DNA of 64,000 nt. It comes from Octopus vulgaris. Taxonomy: Eukaryota. The DNA is taken from NCBI GenBank assembly GCA_951406725.2, contig OX597823.1:45756001-45820000 (forward strand), given 5' to 3'. Numbering within the stretch: position 1 is the stretch's first letter; each line of letters starts with the position of its first letter. A program made the position numbers and the translations under genes. Positions 1-64,000 of the stretch are shown piece by piece. The notes below the pieces were generated by a model. The model ran no database searches. It had not been told where the DNA came from and saw only the letters and a list, made by a program, of their open reading frames with translations.

Positions 1-350
1 TTTTCTGACCTTTTATATGTATAATTCGGCGCAAGGATTTAAAGCGTTGTGGTTTTACTTCAATATTATTTATAATGCGGAGGGAAAAATACCTTCGCTG
101 GAGAGGGTACATGAGATAATAGACCAACGGATAGCGACGACTTGAGCTATTTAAATGCTACTTGAAACTTTGTTTTCTACAGAAAGCACACATATTAACC
201 AAATATAATCCTAGTTGTTAAGTAAAACTGATTTTCTGCTATTGAAGGCATCCTTTCGACAAGGTCAGTTTTGTATACAACAATAAATACCTTAGTGACA
301 TGTTCTTAATAAATAACATATTCTTAGTCACATTGATGAAAATATGAGGG

Positions 351-361
351 CTACTACTACA

Positions 362-443
<82 letters not shown>

Positions 444-444
444 T
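351..444. repeat. (ACT)n microsatellite
   Basis: Near-perfect ctactacta run. Confidence 0.95.
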
Positions 445-861
445 TACTTTTGAAATATAAACCGACTATTTATTTGTTACAAGGACAGAGGAGTTACAAA
501 CGCGAAATGCCCCCGTCCCACCAAAAGGTGTTGTATTGAACGACAAATATATATATATATATATATATGAAATGTTAAATTACTTGACGTTTGTATAAAT
601 AATATAATCAGATAATATTCCAAAAATAATAAATTAACACCATCCAGGAGGAGACTGGATAATCCACAAAAACTTGATGGAGGGCAACACAAAGGTAAGT
701 CGCTTCTAGTTTGCAGTCAGTGTAATCTTTGTATGGAATTCAACACATCTTATTTTATTCCGACAATCAGATGAATGTCATGTCAAAAGCTGACAAAGAG
801 AGATTTGTTAGAAAATAAAAAGGCAATTCCTGACTCAAATCTTGTAGCTTGTTCTCCGCCA

Positions 862-1162
862 TCTTTTATCTTTTATCTTTTATTTGGTTCAGTTATTAGG
901 TTACGGTCATGCTGGGACAATGTTGTGAAGAGGTTTTAGTCGATCGGATTGACATCAGTAATTTTTTTTCTTTTAAGCCTGTTATTTATTCTGCTGGTGT
1001 GTCGACAGGCTTCTTTCAGTTTCCGTCTATAAAATCCACACACAAGAAATTTGGTCGGCCTGAGGCTATAGTAGAGAATACTTGCCCAAACTGATACTCA
1101 GCGAGATTGAATTCACAACCATGTGGTTAGGACGCAAACTCCTTACCACAGGGCCAAGCCCT
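862..1162 (-). mobile_element. tRNA-derived SINE, group A, decayed and internally deleted
   Basis: Reverse complement matches head/core (cttgggcaag, gacggaaactgaaagaagcc) and tail of the copy at 27162-27651. Confidence 0.8.
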
Positions 1163-1827
1163 AGTTTGATTCTTATCAACACGACACTAAAGATAGCTTC
1201 CACACTTCTTTGAACAAAGAGTTGCTGCAACTAACAATAAATTTCTCCACATTGATCCTGTCAACTAACTAATCCCTTGTGCTGTGTCAACATTTTACGA
1301 AGTGTCCTGTAAACGCCTTGACTTCAAAATCATATATTTATATTTATATGTAGAAACATAAATCCAGACATACCCGTTTTAATCAACACGCACAGCAGTT
1401 TGACACTAGCATGAACTATATTTATTGGACGTCTTAATATTGAGTGATGAATAACTCGGATTTCACTCTCCAATTCTTACTGGAAACAACGTCTGTTTTT
1501 ATTTGCAGTATGTGGCCGAAGAACCAATCACGTAGACGTATTTTGTATCCATTTAGACATGACAAATTATTCTTTGCCATTAAAATACACTTTACAATGA
1601 AAAGTGGGAATAGCAACGAAAATTTATCTATATCGTACATGCTTTCAATCTGTCCAATAAGTAGTCGATAGCATTCATTGAAGAGAATTCCTGTTGAACG
1701 TTAAAAAATTATATTTTATTCATTTACACACACACACACGTATACGTGCGCACACACATACTTCCCCCGCCGAACGAACTTCACCGTAGAATATTTGCTT
1801 AAGCAAACCACCACTATCTCATAAGAA

Positions 1828-1887
<60 letters not shown>

Positions 1888-2259
1888 CGGCACTCCGTCG
1901 GTTACCACGACGAAGGTTCCAGTTGATCTAATCAACGGAACAGCCTGACATTAACGTGCAAGTGACCGAGCATTCCACGGACGCATGTGCCCTTAACGTA
2001 GTTCTCGGGGAGATTCAGCGTGACAAAGAGTTTGACAAAGCCGGCCCTTTGAAATAGAGGTACAACAGAAACAGGAGAAAAGAGTGAGAGAAAGTTGTGG
2101 TGAAAGAGTACAGCAGGGTTTGCCACCACTCCCTGCCGGAGCCTCGTGGAGTTTTAAGTGTTTTCGCTCAATAAACACTCACAACGCCCGGTCTGGGAAT
2201 CGAAATCGCTATCCTACGACCGCGAGTCCGCTGCCCTAACCACTGGGCCATTGCGCCTC
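1888..2259 (-). mobile_element. tRNA-derived SINE, group D
   Basis: Minus strand starts gaggcgcaatggcccagtggttagg (A box) ... ttcgattccc (B-box-like); 3' stem-loop tcgtcg..cgacgg; flanked by TA/CA microsatellites. Confidence 0.8.
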
Positions 2260-2284
2260 ACACACACACGTTTGTGTGTGTGTA

Positions 2285-2390
<106 letters not shown>

Positions 2391-3149
2391 ATGTATATAT
2401 GTATGTTTCTGAGAATGCAACTATACTGAAACAATTCCCTACATATAAAAGTAGTACGGCGCTCAGGATGTGCGGTTCTTTGCAAGTTAAAAAGGTTACG
2501 TACATTCCAATACGTCATCTTAAGATCTGATGTTTTCGAGGATGTCATTTGGCTATGATTTAACTCACAGATTTGTTGAACATTTGTATTTTACCTGCAT
2601 GAGTGAACAACTGCCAAGCGTTAGGAGCTGGCCCCTGTGTTAGTGACAAGCTTTGCTTAGACCATCTTTTCTCGGTTCTTCTTGTCAACAGCTGAGTAGT
2701 GCTATCTTTGAAAAGAGCTAATTAATCACTCGGGGTGCTGCCGAACCTCACCTCTGTGATTATTTGAAGATGAAGGGACCAGTATCGCATGCCACCAACT
2801 GGTACATGTATTAGCAATTATATACTCCTAATTTGTTAGCCCCGTATGCTTCACTGCAATCCCATCACCGCAGGGAGTTTTTTGCATGTTCGTGTACCGT
2901 TCCGAATATTCAAGAGGTTCCTGTACATGAATTTGTTTTGAGTGAATAAAGTATTGCGCAACACTGAATTCACTTTCAACACTATCAGCTATAACACTGG
3001 TGGCACAACAGAATTTGAACTACCAGAAACCCAATTGCACTTAAGGTTTTTATACGAGTTTCCCTTCTAGAAGGAAGTTCTAACGAGACCTTGGGGTCCT
3101 TCACCTCTAGTGGTCAGGAGACTCTCAATTGCAGTACAAGTTTGTCAGT

Positions 3150-4215
3150 TTCTAAGGCATGTGATGCATTTGGGAAGCTTGTATCGAAATTCTGGTCGCA
3201 ATTGAACATCAAAACAGTACCTGGAGCCGAGGTCTAGCAAAAATGCATCTTCACAACGCTGGTTTATGGATGCGAGACCTAGACAACTTACCGCAGGCAT
3301 ATACAACGTCTCCAGTGATTCCGGCAGCGATGCATGCGTACTATCCTGAAGATCGCTTGGTGGTTTCATGCGCTTGATACGAGAGTATAGCAGCATGATG
3401 CATATCGAGTTCATGATTATGAAACGGCAATTTAGATGGTTTAGTCATCTTGTCAGTTTAGTATATTATGGACTGGTGTGAGGAAAAAGTGTCCAGTGCA
3501 GGAAATGCAAGCGTTTCAAAGACAATCTTAAAGATACAAAATACTACCGCTTTCGAAGAATTCGAGAACATCAAGGTAGCGCACACTGAGGCGCGCGGCT
3601 TAGTTATTAGGGTGTTGAACTCGTGGTCAAAAGATTGTGGGTTCAATTCCTAGACCGGACAATGCGTTGTGTTCTTGAGCAAAATACTTCCTTTCCCGTT
3701 GCTCCAATCCACTCAGCTGGCAAAAATGAGTAATCCTGCGACGGACTGGCGTCTCGTCCAGGTGGATAATTTATACGCCATGAAACCTAGAAACTAGCCC
3801 TTATGAGTCGGCATGACTCCAAAAGGTAACTTTATTTAATTTTACTTTACACTGAGATGAAACGTACTGGTAAATTTATATAAGATGTGAACCCTCCTCC
3901 TGAGAGGGCACAAAAGTGTCCCTTTCGTGTAAATGGTATGGTAGTGCTTCTCAAAGACAGATCTGCTCAGCTACAAGTGTACTCATGGAGATGCCACTGT
4001 CTAACAGTGTGATATCTGGCATGATCTGTCGTATACCTTGCGTAGCAGAGTGTGTCAGCCAGTGGACTCACTCGGCATTGTAGGTCCTAGCATCTAGATG
4101 GTCGGGCTGTTGATTGGACTGAGGCATAGCTTGCAGTAGGCGTGGAATGACTTGTAAGTTCCTTGCAGGCGTTAGGGGCCATATGAGACGTCATCAACGA
4201 TCTAGAGACCAAATA
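3150..4215 (+). mobile_element. RTE-clade LINE 3' fragment (decayed ORF2), interrupted by a SINE
   Basis: Reads AFGKL..TTLVYGCET*TTYRRHIQRLQ*FRQRCMRTILKIAW..KRFKDNLK..FEEFENIKVAHTE|MKR, with a C-terminal C2H2-like CSRRGMTCKFLAGVRGHMRRH. Confidence 0.8.
3588..3848 (+). mobile_element. tRNA-derived SINE, group C (V-domain-like tail)
   Basis: Head gaggcgcgcggcttagttattagg..ggttcaattcc; CORE-like gttgtgttcttgagcaaa; cctgcgacggactggcg..gtccagg; TSD acactgag at 3583-3590 and 3849-3856. Confidence 0.85.
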
Positions 4216-4415
4216 TGGGACATTTCTTTGAATTAAATGAGTCTAGGAAGTAGTATTACTCAGCCACAAATTGACTTCCACCATCCATGCATGGGGTTGG
4301 TTGGCCGCTTGGTATGTATATGTATATGCATGAATATATTTATGTATGTACGTATATATATATATATATATATATACTGATATTATGGGTAATTGTATTT
4401 TTTAACTAAGTTATA

Positions 4416-4631
4416 TTGGTTTAAAATTTTAGCACGACCCAGTCACTTTGGGGGAGAGAATAAGTCGATTACATCGATCCCAATCCACTAGTACTCAACT
4501 GGTACTTATTTTATTGACCCCAAGAGAATGAAAAGTAAAGTCAACCTCAGCAGAATTTCAACTCAGAAACGGACGAAAACCCCCTATGCATTTTGCCCAG
4601 CCGGCTTACGATTCTGCCAGCTCACCGCCTT
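4416..4631 (-). mobile_element. SINE group B (tail type B1)
   Basis: Shared core aagtcgattacatcga..ggtacttatttt..gaaa..aagtcaacctc and head end gccagctcaccgcct. Confidence 0.85.
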
Positions 4632-5099
4632 ATAAGTAATATTTCATCCTTTATGCAAATTGAATTCTCCTAATACCTGTTGACTTATACAACACAACTT
4701 ACACACCCCTATACGACGGACGGCTGCATAAATTCATTTAGTTCCTACCACATGGTCGAGAAGCAGACTTCGTAGTTACAGCCATATTTCTACCTACATA
4801 TAAAATGTATGAGTAATATATTCATATCTATTGTCAAGAATGAAAAGCATTTAATTAAATATCATGGATATCGAATCAATCATGTTGTTTTCATGATATC
4901 TTTAAGCGCAAAACAGGAGTGATTTGAAAAGTCACGGAGCATATTATTGGATGGTATTCTAGGAAGTTGTTACACTCAACATCAAAATTTCGTCGAAAAT
5001 TATATGGCATTTAAAAATTTATTTATCTTCTACAAAGCCATGGATGCCCTCCATATTCTCATTTCCATTCTCAGTAATAGTCAAATTTTTAACATAGCT

Positions 5100-5312
5100 A
5101 TTGGTTTCAAATTTTGGCACACGGTCAGAAATTTCGGGACAGGGAGTTCGTCGATTACATCGACCCCAGTACTCAACTGGTATTTATTTCATCAAACCTG
5201 ATGAAGGTCAAAGTCGAATTCAGTGGAATTTGAACCCAGAACGTGAAGACGGACGAAATGCCGCTAAACATTTTTGTTTAGCGTGCTAACGCTTCTGCCA
5301 GCACATTGCCTT
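5100..5312 (-). mobile_element. SINE group B (B1)
   Basis: ttggtttcaaattttggcac tail plus core plus head, as in the other copies. Confidence 0.85.
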
Positions 5313-5822
5313 TGTACATATAAATATTAAGCCATCGTATTGGTTATGTTAGATATTTCAAATATCACTGTTCGCGTGCACAGGAAGACTGAATGTAGAC
5401 GTGTCAACAAATATTACGACGTTGTTTCTAACAAGTGAGTTAGACTGCTGCATTTTGTCCTATAATGCAGATAGAAAAAAGGCTCTGATAAATGAAAAAA
5501 ATAATCTACATACTTATTCACCTTGACGTTTATCGTTGAAAGTTCCAGCTTGGGAGTACAAACTTACCTCCGAAAGAAATATTTACGAAATCACTTAATA
5601 GATAAGAAAAACATTTTAAAAAAAACCGCATATATGCTTTCAAAATACCGAGTAAAGAAAAATTCATTAAAAGCTTTTAAACTTTATAATAACTATGTCT
5701 ATTTTCCGTCGCTACATTGCCGGTAAAAATATTTGTTAACATGCACGTACCTTCATAAATTGTTCAATGTGAAAGTTATTTTTTTAAAGTCAGTGTTGGG
5801 CTGTTTATATGTTGAAAGACCT

Positions 5823-5900
<78 letters not shown>

Positions 5901-6211
5901 CATAAAGGAAAGTAACGCAGAGAATGAACGAGTATTTTTAAGCTTTGTATGATATAAAGTGGTTCAGTAAGCCGACGAACCTCAATAACGTAAGCCTGTA
6001 GGTTCAATTACGCAAGGCAATGCACCCGGCTTCTTCGTCAGAATCATTCTATCCACCACTGTATGCCACCCTTGCTAAGCTTGTCTCTGAGAATTCTTAG
6101 CGGAATATTGAATCATTATATCACCATCGCTGCTTATAATACAAATCTTCTAAAACAGCAAATGGTCTAAACTTAGTCATTTTCATTTGCAATATCTGCC
6201 TTAGCATTTTA

Positions 6212-6351
6212 AACATTCGGATTACATATCTTCAACGTCTACAATCTGCAAACAACTAGTAACAGGAGGTGGAATTTATGCGATAATTGTTGCACATTGT
6301 TTACTAGTTGTTTTCAGATTGTAGACGTTGTAGATATGTAATCTGAATGTT
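6212..6351. repeat. Inverted repeat with ~53-bp arms and ~33-nt loop
   Basis: aacattcggattacatatc..actagtaaca versus tgtttactagt..gatatgtaatctgaatgtt; 3 mismatches and 1 indel. Confidence 0.9.
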
Positions 6352-6875
6352 CCTTTTTAATATGTTTTTACTGTTACATTAGCCGGTCTCTTTCTTTGCT
6401 TGAAAATCATGGCTTTTCTAAATTGAGATTTAGACTTTTACTAACATAATCAAAGGCACCAATGTTTATTGATATAATCGTTTATGTATAATCGGATTAG
6501 AGGAGCAGCATTTTTCAAAGCAGTTGTCCAGAAATATTCGAGATGTTCGCCACTTCAGGACAGTTAAACTTCATGTCTACACATGATATTTTTTAGTATC
6601 CCCAAATACCTACTTCAGGCCTATTTTATTTGCACATGGCAGAAGTTTTGATGGGAATAAAAAGAAAAACAACCGTTTGCTAATCTAGGCTTCTTTACGT
6701 TAGTTTTGCTCCTGAGAAAATTTCTTCAAAAAAAAAAAAATATAGTGATTCTCTCCGCTTTCAAATCTTGTGCTGATGGCATCGTGTGTGTGTGTGTGTG
6801 TGTGAGTGTGTGTGTGTGTGTGTATTTACGTACGTATCTATGCATGTATGCATGTATGTACGTACGTATGTATGT

Positions 6876-7853
6876 CTGTCGAGGCTGAAGGCAAAACAGG
6901 AATGCTGTTAATGGAGGACGCAACACTGACAGCGCACTCTGAGGAGCAAATGCAACACCTCATGGACAAATCCTGAAAGGCTTGTCATGAATTCAGCCTG
7001 GCAATCAGCCTGAAGAAGACCAACGTACTGAGCCAACAACTACAAGCTGCTGGTAGTCCATGAATTCACCTACCTCGGCTCTACCGTTTCTGGCAACCTT
7101 TACCTAGACCCTGAGATTTGCAGGTGAATTGGACGAGTATCATCCACATTTGCCAGGCTCACAAAGAGAGTCTGAAAAACAAAAACATGGCTGCAAACAT
7201 CAAGAGTGTTGTCTATAAGCCGTGCGTCATCAGTACGCTACTTCACGGTATTGAGACATGGAGCCTCTACTCCAGACAGGAGCGACGTCTCAACGTCTTC
7301 CAGCTTCGTAATTTAAGACGCACCTTGGATATCAAGTGGACCGACTGCATCAACAACACCGAAGTCTTCAACCGCACCAAGATACCCGGTATACGCACCC
7401 TGCTCCAGCAGCACGGTTTGTGCTGACTCGGTCATGTACATCGCATGCTGGATGGGAGGATCCCCAAAACACTTCCAGTGTGGGGAGCTGGTCACCGGCA
7501 CAAGAGCACGGACACAACATCATATTCGTTTCAAGGACGTCTGCAAGAGAGATGTGAAGTCAATAGATCTGGACGTCTTGAGATGGGAAGAGGTCGCAAA
7601 TGATCGCCGACGCTGGAGACAAACACTGCGAATGGGATGAAGGGAGCAGAAGAGAAATAGGAACTCCCCACCAAAGAAAAGCGCATTCAACGGAAGGAAA
7701 ACTAGTAGTGCCGGTAGAGAGCTCCTTCAAATGAAGTCACTGTATGCGTGACTACCACTCTCGTGTGGGCTTGTACAGCCACAGCTGTACAAGCCCACAC
7801 AATTTCTTCGGGCGCAGAGCCATGGTCTATGGAGACCGAAGGATGCCTACTGT
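6876..7853 (+). mobile_element. RTE-clade LINE, 5'-truncated with intact 3' end
   Basis: EDATLTAHSEEQMQHLMDK..ISLKKTNV..FTYLGS..STLLHGIETWSLYSRQERRLNVFQLRNLRRTLDIKW..RFKDVCKRD; 3' stem-loop ccatggtc-tatgga-gaccgaagg; TATG-type repeats on both sides. Confidence 0.9.
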
Positions 7854-8730
7854 GCATGTATGTATGTATGTATGTATGTATGTATGTATGTATGTATGTA
7901 TGTATGTATGTATGTATGTATGTATGTATGTATGTATGCATGTATGTATGTCTGAATTTAAGTTATCTTTGCAGAATTCAAGTCAGTCGCAAAGTCCGAG
8001 TGTTCTTTTGCTTAAGTCAAGCTTACTTTTAAGATTTGTCATTATCTGAATTAGTTGGTGCTTATGGATAAACTTGCACTACTTTAGTAGGTGTGCATGT
8101 CACTTGAGGTCCACAAATGTGTGTGCCTCATTATTGTCTATATGTGTACATCTGTGTATTCCATAGTTGGTGATTGTGTGTATGTTTTCAACTCAGGGAT
8201 CTTCCATGGAGAATCCGTGGAATACAAATTTTCATTCTATCTCCAATAGATTATATCTCGTGTATACGAATCAAATCGAATGCATTTATATAAATGTATG
8301 TATAATATATGTATGTATGTCTGTGATTGAGAAAGACTCCATACATTTGAAGATGTAGACGTCATCTGTCTTAGGTAGAGACATCAACACCTGATGAAGT
8401 TATGGGGTGGCCGTCGTACAATAAGTGTTTTTGAACCTATAAACACGGTGGGACCTGTTCCTCTTGAAATCCGGTCGCAACCAATTTCTCCAGGATAGAG
8501 AGCGAGAGAAAGAGAAAGAGAGCGAGAGAGAAAGAGAGAGAGAGAAAGAAAAAGAGAGCGAAAAATAGCTTGAAGGAGAAAGAAAAATCCATTCCATAAT
8601 TCGTATTTCATTTGTCAATCTACAGAAGTTCAAATGCGAAGTTGACCACAGCAGAGAATTGATCCTGGGGTGCAGGAGCGCCGTAAGGTATTTTATCCAA
8701 CAATGTAACATCTCTGTCAATACAGCTTTC

Positions 8731-8816
<86 letters not shown>

Positions 8817-8903
8817 ATATATATATATATATATATACACGCACATATATATACATACATATGAATATATATGTATATATATGTATATATATGTATAACT
8901 ATA

Positions 8904-8971
<68 letters not shown>

Positions 8972-10769
8972 AATACTCATATATATAATATGCTATTCTA
9001 TCATATATATCCCATATTGCAGTAAATGCAAATTTCATGAATACTTTTGTTATACTATACGTCCGCCATATACTGGGAGCGTTTAGCGTCGTAATAGTTT
9101 TAAAACAGTCATTTCCAAGACAAGTATTTTTCTTACTACTTGGCGTATATGATTTCAAGGTCCAGAACAGCGAGGAAGAAAGCTAAATATAATAACGCTA
9201 TGAATATTCAAATTAGGGTTACTTCTTATCAGCGTTAATCCCAGTTCGTCAATGTCGTTGCTATTAAATGTTCTTATGTAATTTGGGTATTTAGATAAAA
9301 GCTATTTAGTTTTCACGTCTGTTAACTGCCTGCATAATATTTCTGGGAAATATTTTTCTGAAATACGACATCCCTTTTGAACAATAATGTTAGAACATAG
9401 CCAGTTTGATGTGGTATTTATGCTTGGATTTGTATGCGCCCCGTTGCATGCGTATATCATTATACATTTACGAGCTTCTGCGTCCATTTGTACTTGTATC
9501 CGCGTGTGTGCTTGTACGTGTATGTAGCATTAAGCACATTATATAGAGATAAATGCGTGAATAGAAATATATCTGCACTCGAATGTGTATTCTGGAAGAC
9601 ATAAGCTTTTCCAAGCTATTGTATATGAAGATTCATCACCTCGCAGCGCGTTTTGTGTTACACGTATTTTCAATGAAGATCGGAATTTTAATATACTATC
9701 GTGATATGGTATGAAACATGACTATGGCGAAGGAATTTGCTCAATGACATAGGAGAAATAAATCATCTGTCAACTGTAAAGGTAAGTAGACAAATATATT
9801 GGTTCCTGCGAAATTGAAATTTGGTTTCACCGTACACATATTTATCAATACATGTGGACATTTGTGAGTACAGGCATATACGAACTTGTATATTTATGAT
9901 GTATTGCACACGCACACTCCAACACACACACACACACACACACACAGGCGCCCGCTGTGTATGTGTGTATATATGTGTGTGCGTGTGTATGTATATATAT
10001 ATATATGTATATGGCCGATATTTAGAAATATTCGTTTAGATATAAATACATACATATACATATGTGTATCTATATATATATATATAGTTATGATTACATA
10101 TATATATAGAGTACACATACTGCTTATTGGACGAATGACATTTTAAACTGACGCACACACACACACACACGCATATATACGCAACCACATACACGTGTGG
10201 CCATATACGGCATTACTTATGTGTGTCTGCATGCGTGCCTGTGTGTATGTAGGTATGTGCTTATGTGTGCGCACGCGCGTGTGGTGAGAAAGAGCACGGG
10301 CTAAGATGGAGTAAGAGGTTTGTGTAAGAAGAAAAAAAAGCTATGCAAAAGAATGTAGTTTTGACTTGGGAGTTTCATGTATAACATTTCGGTTTAGTGA
10401 TATTAGGTATAAAAGGCAAAGAATATTTGGGTTAGAATATTATAATCTATAATAATACGCTGAAGTAGAATATTTTCATACCTCCGTAAACTCGCAGAAA
10501 ACCAATATTACGACGCTGTTTCAACCTTCCATTGAAGCCATTTCAATTCAGCTATGGAATTAATGAGCGTTCAGATTGAAAGATTGCTAATATTCTTCTG
10601 CTTAGATCTATTTTCTACATTTTTGATTGAATGTAGTCTATACTTTTACAGATTTTGAGGTGAAGTATATCTGAGATTCTCAGTTCATTTTCTGATCCCA
10701 CTAGATATCTATGATTCTCATCTTGAGGCTTATTCAAAAGAGCCTGTTTTCTTGATGTGTGGCTCAATA

Positions 10770-11202
10770 TTGATTTCAAATTTTGGCACAAGGCCAGCGA
10801 TTTCGAGTTTGAGTGGTAAGTCGATTACATTTATCCTTGTGCCCAACTGCTACTTATTTTCTCGATCTCGATGGGATGGCGAACGAAGTCAACCTCGGCG
10901 GAATTTGAACTCAGAATGTAAAGACGGACGAAATGCCGTAAAGTGCTAATGGTTCTGCCAGCTCACCGCTCTTGTGTAGCTCAATATTGATTTCAAATTT
11001 TGGCACTAGGCCAGCTGTTTTCGGGTAGGGGTGAGTCAATTACATCGAACCCCAGTGCTCAACTGGTACTTATTTTATCGATCCCGAAAGGATGGCAGGC
11101 AAAGTCGACGTAGGCGGAATTTGAACTCAGAACTTCCGGACGGACGAAACGCCCTAACGTAGCTTGTCTGGGATGCTAACGATTCTGCTAGCTCGCCACC
11201 CT
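10770..11202 (-). mobile_element. Two tandem SINE B1 copies (10770-10971, 10987-11202)
   Basis: Two core/tail units separated and flanked by three copies of tgtgtRgMtcaata. Confidence 0.85.
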
Positions 11203-11854
11203 TGTGTGGATCAATACTACCGTTTATTTTTGTGGCGTGTCATTGATCTAATCAGCCTAAAGACACACTTCATTAGTCAATTAACCACTTTTGTACATAC
11301 ATTTCCCGTACCCTCTACTTGACGATTATCTCCCACATTACTTAGTAATCTCACAGAACAAGCATTAGACGGATCAAATCTCAGGATGACCACATAGCAA
11401 TATACAAAGACTTATATCTTTAATCCCCTAATATTTGTTGGGAACGAAAAATTCCCAGTAGTAATCGGTGGTTTAGTTTTCATTTTTAAGCGGTTCATAT
11501 CGCATTATATACAACAATAAATTTCAAGATTCAAGAAATCTCAAGCTAGATGTTTACGAAGCTGTATTCTTTGGCACACATTATTCAACCTATACAAACA
11601 TCTCATTTTATACACCTAACCTCGTAAATCAGTTGCATTGCAAAGACATGATAAAAAAAAATTCCACAGTCATGAGAAAATTAGTTATATTTTGCGTCAG
11701 CAAAAAGTAAAAAGTATAAATCAAATGAAAGAAAATATGAAAAAAATGATTACAGTTATTTTCGGCTGTAAATTCCCTTGTTCTAGCTTCGACAACAAAG
11801 ATCATACCGACACCTTCCGTAAGTCAAGCGATGAGTAGAAGGTTTAAAGATGTT

Positions 11855-12396
11855 GACATGGCTAGCCGCAGACAACCACATGGTCCTGAGTTCAGTCTCA
11901 CTGCGTTTCACCTTCAGCAAGTGTCTTCTACTACCGTCTCCGGCCGATCAAAGCATGGTGAGTGGATTTGAGGATTTGGTAAACGAAAACTGAAAGAAAC
12001 CCGACGCACACATTCACTCACTCACACACAAGCACACACACACGTTCCCCCCCACACACATACAGATAACAACAGATGCATTGTGGTTCACAACTGTGAA
12101 CCACAATCCATTTGTTGTTATTTATCGTTCACCTAACACGGAACCTGCAATTCCTTTGGATCTAGAGTCTATGGAGTGCGGTGCAAAATATGCAGTGAGT
12201 GTACCCATGTGTAATATTAACGACTCGTGTATTCAGTCACCTATTTGTGATTGTACGCACAACCGGAGTTCAAATCCGCGTTTATTTTAGTAACTACATA
12301 TTTGTCTTTAGATATTTTTTGTACACGATAAACCTATCACCGACCTGACCATGGTGTTTATGATCTAAATACCCGATTCTCTCGAATCCTGAAAAT

Positions 12397-12428
<32 letters not shown>

Positions 12429-12455
12429 TGTATATATATGTGTGTGTGTATATAT

Positions 12456-12506
<51 letters not shown>

Positions 12507-12750
12507 TGTGTGTATAATACGTGTGCATGCGCGCGTTTGCGCCTGAGTATGTCTCCCCACCACCGTTTGACAACCGGTGTGAGTGCTTCTACGTCTTCGT
12601 AACTTACCAGCTCGGCAAAAGACACCGATAGAATAAGTACCAGTCTTATAAAAAAAAGAGTACTGGAGTCGATTCTTTCGACTAAAAATTCTTCAAGGTG
12701 GCGCTCCAGCATGGCCCCAGTCTAATGCATTAAACAAGTAAGAGATAAAA
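11855..12750 (+). mobile_element. SINE group A split by ~530 bp of extra sequence at its internal microsatellite
   Basis: Head/core at 11855-12006; 3' half at ~12540-12750 (accgatagaataagtacc..ctccagcatggcc). Confidence 0.7.
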
Positions 12751-13229
12751 TATATTTTTAAGATAATCTGTTGTAGGATTTTATCTTTTATCCATGAGAT
12801 TGAAATGATTTTTTTTTACTTGTTCTGACCAGATCCCTTTGAAGCCTTGAATGCTAAGTAGGCTAGACTAACATTAGTAAATATAATGGTCGTAAACGCA
12901 TCATATCGCTGGGGAAATACACTTAATACCGAGAACTTTGGATCAACAAAGCCTGCATCAGAAACACGAAATCAATATTCAGCAACTATTTTCTTGACAC
13001 ATTTTATACAAATAAGAGAGTTTCTAAAGCCTTAACTTTATCTTAGAACAGTCTATATCAGCGACTAAGGTGCTCCTGTGAACAGCTTGCTCCGAATAAA
13101 TACTGTAGTAACAAGCAGCGATCGAGAATAATTCAACTATAGATTTGTTAGCATATGTTTGTGGCTTATTTTTACTTTTGAAGGCAAATTAACTACAGTA
13201 ACTATGGAGAAAAGAAAATAATTCTCCCT

Positions 13230-13421
13230 TATAGTAAAATGTGTAAGACATCATATCTACCCTGTGCTCTCTTTGAGCGGATTTCCAGACGTGTTTCAGG
13301 CGCTTTAGTCTTCTTCAGTATGAGATACTGAAGAGAGATAACCCTTGACACATTCTAAAGCCAGAAACGTAACTGGGAGTCCGCTGCAGGGAATCATTAG
13401 GCAGATATCGTGGTTTTACTA
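13230..13421. repeat. Palindromic element with two opposed hammerhead-like cores (Penelope pLTR-like)
   Basis: gcggatttccag/ctgggagtccgc, gctttag/ctaaagc, tcttcagtat/atactgaaga; minus core CTGAAGA-agac..gcct-GAAA-cac-GTC. Confidence 0.6.
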
Positions 13422-13451
13422 ATTTTCCTTTAAGAAAACCTTTTTTATATA

Positions 13452-13488
<37 letters not shown>

Positions 13489-13547
13489 ATATTTCGGGTT
13501 AGCCATTTTTTGCCAAATAAACACACGCACTATATATTCGTTTTTCG

Positions 13548-13806
13548 CTTCAGACTTAAATCATTATTATTCTTTTTTTATGTCCTGTGTATGGAAATCC
13601 TTTGTCACACATCCTGTGACCTGTTTACCGACTTTCCATCCCACGTGTCTCCTGTTATGTTTAGTTCATTTTAAATTTCTATAAAGAAAGATACATAAAG
13701 AAAAACTGGACTAAACAGAACAGGAGGAGACACATAGGATGGAGAGTCGCCAAAGAGGTCACAGGACGTGTGACAAAGAAATTTCCAGACATAGGACATA
13801 AAATAA

Positions 13807-13883
<77 letters not shown>

Positions 13884-13897
13884 GCATAAATCTGAAG
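13548..13897. repeat. ~120-bp diverged inverted repeat with (TAA)n expansion in the right arm
   Basis: tatgtcctgtgtatggaaatcctttgtcacacatcctgtgacct versus aggtcacaggacgtgtgacaaagaaatttccagacataggacata. Confidence 0.85.
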
Positions 13898-13994
13898 AGA
13901 AGACAAAAAAATGATCTTCCCGAAATATTACAATATCTGTTTCTACGCACGATTTCACATCAGGCATATTGCAAAGTAAATACATAAAAACGCA

Positions 13995-14037
<43 letters not shown>

Positions 14038-14094
14038 GCACAAATTCATGCATACACACACATACATACATGCTCACATATGCATATGCATGAG

Positions 14095-14285
14095 TGTGTG
14101 TGTCATTCCATTGACAACCAGTGTTCGTTTGATTATATCCTTATAACGTAGCGGTTCGGCAAAAGTTACAGGTAAAATTAGTATTCCACTTAGAAAATGT
14201 AAGTACTGGGAACGAATTGTTCAAGCTTTCAAGGTGGTGCCCTAGTATGTCCTTACTACAGAGAGTAAAGCGAGCATAAAGGCAA
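14095..14285 (+). mobile_element. SINE group A 3' half, degenerate
   Basis: ttgacaaccagtg..gcggttcggcaaaag..aagtactggg..ttcaaggtggtgccctag. Confidence 0.6.
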
Positions 14286-15452
14286 CGGTAACCGTTAGTG
14301 ACTCAGTTTAACGATCAAGCTCTGTGACACGATTCTCAGTTGATCCAACTTCGAAGAAAGAACGACGATCCGTGTGAAAAAATGTTACAAGCAAGAGGCA
14401 AAAATTGTACCCCCAGACAGACGGACAGTAACTCCATCCACTCGAAATGGATTAATTCGATATTTCCTTAACTACGTATCTTTTTTCTATTTCTATTTCC
14501 CCGCTTTCTAACACGATTACAAAACGTAACTATTTTACTCTAAGAAATAATTATTGGGGCATCACACAACATCTTTACTAACGCAAATGTACGTTAACAG
14601 TTGCATACATTAATTTGTAAAAAAATTATGATAATTCCTAAAGATAACTCCTCCCATTTTACACCAAGTCTAGTATCCAATCAGTACATCTAGGTAATAA
14701 TACATCAGTGAAACAAAGTTTCCTATATGACGTGTTCCAGTGATACACCACGCCTATTTTAAACATTTGAATATTTGTTAAAATTTAGGATAAGTTCTAA
14801 CTTTATCAACATCGATAAATGTATTTACTGCATCTAATTTTTACCTGAAGAGACATTCATATATTCAGAAAATTCAACATAAAAAAGAACTTAAGCATTT
14901 TCTAGTTGTGTTCCAACTTGGAATCCGTGACTGAAATGCGGGTGTTTTGACATTACAGGTATTTTTATTCAATATTCTTCATGATTTTTTCCCTTTATCG
15001 CTAAGTGTTAAGTGAACGTGCGCGCAAACACACACACACACACACACACTGACACACACACACACACACACACACAAACGCATACACACACATCAGTAGA
15101 CACGCACATAGGCAGAAACACACACACACACACGCACGCATACACGCACGCATACACGCACGCATACACGCACGTATACATAAGCTTACAAACGCAAACA
15201 TACGCACGCACGTACACACATGCGCAAATATACATATCTATGACTCTATATACATATGTTTGTTCATTGCCAATTTTTCTATTTCGGTGCCTTTGCTACA
15301 AGGATCGCATTCATTCTTTTCCACACATATATATAGAAATATACAGACATCACAGATAGGAATGTGTATAGCAACGGTCACTTTATGCAAAACACATCCA
15401 TGTGCACATATACTGATGTGCATGTGTCTGTATTCGTGTTAGTGCGATGATG

Positions 15453-15512
<60 letters not shown>

Positions 15513-15695
15513 GTGAGAGCAATGAAAGAGATAATATATTGCGCAATTAAGCCGAAAACACTTTTCTACACAAAACAAATTAGTGAGAGAGCTCAATAAA
15601 AATGAAAAGAATCTGAACCAGATACAAACCGAAAAATATATACTTTTGTATAAGTGAAACGTGAAAATATTACAAAGCTACATATTGATACACAC

Positions 15696-15750
<55 letters not shown>

Positions 15751-15919
15751 ATACACACATACACACACACACTGAAACGCACAAACACACACACATACAC
15801 ATATACATACCCTGACTGCCTCTAATTTGAATTCTAACAACCAGTTATTACAATCGCTTTGCCCAAGCCAAATGATAATAACACATACACACATATCACA
15901 TATATGTATGTATATAAAT

Positions 15920-15953
<34 letters not shown>

Positions 15954-15955
<2 letters not shown>

Positions 15956-16072
15956 GGCCTGCTCGCTTAGCCAGCGGGGTGGCGTCATTCAAAGGCTAAA
16001 ACAATGCGAACGCATTGAGACCAGCGATGTGTAACAACATCTGATGGTCTGGTCGGTCACGTGATCACGTGA
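15954..16072 (+). repeat. Short GC-richer interspersed-repeat fragment inside a (TA)n tract
   Basis: Abrupt GC island with hairpin gacca..gatgt..acatc..tggtc, ending in palindrome tcacgtgatcacgtga. Confidence 0.45.
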
Positions 16073-16112
16073 TATGTATATATATATATATAATATATAT
16101 TTATATACATAC

Positions 16113-16175
<63 letters not shown>

Positions 16176-17064
16176 TGTGTGTGTGTGTCCAAAGAGAGAG
16201 ATAGGGGGAGAGTGAGTGAGAGAGAGAGAGAGAGAAAAAAAGACTAATGGGATATTATAATCCTCACCATCGCCTATTAGCACATCGTGCAGGATCATGG
16301 CTTGCATAGTTTTCCAAAGTCAAAAAGGATATCCGCAAGGCTTCGATTTATACTAAAGGAGAGCAATACACAACTCCAAGGAATACAAGTATCGTCCGTT
16401 TATGTCAATTTAGCTACATATATACATGTACGTACGTATATATGTATTCGTGTATGTACGTATGTATGCATGTATATATATGTGTGTGTGTGTATATGTA
16501 TGTAACCCAGTACAACCTGTTGCGTGGTCGGGTCGTCGACGACTAAACTGGCAGCCCTCATCAAACTTGCTTGGTGAGGAGGGTGATTGTCGGACACCCT
16601 GCAGAACAAGAAATAAGATCTGTCAAAGGGTAGAAGAGTTCATGAGCTGTCAACAGCTATCCAACAATATGTGTACATGTGTATGTATGCATGTATGCAG
16701 GCGCGGGGACGTGGAAATAGCTGGGTTGGTGTTCAGGCGTGCGGTTGGCCCGGTGGTAGTGGTAGGCCCTTCTGTTTTTGTCACAACAGTTCTCTCGGAG
16801 AGGGAAATTTCTGAGAGAAAACCTGCGACACTGACAATGTTCGATGATATAGACTAGTTCTTCATTTTGAGTTTGTTGTCCATGTTCAGTGAGTGGGATT
16901 GCATTTGTGCAAATTCTTTCCCCATTGTAAAAAATCAACATGCACAGACATCGCTTGAAAAAAAATGAGTAAGACCTCTCTCAAAAATGGCTGGTCGTAG
17001 CCGTTGCATGTGTGGGACTTTCGATCAGGCGATGGCGACACTCGAATACGAGTTTGCAGCCATC

Positions 17065-17097
<33 letters not shown>

Positions 17098-17562
17098 TGT
17101 ATGTATGTATGTATGTATGTATGTATGTATGTATGTATGTATGTATGTATGGAACGCTTGAGAGTCAACGGCCATCCAATAAATGTCTTAAGGCGGTATC
17201 ATGCGCGGGGACATAGAAATAATCGGACTGAATACCCGATCGCGATTAAACCATTGGGAGTGAAGAACTCCTAGCCTATATAATTGATGTAACGGATATA
17301 TAACCTGTATATATCCTCTTTCCACCAATCTCTTCTAAACACGCAAGATATATGTTAAAGAATGGTTTGTTGCTTCCATTTATTACTCTGAGTTAGACAT
17401 GCCTTGCATTTAACCAGGAAATCCGACGTACACATGCATACTGAAACACACATACATGTATATGAAGGTATATCTGTTTATATACGGAGATAAGTATGGA
17501 TAACTATATATTGGTGTGTGCATGTGTGTGTCTATATGTATATACACGCACATATATACATG

Positions 17563-17611
<49 letters not shown>

Positions 17612-17618
17612 ACATGTA

Positions 17619-17695
<77 letters not shown>

Positions 17696-17697
<2 letters not shown>

Positions 17698-17799
17698 CAT
17701 AGTTGTGTGGTAAGTAGCTTGCTTCCCAACCACATGGCTCCGAGTTAAGTTCCACTACATGGCACCTCAGGCATAGACGGAAACTGAAAGAAGCCCGCC

Positions 17800-17851
<52 letters not shown>

Positions 17852-17980
17852 ATATATATATATATATATATATACAGGCATAGTTGTGTGGTAAGTAGCT
17901 TGCTTCCCAACCACATGGCTCCGAGTTAAGTTCCACTACATGGCACCTCAGGCATAGACGGAAACTGAAAGAAGCCCGCC

Positions 17981-18045
<65 letters not shown>

Positions 18046-18220
18046 CATTTGTGTGTATGTGTGCGTGTTATCAGTTGAGAACCGATGCTGGTGTGTTTAC
18101 GTCCCGGTAACGTAGCGTTTCTTCAAAAGGAACCGTGAGAATAAGTACTAGGCTTGTAAAGATGAAGTCCTGGGCTTGATTTCTTCAACTAAAATACTGT
18201 CAGAATAAAAGAAATAAAGT
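17696..18220 (+). mobile_element. SINE group A with tandemly duplicated, internally deleted head
   Basis: Identical 105-bp heads at 17696-17800 and 17877-17981; 3' half at ~18050-18220. Confidence 0.85.
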
Positions 18221-19135
18221 ATATATATATATACATACATATTCACAGACCTATACGCATGCATGTATGTATATATTAGTTCCCTGTAATTTAATGCAAT
18301 AAAGTGTTCTCTCATGATCCACTCTGGTTAACGTCAGCATGCATTCAGAATGCCCAGTGCAGGGTTCTAAGCAAATATTGTGGTAAAGCATATGTAGTAA
18401 CTTATAATATAAACTTGTGTGCATCTTAATTTTGAAAGCCCATAGCTTAGAAGTTAGGTCCCTTCACTTCCCGAAATTGCTGGTATGTTGTTTCCTTAAG
18501 CAAGACACTTCATCACTCGGTGCTTCTGTCTATTCAAAAATAATTATCAGCCGGTCGCCAGCGGGAAATTCTCTCTTTGACCAATTTGTTAAGTTCTGGT
18601 TGTTTCATTGGATTAAGACGATGGGCTCGAAAGGGTGTCTATGCCAGCTCGCGAATATATAGTCCTAAAACAATTTAGTGCAAAGCAGAGTTTGTGTGAC
18701 GGAATCATAGTGACGGCTGGCTGTAGAAATCTACTGATTCCACGGGGTAGAAATCTACCGAATCATTGTCTCTGGTAGTCAAGTTATTTTAAAAGTATAT
18801 GATCACGTGGAACTTGAAAATAGTATCTTAAAAGTGTTTTTTTTACTCTCTGTCACAGAAATGGGTTATGTTGGGAAGCAGCTACGATATCAACATCACA
18901 TATACATAATACGATGCAAGTCATATGACTTGTAAAACAGTACATTGTACTCTTCATATTTCGGTTGCTTCTGCGCATGAACAGCTTCTATGCTACTGTG
19001 TATTTTGAACCGTAACACACGTATGCGATTCTCTTTCCATTTCCATTTCCGCCAACATAGACTTTATTGTTATGATCACCAACATGATCATAAATTTATG
19101 TTAGACAGTAGATGGCCAAAAATAGAAAATATGTA

Positions 19136-19550
19136 GGCACCGTCGTGGTTGTGTGGTCAGAGGCTTGCTTCCCAGACACATGGCTCCATGTTCAATCTCA
19201 CTGCGTGGCATCTTGGGCAAGTGTTTTTACTCTATCGCCGGGCCGACGAACGCCTTGTCCATGGATTTGGTACACGGAAACTAAAAGAAGCTTCTCTCTT
19301 TATCCTCCTCTCTCTCACACATACATATGCGTGTGTGCTTGTCCTTGTGGTTGTGTTTGTCCACCACTACCGGTTGACAATCGATGTTTGTTTGTTTACG
19401 TCTCCGTAACTTAACGGTTCGGCAAAAGATCCGACAGAATAAGTCCCAGACTTAAAAATAATAAGTAACGTGGTCGATTGCTTTGACTAAATCCTTCAAG
19501 GCAATGACCCAGTATGGCTATATTCTAATGGCTGAAATAAGTAAAATGAT
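19136..19550 (+). mobile_element. SINE group A
   Basis: Head, core, internal CA/TG tract and tail are colinear with 27162-27651. Confidence 0.85.
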
Positions 19551-19597
19551 TTAAAGCAATACATGTACATACATACAACTGTGTGTATGTATGTTTG

Positions 19598-19696
<99 letters not shown>

Positions 19697-19710
19697 ACAC
19701 ACACTTTACA

Positions 19711-20105
19711 CTTTTACTTGTTTCACTCATTTGACTGTGGCCATGCTGGAGAACCGCTTTTAGTCGAGCAAATCGACTCCAGGACCCATTCTTTGTAAGC
19801 CTAGTAATTACCGCTAAGCCACGAGGACGTAAACACACCAGCATCGGTTGTCAAGCGATGTTGGGTGGGGGGACAAACACAGACACACAAACATATACAC
19901 ACACATGCACACATATATATATACATATACATATACATATATACGACGGGCTTCTTTCAGTTTCCATCTACCAAATCCACTCACAAGGCTTTGGTTGGCC
20001 CGAGTCTATAGTAGAAGACACTTGCCCAAGGTGCCACGCAGTGGGACTGAACCCAGAACCATGTGGTTCGTAAGCAAACTACCTATCACACAGCCACTCC
20101 TACGC

Positions 20106-20107
<2 letters not shown>
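19711..20107 (-). mobile_element. SINE group A
   Basis: High similarity to the family; flanked by (TCTA)n on both sides. Confidence 0.9.
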
Positions 20108-20146
<39 letters not shown>

Positions 20147-20147
20147 A

Positions 20148-20257
<110 letters not shown>

Positions 20258-20258
20258 A

Positions 20259-20298
<40 letters not shown>

Positions 20299-20698
20299 CA
20301 TATATATTTTTATGAATTCAAACGTTATGTAACTATTTCAACTTTATATATGTTATTGTTTCGAATCTCTAACTCTTTTCTCTTTCTTTGAACTACCTCT
20401 CGCTAATCGCTTGTTACAAAAAGGCATTATTTTTTTTCCATAGTTATCAAAATATTTTAAATATTTATTTATAACATTATATTTCTGAAGTTAGTTTTAA
20501 ATTCTATTTTTAATGTTGATTTCAGGAATTTAAGCACTCATAAACTACTTTGCAAAGCAAATTGTATATACTTATGATTTTAATAATTCAACATTTTCCA
20601 TACCTCTCTGTTCAGTACAACGACGAATATACACAACTTCATACGCGGTTCACTTTACAACCTCGTTGACGAAGCATACATACATGCATGCATACATG

Positions 20699-20729
<31 letters not shown>

Positions 20730-20769
20730 TTACATACATATATAATACATACACACACACACACATATT

Positions 20770-21577
20770 TGCCAGCGACTTCTCCCAACAAATAAAATTC
20801 ATCCCTAATACTAAGCTGAAGCAACATATATCTCAAATCACATCGCAACGACACACCAACCACCAAAATCACAACAGACTACACATGCTAGAACCCCGGG
20901 AGAACCCGCATTAAGACAACCTAGACTCACACGCACACATATAACATCAGGTCAAAAGCTAAAACAGCTAACAACAATGTGTCATGCTACCTCCTCTATT
21001 TCCCGAAAATATAGATAGCTCTACCCCCTAAGCACCCCAAAAAAGTGGTGGACGCTCTATTCTATGGTATACACCCCTCTTCACACAAAACGTTAAGAAC
21101 TTAGCTAAATCCTCCCTAAATATACTGGACTCCAACCTCCCTCATCAACATAAATATTACTCTATCTTTAATAGGTCTACCCTGAAGCTATCCTATTTCA
21201 CCCCACCCAATTTCGAGTTTATCATTGCGGCCTCTAATAAGCAAAAGCTTTCTCTCAACTATCAAAACTCACACTATAACAAATCTGAATACACGAGCGC
21301 CCGACATATACACAGCTCCAGTATCGAATCCATTACGTTAGACAACAACCATAACCCAACCTATCCTAATAACACTATTCAGAATACGACCATAACTTCT
21401 ACGACCGTTACAGGTAGAATAATTAACAAGAACGATAGCACTAATAATGATAATAGTAATAATAATACTAATAACTTAGACATTTCTACCCGCCATCTTT
21501 AGCCTCTCCTATGACAGTATTACCTCCTCCATCCCTGAAAATAATCTCCAAAATGCACCCACTTGTAACTGCCGTCC
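20770..21577 (+). mobile_element. Penelope-like element fragment (RT thumb to GIY-YIG linker)
   Basis: From 21053: RSILWYTPLFTQNVKNLAKSSLNILDSNLPHQHKYYSIFNRSTLKLSYFTPPN; later TCNCR; truncated at the Tc1 junction. Confidence 0.75.
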
Positions 21578-21585
21578 TATTTGTT

Positions 21586-22480
21586 TTAATACGGGGGTAG
21601 GACCGCCTTTGGCAGTAATTACAGCTTGAATTCTACGAGGTATGGACTCGTGCATAGTTTGAATTATTTCCAAAGGAACTTTTGTCCATTCTTCAGCTAA
21701 AACAGTCTCCAGTTTTTGGGGTGATGATGCTGGAGGATATCGACTCCTTACTTCTTTTTCTAAAATGCACCATAAATGTTCAATAATATTGAGATCTGGC
21801 GATTATGGTGACCAGGTAAGATGTTAAACTCCACTAGAATGTTCCTCGTGCGATTCAGTAACAACTTTAGCTGTGTGAATTGGTGCATTATCATCCTGAA
21901 AGATTGCGTTACCCTCCGGAAACAATAGCGCAACCATAGGATGAATTTGATAAGATAAAAGGGTTAGTCTTGACTCTTAATTTTGCCATGAAGGGAAACC
22001 ATTGGGCTGGCGGATTTCCAAGATATAGCCCTCCACCCCACCCTAGATCATCACAGATCCTCCTTCATGCTTAACTGTTGGAAGAAGACAGACTAGGTCA
22101 AATGCTTCTTTTGGCTGTCTCCACACGTATACTCAGCCGGTGGTCGGAAATAAGGTAAAGGATGACTGGTCCGAGAAAATAACATTCTTCTACTGCTCTA
22201 GGGACCAATTCTTTAGGTTTTTATTCAACTCGAAACGCTTTGCAAAGTTTATTTTTGAAAGTAGTGGTTTTCTGATTGCAGCCTTCTCATGAAATTCGAC
22301 TTTGTGCAGCTCCCGGTGAACAGATTTTGTGGGAACTGGGTTCTCGAGGTGGTCATTAAGCCCTGCAGTAATTTTAGGAGCTGTACTTTTGTGATCCTTT
22401 TACAACAATTCGCGTAAGAATCCGACGATCCCTATCTCAAAGTTTTGGTTTTCTTCCGGAGTTTTGTTTCGATGAGCATG
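21586..22480 (-). mobile_element. Tc1-family transposase pseudogene (no TIRs seen)
   Basis: SGRKPKL..DRR; VIFSDQSS; IFQDDNAP; WSP*SPDLNIIEH; ends ESIPRRIQAVITAKGGPTP.Y*. Confidence 0.9.
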
Positions 22481-22799
22481 TCGTTGTTTTTGTACTGCTT
22501 AAAGGCACGTTTCTTTCCTGCCAAGCTTACTGTTTAAACCATGTTTGTGTTCTCCAAGTCAGCAGCCTTATTATTACTGGTAATTTAAACTCGTCGGTTG
22601 CATATTTGTGTGAATAAAATCATTTTTCTTTGGAATAGAAAAAAAGTTTCTTTCTTCTTTTGCTGGAGTCTCAAATTTAGGCTAAATCAGTGTTTCTCAA
22701 AGGGGAGGCCCATGGGAAGGTTGGACAAGTTGTTTTCAGAAAAGTTGGCTTAAATGTTTGACAACTCAGCACCGTCCATTTGACGGTTTTTTTTGCCCG

Positions 22800-22894
<95 letters not shown>

Positions 22895-22902
22895 GAGCTT
22901 CA

Positions 22903-23064
22903 CGACGGGCTTCATTCAGTTTCTGTCTACCAAATCCACGCACAAGGCTTTGGACGACCCACGGCTATAGAAGATGACATTTGCCTAAAGTGCCACGCAA
23001 TGGGACTGAACCCGGAACCATGTACTTGGGAAGCAAATATCTAACCGTACAGGCATACCTGTGC
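22903..23064 (-). mobile_element. SINE group A head/core
   Basis: cgacgggcttcattcagtttctgtctaccaaatccac..gggactgaacccggaaccatg. Confidence 0.8.
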
Positions 23065-23648
23065 ATATGTATATGGAGAATACGTTTCTCGCTTAAGAGA
23101 CACCCAATGTTCAAACATTGAATATTAGTAGAAAAAGTTTGACGTAATAATTTATTCCGTATTGAAAAACACTGAGAAAATTTGATGGACATATTTTGAC
23201 GGGCTACATAATAGAGTTCGTTTAAATTATAATAAAGGTTCGTATTGATATCTCAACAAAGGAGTATATTTAGGTATAATTAATTGGCATACAAGACAAT
23301 ATGCTTCCTATTGGTCGTTATATGAAACCTTTATCAAACTTGTTTATCAGAATTTCCATTGTAACTGCTAGAGAACAAAACAAAGAAATAGGTAATTTAT
23401 AAACGAGGATATTATAATGAACCATAAAGGAAAAGTTGCTTCGGAACTTGAAGCTTACATTGATTATAATCAAACCAGAGCCACCGCGGGCAAACCAGAA
23501 AAGAGGTGATCAGAGGGGACCCCCAATGGAGAGAATTAATATTTGATATAACATTCTGGTAATCGTCAACATGTTTACTTGTTACCCAGTTGAACTGAAG
23601 TGTTCGTTACCTATAGACACACACGCGCGCGCACATACATACACGCAA

Positions 23649-23685
<37 letters not shown>

Positions 23686-23779
23686 CTCTCTCTCTCTCTC
23701 TTTCTCTGTTCCTCACAAACATAGACACACTTAGACTCGCACATACAACCATACACAGAAACATGAAGAGACAGTTATA

Positions 23780-23989
23780 TAGAATATATGTGTTGAGTGT
23801 ACATATATACGTATACATATATATATATATGTGTGTGTGTGTATGTATGTATGTATGTATGTATATATTAATTATATATATATGTATGTACATGTGGATG
23901 TATACGTATATATGTATATATATATGTGTATATGTATACGTATGTATAATATATATATATTTCTGTGTGTGTATATATGCATATGTATG

Positions 23990-24029
<40 letters not shown>

Positions 24030-24180
24030 TAAATATATATATATATATGTATATATATGTATGTATATATATATATATGTATATATATATGTATATATAT
24101 ATATTTATGTATATATATATATGTATGTATGTATGTATGTATCTATCTATCTATCTATCAATCTATCTATATATATATAT

Positions 24181-24245
<65 letters not shown>
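23780..24245. repeat. Long compound (TA)/(TG)/(TATG)/(TCTA) tract; representative of many such tracts in the window
   Basis: Direct reading; comparable tracts at 8731-8970, 45740-46200, 53607-53785 and elsewhere. Confidence 0.95.
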
Positions 24246-24247
<2 letters not shown>

Positions 24248-25989
24248 AAGCCCTGTTCTAGGCTTCTTCTCCTCTTGTACACCGTAGATACACATAGTCA
24301 CTTCGCCGAGTGTAGAATGAATGAAGTAAACACAGGCTATTAAAGTAGCGAACCACTCAACGATATAACTCATTTCATTATTGATAAGTCTTTAGGTTGC
24401 CAAGTCTTAAATGAACCTAAATAAATACAAGGTAACACTGAAATATTCAAGACTAGGAAGTCATTTCTCACCGTTGCTTGGTTACAGGCATATACGTACT
24501 TGATCTATTAATGTTGCTTCTCGGTGTGCTGGCCACTTTTACTAGTAACTGTTCTATATGGAGAAAAAAAAATTAGGTGAAAGAGATGGGTTGAAACACA
24601 AAAGAGACAGACTGGAAGTAGTAAATATTAATCATATGGCATGGTTTCGAATCTTATTAATGTTTCTTAGATGGGAACTACATGATACCAGAAGGCATTA
24701 TATTGTTACTTATGAGAATTACAAAAAATAAAAATAAAAATAAAAATAATAATAATTTCTGCATTGTTTCACGATAAACTAAATTGCAAACTTAGTATTC
24801 TATGTTCTTATCAGTAAAAGATAAGCAAGTCAAATTCGCCAGTAGGACTAATAGTTTTAGTTAATTATAAAGTAACGAACATATTACTTCTTTATCACAT
24901 GCAACATTGTGTGGCCGTTTAACTTATCACGGGATTCTCTTTAATGAATTTGATCGAGGTGGAAAATTAGGGGTAAACATCTTCCAGCGAAACAGATTTT
25001 ACTCCATAATGTGTACGTTCTATTTAATGCTTTGCTTAAAGAATTGCACATCATTTCCAAATGTACAGTTGCGTCCATTTAAGGTCATTTCATTTTCATA
25101 GGAAATTTCATTTCATTTCATTTTATTGAAATCTCAACTCTTTTTACCCTAAAATTTTCCCTTTTAATTTCATGATGTTGCTTTTAAGATAAAGGATCAA
25201 GTTATGGTGACATCTATGATCTCAATAACATCGACACGTAGAAATAATCTTGTAATTATTTTATCTAGCATTGCTTTGCCTGTACTTAAATCCATGGCAC
25301 TAACTGGTTTTGTTCCGTCGTGAAAGAGATGGTAAATTTCTAAATGTATTGAACAGTCAACTGATAAATGACTCATTGCTCTCTTTACTGATACCTATGC
25401 ACTACGCTGTTTATGGCTACGTCCAGTACATTTAACTCTCAAAAAGCACACTGCACCTGTTTGCAGATAGATATATTTGAACAGGAATTATTCGTTTCTG
25501 TAAATAGCAGCGTCATTATAAAATTGATAAGCTTGTAGTACTAAGTTAAACATTTATGCATGATTGAGGAAACATTGGGTAATCAACTACAGTGATCTGT
25601 GTTCCCTTACTCGTACAGTTTCATGGTTCTAATTATAATCGATTTTCAATGAAGAATTTCACACGTAATCGAACCCCTTGGTAGACATGTTCCTCATTCA
25701 TATGAGATTTCTACTATCTTCCTTCATTTGGTTATGAGAATCAAAATCTTTTATTACACTCCTTGGGCTGTTCCCTTATACCTACCGATTTACTATACAA
25801 GATAGTTTTAGTTTCTCAATTTAATAGTCCTAATCCGTTATAGTCCAAAAGTGTATTAGAAATGAAAAGTGTTATGAAGAATATCTAAATTGACTAAAAA
25901 AAACATTATTGAACTCATCTATGACCTTCATACTCCTTGAGTATAATTTGCCCAGTGACACAGAAGTACCTCAACCCTTTTAATTTCTC

Positions 25990-26720
25990 CGAGAATCTGT
26001 GACAGGCCAATACCAGCACGAATGACATGAGCAAGGAAAAGTCTCCAAAGGACCGACGCTCTTGAAGAGAAAGGACTGAGTTAGTGGTTAGCGCATAACA
26101 GGGGTTAGGTTGGACACAGTAGCAAGCGGAGAAATAGACGATTGGGTTGGGGGTACCTGATCATAGAGAAACAAAATCATCCAATACCATTGAAGTAACA
26201 TTGGGAGAGAGAAAGAGGAAACAATACGACTGTAGATCAGGTTGGAGTGTATCTATTAAATTAGGCAAGTGGACCTTCTCTGGGTATGGTCTAGGATGTT
26301 TGTATGTGTAGCTGTAGAAACGTCCCTCCTATTTTGGGTCTCACTTGAGTCTGGTAGAACAGCATTAACTATCAGAAATTGAAATAGTTTTTGGCACTGA
26401 AAAGAAAGGCGAAAGGCCAGCCGTCGGGATGCAGCCCTAATTATGTTAATGATGTGCTTTTTCCAGGACACAAATTCAATGAGAGAGAAGCCCAACATCT
26501 GGAGCAGTCACCTGAGCTGTAGTTCAGTACTTCTCCGAAGGATGCTCTCAAAGACTCCGTTCGTGAAACTTGATCTTGATCTCGGTATGACAACTTGGTT
26601 GAATGATAATGATACACACTCTCGAAAAGCATCAGAAGAATGAGGAGAATGAAAGGTCATGTCATCTGTACAAAAGAAGGCGCAGTTGGATATGGTGAAC
26701 AATAGGCTACTTCCCAATTC
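25990..26720 (-). mobile_element. CR1/L2-group LINE RT 3' fragment, decayed
   Basis: FCTDDMTFH (YADD-equivalent), LGF..SWKKHIINIIRAASRRL, LYQTQVRP, ILDHTQRRSTCLI. Confidence 0.7.
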
Positions 26721-27112
26721 CTTTGTCCCACTGTTTCCCCCTTCTCTCTCTCTCCATTCAATTTATGTCTACATGTTTGCTAGCACACACTTTCTTCCCA
26801 CTTTCTTTCTAACACTCCGAAATTTTAATGTGATCTATGCACGCCTTTCTTACAATCCTCTCGCTATTTTCTGTCGTTGATTTAAGACAAACATTAAATA
26901 TGTCATTTCTCGTTTTCCTTCCACCTCCACGCACAATGGCTTGTTTTATTTCATATTGTTTCGATCGAAAAACAGCAATATATATTTCAGTATTTTCTTG
27001 CTCCCTTCACTTTTCTTTGTTCAGGTGCTCAGATTTTAGTATAGTGTTTTGTGTGTTCTTTATTTCCCTCTGGTTATATTCTTACAATTACACACACGCA
27101 CAGACACACACA

Positions 27113-27161
<49 letters not shown>

Positions 27162-27162
<1 letters not shown>

Positions 27163-27327
27163 GGCGCAGGCGTGGCTGTGTGGTAAGTAGCTTGCTTACG
27201 AACCACATGGTTCCGGGTTCAGTCCTACTGCGTGGTACCTTGGGCAAGTGTCTTCTTCTCGAACCTCGGGCCGACCAAAGCCTTGTGAGTAGATTTGGTA
27301 GACGGAAACTGAAAGAAACCCCTCGTC

Positions 27328-27380
<53 letters not shown>

Positions 27381-27381
27381 C

Positions 27382-27445
<64 letters not shown>

Positions 27446-27650
27446 TGTGTATGTTGTGTGTCTGTGTTCGTCCCCTGCAACCGATGCTGGTGTGTTTACG
27501 CCCCCGTAACTTAGCGGTTCGGCAAAATAGACCGATAGAATAAGTACTAGGCTTACAAAGAATAAGTCCTGGGCTCAATTTGAGTCGACTAAAGACGGTG
27601 CTCCAGCACGGCCGCAGTCATATGACTGAAACAAGTGAAAGATTAAAAGA

Positions 27651-27651
<1 letters not shown>
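27162..27651 (+). mobile_element. SINE group A, best-preserved copy
   Basis: tggctgtgtggtaag A box, gggttcagtcc B-box-like, ccttgggcaagtg CORE-like, internal (TA)n(TG)n, tail stem cagtc-atat-gactg. Confidence 0.9.
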
Positions 27652-27704
<53 letters not shown>

Positions 27705-28066
27705 ATATATACACATAAAACGCTCTATCTATTTATGTATTTATATGCATTCCAAGTTTTATGTTTCGCCTTCACTTATTTGGTACCATTATTAAATAAT
27801 TAGCTCTAGTTTTTCGTTTCTTTTTTCCCGCGTCCTCTCCAGATGTATTTATAGCTGTTGATGCAGCGAAGGGTATGCAGTACTATCTTAAGCACCAAGA
27901 ATCTCCCAAAACTTCACAATTTGTACAATTGATGAAATGAAAATGCCTTTCTTCCGTCCGTTATTTTTCTTTTTGTTTCGTCTCTCTCTCTCTCACTTCA
28001 ACACACACACACACAGACATATGTATTTATGTAATTTATATAAACACACAAGTACATGCATATACC

Positions 28067-28454
28067 GTTTTACCCTTTTCCTCGTTTCAGTCATTTGACT
28101 GTGGCCATGCTGGAGCACCGCCTTTAGTCGAGCACATCGACCCCGGGACTTATTCTTTGTAAGCCCAGTACTTATTCTATCCGTCTCTTTTGCCGAACCG
28201 CTAAGTGACGGGGACATAAACACACCAGCATCGGTTGTCAAGCGATGTTGGGGGGACAAACACATAAACACACACACATATACATACATACAACAGGCTT
28301 CTTTCAGTTTCCGTCTACCAAATCCACTCACAAGGCATTGGTCAGCCCGGGGCTATAGTAGAAGACACTTGCCCAAGATGCCCCGCAGTGGGACTGAACC
28401 CGGAACCATGTGGTTCGTAAGCAAGCTACTTACCACACAGCCACTCCTGCGCCT
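28067..28454 (-). mobile_element. SINE group A
   Basis: Near full-length reverse copy; extra tail fragments at ~28496 and ~28556. Confidence 0.9.
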
Positions 28455-29239
28455 ATACATGCATTCTTTGACGACTTAAGTGGTTATTACAAATTCTTTT
28501 ACTTGTTTCTGTCATTTGACTCAGTAATATATATGTATATATGTATATATATATTCTTTTATCCTTTTACCTGTTTCAGTCATTTGACTGCGGCCATATA
28601 TATTTATGTATGTATATGTAAATCTAAGGTAGGACAGAAAGAACACAACAAGGCGGAAATCAACAAAACACATGAGGAAAAATAGGCGATAGCATATCAC
28701 GGCAAGCAGGACAAAACAAGATAAACGGATCATTCGCAGCCGATTTCCTCCTCAGTCGCAGTCTGGAAAGTCCTTGTAGCTTCGCGCTCTCTTAACTCCG
28801 AGACTATTCGAATCCGGCGAGCGCCAGGAATTTAAGCTAAAAGCATTAAACCTCTGAGAAAGGCAACGAATGTATACAAGAACCAAAACAAGAACGTTAA
28901 CAAAAACGAAAAAGCTAGGATTATACAAGTACAACAGAGCGCCTTGCGACTATATACTAGGAGGGGAAAATATTGTACATGTTCCAATATATATATAAAT
29001 AAATAAAAGAAAGGGTCGTTCGACTATCAGACGAACGTAACGTTATGAAATAATAATACAAGTGGAACAATAAAAAAAATATACGTATACAATGGACAAA
29101 CGCCATTCGGCCAAACAGCTAATGGAAGATATGTGTACGATTACAACAATAATAAATAACAAAAAGGGTCTTTCGACTATCAGACAAACGTAGCAATCTA
29201 TTGAGATTTTCCGTTTTTCCTTTGCGTTAGTTTACTATG

Positions 29240-29290
<51 letters not shown>

Positions 29291-29350
29291 GTGTGTGTGT
29301 ATGTATGTGTAAATATGTATGTATTGGCTTGTATATATGATATATATATA

Positions 29351-29402
<52 letters not shown>

Positions 29403-29746
29403 CGTATATATGTGTGCACATGCATAATTGTGCATATGTATACAATTATTTCATTTTCTATCCCACTCTCACTTTCCTATTTTAGTTGATTTTCCCCTCT
29501 CTAACTATCTAAAGGTCCCTGATTACTAAATATATATAAGCGCGTCATCTAAGTGTAGATTTTGTACTGGCCGGTTATCTCTCTCAAGAATTTCTAATAG
29601 GAGATTTCTTATATATTTTCAACAAATGTACAATTTTTAAATTCCTATCAGCATAGGAAAGACGTGTAATGGTGAATACATAAAGCCCACAAATTTTTCA
29701 ATCTCCTGTGTTGATACATACATACATACATACATACATACATACA

Positions 29747-29782
<36 letters not shown>

Positions 29783-30052
29783 TATACGTCTGAGTGTGTA
29801 TGCGTGTGTATTTGTGTGTGTATATTTGCGAGTATTTGCGCGCAAGCTGGCGTATGAGTGAGGGCTGGTGGCATAACCCCGATGGTGCATATGCATGTGT
29901 TTTCTAGAGTGTGTCTACCAACGGGTACGGGTGGACGTATTCATGGGTATGTATGTCAGCTGTGTATATCAGCTGCGTGTGAATCAGTTCTTTGTGTATG
30001 TGTGTGTGTGCATATATGTATGTGTGTGTATATGTACGTGTGGATATATATG

Positions 30053-30125
<73 letters not shown>

Positions 30126-30133
30126 CTATATAT

Positions 30134-30571
30134 AAGCAAATTTAGCTAGTTAGAAAACTCTCAATAAGAGATTATGGTAGCAACCATGCTAAGAATATTT
30201 ATCGCCACGTCAATGTTGTTGTTCAACGTTACTAACGTTTTGAACCCAGACAGACACTGTATATATTGCAAGCAGGGGATCGAACCCCTGCCATCCTCAA
30301 GCAGACGAGCGGATCACGAAACCGAACAGTTTCGGGCTACTTGTGCCCATCTTGAGTCGTGAGCACCCGACTGCTAGAAATAACAGGATTCGCTTCAGCT
30401 CGCAATATATAGAAAAATAAGCGACCATCGGTCAACGATTTTGCAACAAGCAAAGTAGCTAGTTAGAAAAATCTCAATAAGAGATGAAAGTAGCAAATAT
30501 ACTAAGAAGTAATATTTATCGCCACATCAATGTAGCTGTTCGACGTTACTACTGTTTTAACCCCAGGCAGA
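30134..30571 (-). mobile_element. Retrozyme-like unit: ~120-bp direct repeats 314 bp apart enclosing a hammerhead ribozyme and a tRNA-like B box
   Basis: Repeats at 30134-30254 and 30448-30571; hammerhead at 30300-30375; hairpin GCAGGGG-TTCGAT-CCCCTGC at 30272-30291. Confidence 0.65.
30300..30375 (-). ncRNA. Type I hammerhead ribozyme with one core substitution (G5C)
   Basis: AGCAGUCGGGUGC-UCACGA CUCAAGA U GGGC-acaagua-GCCC GAAA C-uguucg-G UU| UCGUGA-UCCGCUCGUCUGCU. Confidence 0.75.
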
Positions 30572-30647
30572 TTCTCCACCGCGTCACTGGTGCAAACTGC
30601 ATCCTGTATGTATTGTTATAAGCTCATAACAATATCATCATCTAGAG

Positions 30648-30848
30648 CAGTGGTTTTCATCCAGGGTTCCGCCAGTACAGTGCAGGGGTTCCGCAAGAAG
30701 TTACAAAACTGCTAAAATCGGCAGTAATTTTTAATTCTCCTGTGCAGATATGTGTGCATAAGACTATTAAATTATTGCACAGAGGTTCCTCGAGCCAGTG
30801 GAATGTTTCCTTGGGGTTCCGCTCCAGCAAAAAGTTTGAAAAGCACTG
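30648..30848. mobile_element. hAT (Charlie-type) MITE, 201 bp
   Basis: TIRs cagtggttttca / tgaaaagcactg; perfect 8-bp TSD atctagag at 30640-30647 and 30849-30856. Confidence 0.9.
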
Positions 30849-32252
30849 ATCTAGAGGCTATAAATACAATTCATTCTTTGTTTTATGATAGTTACTTCAG
30901 ATGTGAACAATTTCTGCATGTTAATATCTAGTGACATCTTGGTGTATGTGATGCCATACCAGAAGGCTAAAAAACCCACTTAAGTACTATTATCATATCT
31001 TTGAACGTAAATCACATTTGGTATGTTTTTCATATATTATTTTCATGTAAAAATGTGTAAGCATTAGAGGTTAAAAACTCAATTGAATAATCTTTTTCTC
31101 CCAGTTCTTGTCTATGACACCTATCATTATAAATCAGTTTGATATTTGCTTAAAATTTGTGTGTATTATATCTTTTAAATTTCGGAGTTAAAATTCGATC
31201 TGGGCGTTGGCAAAAGCGGCATTTCAAGGTTGAATTTATTGTAAAATGGCTAATTCGAGTCGATATAATTACTGCTTTTATTGTTTTCAAAATCTTCGTA
31301 AAGATTCCTTGTTCTATACAGAAGTTAGAAACCACTTACTTTTTAGATATGGTTTAATTTTAATAAGTTTTTGGTTATTTTTCAAAACTCTAAGTTTGGC
31401 TATGCTGGCTCAAGAGTTAGCTCACAAATCTGAGGCTAAGAATGTTATGTTGACATCTTGCATACCTTACAGGATTTTATTAATATATAACACGTCTGGT
31501 ATGATATCAGATAATTCTAACATGTACATTTCCAAAATGCTTTGAAACATTTCTGCTGATATCATCGTGAGTAAATCTTTTGGAAATATATTCCAGTCAT
31601 TACTAGATGAAGTATGGAGATTATTTTAAATGACTGATACCCATAGAAAAGCCCTAAATGTCCCTAGCATTTTAAGCTTACTACACATACAGGACACTGA
31701 AAAATATAAGAAGTACTGGAAGAGCAACAGTAGGGGCAATAAATATTTTCGAGATATGCTGTGTGTTGACTGACTACACGGACTGTTTTGACAATGTATG
31801 GCTTGTGCAAAACTTCTCAGCGGAGATTATGCAAAGAAACCCCCCAAAACAACAACAACAGCAAAAATAAAAACTTAATGTGTGAAAGAAAGTGTTGTTT
31901 GTTTTAGAAGACTCTCATACTATAAAGTGTCATTTCTCATGTTTGCAAGTAAATTCTCCAGCAGAGTTGAACGTGCTTTTCCTACATTAATGAATATCAA
32001 CCTTATTCTTTTCCTTGGCATTTGTCGCCTTCTCTTTCCTAACAAACATAAATCATTGACCTGAGAGTATGTAGACGGTTTATAATATAGACTCATTACT
32101 CTCTGGAATTGACTAGAACGTATTAGCTTTATCTTTATTATAACGTTTGTTTCACACAGATGATTGGAATGATGGTCATGCATATATTCTGAATCGACTA
32201 TATTAACTCTCTATATACTTTCTCAGAAAACAGTTATACTTTCTCAAAAACA

Positions 32253-32469
32253 GAGGCGATGAGGGGAAAGGATCATTAGCCTGCCAGGCAAAATGCTTAG
32301 CGGCATGTCCTCCGTCTTAACGTTCTGAGCACAAATATCACCGATATCGACTTTGCCTTTCATCTTTTGGGAGTCACTAAAATAAGTACCAGGCGAGTAA
32401 TGGGGTCGATGTAAATGACTAAACCTCACCCCCGAACTTACTGGCCTTGTGCAAAAATTTGAACCAATA
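32253..32469 (+). mobile_element. SINE B1
   Basis: Head, gactttgcctttcatc core, ggccttgtgcaaaaatttgaaccaat tail. Confidence 0.85.
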
Positions 32470-33169
32470 TTTTCTTAGAAACAATAATAGGGAAAGTAAG
32501 CTAAAAAGAAGTGTCTTAAATCTTATGTATGTTGCGTGTAACGTAAACTGACCACAGATGGAAACATAGCGGATCCGTGCATTCTTTCGCCGAGAACATC
32601 CTTCTACCCTATCAACATTACTAAGGGATACTAGTAGCTAGTGCCTCAAATTTTAAGAATTCTATGACTAACAAAAAATTCTAAAACTGTTTTATTTGTT
32701 TTTGTTGTAACTTATCTCTAGGGATTACACGTCATTACTAACACGATGAAATTAAGAATTCTTCCGCGTGTTTGAGACTAAGAATTCTTCTGCTTACTTG
32801 GACTCTCGAAAATGTGCTGTACATATAAGTTTATTTCGTGTACAAGTATGATTATGTAGAGTGCAACCGAATGCACAAATATCTTCTGTGTATATAATTA
32901 TATAATTATAGTCTGATACTAATTTATACGACAGCTGATTTCTCAAGCAACTACTTGGTGTTGACTAATATTAGAATGTTCTGGAGATCATAGAAGTCGT
33001 GTAATATGATATGAAATTTGCATCAGATTTTTGTCAGCTTCTTTTTGTTTTTGTTAAAGCAATAACTGTAAAACAATATTTTACAGTTGCTATCATTATA
33101 TTTTTTCTAGAGATTGAAGTTTGAAGGTTGGAAACAAGTAAAGGGAAGAATGTTATTAATGAGAGGAAA

Positions 33170-33397
33170 ATAGTTTCAAATTATGATACAAAACCAGAAA
33201 TTTTAGGAGAGGGTTGTGTTAATTGATTACATCGACCCGAAGTACTTAACTTGTACTTATTTTATCTGTGCGTAATGGATGAAAGGCAAAGTTAAACTCG
33301 GGCCGTATTTGAAATAAAAACGTAAAGATAAGATCCGGAAGAAATGCCGCTGAGAATTCTGTCCGATGTATTAACAATTCTGCCAGCTCACTGCCTT
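33170..33397 (-). mobile_element. SINE B1
   Basis: Diverged copy with recognisable core and head. Confidence 0.8.
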
Positions 33398-34040
33398 ATT
33401 GTCTTGGCAAAGAGTACCATTACATATTACCACTTTGGTTCAACAACAGAGGTTCTATATGGCCCCTTGATTTGCTGGAAATAGAAGCAAAATCTCCGTC
33501 TAATCATATCTCACTTACTTTTTAAAAGAAATAGTTCTGGATCCATTATTTTAATAAAAGAAATGATATTCATTGCTGGAACAGTTTAAATTGTAGGTCT
33601 GATGGGTCATTGCTGACAACGGACTTAATAACAAATAGCGTAGACATTCGTTAATAGGATTCAGTGGATGACAACATACGTTATACAGTGATAGAAAGCC
33701 AGACACGCACAAGAAAAATATCTTCAGTAGAGTGAAAACTGCGATGCACAGTAGTTTATTACAAGTAATAGCTTCTTGATGGAAGGAAGAGAGATATAAT
33801 AAAGCAACGTCGCTATTTATAGTGTAGCATATACAGTTTTTAGAATTGTAATTACCAAGATTTTGGAGCTAAACAACATTGTTCCCTTCTAATTATAAAA
33901 CTACCAGCTAAGTTAGGGGGTATTATGATACCACTGTTGGCTAGAGAATAATATAGTTGACGCTAAAAATATGTAAAAGAGGGAGTAAACTTAACTAATT
34001 GAGTATAAGAAAATTAACACAAAATATAATAAAATAAATG

Positions 34041-34284
34041 CGCCCCTTTAAAGCCTAGCCAGGCTCATGGGCCCGTCTTCCTGGTTTCTATGGCGTATAT
34101 GTTCCACAGCTGGACGGGACGCCAGTCCATCACAGTGTTACTCATTTTTGCCAGCTGAGTGGACTGGAGCAACGTGAAATGAAGTGTTTTGCTCAAGAAA
34201 ATAACGCGTCACCCGATCCAAGAATCGAACCCACAATCTTACGATCATGGTGCTGACATCCTTAACCACTAAGCCACGCGCCTC
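34041..34284 (-). mobile_element. SINE group C (V-domain-like tail)
   Basis: Same head/core as 3588; tgatggactggcgtcccgtccag; terminal stem agcct-ggct-aggct. Confidence 0.85.
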
Positions 34285-34329
34285 CACAACACAAAAAAAA
34301 TATTCAGAATATATTGTATATACACATGA

Positions 34330-34552
34330 AAGGGTTTCCAGTGAAAGCACAAGGCCACTAATTTTGAGAGAAGGGGTATAGTCAGTACCCCTGATCTCTA
34401 TATTTGACTGATACTTTATTTTATCGATCCCGAAAAGATGAAAGACGAAATTGACTACACCAGGATTTGAACACAGAACGTAAAATTTCTGGAACAAGTG
34501 CCGCTAAGTAATTTTTTGAACGCTAAAACGATTCCGAAAGTTCATCGCCTTA
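34330..34552 (-). mobile_element. SINE B1
   Basis: Diverged copy with recognisable core. Confidence 0.75.
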
Positions 34553-35503
34553 TTGTATAATAAAATATGCAATAAAATTGATATAAACAGAATATAAAAT
34601 CATGGAGTGAATGGTGATTTGTACGATTGGTAGTAATGGTAAATATATAGCTTTAAATATATGAATATATGAAAAATGTATCTATATTACAAGTGTTTTT
34701 TTATCGATTGCTAATAGAAATTTATTAGAAGTATAGAGTTCTGAAAGTTCGTTGTGTAAGTATATAGTTACAGCGAGTTGCTTATATCAAATGCTTGTAT
34801 AAATTCAGTGATATAAATGTTGAAAATATAATTATAGGTAATTTTTGTCAGCAAGCGCGTGATATTTGAATAAAAATACACTAAAACACGCTAATGGATA
34901 TATATGATAGATTAATTACAAAACATTTCCTTCAACTTAGGAAAATACTAGATTACAAAAATAGCAGTGCAACGAAACCAGTGTATGATTGGTTAAATGT
35001 AAAAGTATATAATCGTATAAAAATGTTATGCTTTAAATATATGGGAATTTCGCTTTATCTAAATCATTTTTGAAGAAAAAATTTATAATATTGAATTTCC
35101 TTTATTTCTATTTTAAAACCGTCGTTAAATTTGAATAAGAAAATAACGTAAACGAGAAAATAACCTTAAATTATTAAGTTAGATATTCATTGTTAAAACA
35201 TGAACTAACATCACATATCTCTCTTTACCTATTTAAAATAATCAAATAGCGATGAAAAAACAATCAATATGTGATCGTTGATAAGAAATTTTGCATGGAA
35301 TAAAAGTTTAGATTCCATCTCGCAGATATTCTCATTAGTTAAAAACCGCTAATTTCTTTAGATTTTAGGAAAATGTAAGCTTACTCTAAATAAATAATAC
35401 GCTAACGTTTTTCTCAATTATACGGCTATCTCTTTTGATTATTGAGAACGAGATACATTATGTATTTAGTTTTAAAGGGAAATTTGAATACCCATCTTAG
35501 TCG

Positions 35504-35510
35504 TCTACTA

Positions 35511-35543
<33 letters not shown>

Positions 35544-35672
35544 TTGCTGCTAGCTTTTATTTTCTTTTCTTCTTCTTCTTCTTCTTCTTCTTCTTCTCTT
35601 CTTCTTCTTCTTCTTCTTCTTCTTCTTCTTCTTCTTCTTTTTCTTCTTCTTCTTCAGCTGCTGCTGCTACTA
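35504..35672. repeat. Compound (CTA)/(CTG)/(TTC)n tract
   Basis: Direct reading. Confidence 0.9.
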
Positions 35673-35917
35673 ACACTGCTAATACTATTATTCACAATGA
35701 CCTTATTTGAAAGTAAATTTCAAATATACCTCAATTAAATTCCTATTGCAAAGAACTGAAGTCATCGAGATGAATCCGCTATACCCGTGAGTAGAATTTA
35801 CCTCACAGATATTGAAAACACCACTGAAATATCCCATATACGTCTTCAAGCTTCCAGTTCAGTGAACATAATTGTAAGTGTTCTCTAACCATCACAAAAT
35901 TAGGCACTGCTTGTTTT

Positions 35918-36316
35918 TTTTACTACCCAAAAGGGCTAAGTATAGAGTGGAAAAACAAGGACAGACAACGGGATTACATCGACCCCAGTGCATAACTGGC
36001 ACTTAATTTATCGAGCCCGAAAGGATGACAGGCAAAGTCGACCTCGACAGAATTTGAACTCACAACGTGACGGCAGACGAAATACCTATTTCTTTACTAC
36101 CCACAAGGGGCTAAACACAGAGGAGACAAACAAGGACAGACGGATTAAGTCGATTACATCGACCCCAGTGCGTAAGTGGTACTTAATTTATCGACCCCGA
36201 AGGGATGAAAGGCAAAGTCGATCTCGGCGGAATTTGAACTCAGAAGGTAGCGGCAGACGAAATACCGCTAAGCATTTCGCTCGGCGTGCTAACGTTTCTG
36301 CCAGTTCGCAGCCTTA
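35918..36316 (-). mobile_element. Nested pair of SINE B2 copies (Tx1-like tail)
   Basis: Full copy at 36088-36316 abuts a headless copy at 35918-36087; tail gtccttgtttgtctcctctgtgtttagccccttgtgggtagtaaagaaat. Confidence 0.85.
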
Positions 36317-37543
36317 TATTAGGCACAGGTTGTTGCCAGCAGTTGGAAACGGTAACAGAATACATTCGTATGTTTCATATAATTATCAGCAAATTAAAAT
36401 ACACGTAACTTCTCACCTCCACCTATCTTCATTCTATAACGGATTCTTTAAAATGTAAATTTTGTCTATAGTTCATAGTTGACTTGCGCTTTATTACAGC
36501 ACAATCCGCAAAACAATTTAAGCGAATAACACACGATTTCATTTCTTTGTATTCATAATTGTTTAAACAATATATAAATGATCTAAGAATATCATGCAAT
36601 TCCTTATAATGGGGGTTTCTACAAGCGAGTAACATTTAATCCCCACAAGATGTAATGAAAAAAAATTCTGTTTTGGAAACATCTGTAAAAATATAGCTGA
36701 CAAAAAGAATATTAACACAACATGTGACTTTAAAAGAGCCAAAATACATGCCAGATGTAGTAAAACTCTAACGTTCAAATTCTGGAGGTGAGGCATACGT
36801 AAATTAAAGTTGCCAAATGTATATACAGAAACCAACACTACTTCATATCTTTGATAATACTCTTGAAAAAGTCTGGAAACGTCGATAAGAAGGAATTTAG
36901 AAACATTATCGCTCCAAACAGACTATAAGAATATTATACCGAAATACGAATATATAATTAAATATGCAGAGAAACACATGCATATACACAATATAAATTT
37001 TAGTTATGTATTATGTGTTTATACTTATGTATGTATGCATATAGTTGAGTTTGTACTAATGATTTTTGCGGTATGGCATATATGTATATTAATAGGTGTA
37101 TAAATATATGATGCGGGTGATCTGGCGACCTGAGGAGTTAGCCTTCTATGGATGAATGTGACTTGTGATTGTCCAATTGTACTGTGCAACGTGTAGCATG
37201 CATATTAGTGCGGATATATAAAATATTTTTTTATATACTGAGATTATTATTACATAATGAAAGCTGCGAAACAACTGTAATCATTCGGATATGAAGTGGT
37301 TTACTAAATATATTCGCCTCTCATATCTCATGACATCATGGTTTCTATCTTTCTTGTGCATACATACATACATATATACATACATACATGTATGTGTGTA
37401 TGTACGTGCATATGTATATGCATATATATTCATACATATATGCATGTATGCATACATACAAACATGCATGTATGTATATATGTATAGGTATACATATATA
37501 TTCATACACATATGCACGCATGCATATATACATACAAACATGC

Positions 37544-37576
<33 letters not shown>

Positions 37577-38506
37577 TGCGGTCACCTGGTGCTTCCCCTG
37601 ATAAGTTCTAAAACAATGAAATAACGTAATATATAAATGATTATCCCAAATTCTAACTACCTCCTTTTTCTTGATATATGAAACATGTACACCATTTCAA
37701 ACAATCTATGCATAAAAGAATATATATATATATATTTATGTCTTTTTAAATAAAATGTATAATTATTCTATAATATATATATGCATACTTTCACATATAT
37801 ACATTTAATCAATTTCTGACCAATCTATTACTTACTATCGCAGTATTAACGTATTCGATTTTATGAGCATTAACATTTTAATTCTAAATAATTATGCAGT
37901 ATCAGAAATAGAATATCATTAAAATCTTAGATTATTTTGCATCTACCATAACATGGTTTCAGAAAAACAAAGGCGTCTATATATTTGCTAATATAGTGAC
38001 GAAAATGCCAGTGAGTATATGTACAATATTGAAGTCGCAGTATCTTCGGAATTAGCACAATTTGGAGTATAAATTTGTTAGCTAAATCACTCACAATTGC
38101 TAGTCATATGAAAAATATAGCCAAGTTATTGTCTACATTTTATTGTAAAGAATTTAAAGAAGATTCTTAGAAATAATTATTCGACAAAGAATAGATGTTA
38201 TCAGTTATTAACCAATATTTTAATCACTGTATCATGTATAGAAGAAAGAATCAACCTTGAACAGAATAAGACAGCTCCGGTTATATTTGATGTTTTTATG
38301 TCTTATAAACTTTTATTGTATTTTCCTAAGTGATGAAGGGAAAGTCTTCAAGTGAAAATTTCCATAATTTAGACAGTAAATTACTGAGATATATAACTGT
38401 AGAAATTATATACATACCACATATATATGTATGCCTGTACTATATTGAAAATCTGAATGGGCTCAAGTTTCATAATTTGTATTACTGATTTTCTGTATAT
38501 TTGTAG

Positions 38507-38650
38507 AGAAAAAACAAAATAGGTGTGTTGACTTAAAATGTTTAAAATCACATCGTAATATCAGAGAATTAGGAATGAACATTAAACGTTGCGTTTCCAG
38601 TTTCTCTGAAATCAATAAACTTGTTGACTAGACGGACAATTGTGATTAGG
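38507..38650 (+). other. Putative 5'UTR exon of the downstream gene
   Basis: Acceptor tatatttgtag|, strong donor agg|gtaagt at 38651, next acceptor ttatttcag| at 38779. Confidence 0.4.
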
Positions 38651-38851
38651 GTAAGTACTGTTTATGTAAGGAGAAATGTAATTGATTAATACTTTTAATA
38701 CTCTGTGCAGCGAGCATTTTGTTCCAATTAATTTATGGATACTTAAATTTTTAAAAACTTTTACTTACATTTATTTCAGGAGAAATGTGGTTCTCTTTCA
38801 CAACTACAGAACGTGATACCTTAAAACACCCTTTGAACAAATTTAGATAAA

Positions 38852-38892
<41 letters not shown>

Positions 38893-38918
38893 CCCATCAG
38901 AAACGGTATTTGGAGAAA

Positions 38919-39294
38919 ATGTCAAACCGCAAAAAGTACGGTTCAGTGTCCCGATCAGAATACGATGACACCATTTTGAGAAATAATGTACGCGCCGACA
39001 ATCGACTTAGCCGCGAATTGAAGGATGTCGAACGTGCTCAGAAAGTAACATTTCGAGATATCACATTTGAGACAAAGCGTCTTCGTAACAAAATTCAAAG
39101 TGGAAATGCTCCTGTAACAAAAAACGACCATTTACAAAAGAAGTTATTGGAAATATCGCGAGAACAGACAATGTCTGCTCAGGCGCGGACAAATTTACTT
39201 CATATTGATACTAACATGGCTGAATACAATGAAATGGTCGAATCTTCAACGCCTGAAGCACTTTCACGGGGCTCCATTAACAATCCGAAAGAAA
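38919..39294 (+). CDS. Coding exon 1 of an uncharacterised coiled-coil protein (weakly CCDC190/C1orf110-like)
   Basis: aaaATG start; non-repetitive 125-codon frame MSNRKKYGSVSRSEYDDTILRNNVRADNRLSRELKDVERAQK..; ends at phase-1 donor A|gtaagt. Confidence 0.7.
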
Positions 39295-39932
39295 GTAAGT
39301 TTTGAAATATAAATATATTTAATTAAGCAACATATATTATGTAACTAAATTGACTAGGGTTTGCAATGGATTGGTAAGCATATCATGTTGTTCACATAGA
39401 ATAACTGGGCGCGTGCATCATTCTGTATCGTCAAACGTTACTAAATATTGTTAAATCGGTTTATGGGTGTAAACATAAATAATTGCTCATCTGTATATCC
39501 CAGTAATTTATAAAGCCAATTAATGATTTACAAATAGATTTTTAAGATATCCTGGTAAGCAAATGTTTGAATAAGGAAATATCACGTTATAAAATGCTTT
39601 GTTGTTAAACAGCCCAAAGGCATAAAAAAATGATTTACTAAATGAATAGTCAAATTTGCTAATACAAGAAAATAAACCTCATTGGATATTGGTATGATGC
39701 AGCATTTATTCCAAGTTGGCAAAATCATGTCAGAGGATTTCGCAGCTGTTGTTTTATTCAAGACAAAAGATCCTATTGGAGCGAACTACAAGAGATATTT
39801 GTCTTTCGCTTCACCAAGTGGCAAATTTTATGAGCCGTTCTAACATTGTTTCGCATTGTGTCTCATGCACTTTAATTCTCTTTTTAGCTTGACACGATGT
39901 CCCTCTCTCTCTCGTTTCCTTTTCTGTCAAAT

Positions 39933-39965
<33 letters not shown>

Positions 39966-40539
39966 TTGTAAGAGAGAGAGAGAGAGAGAGAGAAAGATAG
40001 AAAGAGAGCGAGAGAGAGAGTGGGAGAGAGAAGGAAAAGAGCGAGAGATGTATGGCTAAATATATATGTGCGTGAAAAATTAAACAATACTCTAGTCGTT
40101 TAAATAATACCTAGAGATTTATTATAAATCTTTGAAACCAACACGCAGTGCATACCACTTCAAGAGAATAAAATACATTGAAAGAACATTCCCTGTCTGT
40201 AATATGTCAGCATCTCTGTAATACTTACAACTAGTATAAGCTTTGTATAAATGAAAGGTAATATTATATAGAATATCTCAAGTTTTTGGCAGAAACTTAC
40301 ATGCATCGATGTTGCTTTTTTATGTAATACAAATATCTTCAAATCATTAGATGGTTGGATTTCTGAAATATAATTTTATGGACATTCAAATAACATAATG
40401 CAGTCCAAATATCTGTTTCATGCCTCAAAAATATAAATAGTAATAGAGAACTGAAATAATATAGCAAACATGAACTAATGTAGCAAACAGGAAATCGGGA
40501 AACACTGCATTCTATATTTTAGGTTCATAAAAATCAGAT

Positions 40540-40625
<86 letters not shown>

Positions 40626-41553
40626 ACTTATCTTTTATTATCGTTTCAATCATTAGACTGCAGCCTAGTGACTCCAATTACCCTTTGAAAAGAAATCTTG
40701 CATCGTTTCTAATCATATTACTGGCTTTTTACTTATTCTTTCTATTCGCATATTCTCCACAAAAATATACAAATTCAAATGCTTTCTTGTACAACCTCCT
40801 CTACCCTTTTATATTTAATTAGATGTTTTATTTCAGGTGGAGCTTCATTCAGGTCTGGTATTATACGTAAATCATTCATGTAGATCTAGAAATAAGGTTT
40901 GGTGTTAGATTAATTCTGTTTGACTGTCTCCTCATGTTTCCAGAATTCTGTTTGGAAGCCTGTCAAGATGTTCTTGAACCTTTTGTTTTTTTCGACTACT
41001 CTATATAACGATAAGCATTCTACTTTTGAAAGAAATAAAGAAAAATTTAATGAATGAGTAGTCAATACATTATGGTGATGCAGAATGTATTTAATGATGA
41101 AATGTTTCCTTAAATATTTATCATTACATTAAAAAGAAAAACATGCAACAGTAAAACGTTTATGGCGCATAATTTACAAATGTTACTTATCAGTAGAAAG
41201 TTTATTGTTTTGTCACAAAATCGTATTTTTAAATGAATGTAATGATTAATAACCCTACAAAAGATCATATTGTGACAGTAATTAAAGAAAGTTAGACAAG
41301 GACAAGAGATCTTTTAAAAGAAAATAATTATTTACTTCAGCAAAGCTTAAACATACGTTTTAGAACATTTTAGAGCATCGTTTCATAGTATCGTTTTTGG
41401 GGTACCTACAGCCTTTAAAGTTGTGGAATATTTCCAAATGTTAAGAATTAAACTAAATACTATTGAAAGACAGCAAGAACAACAACAGAAAAATCTAGTG
41501 TTAGAATTAGAAATCCAAATGAGTGTCATCTGATAATCTAAATACCGCAGTGC

Positions 41554-41656
41554 TAAAGCAGCCCGGCAGCGTCCACAGTCAGAGTTCCAGAGTATTGGTT
41601 AATCAGTAATGTCTTCATAGCAAACAACTTCCCAGCTTATACCTGTACACGGACAG
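41554..41656 (+). pseudogene. Decayed duplicate of part of the last exon
   Basis: 89/103 identical to 42780-42882; reads KAARQRPQSEFQSIG*SVMSS*QTTSQLIPVHGQ. Confidence 0.75.
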
Positions 41657-41740
41657 CAGTAAATCCCAACAGCCCTTATTGCATAAAATGGTACGACAGA
41701 AAAGCAGTTTGCTTGTAGAATTTAAGCAAAGTGAAGTTAT

Positions 41741-42186
41741 ATTGGTTTAAATTTTGGAACAAGGCTAGCAAGTTCGGGCCTGGAGTAATTCAATTATATC
41801 GACCCCAATGTCCAAATGGTACTTATTTTATCAACCCCAGAAGGATGAAAGACTAAGTCGACCTCGGCGGAATTTGAATTCAGATCATACAGACAAAATG
41901 TGTCTAAGCATTTTGTCCGGCGCGCTAACGTTTCTGGCAGCTCGCCGCCCTAAGTGAAGTTAATATTGTGAAGGAAATAAGGCAGCAAAATTATTACGCC
42001 AGGTAAAATGCTTAGCTGCATTTCGTCCATATGTACGTTCAGAGTTCAAATCCTGCCGAGGTCAACTTTGCTTTCCATCCTTTCAGAGTCGATATAATAA
42101 GTACCACTTGAGTGCTGACGTCGATGTAATCGACATATCCCCTCCCCCTGAACTTGCTGGCCTTGTGCCAAAAGTTGTAACCAATA
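41741..42186. mobile_element. Inverted SINE B1 pair, 41741-41950 (-) and 41979-42186 (+)
   Basis: Two opposed copies ~28 bp apart. Confidence 0.85.
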
Positions 42187-42595
42187 TTATGAAGAAAACA
42201 TTTGTGACATTACTAAAAATGTAAAATGTAAAATTATATATTTTCTTGGTATTTATCGTTGTGATATAACTACAAGCTATAATATTTAATTCTTTCGAAC
42301 AAGTTTCGATTATCTTATACCTTCATTCATACATCTCACACATTTTAAAACCTGAACATTGGGTTACTTTATTCTTGAAATGAGTAGTTTAAGTTAATAA
42401 ATGTGAAGGAATTAGCAGTAGAAACTCTCAAAAGAACATATTTTACCAGAATTGAAAATATAATCTTGATAAGATACACTTTCATTATGCTAAGGTAACT
42501 TTTCAAAATAATCTCATTATAAGTTGTAAAGAAAATCATCTTCGTATTTTGAATGCGTGTATAAATTAATTTTTCGCTTCACACTTCTTTTAAAG

Positions 42596-42921
42596 ATACT
42601 CTTCAATCCAATGAAAAAAGTAAGAAAATAGGAATAGCTGTTGAAAATTCAGATAAATCTGACTATAACAAAGAAGCAGAAAATGATGGCAATGAAACTA
42701 CACAAGCATCTAGTCAGGCGAAGAATGAGAAACGAAACATATGGGATTCACTAAGTATCCCGAAACATTCAAACAACGTTAAAGCAGTCCGGCAGCGTTT
42801 ACAGTCAGAGTTCCAAAGTGTTGGTTCACCAGTAATGTCTTCACGGCAAACGACTGCCCAGCTTCCACCTGTACATGGACAGAGTATTAAACGTAATGCT
42901 AACCAAACCGTAAAACTTTGA
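42596..42921 (+). CDS. Terminal coding exon of the same gene
   Basis: Acceptor cacttcttttaaag|; phase-1 frame open for 107 codons (TLQSNEKSKK..QLPPVHGQSIKRNANQTVKL*); AATAAA near 42977 and 43195. Confidence 0.65.
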
Positions 42922-43667
42922 TGACCGATATTGAAGAAGTAAGTTGTATTGATTGTAGAACATGTTGGTTTAGAAGAATAAAACTGAACATCACCATTCT
43001 TTTGCAGTCATGGGCTCAGGAGCATTTTTATGCAGGCTGAAAAACAGACACAATGATGCGTGTTGGAAAAAAGATTTAGGGATCCATGCATGCACACACA
43101 TATACATAAATAGATGTACACAATGAAACACATCCATCCATTCCTAACCCACCGAAGTAGAGAGAAAGTCCCGCATATATTACGGAAATATAAAATAAAA
43201 GTAATTGATTAAAAAATCTGACGACTTATCATATTCTCTTGTATGAATTAAAACTTCGTTATTTGGATGTATTGATAAAGGAATTCACAATTAAAAAAAA
43301 CAAACAATTTTATTTTCTGTTACACACGTCACTGTATGATGTATATAGGAATTTATTAGCAGATTTTGAGAATATATCATAAGTATCAGAGATTATCTGA
43401 TTTGTTACGAAATTAGGAATTTAAAACAATAAACCAATGTATCAGATATCCAGGAGGTTCAAGCTTATCTAAGCTATTCATTATATATTGGTCAATATCA
43501 AACTAACAGAAATAATTGTAAATATTGGACTGTTAATGAAGTGCTAAACTTCCAGCTGAAAAGAGTGAAAGCTGAAATATGGAGCACAAGGTATGGATTT
43601 TATCGTCTACCAGAATATTATTGGTCCGCTCATGTTCGCTTTTCATTTTCATATTTGGACATTTAAG

Positions 43668-43850
43668 CTGGCAAAATGTTTAGCGGCATTTCGTCTGTCT
43701 TTTTGTTCTGAGTTCAATTTCCGCCGAGGTCGATTTTTGCCGTTCATCCTTTCGATGTGGATAAAATAATAGTCGAGTACTGGGGTAGATGTGATCGATT
43801 TACATCTACCACGAATTTTCTGGCCTTGTGCCAAAAATTCGAAACCAATA
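43668..43850 (+). mobile_element. SINE B1, 5'-truncated
   Basis: Core plus ggccttgtgccaaaaattcgaaaccaata tail. Confidence 0.85.
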
Positions 43851-44380
43851 TTGAATCACTAGAACAGCAATAAACTCATAGAACAAAAGACCTCCTAATT
43901 AAAGTACTTTTAATACTTAGCTCATTTCTTCCCAATCTGGGTTATGATTTCACAAGGCTAACCATCATGTCTATAACGATTATATTAATATCATTTATCT
44001 GATAAATTCAGATCACTCTAGGGTGCGTCTACCAACAGGTATTTGGTGCTTAGGTAAGGAATCATGAAGTCTTCCAAAATCTAATGATAATTATAGAACA
44101 ATTCCTCCGCTGACATGAATATCGAAAAACGTATTGCATATTCACACGAAGCAGGTTTGCTGAAAAATTATATATCCTTTAGCTTGAATGTAATTAGCTA
44201 GTATTATCAAACACAAACACGTGTGTGTTTATTAATATAATCTGGATGTTTCCCAAATTTACTCTCCGGATATCGGCAAACGAATGTTATTATACAGTAG
44301 GACTTCTATTAGGGATATACATGTGAAAAGCTGCACATTTCCGTAGAGTGTAAAAAAATTTTTTTAATACAAAAAAGGAA

Positions 44381-44715
44381 ATTGAACAGACTTTATTACA
44401 AATCACTCCAATTGTTTCAATGCATCATTTCTAGCTGTTAATTGCTGAATGTTACACAAATCATATGCAATATTGTACTAATATGAGTGGCTGTGTGGTA
44501 AATAGCTTGCTTACCAGCCACATGGTTCTGGGTTCAGTCCCACTGCGTTCACCTTGGGTAAGTATCTTCTACTATAGCCTCAGGCCGACCAGAGCGTTGT
44601 GAGTGGATTTGGTAGACGGAAACTGAAAGAAGCCCGTCGCATATATGTATATATACATGTATATTTGTATATATATACATGTATATTTGGAAAATGGAAA
44701 CTGAAGAGGCTCGTC

Positions 44716-44755
<40 letters not shown>

Positions 44756-45721
44756 GTCTGTCTGTGTCTGTCTCCCCAACATCGCTTGGGAACTGATACT
44801 GGTGTGTTTAGTATTCCCTAGATAAAATGGAACAAGGAAATACGGTTCGGCATAAGAGACCGATGGAATAAGTACTAGGCTTACAAAGAATAAGTCCTGG
44901 GGTCGACTTGCTCGATTAAAGTCGTTGCACCAGCATGGCCTCTGTCAAATGACTGAAACAAGTAAAAAAAAAAAAAACAGAACGATAACTGTATACGCAT
45001 CTTCGGACGACCAGAGTCAAAGTAGTGCTATCTGAAATTTAGTTTCTCCACATTTTCGGTTGTATACTCCTACCGAAATACTATTTTTAGTATTCCCTAG
45101 ATAAAATGGAACAAGGAAATACGAAGAGTTACAAATGAGGAAAAAGAAATAGCAAAAAATAAATCAATGGAAATAAAAGAAGAAAGAAACCGCATTTTCA
45201 TTCGATCATTAACAACAGACTTGTTTGAAATTTTAGGAAAATAAAAAGAACATTTAAAAAATAAGAATGTTATAAAAAGATAACCTTTAAAAATTACCCA
45301 TTTTGTTGTGCCTGTTACCGCTCCACTTAATGAAAACCAGTGACATACGCTCACTTCCTTAACTCTGCAAGATACCAAAACCTGTCAACTTGCAAAGTAA
45401 TTTTAGCTATATAGTATCACCACCATAGTCTTTATCCTGTTGCTTTTCAAGTCATTAAATTTACTTGTACGTACAAGTATACATTTATTCAACACTAATG
45501 TATATATATATATGTGCATATACATACATATATTTTCCAAACATACACTCAAACTTTGCATTTTCATGAATGTGTATTCGGGTCACCTGTGGATAAACAT
45601 GCAAGCAACTATTGTTCAATCATATTAATATAATATCACGTATGATATATGTAGCATGCATCAATTAACAACTGATAATAATGCGTTGAAACAATTGTAG
45701 TGATTTGTAAGTCTGTTCAAT
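44381..45721. repeat. Long-range inverted repeat, arms 44381-44486 and 45620-45721
   Basis: attgaacagact..acaaatcactccaattgtttcaatgcat versus atgcgttgaaacaattgtagtgatttgtaagtctgttcaat. Confidence 0.8.
44485..44977 (+). mobile_element. SINE group A with partial internal duplication and a 38-bp templated patch
   Basis: Colinear with the family consensus except at 44807-44844. Confidence 0.9.
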
Positions 45722-45736
45722 CTATCTCGTATTAGA

Positions 45737-45808
<72 letters not shown>

Positions 45809-45944
45809 TTATGTGTGTGTGTGTGTGTGTGTGTATGTGTGTGTGTGCGTATGTATATGTATATATATATATATGTATATATATGTACACATATATTCAT
45901 GTATGTATATATGTATATATATATATATATATGTATAATACATA

Positions 45945-45987
<43 letters not shown>

Positions 45988-46117
45988 ATATATATATCTA
46001 TATATATATATATATATACATATATAAATATATATATATAACTATAAATAAATAATACGTCTATATACATATATTTATATAGATATAGTTATATAAATAT
46101 ACATGTATGTATGCATG

Positions 46118-46161
<44 letters not shown>

Positions 46162-47103
46162 CGTATGTGTATATGTATATATATATATATATACAGGTGC
46201 GCGCGCACACACACAAACACATATACACATGCGCATATACACACTTACTTGTAAGAATATGCAAATATACATTTGTTGTAAGCGTGTGTATGAGCTTAAA
46301 ATATTTAGACTTATACGTATAATTGATTCATGTTTATATATCTTTAGTACATATATTGTGGTTATTAAAGAATATATTAGCTAACTTGTGCTCGTTTTAT
46401 TCCATTAGCATTATAAATAAAATGACTATAAAGATGATTTGATCACAAAATAAAATTCATTAAAATGTTAAAAGGTAATTTAAGTATTAGAGCTATAAAT
46501 CTATAAATTCAAACTCGTTTTAAATTGTTCATCGTTATTTTCGCGTCTACCACGAAAGTTATGTTCGTTAAATTTTTCTAATGTATAAATAGCAGCAAAA
46601 CTAAAATTAAAATTAAAAAAAAAACAGTTATACGAATAAAAGATGAAAAAGATAGATATAATATATCCGATAAAACTTAAGGAAAAAGAAAATAAGTACT
46701 AATACGAATAATGAACAATAAAAATAAATGATGATTTTAAACATCTGGTATTGCAAAGTTCAAACTCAAAGCTGAAAATTTTACATCATGCTGGAAAAAA
46801 ATGAAAACTCTGTCACACACACACACACACATGCGCACACACATGCGCACACAGACATGCACACACATACATACATGCACACACATACATACATGCACAC
46901 ACGTACTCACACAAACACATATATGTATATACATATATATATTTATATATGTATATATGCATTCATATACGTATATATATATATATATATATATCACATT
47001 TGCACTCACAGACATCCGCCCCCATCCGCCCTTATATATATATATATATATATACACATGTATGTATATCACATATGCACTTACAGACATCCACCCCATC
47101 CGC

Positions 47104-47147
<44 letters not shown>

Positions 47148-47391
47148 TAGATAGATAGATAAATAGATATAATCAGTAATTGTCGCTTTTCGTCTGTTCT
47201 TTTACTGAAAAAGGTTTAATGTTGTAACACCAAATAATTATTTAAAATGAAATTTGCTGAACACTTTTGTGAGAAATACCTCACAAAAACTAATTAGGAA
47301 ATATCTTGCGGAGTAGGTATGTGTCATATTACCAAGTATAGAAGCATGCATATTACACTTTATTGAAGGTAGTCCATTTAATATATATCTA

Positions 47392-47543
<152 letters not shown>

Positions 47544-47652
47544 TGTGTGTGTGTGTGCGAGTGTGTGTTTACATTTAGTGTCTGTTTGTGGTATTATCGA
47601 CACGTCGGGTTTTGGTTTTACATACAAATCATACATACAAACATTCATATCT

Positions 47653-47692
<40 letters not shown>

Positions 47693-47871
47693 AGTTCCAT
47701 AAGGGAGTATGTTTCTATTTCATCTTTTGGACAATCAGATTTCTGAAGGTTTACTTCTGTCGTAGATTATAAATAAGTGTAAGTAAAGAGTGCACACTTT
47801 GAGAAAAGCTCTTGCAAGAGTAACTAGTATTTTAAATCTCCCCGTAGATTGGCCAAGCAACATAGAATATA

Positions 47872-49366
47872 CACCGAACCGCAAAAGAAACGCGAGACGT
47901 GTGTGACTATGAAATATGTTTTAATTTCAATATCTCAGAAATAAATTTTGATAAATCTGATAAAGTCAATTTCTTGAATGCACTTTGACCACAGTCTATG
48001 GGTTGTTGTCATGTGTTCTAGCAGTGGGTGTATCCAGTTCATCAAGATTGTAGGGCGTGACATGTTCAATACTGTGTATGTCCTTCCTGGGTGTTCATAC
48101 GGCCATACACCGTCGGTACAAAGAGTGCATGAGGCGGTTCTCAAAAGCCATGGGCACCTGTGCCCACGCCCTGAGGAAAGCTGTCGCCAGTTCCGCAGGA
48201 GTTGTCGGCCTTGGGACCACCTGGTTCAGCCGTCTCTGGATTTCATCCCACAAGTGTTCAATTGGGATCAAATCCGGGCTGAGAGCCGTCCACAGCATGG
48301 TTCTGATGTTGTGCTGATGCAGGAAGTCCATGATTACGCTAGCCGTGTGGGAGGGAGCATTGTCCCGCTGGAACACGTGGCTATGGTAACGTGCGAAGAA
48401 GGGCAAGATGTGAAGTCTTAGGATCTGATCAAGTAGCGATGTGCTGTGATGCCATTCCCTTTGCATGCACCAACATTTTGGAACACATAGGGTCCAGTTC
48501 TCTGATTCAAGCCTATAGCACCCCAAACCATGATGCTTTGTCCACCCCACGCGTCTCTATGACACATGCGTCTCTGTAACGTTCATCCTTCCTACGCCAC
48601 ACTCTCACTCTGCCATCTGAGAGTACCAGCTCACGTCAGAGAAGACTATCGACCTCCATTGTTGATGCCGCCAATGTCGGTGGTGTGTAGCCCAATATAG
48701 TCGTGCCTGACGGTGGTGGGCAGTGAGGACAGGTCCTCGAACAGGACGACGGCAACGCAGGTTGTTGGCGGCCAGTCGACGTCGTACCGTGTCGTCGCTG
48801 TCCATTGCCTGTGCTTTCGCGAGCTGCCATACTGGCTGGTCTGAAGCGATCACGGAGATGTTGCAGGTGGATGAAGCGGTCCTGCCTGGGCGTGGTCACT
48901 CAGGGGCACCATCTGCGGCACATCTGTCGTATCGCTGTTGCAGGCGATAGATGGTGTTGATATGGACATTGTAGCTTTCACAACAGCCAAGGCACGCTGC
49001 TCTGCTTGCAATCAGCCGATAGCTTGTTCTCTCTGCGCTGCTGACAATCGGTTCATAACTGACGCGTCCAAATTACGAATGTCAAGAACGTGATTCAAGT
49101 TGATTTTTCTACCAATAACCTCCACGAGATGCACCTGCATTTCAGTTTCCATGACAATTGTTTCTGACTGCCACCCACGGCATTCAACAAAGCTGCGTTT
49201 TTGGCGTCGCATTTCAGGGAAAGTTAAAAGGTTACCTGCAATTTGGGTCTCAGCCATAAACCAGCATGTCTTGAAATATTTACACTTACATCACCGAAAT
49301 AAATTTTCAGAATCTAACATATAAAAATGACATTTGAAAAAATCGCGTTTCTTTTGTCGTTCAGTG
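47872..49366 (-). mobile_element. Full-length Tc1-family transposon; frameshifted transposase at ~49056-48066
   Basis: TIRs caccgaaccgcaaaagaaacgcga / tcgcgtttcttttgtcgttcagtg; TA flanks; MNRLSAAQREQAIG.., IVFSDVS, FQRDNAPSH, SPDLIPIEHLWD. Confidence 0.95.
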
Positions 49367-49485
49367 TATAGTTACCTATAAATATTAATATATCTCACCA
49401 TACTGTAACAAGTACAAATATACAACAAAAAACGCCTATTATAAAACGTATTGTTGTAAGCATTTGTCATTAATTTCATTGTTTA

Positions 49486-49690
49486 AAGCGGCGAGCGGTA
49501 GAATAGTTAGCATGTTGGACTAAACGGTTAGTGGCGGTTAGTGGCATTATTTCAACTCATTACTTTCTAAGACAAAATATCACCGCGGCCAACTTTGCTT
49601 TTGGTCCTTTTTTGGGGGCCGATAAGATATTATAGCTCTCAAGTCCTCCCTCCCCACAAAACTGCTAGCTTTGCTTTACATTTACTATCA
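49486..49690 (+). mobile_element. SINE B, old and degenerate
   Basis: gcggcgagcggtagaatagttagc head; caactttgcttt..gggggccgataa core. Confidence 0.55.
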
Positions 49691-50410
49691 TTCAACTGAG
49701 ATAAGTTCTTAAATTTTATAGACACTATGTTATCCGAAAGTTATTGGGTACGATATATCTGAATGATTTAGTAAGAGGTAGTTAGCAATGTTATTAATAT
49801 AATACATTGCTCACGGCTTCAGTTGATCTATTACTGTTCAATAGGCTTGTCATTTCATTATAACTCTTTCTTATTTCTAAACTAGTATACTTGAGAGGTT
49901 ATACATAGTTACATATAACAAGAGTTTTGGGGTTAGCGGGAAGTAATTGTCTTGCCCAAAGACAATGTAATACGTATGTAACGAATTCATTTTGGAGAAT
50001 AAGATTTCTTTTGAGATCAAGAACACGTTTAAAACTATAGAAATACAACCGACAAAAGACAGCATCTTATACATCTTATACAAATTAAACTCCATCTACC
50101 GAGTAGCAAATACCTAAATTAGTACTACACCAAACAATCATCACAGTTTGAATGTATATCTTCTCACTATCTTTTCTTAGTTTGCTGTAACAGTCTTTAC
50201 TCCTCCGAAATTGAAGAGATGACTCGAGGCAATTTTTATCTAAATACAGTTAAAACGTTCCTCACTTCTTTAATCTAGAACTCATATTAAACACTTTCTT
50301 CAATAGTTTTCTCGCAGAAATGCATACACCCGATGTTCCCCTCATTGTTAGTTGCTATTTTGTCTCCAGTCAAGAAAATGAAAGATTTCTAATTTCTTCT
50401 TATGAACCAT

Positions 50411-50792
50411 ATTGATTTCAAATTTTGACACAAGGTCAGCAGATGGGGTAAATCGGTTAAATTGACCCCAGTGCTATCGATCTCGAAGGGAATTTAAACT
50501 TAGAATATAAAGACACACGAAATGCCGCTAAACATTTTTCCCGGCGTGCTAACGATTCTTATTTCTTTATTGCCCACAAGGAGCTAAACATAGAAGGGAC
50601 AAACAAGGACAGACAAATGGGTTAAGTCGATTACATCGACCCCAGTGCGTAATTGGTACTTAATTTATCGATCCCGAAAGGATGAAAGGTAAATTCGACC
50701 ACGATGGAATTTGAACTCAGAACGTAACGGCAGACGAAATGCTGCTAAGCATTTCGCCCGGCGTGCTAACGTTTTTGCCAGCTCGCCGCCTT
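50411..50792 (-). mobile_element. Composite SINE: B2 copy (50558-50792) nested in the head of a B1 copy (50411-50557)
   Basis: One TSD, tatgaaccatatt / tatgaactatatt, flanks the whole composite; two different tails. Confidence 0.8.
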
Positions 50793-53603
50793 CTGTATGA
50801 ACTATATTAAACTCACCTTATTATCTTTACATGTTCAAGAGGTTTAATAAAGTATATGAAGTGTTTTTCCTCCCCAGGGTAACCACTGAAGAACTGATTA
50901 AAATATCTTAATATTTACACGAGTTATAATTGTTTATTATGTACGTTATTTGTCGTTGGCTTTGTTATTATATACTTGAAGCCCCTCGTAACAAAAGTTT
51001 CAAGGTGTTATGAGAAATATTTTAATGTTACAACAACATAATGAAGAAATTACTGTATGTGTTGTCTTCTATTTTTTAAATATTCATATTGTCTCGAAGT
51101 ATTAACTTTGGAATCACTTAGTCATCGTCAACTGCGCAGCTTGCTAAAGTTATGAGCATTAACACGTTTTCACTTGATTGATGATGTCCCCTACCTAACT
51201 ACGAGATAAAAGAGTTGTCGAGAACCACTGAGCTATACAGCGAACGTGATGGAAATTATACAATTCACTATTTTAAATACACTGAATTACAAAGAGCATT
51301 AATAGAAATCCCTGCTGATAACACGAAGTTAGTATTTTGTCAACTTTTCTGCAGTTCACACTAGAGCTTTTTTTCATTGAATTTAACAAAAGGGTAGGAT
51401 ATTGAAACATTAAACAATTTTGATTGTAAAGAACAAGGTGAGATAATATGTCTACACGAACGAAAAATCTAAGTTATAATGTTTCAAGAACACTATTATA
51501 TCGTCTCAGACTATCATATGGTATATATGTAAAAGTATAATGCCTGAATAAGATAATAAATAACAAAAAGATTTTCTTTTCAACGTGATAAGCGAATTAG
51601 TGCAAAATCCAAAAATTACGGACCAATATACTTTTCATATTCCTTCAAAGATGTTCTGTATGTGCGCGAATAAAAAGGAAATTATTGGGGCTACAATAGC
51701 CTATTTTTGTTACCATACTATCTTAGTAAGGTATGGAGAAATAGAAGTTATTAATTGATGAATTGTTAACAAATAATAATTATATATTGTATTCGATTTA
51801 TTGAACTTCAGGGTTAAGAAAAATATATGTTTATCATTCAACAGGATAACCACAAATCAAATTTGTCGATATCTCGTGAAAAAATATAGCATAAAATACT
51901 TGTCATGCTATTTTGGATTTTCAATATGAAACCTAGTATAGTACACCTACTAACCAGTTGATTCCTATTGATTTCTCAGAGAACCCTCTGTTGGCATTGA
52001 ATTATAGATTACAAGTTTTTCTCTGCCTTTTTAACTTCCATAGTGTGGGTTGGGAAGATAAACATGATAGCAGTGTAATTTGCTTTTATGGCTATTAGAA
52101 CTATTTTTATTTTAGTGAAGCTTTTTTTAAATATGTTCTTTTAAAACTATGAAAAACATGTTAGAATTTAGATTGAAAGGGTCAAAGGAGAGCAATATAT
52201 ATTGGACTGAAGGGCAAGTGTAAAATGCTTCATATTACTTTTATGTTTAACCCAAGTACATGATATTCAATGAGATAGAAATTTCACTACAATTAATTAA
52301 GTAAATATCTCAAACATCTGTCAGTAAACAAACGGTGATCCTTTTACACTGGATGTTGTAAATGTATTCTTAATGTAAGTTAATTAGGTAAGGGAAATTC
52401 TAGTTAAATTGTTCATAAAATCCCTGTGCTAAGTGCAGAACTATGCATAAAATAAACGATCACAATATGCTTATAAACACACATAGAAGCACACATACGT
52501 ATATAGAAGTACATAAAAGGACATATATGCATGTGTGTGTGCAGATACAAGTATATTCGAGCAAATGTACATACAATCTCTTGAGTAAAGGAATAATTAT
52601 TTCAGTCTGTAGACACATTTTCGCGAAAGTGTTAACAACAACCACACAACAACAACAAAGAAGTTAATAAAAAGACAAACGTCTATTTCCTGTCTCGTAC
52701 ACAGCGAAGGAATAATAATATACAACTCCGAACTACTTCAGGAACACGGCTATTTTGATGTACGCAGCAAGTTTCTCGTTATACGATATATCTCACAATA
52801 AAAATAAAACAATTTGACCCCCAACCTAAAGTGCATCTTCATAAAAACTATAAACGTATAGGCTTGGATATATCACTGAAAATAACTAATATTAAATAGT
52901 AATCTATAGCCGCAGTTAAATGTATCCGTGTTTACTTGCATGTGTATGTGTACATGTAAGGAAATACAAGAAAATTATTATCACTTAAATCGAAAATCTA
53001 CAATGCTAAGGTACACAATTGTCACACACAGAAATACATACATGATACACGTACACACACACACATGCACAAACACACGCAATCACACACACACATCCTA
53101 TTCCTATCTCCTATATCCACATACAAAAACGTGCAAATAACTTTAAATATCTTCAAATCCGAACATGTAAAATAATAACAAAAAAGTATAAATTTAAACA
53201 GAAATATTGTCCACTAGGAAAATTCAATAAGTTACCATTAAGAACACCAATAAAGTCAATTTAGAAACAAATTTAGAAGAGATTTAGATTTTGCGTGTAA
53301 ACTCCTCCCACCCCGATCAAAATAGCTTTGTTATTCTAAACTGACGTAAACCGTAAGTACACACAAGAAACTATTTTGACAAAGTAGAATATTATAGAAA
53401 TTCTAACAGAATATCAAGAAATGTTAGCGATTATATATATTGGCATCTCAAATATCTGAGTTATAAAAGAAGTACAAAAGTATAGTAATTGTAATTCGAA
53501 TCTAAATTAATCTCAGAAATGAACCAGAGGATGAAATGTAATCCTAAGTTAATGTCACTTCTAAAAATCAGGATGCAAATGAAGGACTACAAGACTACGG
53601 AAA

Positions 53604-53646
<43 letters not shown>

Positions 53647-53649
53647 GCG

Positions 53650-53769
<120 letters not shown>

Positions 53770-53849
53770 CATACATACATACATATAATGCTATAATGAA
53801 TCCATAAATACATATGTCTGTGTTTGCCCTTTCCATCATTGCCTAAAAC

Positions 53850-55396
53850 TGGTGATGGTGTGTTCACGTCCTATAAGTGACAACCGTAACTTTGAGACTC
53901 AGTCTCAACTCATGGCTCGCCAATTCATCCTACGTCGATATCCCCTCACCACTATCCACACTACCCTTGTCAGGGCACGATCTGTGGACTGTGCCTCTGC
54001 TCTTTCTCCTCGCAGCACCCACCCCACCGTTGCACGTCTCCCGTTTGCCCTCACCTACCACCCTGTTCCACCTTGCTCCTCCAGTACACCATTGTCCGAG
54101 TCTTCCGGCGACTCTAGTCCGAACCCTCCACCTCGCACATCTTCTCCAACCTACACCTTCCCTACTTCCAACGAGCTCATTACCTACGTGACCGCCTAGT
54201 CCAAGGTTTCTTCCCTAATCCCACCTCCTAGCCTGGCTCATTCCCCTGCTTCTACCCACGCTGTCACATCTGCCCCTACTTCTCCAACACCACCATCCTC
54301 ACAGGCAACCATCATCGTCCCTACCACATCACCAACTCCTTCACCTGCACTTCTAATAACGTCATTTACTGCGCCTCCTGTTTTCTCTGTCCTTCCCTAT
54401 ACATCGGCCAAACGGAACGCCACATAGCTGACCGATGCGTGGAGCACCTCCGAGATATCAGATTCGGCAATGACACCCCGTTCTCGCGCCATTTCCGTTC
54501 TACCGGTCATTCGCTGCCACATTTGTCTGTATTCCTACTGTTTTTTTTTCGCCGTGAACTGAAATTAATCTTGTCTAATCGCTACTTTGCGCCACATGGG
54601 CTCAACTCACCTCCTCACTTAATTTGACACCAACCTCACCTCCTTTCTTCGTTTGATACTGACACACACCACTCCACACACACTAGCACTGATCACTTCC
54701 CAGCACCCACATCACACACCATCCATACACCCACACACAATCTTCAAAGGCGTCAGCACACATACCACTATATGAGCAGTCACAAACACTGTTCAACTTA
54801 GAACACACTCCACGCTCCATCATGCACACTCCCACACCCACACAACCTCACAGCATCTGAACACAGACTATATATACATACACACGCAACATGCATTAAT
54901 ACACGCAGCATACATAGACAAAGATAACTTTCGCCCCCATATATACACCATATACATGCACACTGTTTGGTGACAGACAAATACACACACACACAAGCAC
55001 ACACACACGTTACACACGCACACACATATGTCAGTCACTCGCTCCTATTCACACATACACACTTACACACTCACACACTTTATTCTTACATATACACTCG
55101 CGCACGCACACCTCTTGTGATAACTAGCACTTTATTATCTCCCTTTCATTCAACCTGTTTTTTTATTATCTCCCTTTCTTTCAAACTCTTTTTTTTTCAC
55201 ATCATACACCATGTTGGACCGCTGAAGTTTTTTTTAATCTCTCTCTATTTATTTTCTGTTATTCCTTTCTGTTGAATAGCGTAGACTCGAAACGTAAAAG
55301 ATTTTGTCATTTTTTTCCACAAGCATCAAGCTAATACACTTGTTTGTTATTCATACACCTGTCTTCGTCTTTTGTTTTTCCATAAATTTCAAACTA

Positions 55397-55400
<4 letters not shown>
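53850..55400 (+). mobile_element. Penelope-like element 3' part (GIY-YIG endonuclease to ~54627, then 3'UTR/pLTR)
   Basis: RLPFALTYHP; GSFPCFYPRCHICP..FTCTSNNVIYCASCFLCPSLYIGQTER..EHLRDIR..SRHF; hammerhead-like ttgaatagcgtagactcgaaacgt at 55272. Confidence 0.85.
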
Positions 55401-55427
<27 letters not shown>

Positions 55428-55716
55428 CAGATCCCAACATAAAACACGCGCAGTTTGTGCACCCAGGTGTGACTTTGACGATGCGTTGTGTATTCTATGG
55501 GTAGTTGTGGATGTGTGCATAACTGAAAGCATAAATCCGTAACTACGTATATGTCAGTACACATTGTTGGTACATTGGTGTGCTATACCTGACTCTACTT
55601 TGCTTCCTTTGTTATTAAACACTTCCATTCTATTAGACCCTGAAAATAATTTATATATATATATATACATGTGTGTGGTGTGTGTGTTTGTGTGCCTGTA
55701 TATACATGATAATGAT

Positions 55717-55919
55717 ATTTTCTAACTATAGGCACAAAGCCTGAATTTGGTGGGTGACAAGTCAATTACATCGACCCCATTGCTGAACTTATTTTATCAA
55801 ACCCAAAATGATAAATGGTGAGGTCGACTTCGACGGATGCTGAACTCAGAAAATAATGGCAGATGAAATGCTGCTAAGCATTTTGTCCAGCGTACTAACG
55901 ATTCTGCTAGTTCACTGCC

Positions 55920-55920
<1 letters not shown>
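55717..55920 (-). mobile_element. SINE B1
   Basis: Core plus head, abutting (TAA)n. Confidence 0.75.
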
Positions 55921-55995
<75 letters not shown>

Positions 55996-55996
<1 letters not shown>

Positions 55997-56848
55997 CAGA
56001 GGGGTTTATCATAGCAGCTCAAGATCAATGCCTACCAACAAGAAACTACCAGGCCAACATATTACAGAACGGCAGTAGCCCAACATGTGTATGCCGACAA
56101 CAAAATGAAACCATTGATCATGTTGTCTCCAAATGCAGTCTTCTAGCGCCTACAGAGTACCTCAACAGGCATGATAGAGCTGCACAATATATTCACTGGG
56201 TAATTTGCAAAAACCTGGATTTGCCCCTTGAAAAAAACTGGTGGGAACACAATCCACCTCCAGGGCTTGAAAATGACCACATCTCACTCCGCTGGAACTT
56301 CACCATTCAAACTGACAGGAAGATAGATGCAAATAGGCCAGACATTATATTGAAAGACTTCAGACAAAGAACATGCCTCCTCATTGATATGACTGTCCCA
56401 ATCGATATAAACGTATCTGTCAAGACCTACCAAAAACTGAGCAAATATAAAGATCTTGAAATAGAAATCAACGAAATGTGGAAGCTGAAGACTAAAACAA
56501 TACCTGTTGTCATAGGTGCCCTGGGAATGATAGCGAAAGGGACTGATTGCTACCTAACTCAGATACCAGGAAACCCCAAAATGGCAGAAATTCAAAAGAT
56601 AGTGCTCATATCCTACGCAAAATACTCTCTATGTAATCCCAAGGTTTAAAACAAGCTTTTTATTTATTTATTTATTTTTTTTAAATTTTATTTTTATGTA
56701 TTAGACATTCACTAGTACAACAAAAAAAAAAAACAAAATAAAAAAAAAACAAATATATGGCACAGAACTTCCAACCTGTTATCTCTTGAAGTCTCTGGGT
56801 GAGACTTGGAGCCAACTTGTACAGATATAAAGCAAAAGTCAAACATAG
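55996..56848 (+). mobile_element. R4/Dong-like RLE non-LTR retrotransposon, 5'-truncated, in (TAA)n
   Basis: TEGFIIAAQDQCLPTRNY..C..C..ETIDHVVSKC..EYLNRHD; RPDIILKD..LIDMTVP..KLSKYKDLEIE; TAA repeats on both sides. Confidence 0.9.
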
Positions 56849-56897
56849 AATAATAATAATAATAATAATAATGATATTAATAATAATAATAATAATT

Positions 56898-57462
56898 AAG
56901 AGACGCCACAACAATATATTCAGGCTTGTCCATTGGACACTTTGCAACAATTATGGACTTGAAAGAGCAATTGGTACAACCACAAACCTGAAAGTATCAT
57001 CAAAAATAAAAAAATAAAAAGATCCTATGGGATTTTATGATTCAGTGCGACCATGAGATATAGAATAGGAAGCCAGCCATAGTCTTAATTGAGAAAGAAA
57101 ACAAACTATTCTGGATCATAGATCTAGAATGCCCAGCTGACAACAAGGTGTGCGATAAAGAAGAAAGAAAAGTTGAGAGATATGACAGTCTAGCTTAGGA
57201 GGTTAAGCAGTTGTGGTCGATGAAAAACGTAGTAGTAGCACCAATAATTGTCGGAGCCCTGGGAACAGTGAGCAAAAATCTCGAGAAGTACGTGGAACAA
57301 ATAGGGGCTGCAATAAGAGTGGAGCACTTGCAGAAAACTGCACTGCTTGGAACCACCCAAATACTCCGGAAGGTGCTCGAAAAATAAGAGGTGTTACCTT
57401 AGTTCACTGGTAGTGAACAGCTGACGCTGTAGTGCATCTCCAGCATTAGAAGCTGTGCAAAG
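56898..57462 (+). mobile_element. Second, divergent R4/Dong-like 3' fragment in the same (TAA)n
   Basis: RRHNNIFRLVHW..KILWDFMIQCDH..RKPAIV..IIDLECPAD..ERYDSLA*EVKQLW..PIIVGALG..LQKTALLGTTQILRKVL. Confidence 0.85.
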
Positions 57463-57480
57463 TAATAATAGTAATAATCA

Positions 57481-57510
57481 TAGCAGTAGTAGTAGTGGAG
57501 GTAGTAGTAA

Positions 57511-57594
<84 letters not shown>

Positions 57595-57632
57595 CAGGAG
57601 CAGCAGCAGCAGCAGGAGCAGCAGCAGGAGCA

Positions 57633-57709
<77 letters not shown>

Positions 57710-57718
57710 TGTTGTAGT
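57481..57718. repeat. (AGT)n/(AGC)n tract
   Basis: Direct reading. Confidence 0.95.
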
Positions 57719-58955
57719 GATAGCTATAATCCTATATGGTTGGCATAAATTTAATTTTGTTGACTAAAGTCAGATCAGGTGACTACTGAGTTGCTCTACG
57801 TAAAGATATGTAGTTTGACTTAGACCCCTGCATTTGAATAATTCTTTAAAGGAATTTTTTGATCTCGATTTAGTTCAAGAACTTAAAGCGTCAGAATGAG
57901 GGCTTTTATATATATGATGCTGAACTTTCCACAAAGCTCCACTTAATAATGTGCAGTATATCGCTGTCGTTTAGCTTCCAGATATGGCTTGAAAGCTTTG
58001 TGGCGTTCTTTTTGTGTACGCGCCTGAGAGAAGATTGATGGTTGAAACGTCTCATTTTAAAGACATGTTCGCACAGATCAGTGTATTTTTTTCTTTCGGT
58101 CCCTTTATCTTTTGGAAAATGATCTAACCCACCTAGCTAGGTCAAGTGGGCGAGATTCCTATTTAGAATCCTGAAGTTGTAACTACGCGATTTGACCGTC
58201 TCTCGCAACCGTAATTGTGCACTGAAGATTTACAAGCTCACTATTGACACTTACATTACTGTCATTCTCTGCTGTACACACTCATAATTAACAATATTCT
58301 GTTTTTTGTTTTGTTTTATATTGTGCATTTTGTTACACAAATCACACTGATTAAAGGGATGTAATTTAGCTTCAAGAACAGAAATAATCCACTTCTTAGA
58401 ATACTTCGTTTACTTTTTCAACGTCACTCCTACTAAGCAGCTATGATGCATCAGTCTCAATGATTGCCGAATCGTACATGCATGGACTATTTAAGCGCAG
58501 CTGAATATTGTACTTTTCGAGTATGAAACTTAAAGTAGCTCTCCCATAACTTATATATATATATATATATATATAGTAATACATGTGTGAAAAGGTTGAA
58601 TTAAATTTTGTCCTTTAATTTGGAGGAGTCCCCAAGAAGATTTCTAATACAGTTTCTTCATATTTTGCTGGTAGCTTACTCGCGTGAGTATGCGAATATG
58701 AAAATAATACTTGTATATGGTATGTTGTGAATCTATGGAAAGGAATCCCATAAACCTCAACAAGTTTGTTAAAAATTGAGAAGAGAAAATATTGAAATGT
58801 AAGAGAATTTTAATTCATGCAGACGATCGTTTCGAACAGCGATATAAAAAACATGCAAATTCATGGTTGAATAGAAATAATTAAGTTGATTAATTAAATT
58901 TAATTATATGTATATAATTTAATTATATGTATATAATTATATGTATATAACGCGT

Positions 58956-59294
58956 GAAGGGGCGTGGCTCAGTGGTTAGAGCGTCGAGCTTACGATCGTG
59001 AAGTTGTGAGCTCGAATCCCGGTCCGGGCTGCGTGTTGTGTTCTTGAGCAAAGCACTTTATTTTCACGTTGCTCCAGTTCACTCAGCTGTAGAAATGAGT
59101 TGCGACGTCACAGGTGCCAAGCTGTATCGACCTTTGTCTTTCCCTTGGATAACATCGGTGGCGTGGAGAGGGGAGGCTTGTATGCATGGGCGACTGCTGG
59201 TCTTCCATAAACAACCTTGCCCGGACTTGTGTCTAGGAGGGTAACTTTCTAGGTGCAATCCCATGGTCATTCATGACCGAAGGGGGTCTTTACC

Positions 59295-59298
<4 letters not shown>
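58956..59298 (+). mobile_element. SINE group C head/core with an alternative, RTE-like tail (C2)
   Basis: Head/core as at 3588 and 34041 up to aaatgagt, then unrelated sequence ending ccatggtc-attcat-gaccgaagg. Confidence 0.85.
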
Positions 59299-59350
<52 letters not shown>

Positions 59351-59387
59351 ATGAGATTACAAAATATATATAAATATATATATAAGT

Positions 59388-59579
59388 GAGATGACAAAGA
59401 CAAGCAATTATCTTATGAACTTCATTAGCTTACAGTGCCCGAGTGAAACCTTATAACTTCATCCAGGATGAAGCTATAAGGTTCGGGCACTTAACTATGA
59501 GTCTACACTGCATCTTATAGTAGAAACAGCGTAAGCTAGCGAAATTCCTAAGACAATTGCTTATTCTTTTGTCATCTCA
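59388..59579. repeat. Nested palindromic element
   Basis: Outer arms 59388-59433 / 59531-59579; inner hairpin agtgcccga..cttcatcc-a-ggatgaag..tcgggcact at 59434-59491. Confidence 0.85.
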
Positions 59580-59713
59580 TTTTCATTTTACCGCTCTGTA
59601 CTCGACTAACACTTTGTTCGGAAGCATATGTATTTTGAGTTCAATACCAGTTTAATAATATTGCAATGCCTAGGCGAAATACAGAAACACACACACACAC
59701 ATACACACACACA

Positions 59714-59755
<42 letters not shown>

Positions 59756-60609
59756 CACGCACAAACACACACAAACATACACACACATGCACACACACAT
59801 ATAACATGTGTATAAATAAATGTGCGTGTATCTGTGTATTTGTATGTATATACACATAAAACTTTTACCGTTTACTTATCAACATGTTTAATAACCTCTT
59901 CCTGTCATTTTGATATATAGTCATTCTTATAAGTTTCTATAAGCGCCAGTCGCGACTATGGAATTTTACAGTAAACGGCTTAAGTAAATACAAGACAGAC
60001 TTGGAATGTAGCTCTTATAGTTTAGTACATTTCCACTTGTATGCACGAATATGTGTGTGTATGTATGTGTGTGTCTGTGTGAGTGAGTCTCTGTGTGCCA
60101 TTCTGCATGTTTGAGTATGAGTGGGCTTTGAAGTTATATCCAGATTTCTCTTTCTATTTCGTTCTATTTCTAGATTCTCTTTTTTCCCAAACTACCAACT
60201 AGTTTGTTTGTATTCTTGTAGCTGTGATAATTATGTCGGTGGTTGGGGTGGTATTATTGATATTAATGGGGCTAGAGTTTCCGTGCAGTATGTACCACCG
60301 ATGAGAGACATGTGAATGGTAAAAATAATTACTTTGCCACAGTGGTCGTTTCCTCACAGATGTCTACACAACCTGTGTTACGGCTGTCAAAAACGACGTG
60401 ACCATCATTATTATTTGTTTTTTGTTAGAAATGGAAATGCATTTGACAATCGCCATTTTTACACTTTATTATAGTTCTACAAAATAGGTAATATACTTAT
60501 AGATGTTGTTACCATAATGCATGTAAGTACTAGTAAGTTATGAATGCATGTTCAAAATCCATTTATGTTGAAATTTTTAAAGACAAGCATATTTTCCTTC
60601 ACATAATTT

Positions 60610-60701
<92 letters not shown>

Positions 60702-60706
60702 CTATC

Positions 60707-61766
60707 GCGAGTGTCGCGTTGCTCTCAAGCAACTCTGCCGTCCTGGGTCGACCTTGAGTGACTTCAACACAACCAAAGCATTCTATAGGGGTTTAGTGGA
60801 GGGGAGGTACGACGACGAGCTCGGGGCGAACCTGGACGTCGACGAGGAGTACCTGACCCGCCTGTTCAGGACGACTTTCGGGCCAGGGCCCATGGACAAC
60901 TTCCAGAGATCCCTGGCCTGGCAGTGCTACCGAGAAGCGCTACCCGTTCGGGATAAGCTCTACAGACACGGCTCGAGAAACACGGGGCCGACCTGCCCGA
61001 GATGCGGTCAGAGCGACGAAACCGTTCTGCACGCACTCGTGCAGTGTCCAACAATTTCCGACCTATGGGCTTATGTCGAACAACTGCTGTCACGTGTGGG
61101 ACGAGTCGGTTTATCAGCTGAGTCTATCGTCAATATTGTCACGCCGCCTTCCTTCAAACGGGAAGGAAGAGCTATTTTCATCACCCTTGTGGCTATGGCG
61201 AAGGAATGTATCTGGTGGACGCGTCTGAAAGGATTGGAGACAAACACTTTCCTCTCTGGTCAATCTCTCATCAACTTCTTCAAGTACCACTTGAAAAGGA
61301 AAGTGAGAGTAGAGAGGCAAGTTTTGTCTAGCGAATGTTTTAAAAAAAGATGGGTGAATGTAGCAAGAATGGCACGTATGAATGACGAAGCCACCTTGAG
61401 CATAATCCTATGAACCCAGAAATTGATAACAGAGAGTTGCTTATTCGCAAAAAAAAAAAAAAAAAAAGGTGACTCCATTGACCGTGGTCTTTTCCGTAAG
61501 CTTTTCTTTCCACGGGTAAACCTCACCTGTCCTCCCCTTTACACTTCATATTGACATTTCTGTGATAACGATCCCTATTGATCAAATTTTTTTTTTCTTC
61601 TCCCCCTTTTTCTTTAACCCCCTTTTTTTTGTCCTCTTTCTCTCCTTTTACGATCCCTTTTGATCGAAACTCCCCCCTTCCTTTTTTTTTTAAACCTTCA
61701 AAAGAAAAGCTCTACCTTGTAATTTGTTCTATCTGTGTGCAGCCCTGTGTGGCTAATAAAGAAACA
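60707..61766 (+). mobile_element. Tx1/L1-clade LINE, 5'-truncated, in (TCTA)n; ORF2 C-terminus open to 61413
   Basis: zf-RVT/CCHC: LAWQCYREALPVRDKL..CPRCGQSDETVLHALVQCP..LW; pyrimidine-rich 3'UTR ending aataaagaaaca; 15-bp TSD. Confidence 0.9.
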
Positions 61767-61828
61767 TATCTATCTACTATCCAACTATCCATATATCGAT
61801 CTATCTATCTACTATCCAACTATCCATA

Positions 61829-61909
<81 letters not shown>

Positions 61910-61934
61910 GTCTATCTATCTATCTATCTATCTA

Positions 61935-63073
61935 GCTGCTTCCCGCAGCTCATCTCCATGACCGAACTGCAGTCGTGGATCAAAAAGAGGCAGAGGAAGA
62001 GTAAATGGCACCGCGAGTGTCGCGTTGCTCTCAAGCAACTATACCGCTCCGGGTTGACCTTGAGTGACTCCAACACAACCAAAGCATTCTAAAGAGGATT
62101 TGTGGAGCGGAGGTATGACGACGATCTTGGGGTGAACCTGGGCGTTGACGAGGAATACCTGACCCGCCTTTTTGAGACGACTTTCGGGCCGGGACCTATG
62201 GACAACATCCAGAGATCCCTGGCCTGGCAGTGCTACCGAGAAGCGCTACCCGTTCGGGATAAGCTCTATAGGCATAGTTCGAGAAGCATGAGGCCGACCT
62301 GCCCGAGATGCGGTCAGAGCGACGAAACCGTTCTGCACGCAATCGTACAGTGTCCAACAATCTCCGACCTGTGGACTTATGTCGAACGACTGCTGTCACG
62401 TGTGGGACGCGTCGGTTTATCAGCCGAGTATATCGTTAATATCGTCACGCCTCCTTCCTTCAAACGGAAGAAAGAGCTATTTTTACCATACTTGTGGCTA
62501 TGGCGAAAGAATGTATCTGGTGGACGTGCCTGAAAAGATTAGAGACAAACACTTTCCTCTCTGGTCAATCTCTCATCAACTTCTTCAATTATCACTTGAA
62601 AAGGAAAGTGAGAGTAGAGAGGCGAGTTTTGTCGAGTGAATGTTTTAAAAAAGATGAGTGAATGTAGCAAGGATGGCACGTATGAATGACGAAGCTACCT
62701 TGAGTATGATCCTATGGACGGTAAACATTTAATACAGAGAGTTACTTATTTTTAAAAAAAGATGTAACATGTGACTTCATTGACCGAGGTTACTGTGGTC
62801 TTTTCCGTAGGTTTTTCTTTCCACGGATAAACCTCACCTGTCTTCCCCTTTACACTTTATATAGACATTTCTGTGATAACGATCCGTATTGATCAATTTT
62901 TTCTTTTTCCTTTTATTTTTATCCCCCCCTTTTTTATCTTTTGCTTTCCTCTTTCTTTCCTTTTACGATCCTTTTTGATCGAAAACCAACCCCCCTTTTT
63001 TATCCCCAAAAGAAAAGCTCTACCTTCTAATTTGTCCCGTCTGTGTGCAGCCCTGTGTGGCCAATAAAGAAAC

Positions 63074-63074
<1 letters not shown>
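61935..63074 (+). mobile_element. Second Tx1/L1-clade copy (disrupted frame) in the same (TCTA)n
   Basis: Colinear with the first copy, ~80 bp longer at the 5' end, same 3' junction aataaagaaaca|tatctatct. Confidence 0.9.
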
Positions 63075-63142
<68 letters not shown>

Positions 63143-64000
63143 ATTCTGTCTATCTGTCTGTCTGTCTATGTATGTATGTATGTATGTATGTATGCATGAA
63201 TGTATGTATGTATGTATGTATGTATGAGTGTTCTGAGTGAGGCAGTAAAAATCAGAGAGGAGAAAATGTAAATATGATAACATAATCTCATAGTTTCCCC
63301 TTGCTATTAATTTACTAGAGCCATTTTATGCCAGAATATTGCTGGTATTCAAGAATTTTTTTTTTTACCAAACTAGACGTTACCGAGAGGCTATACTTAA
63401 TTTGAACTCAGAATCGTAAGTCACAAAGTACTTTAAAATATGCAATTCTGTGTTTTACTTCAACACCACATTTGTTTAAATAAAAAAACAGAAACTGAAA
63501 TAAAACATAAAAAGAACCTGATAAATGGAAAAGGAATGTTTTTTTGTAAAAGAAAAACAACAACAAAAAAACAGCAAAAACTTAAAAACAAACCACTACC
63601 AGGGAAAGTAGGAGACAAAGAAGTGATGTGTGCTGAAAACAGGAGAGAAAAGTAGGAAATACTGAGGGAAGAAAACAGAGAATTGAGGCGAGAAAGTAGT
63701 AAAAGAGGATATGAGAGAAAATGGGAAAGAAATACAAAATATTCGCTAATTGAATTAGTTTATACTTTTGCTGGCATAACAATTTAAAAACTAAAATATA
63801 AATATAACAAAATGTCTGGAAGTAAGTTTTCACTAATAATCTGTAATTAGCAACAAAGCTAGCAGTCTAATTAGTAGCATACATAACATATTGAATAAAC
63901 ACACGTCTATGGATCACTAATTAGTGACTATCAAATAACTGGCAAGCGACAGTGGCGGCAATCGGCTGTGTCCATGGCCAATGAATGGCGACAGACTAAG

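Follow-up and report, generated by a model that had tools for sequence, protein, structure and literature searches.

An insertion of 482 bp on the minus strand (30134-30615) of the 64,000-nt Octopus vulgaris window analyzed here (the whole stretch of contig OX597823.1 from 45,756,001 to 45,820,000) is probably a decayed copy, originally ~1.5 units long, of a non-autonomous, non-LTR retrozyme that was mobilized by a Penelope-like element (PLE) from a likely self-processed, probably circular RNA template. Animal retrozymes are described as 170-400-nt hammerhead repeats forming self-paired circles, with PLEs proposed as their mobilizers (PMC7229834), and a preprint that ties retrozymes to PLE terminal repeats describes the mechanism as open (10.64898/2026.07.22.740005). 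An earlier note on this window had called the insertion retrozyme-like, and a 350-bp non-coding unit with a type I hammerhead bears this out. The PLE-type insertion signature, absent from that note, points to the mobilizing machinery, and the family probably adds a new member to the known animal retrozymes.

The element is one of many in the assembly (2.8 Gb in 227 contigs, microsatellite-rich). With the ribozyme region as query, the best non-self matches were 78-86% identical (best 40 of 557 candidates); other queries gave 1173-1792 first-look candidates, totals that are not copy numbers. The multi-copy family that had been proposed was confirmed at 68 distinct, dispersed loci (a main set of 44, plus 20 and 4). 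Repeat fetches of identical places and L025-L028, near-identical duplicates of L024, were left out of the counts, and the near-duplicates L005/L007 and L147/L148 were retained. Loci L024-L028 (G000:C28, 7.7-9.9 Mb) comprise at least five near-identical copies of one locus and represent segmental duplication, not new insertions. The family unit has a period of 350-351 bp and is non-coding, with no PLE coding match at the 68 loci; the GC content of its majority sequence (46.9%) slightly exceeds the range given for retrozymes (<45%), a descriptive rather than mechanistic trait. Almost all copies are dispersed, span 0.6-1.7 units and carry a single ribozyme, and chains exceed one unit at 31/44 loci (~467 bp in L002). 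Only three of the 68 loci hold two units (L056, L147 and L148); L147 alone among them keeps both cores, with CUGAGGA, GAAA and GUC in each unit. No long tandem array was found among the best 40 candidates of each of four DNA searches, and an array search with a two-unit query yielded dimers only among the scored candidates. Loci L147 (2445-3290, minus strand) and L148 (2343-3355, plus strand) represent a divergent subfamily in a 2.3-unit tandem; they are 93% identical over 536 bp, and the two units within L147 differ markedly.

Alignment to the family profile divides the insertion, all on the minus strand, into a full 350-bp unit (30615-30257) and a partial second one. Its 5' end (30572-30615; unit positions 1-46) extends 44 bp beyond the interval first reported (30134-30571), of which the direct repeats 314 bp apart were upheld. 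These repeats are the upstream copy of the repeated part (30448-30571; unit positions ~47-170) and the downstream partial unit (30134-30254), which are 82% identical at a spacing of 314-317 bp. The 314 bp previously taken as the unit arose because ~35 bp were lost at the unit junction (30254-30257; second-unit positions ~13-47 are missing), shortening the period. The insertion was thus more than unit length, as had been suggested, with ~1.5 units before the deletion and 1.4 at present. Its 3' end is at unit position 170, which is one of the two sites favored as 3' ends across the family, and the adjoining 3' flank (30044-30133) consists of a short TA run followed by a CA/TA microsatellite, the likely target. 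No target-site duplication was evident by eye at this insertion. The copy differs from the family majority by 9%. A separate element, a MITE of 201 bp with short terminal inverted repeats, lies 32 bp from the 5' end of the insertion (30648-30848), flanked by an exact 8-bp target duplication (30640-30647 and 30849-30856); we take it to be hAT-like.

The proposed type I hammerhead on the minus strand was confirmed in its layout, and the family majority restores its full core. At the locus, the core and stems II and III occupy 30320-30356. Stem I (30362-30357 with 30319-30314) leads into the core CUCAAGA (30356-30350), in which the G5 of the family is replaced by C at position 30354. After an extra U there follow stem II (30348-30334), the GAAA, a short stem III and a GUU triplet (30322-30320), with the predicted cut at 30320/30319. 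Stem I had been put at ~18 bp; it continues for ~50 pairs, both at the locus, where the 5' arm (30410-30357) pairs with a 3' arm that begins at the predicted cut and takes in the supposed T-arm (30319-30261), and in the family. Many of its G-U pairs form on just one of the two strands. Stem III is near-palindromic, with a self-duplex of -8.8 kcal/mol at the locus and -12.6 to -17.8 kcal/mol in three relatives; the strength in the relatives is consistent with the dimer mode of a short palindromic helix III (PMC4209133).

Taken singly, the fold of the locus is only modestly above chance, and it is the family alignment that makes the hammerhead solid. The 91-nt region reaches -33.1 kcal/mol on the minus strand (z -2.1; 7/200 shuffles equally good) and -24.6 kcal/mol on the plus strand (z -1.1). 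Hammerhead models, suggested earlier as a check, gave no Rfam call at the locus or in the window, none in eight relatives (E 0.01) and none in a core-intact stretch of L012 (E 10), and a genome search with RF00163 gave six matches, none related to the 350-bp unit. Across 47 aligned ribozyme regions, by contrast with the single fold, the majority shows every one of the 11 core bases, correctly ordered and spaced within a hairpin loop, an unpaired U between 9 and 10.1, a 4-bp stem II and GUC. The canonical CUGANGA expected of relatives is present in 26/47 copies, all 11 core bases with a non-G H17 in 17/47, and GUC in 36/47; judged by this alignment, the GUU at the locus is decay of the family GUC.

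Pairing in the family was scored against a named structure derived from the very copies on which it was scored: 85.7% of cells pair, compared with 38-46% in slid controls. Two-sided changes, each present in between 4 and 16 copies, affect three pairs: 105/148 in stem I (GC 18, CG 16), 116/129 in stem II (GC 29, AU 8) and 101/156 (UA 39, CG 4). A fourth such pair is contributed by L147 and L148. The covariation score was reached by 0/500 shuffles, and two of the five measures failed to exceed the shuffled sets (41 and 163 of 500). The tree of the copies is star-like (3/44 inner branches supported), a shape in which independent compensatory events are not countable, and RNAalifold returned no consensus structure for the 47 copies. 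Folded as a circle, the majority unit is 70% paired (z -7.7; opposite strand z -5.8), and five natural, decayed units gave z -4.6 to 0.0 with no strand preference. The present copy is probably dead, in agreement with the inactivation suggested earlier. Its single ribozyme carries G5C, which is listed with the core changes that prevent catalysis (PMC11875169), and so it would neither cut nor release a unit. G5 is intact in 40/47 copies.

Insertion anatomy carries the link to PLEs. Copies end at two preferred sites 58 nt apart, 14 at unit positions 108-115 and 13 at 167-173 (27/44 loci), and 0/44 end within 10 nt of the cut (unit position 299). Among 26 loci recovered with a ribozyme-only query, which has no 3'-end bias, 15 end in the two windows, a number reached in 0/5000 uniform draws. 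This distance exceeds the length given for PLE tails (30-40 bp). ATAT or TATA occurs in the first eight flank bases at 13/44 loci against a background of 10% (9/13 at the second site). The 5' ends are ragged, as from truncation, an adjacent 5' inversion is found at 16/44 loci, and in long copies the 5' neighbor is another stretch of the 350-bp unit, in no case ORF sequence common to the copies. PLE insertions are characterized by 5'-truncated partial tandems, adjacent inversions, tails and a microsatellite bias (PMC8557442), and a purified PLE protein has been reported to cut AT-rich DNA and to start at two sites within the RNA, by which the tail is defined (PMC11167929). A query placed ~10 nt 3' of the cut detected 20 new loci, of which 15 continue upstream through the cut, one begins at the cut, three begin below it and one is ambiguous; with 15/20 copies reading through, cut linear monomers were therefore not the main template.

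We infer that the template was circular, and the steps can be pictured as follows. A locus of two or more units would be transcribed, and its two hammerheads would cut the RNA, probably as a dimer via the palindromic stem III. The long stem I would then hold the ends of the monomer together while a host ligase closed the circle. A PLE protein would nick TA-rich DNA and start reverse transcription at an internal site (unit position ~112 or ~170), proceeding across the ribozyme and further around the unit, and a random stop or inversion would leave copies of 0.6-2.3 units. The rare copies with two ribozymes would serve as the next masters.

Read-through of the cut fits a circle and an uncleaved multimer alike, and the most serious competitor builds on this: a PLE-mobilized mini-element copied from linear, uncleaved multimers, with a hammerhead that descends from a PLE terminal repeat and without need of a circle. 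For the anole PLE, uncleaved RNA is used and was the dominant substrate in vitro, the ribozyme not being needed (PMC11167929), and 8/9 predicted Xenopus retrozyme dimers were uncut in vitro (10.64898/2026.07.22.740005). The palindromic stem III of the octopus family and the extra base separating position 9 from 10.1 are traits of PLE ribozymes as well (PMC4209133). The octopus ribozyme, however, is unlike the minimal PLE form, described with a helix I of 4-5 bp and a helix II of 7-8 bp (PMC4209133), in that it has a 6-bp stem I plus its extension, a 4-bp stem II and two-sided changes; moreover, the few two-unit loci are a thin template source for the many copies longer than one unit. We consider copying from linear multimers unlikely, if the best placed of the alternatives. 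Copying from a circle leads to a broader proposal that we hold tentatively, as possible rather than probable: that of an array-less retrozyme, in which the insertions document, as fossils, the copying of a circular RNA by Penelope enzymes, the two fixed internal start sites define the cis signal through which a circle with a canonical hammerhead captures the PLE reverse transcriptase (RT), and rare dimers, not satellites, are the masters. If true, it would give sequence-level evidence and a substrate for a step of the animal retrozyme life cycle.

The same insertion marks would be expected if the copies were solo pLTRs, the tail ends of an autonomous PLE of some age, and all of them are present; old families can also lose recognizable ORFs, and scoring covered the best 40 candidates per search. 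This origin is nevertheless largely refuted and appears very improbable. Upstream of long copies lies more of the 350-bp unit and never ORF sequence, an RT + GIY-YIG ORF stands directly upstream in 0/68 loci (with one PLE protein as query), and a helix I of 6 bp with a long extension and a helix II of 4 bp do not make a minimal ribozyme (PMC4209133).

Intact 781-aa ORFs with RT and GIY-YIG domains occur at many loci in the genome (GIY-YIG search, best 150 of 6136 candidates). With this ORF as the tblastn query, nothing was found adjoining the element at the 68 loci (flanks of at least 1.5 kb); the lone match, in L040, lies ~700 bp off on the opposite strand and is unlinked. The unit profile had no match in four full-length young-PLE loci and no linked match in 30 GIY-YIG loci, where one unlinked opposite-strand piece was the only hit. 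The young PLE has its own minimal hammerhead in 18/30 fetched loci and no detectable sequence in common with the unit, and the partner was probably an older PLE. The young autonomous PLE is represented by L103-L106 (in L103, for example, the ORF spans 2245-4587 and ribozymes lie at 779 and 5566). Their hammerhead is minimal, with a core of the U3-A8 type; they have two 3' ends and are inserted at TA repeats, and their terminal repeats are 99-100% identical in three of the four loci. The window itself holds a broken GIY-YIG-like PLE remnant on the plus strand (54223-54549; tblastn E 2e-7, one stop).

A SINE resembling SM-alpha, equipped with a Pol III promoter, would also join a short repeat to a hammerhead, as the earlier note had envisaged, and schistosome elements are reported to couple the two (PMC6765202). 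A perfect B-box-like string, GGTTCGANNCC, does lie 3' of the ribozyme, its sole occurrence in the window, and the hairpin described as T-arm-like stands, with GGTTCGATCCC at 30286-30276 inside it. The Pol III role does not. GTTCRANNC is found in 2/47 copies, the deciding column being C in 35 and A in 2, and by this comparison the B-box at the locus (30276-30286, minus strand) is a private mutation of the copy, a single C-to-A change in what is the 3' arm of stem I in the family, where its bases pair with the 5' arm. Neither strand of the majority unit contains an A or B box, T4/T5 runs are present inside it, no tRNA was called in the window, and the A-box-like strings of the copy (30504 and 30148) lie too far from, or behind, the B-box. 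We reject a Pol III promoter or tRNA origin; at the level of the family a SINE of this kind is refuted and highly improbable, and the SM-alpha analogy goes with it. Least plausible of all is a DNA-level foldback or MITE-like repeat with an incidental likeness to a hammerhead. In its favor, the long hairpin folds on either strand and Rfam and RNAalifold came back blank. Against it, the majority matches all 11 core positions in order and spacing with GUC, many G-U pairs function on one strand only, and the ends are polar (3' fixed, 5' ragged) instead of terminal inverted repeats.

The family is old. Copies lie 9-29% from the majority (median 14%), and repeats within one insertion are 79-90% identical (13 loci), compared with 81% between loci. 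The exact 34-nt majority core pattern has no match in the assembly, and a looser 30-nt core pattern has six, all decayed; from these patterns the family appears extinct in the assembly. Purifying selection on the genomic copies was considered and rejected, core columns being no more conserved than columns of the same base.

Among known systems, the animal non-LTR retrozymes (Cervera and de la Peña 2020, PMC7229834) are closest, and by size the nearest of those described there are the 350-390-bp repeats of mussel. Both have a non-coding unit of ~350 bp, a type I hammerhead, strong self-pairing, tandem or partial-tandem copies and autonomous PLEs in the same genome. Unlike them, the octopus family consists almost entirely of dispersed one-ribozyme copies and is old and neutrally decaying. 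At the level of sequence it agrees with a PLE-mobilized retrozyme apart from the marginal GC value and the weak evidence for tandems. A PLE link and dispersed monomers with rare dimers are common to the PLE-derived retrozymes of Li, Clavereau and Pollet (2026; 10.64898/2026.07.22.740005), whose case, as presented for vertebrates and four invertebrates, rests on co-occurrence and pLTR homology; in octopus it is the anatomy of the insertions that makes the link, and the searches turned up no homologous pLTR. With the PLE pLTR hammerheads of Cervera and de la Peña (2014; PMC4209133) the family shares the unpaired 9/10.1 base, G10.1-C11.1 and a palindromic helix III; it differs from the forms described there in its long helix I, 4-bp helix II, lack of an ORF and 350-bp period. 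PAc (PMC11167929) likewise has two internal 3' ends and AT-rich targets, and it shares A9-U-G as AUG, which is the start codon in the anole PLE ribozyme. As described for schistosomes, SM-alpha (PMC6765202) is also a short repeat with a type I hammerhead, from which the octopus family differs in having PLE-type ends and no conserved Pol III boxes.

The literature yielded no report of this family or of a cephalopod retrozyme, and supplements and repeat libraries may name it otherwise; the main text of the octopus repeat annotation (PMC13282606) does not contain "hammerhead", "ribozyme" or "retrozyme". The class is already known; its dependence on PLEs has been a proposal since 2020, and the 2026 preprint supports it with arguments from homology. 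What the octopus family contributes is a set of PLE insertion fingerprints on a canonical-hammerhead unit, a connection left as a hypothesis in the published accounts available. It also names two candidate RT start sites, testable with purified PLE protein on linear versus circular RNA, and adds a ribozyme family missed by Rfam scans. Its importance is limited by the apparent extinction of the family here, the lack of a PLE partner among the loci searched and the probable death of the copy in the window.

Further repeats were encountered alongside the family. Three of the genome matches to RF00163 (L032, L033 and L036; match 1501-1608) belong to another hammerhead repeat family, unrelated to this one, whose stem II holds a long insert; next to L032 lies a partial copy in inverted orientation, which is again PLE-like. 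The other three (L031, L034 and L035; match from 1501) are Rfam Hammerhead_1 matches unrelated to the 350-bp unit. Two-copy tandem repeats of 180-216 bp occur in the window at 10756-11157, 17619-18045 and 35915-36266, and presumably belong to common SINE families. Within the ribozyme, loop 2 and the bulge in stem I may resemble the tertiary contact of the schistosome ribozyme. A9, the extra U and G10.1 spell AUG (30350-30348 of the window, minus strand; columns 113-115 of the family alignment A2), and the frame that opens there closes after ~20 codons in the family majority.
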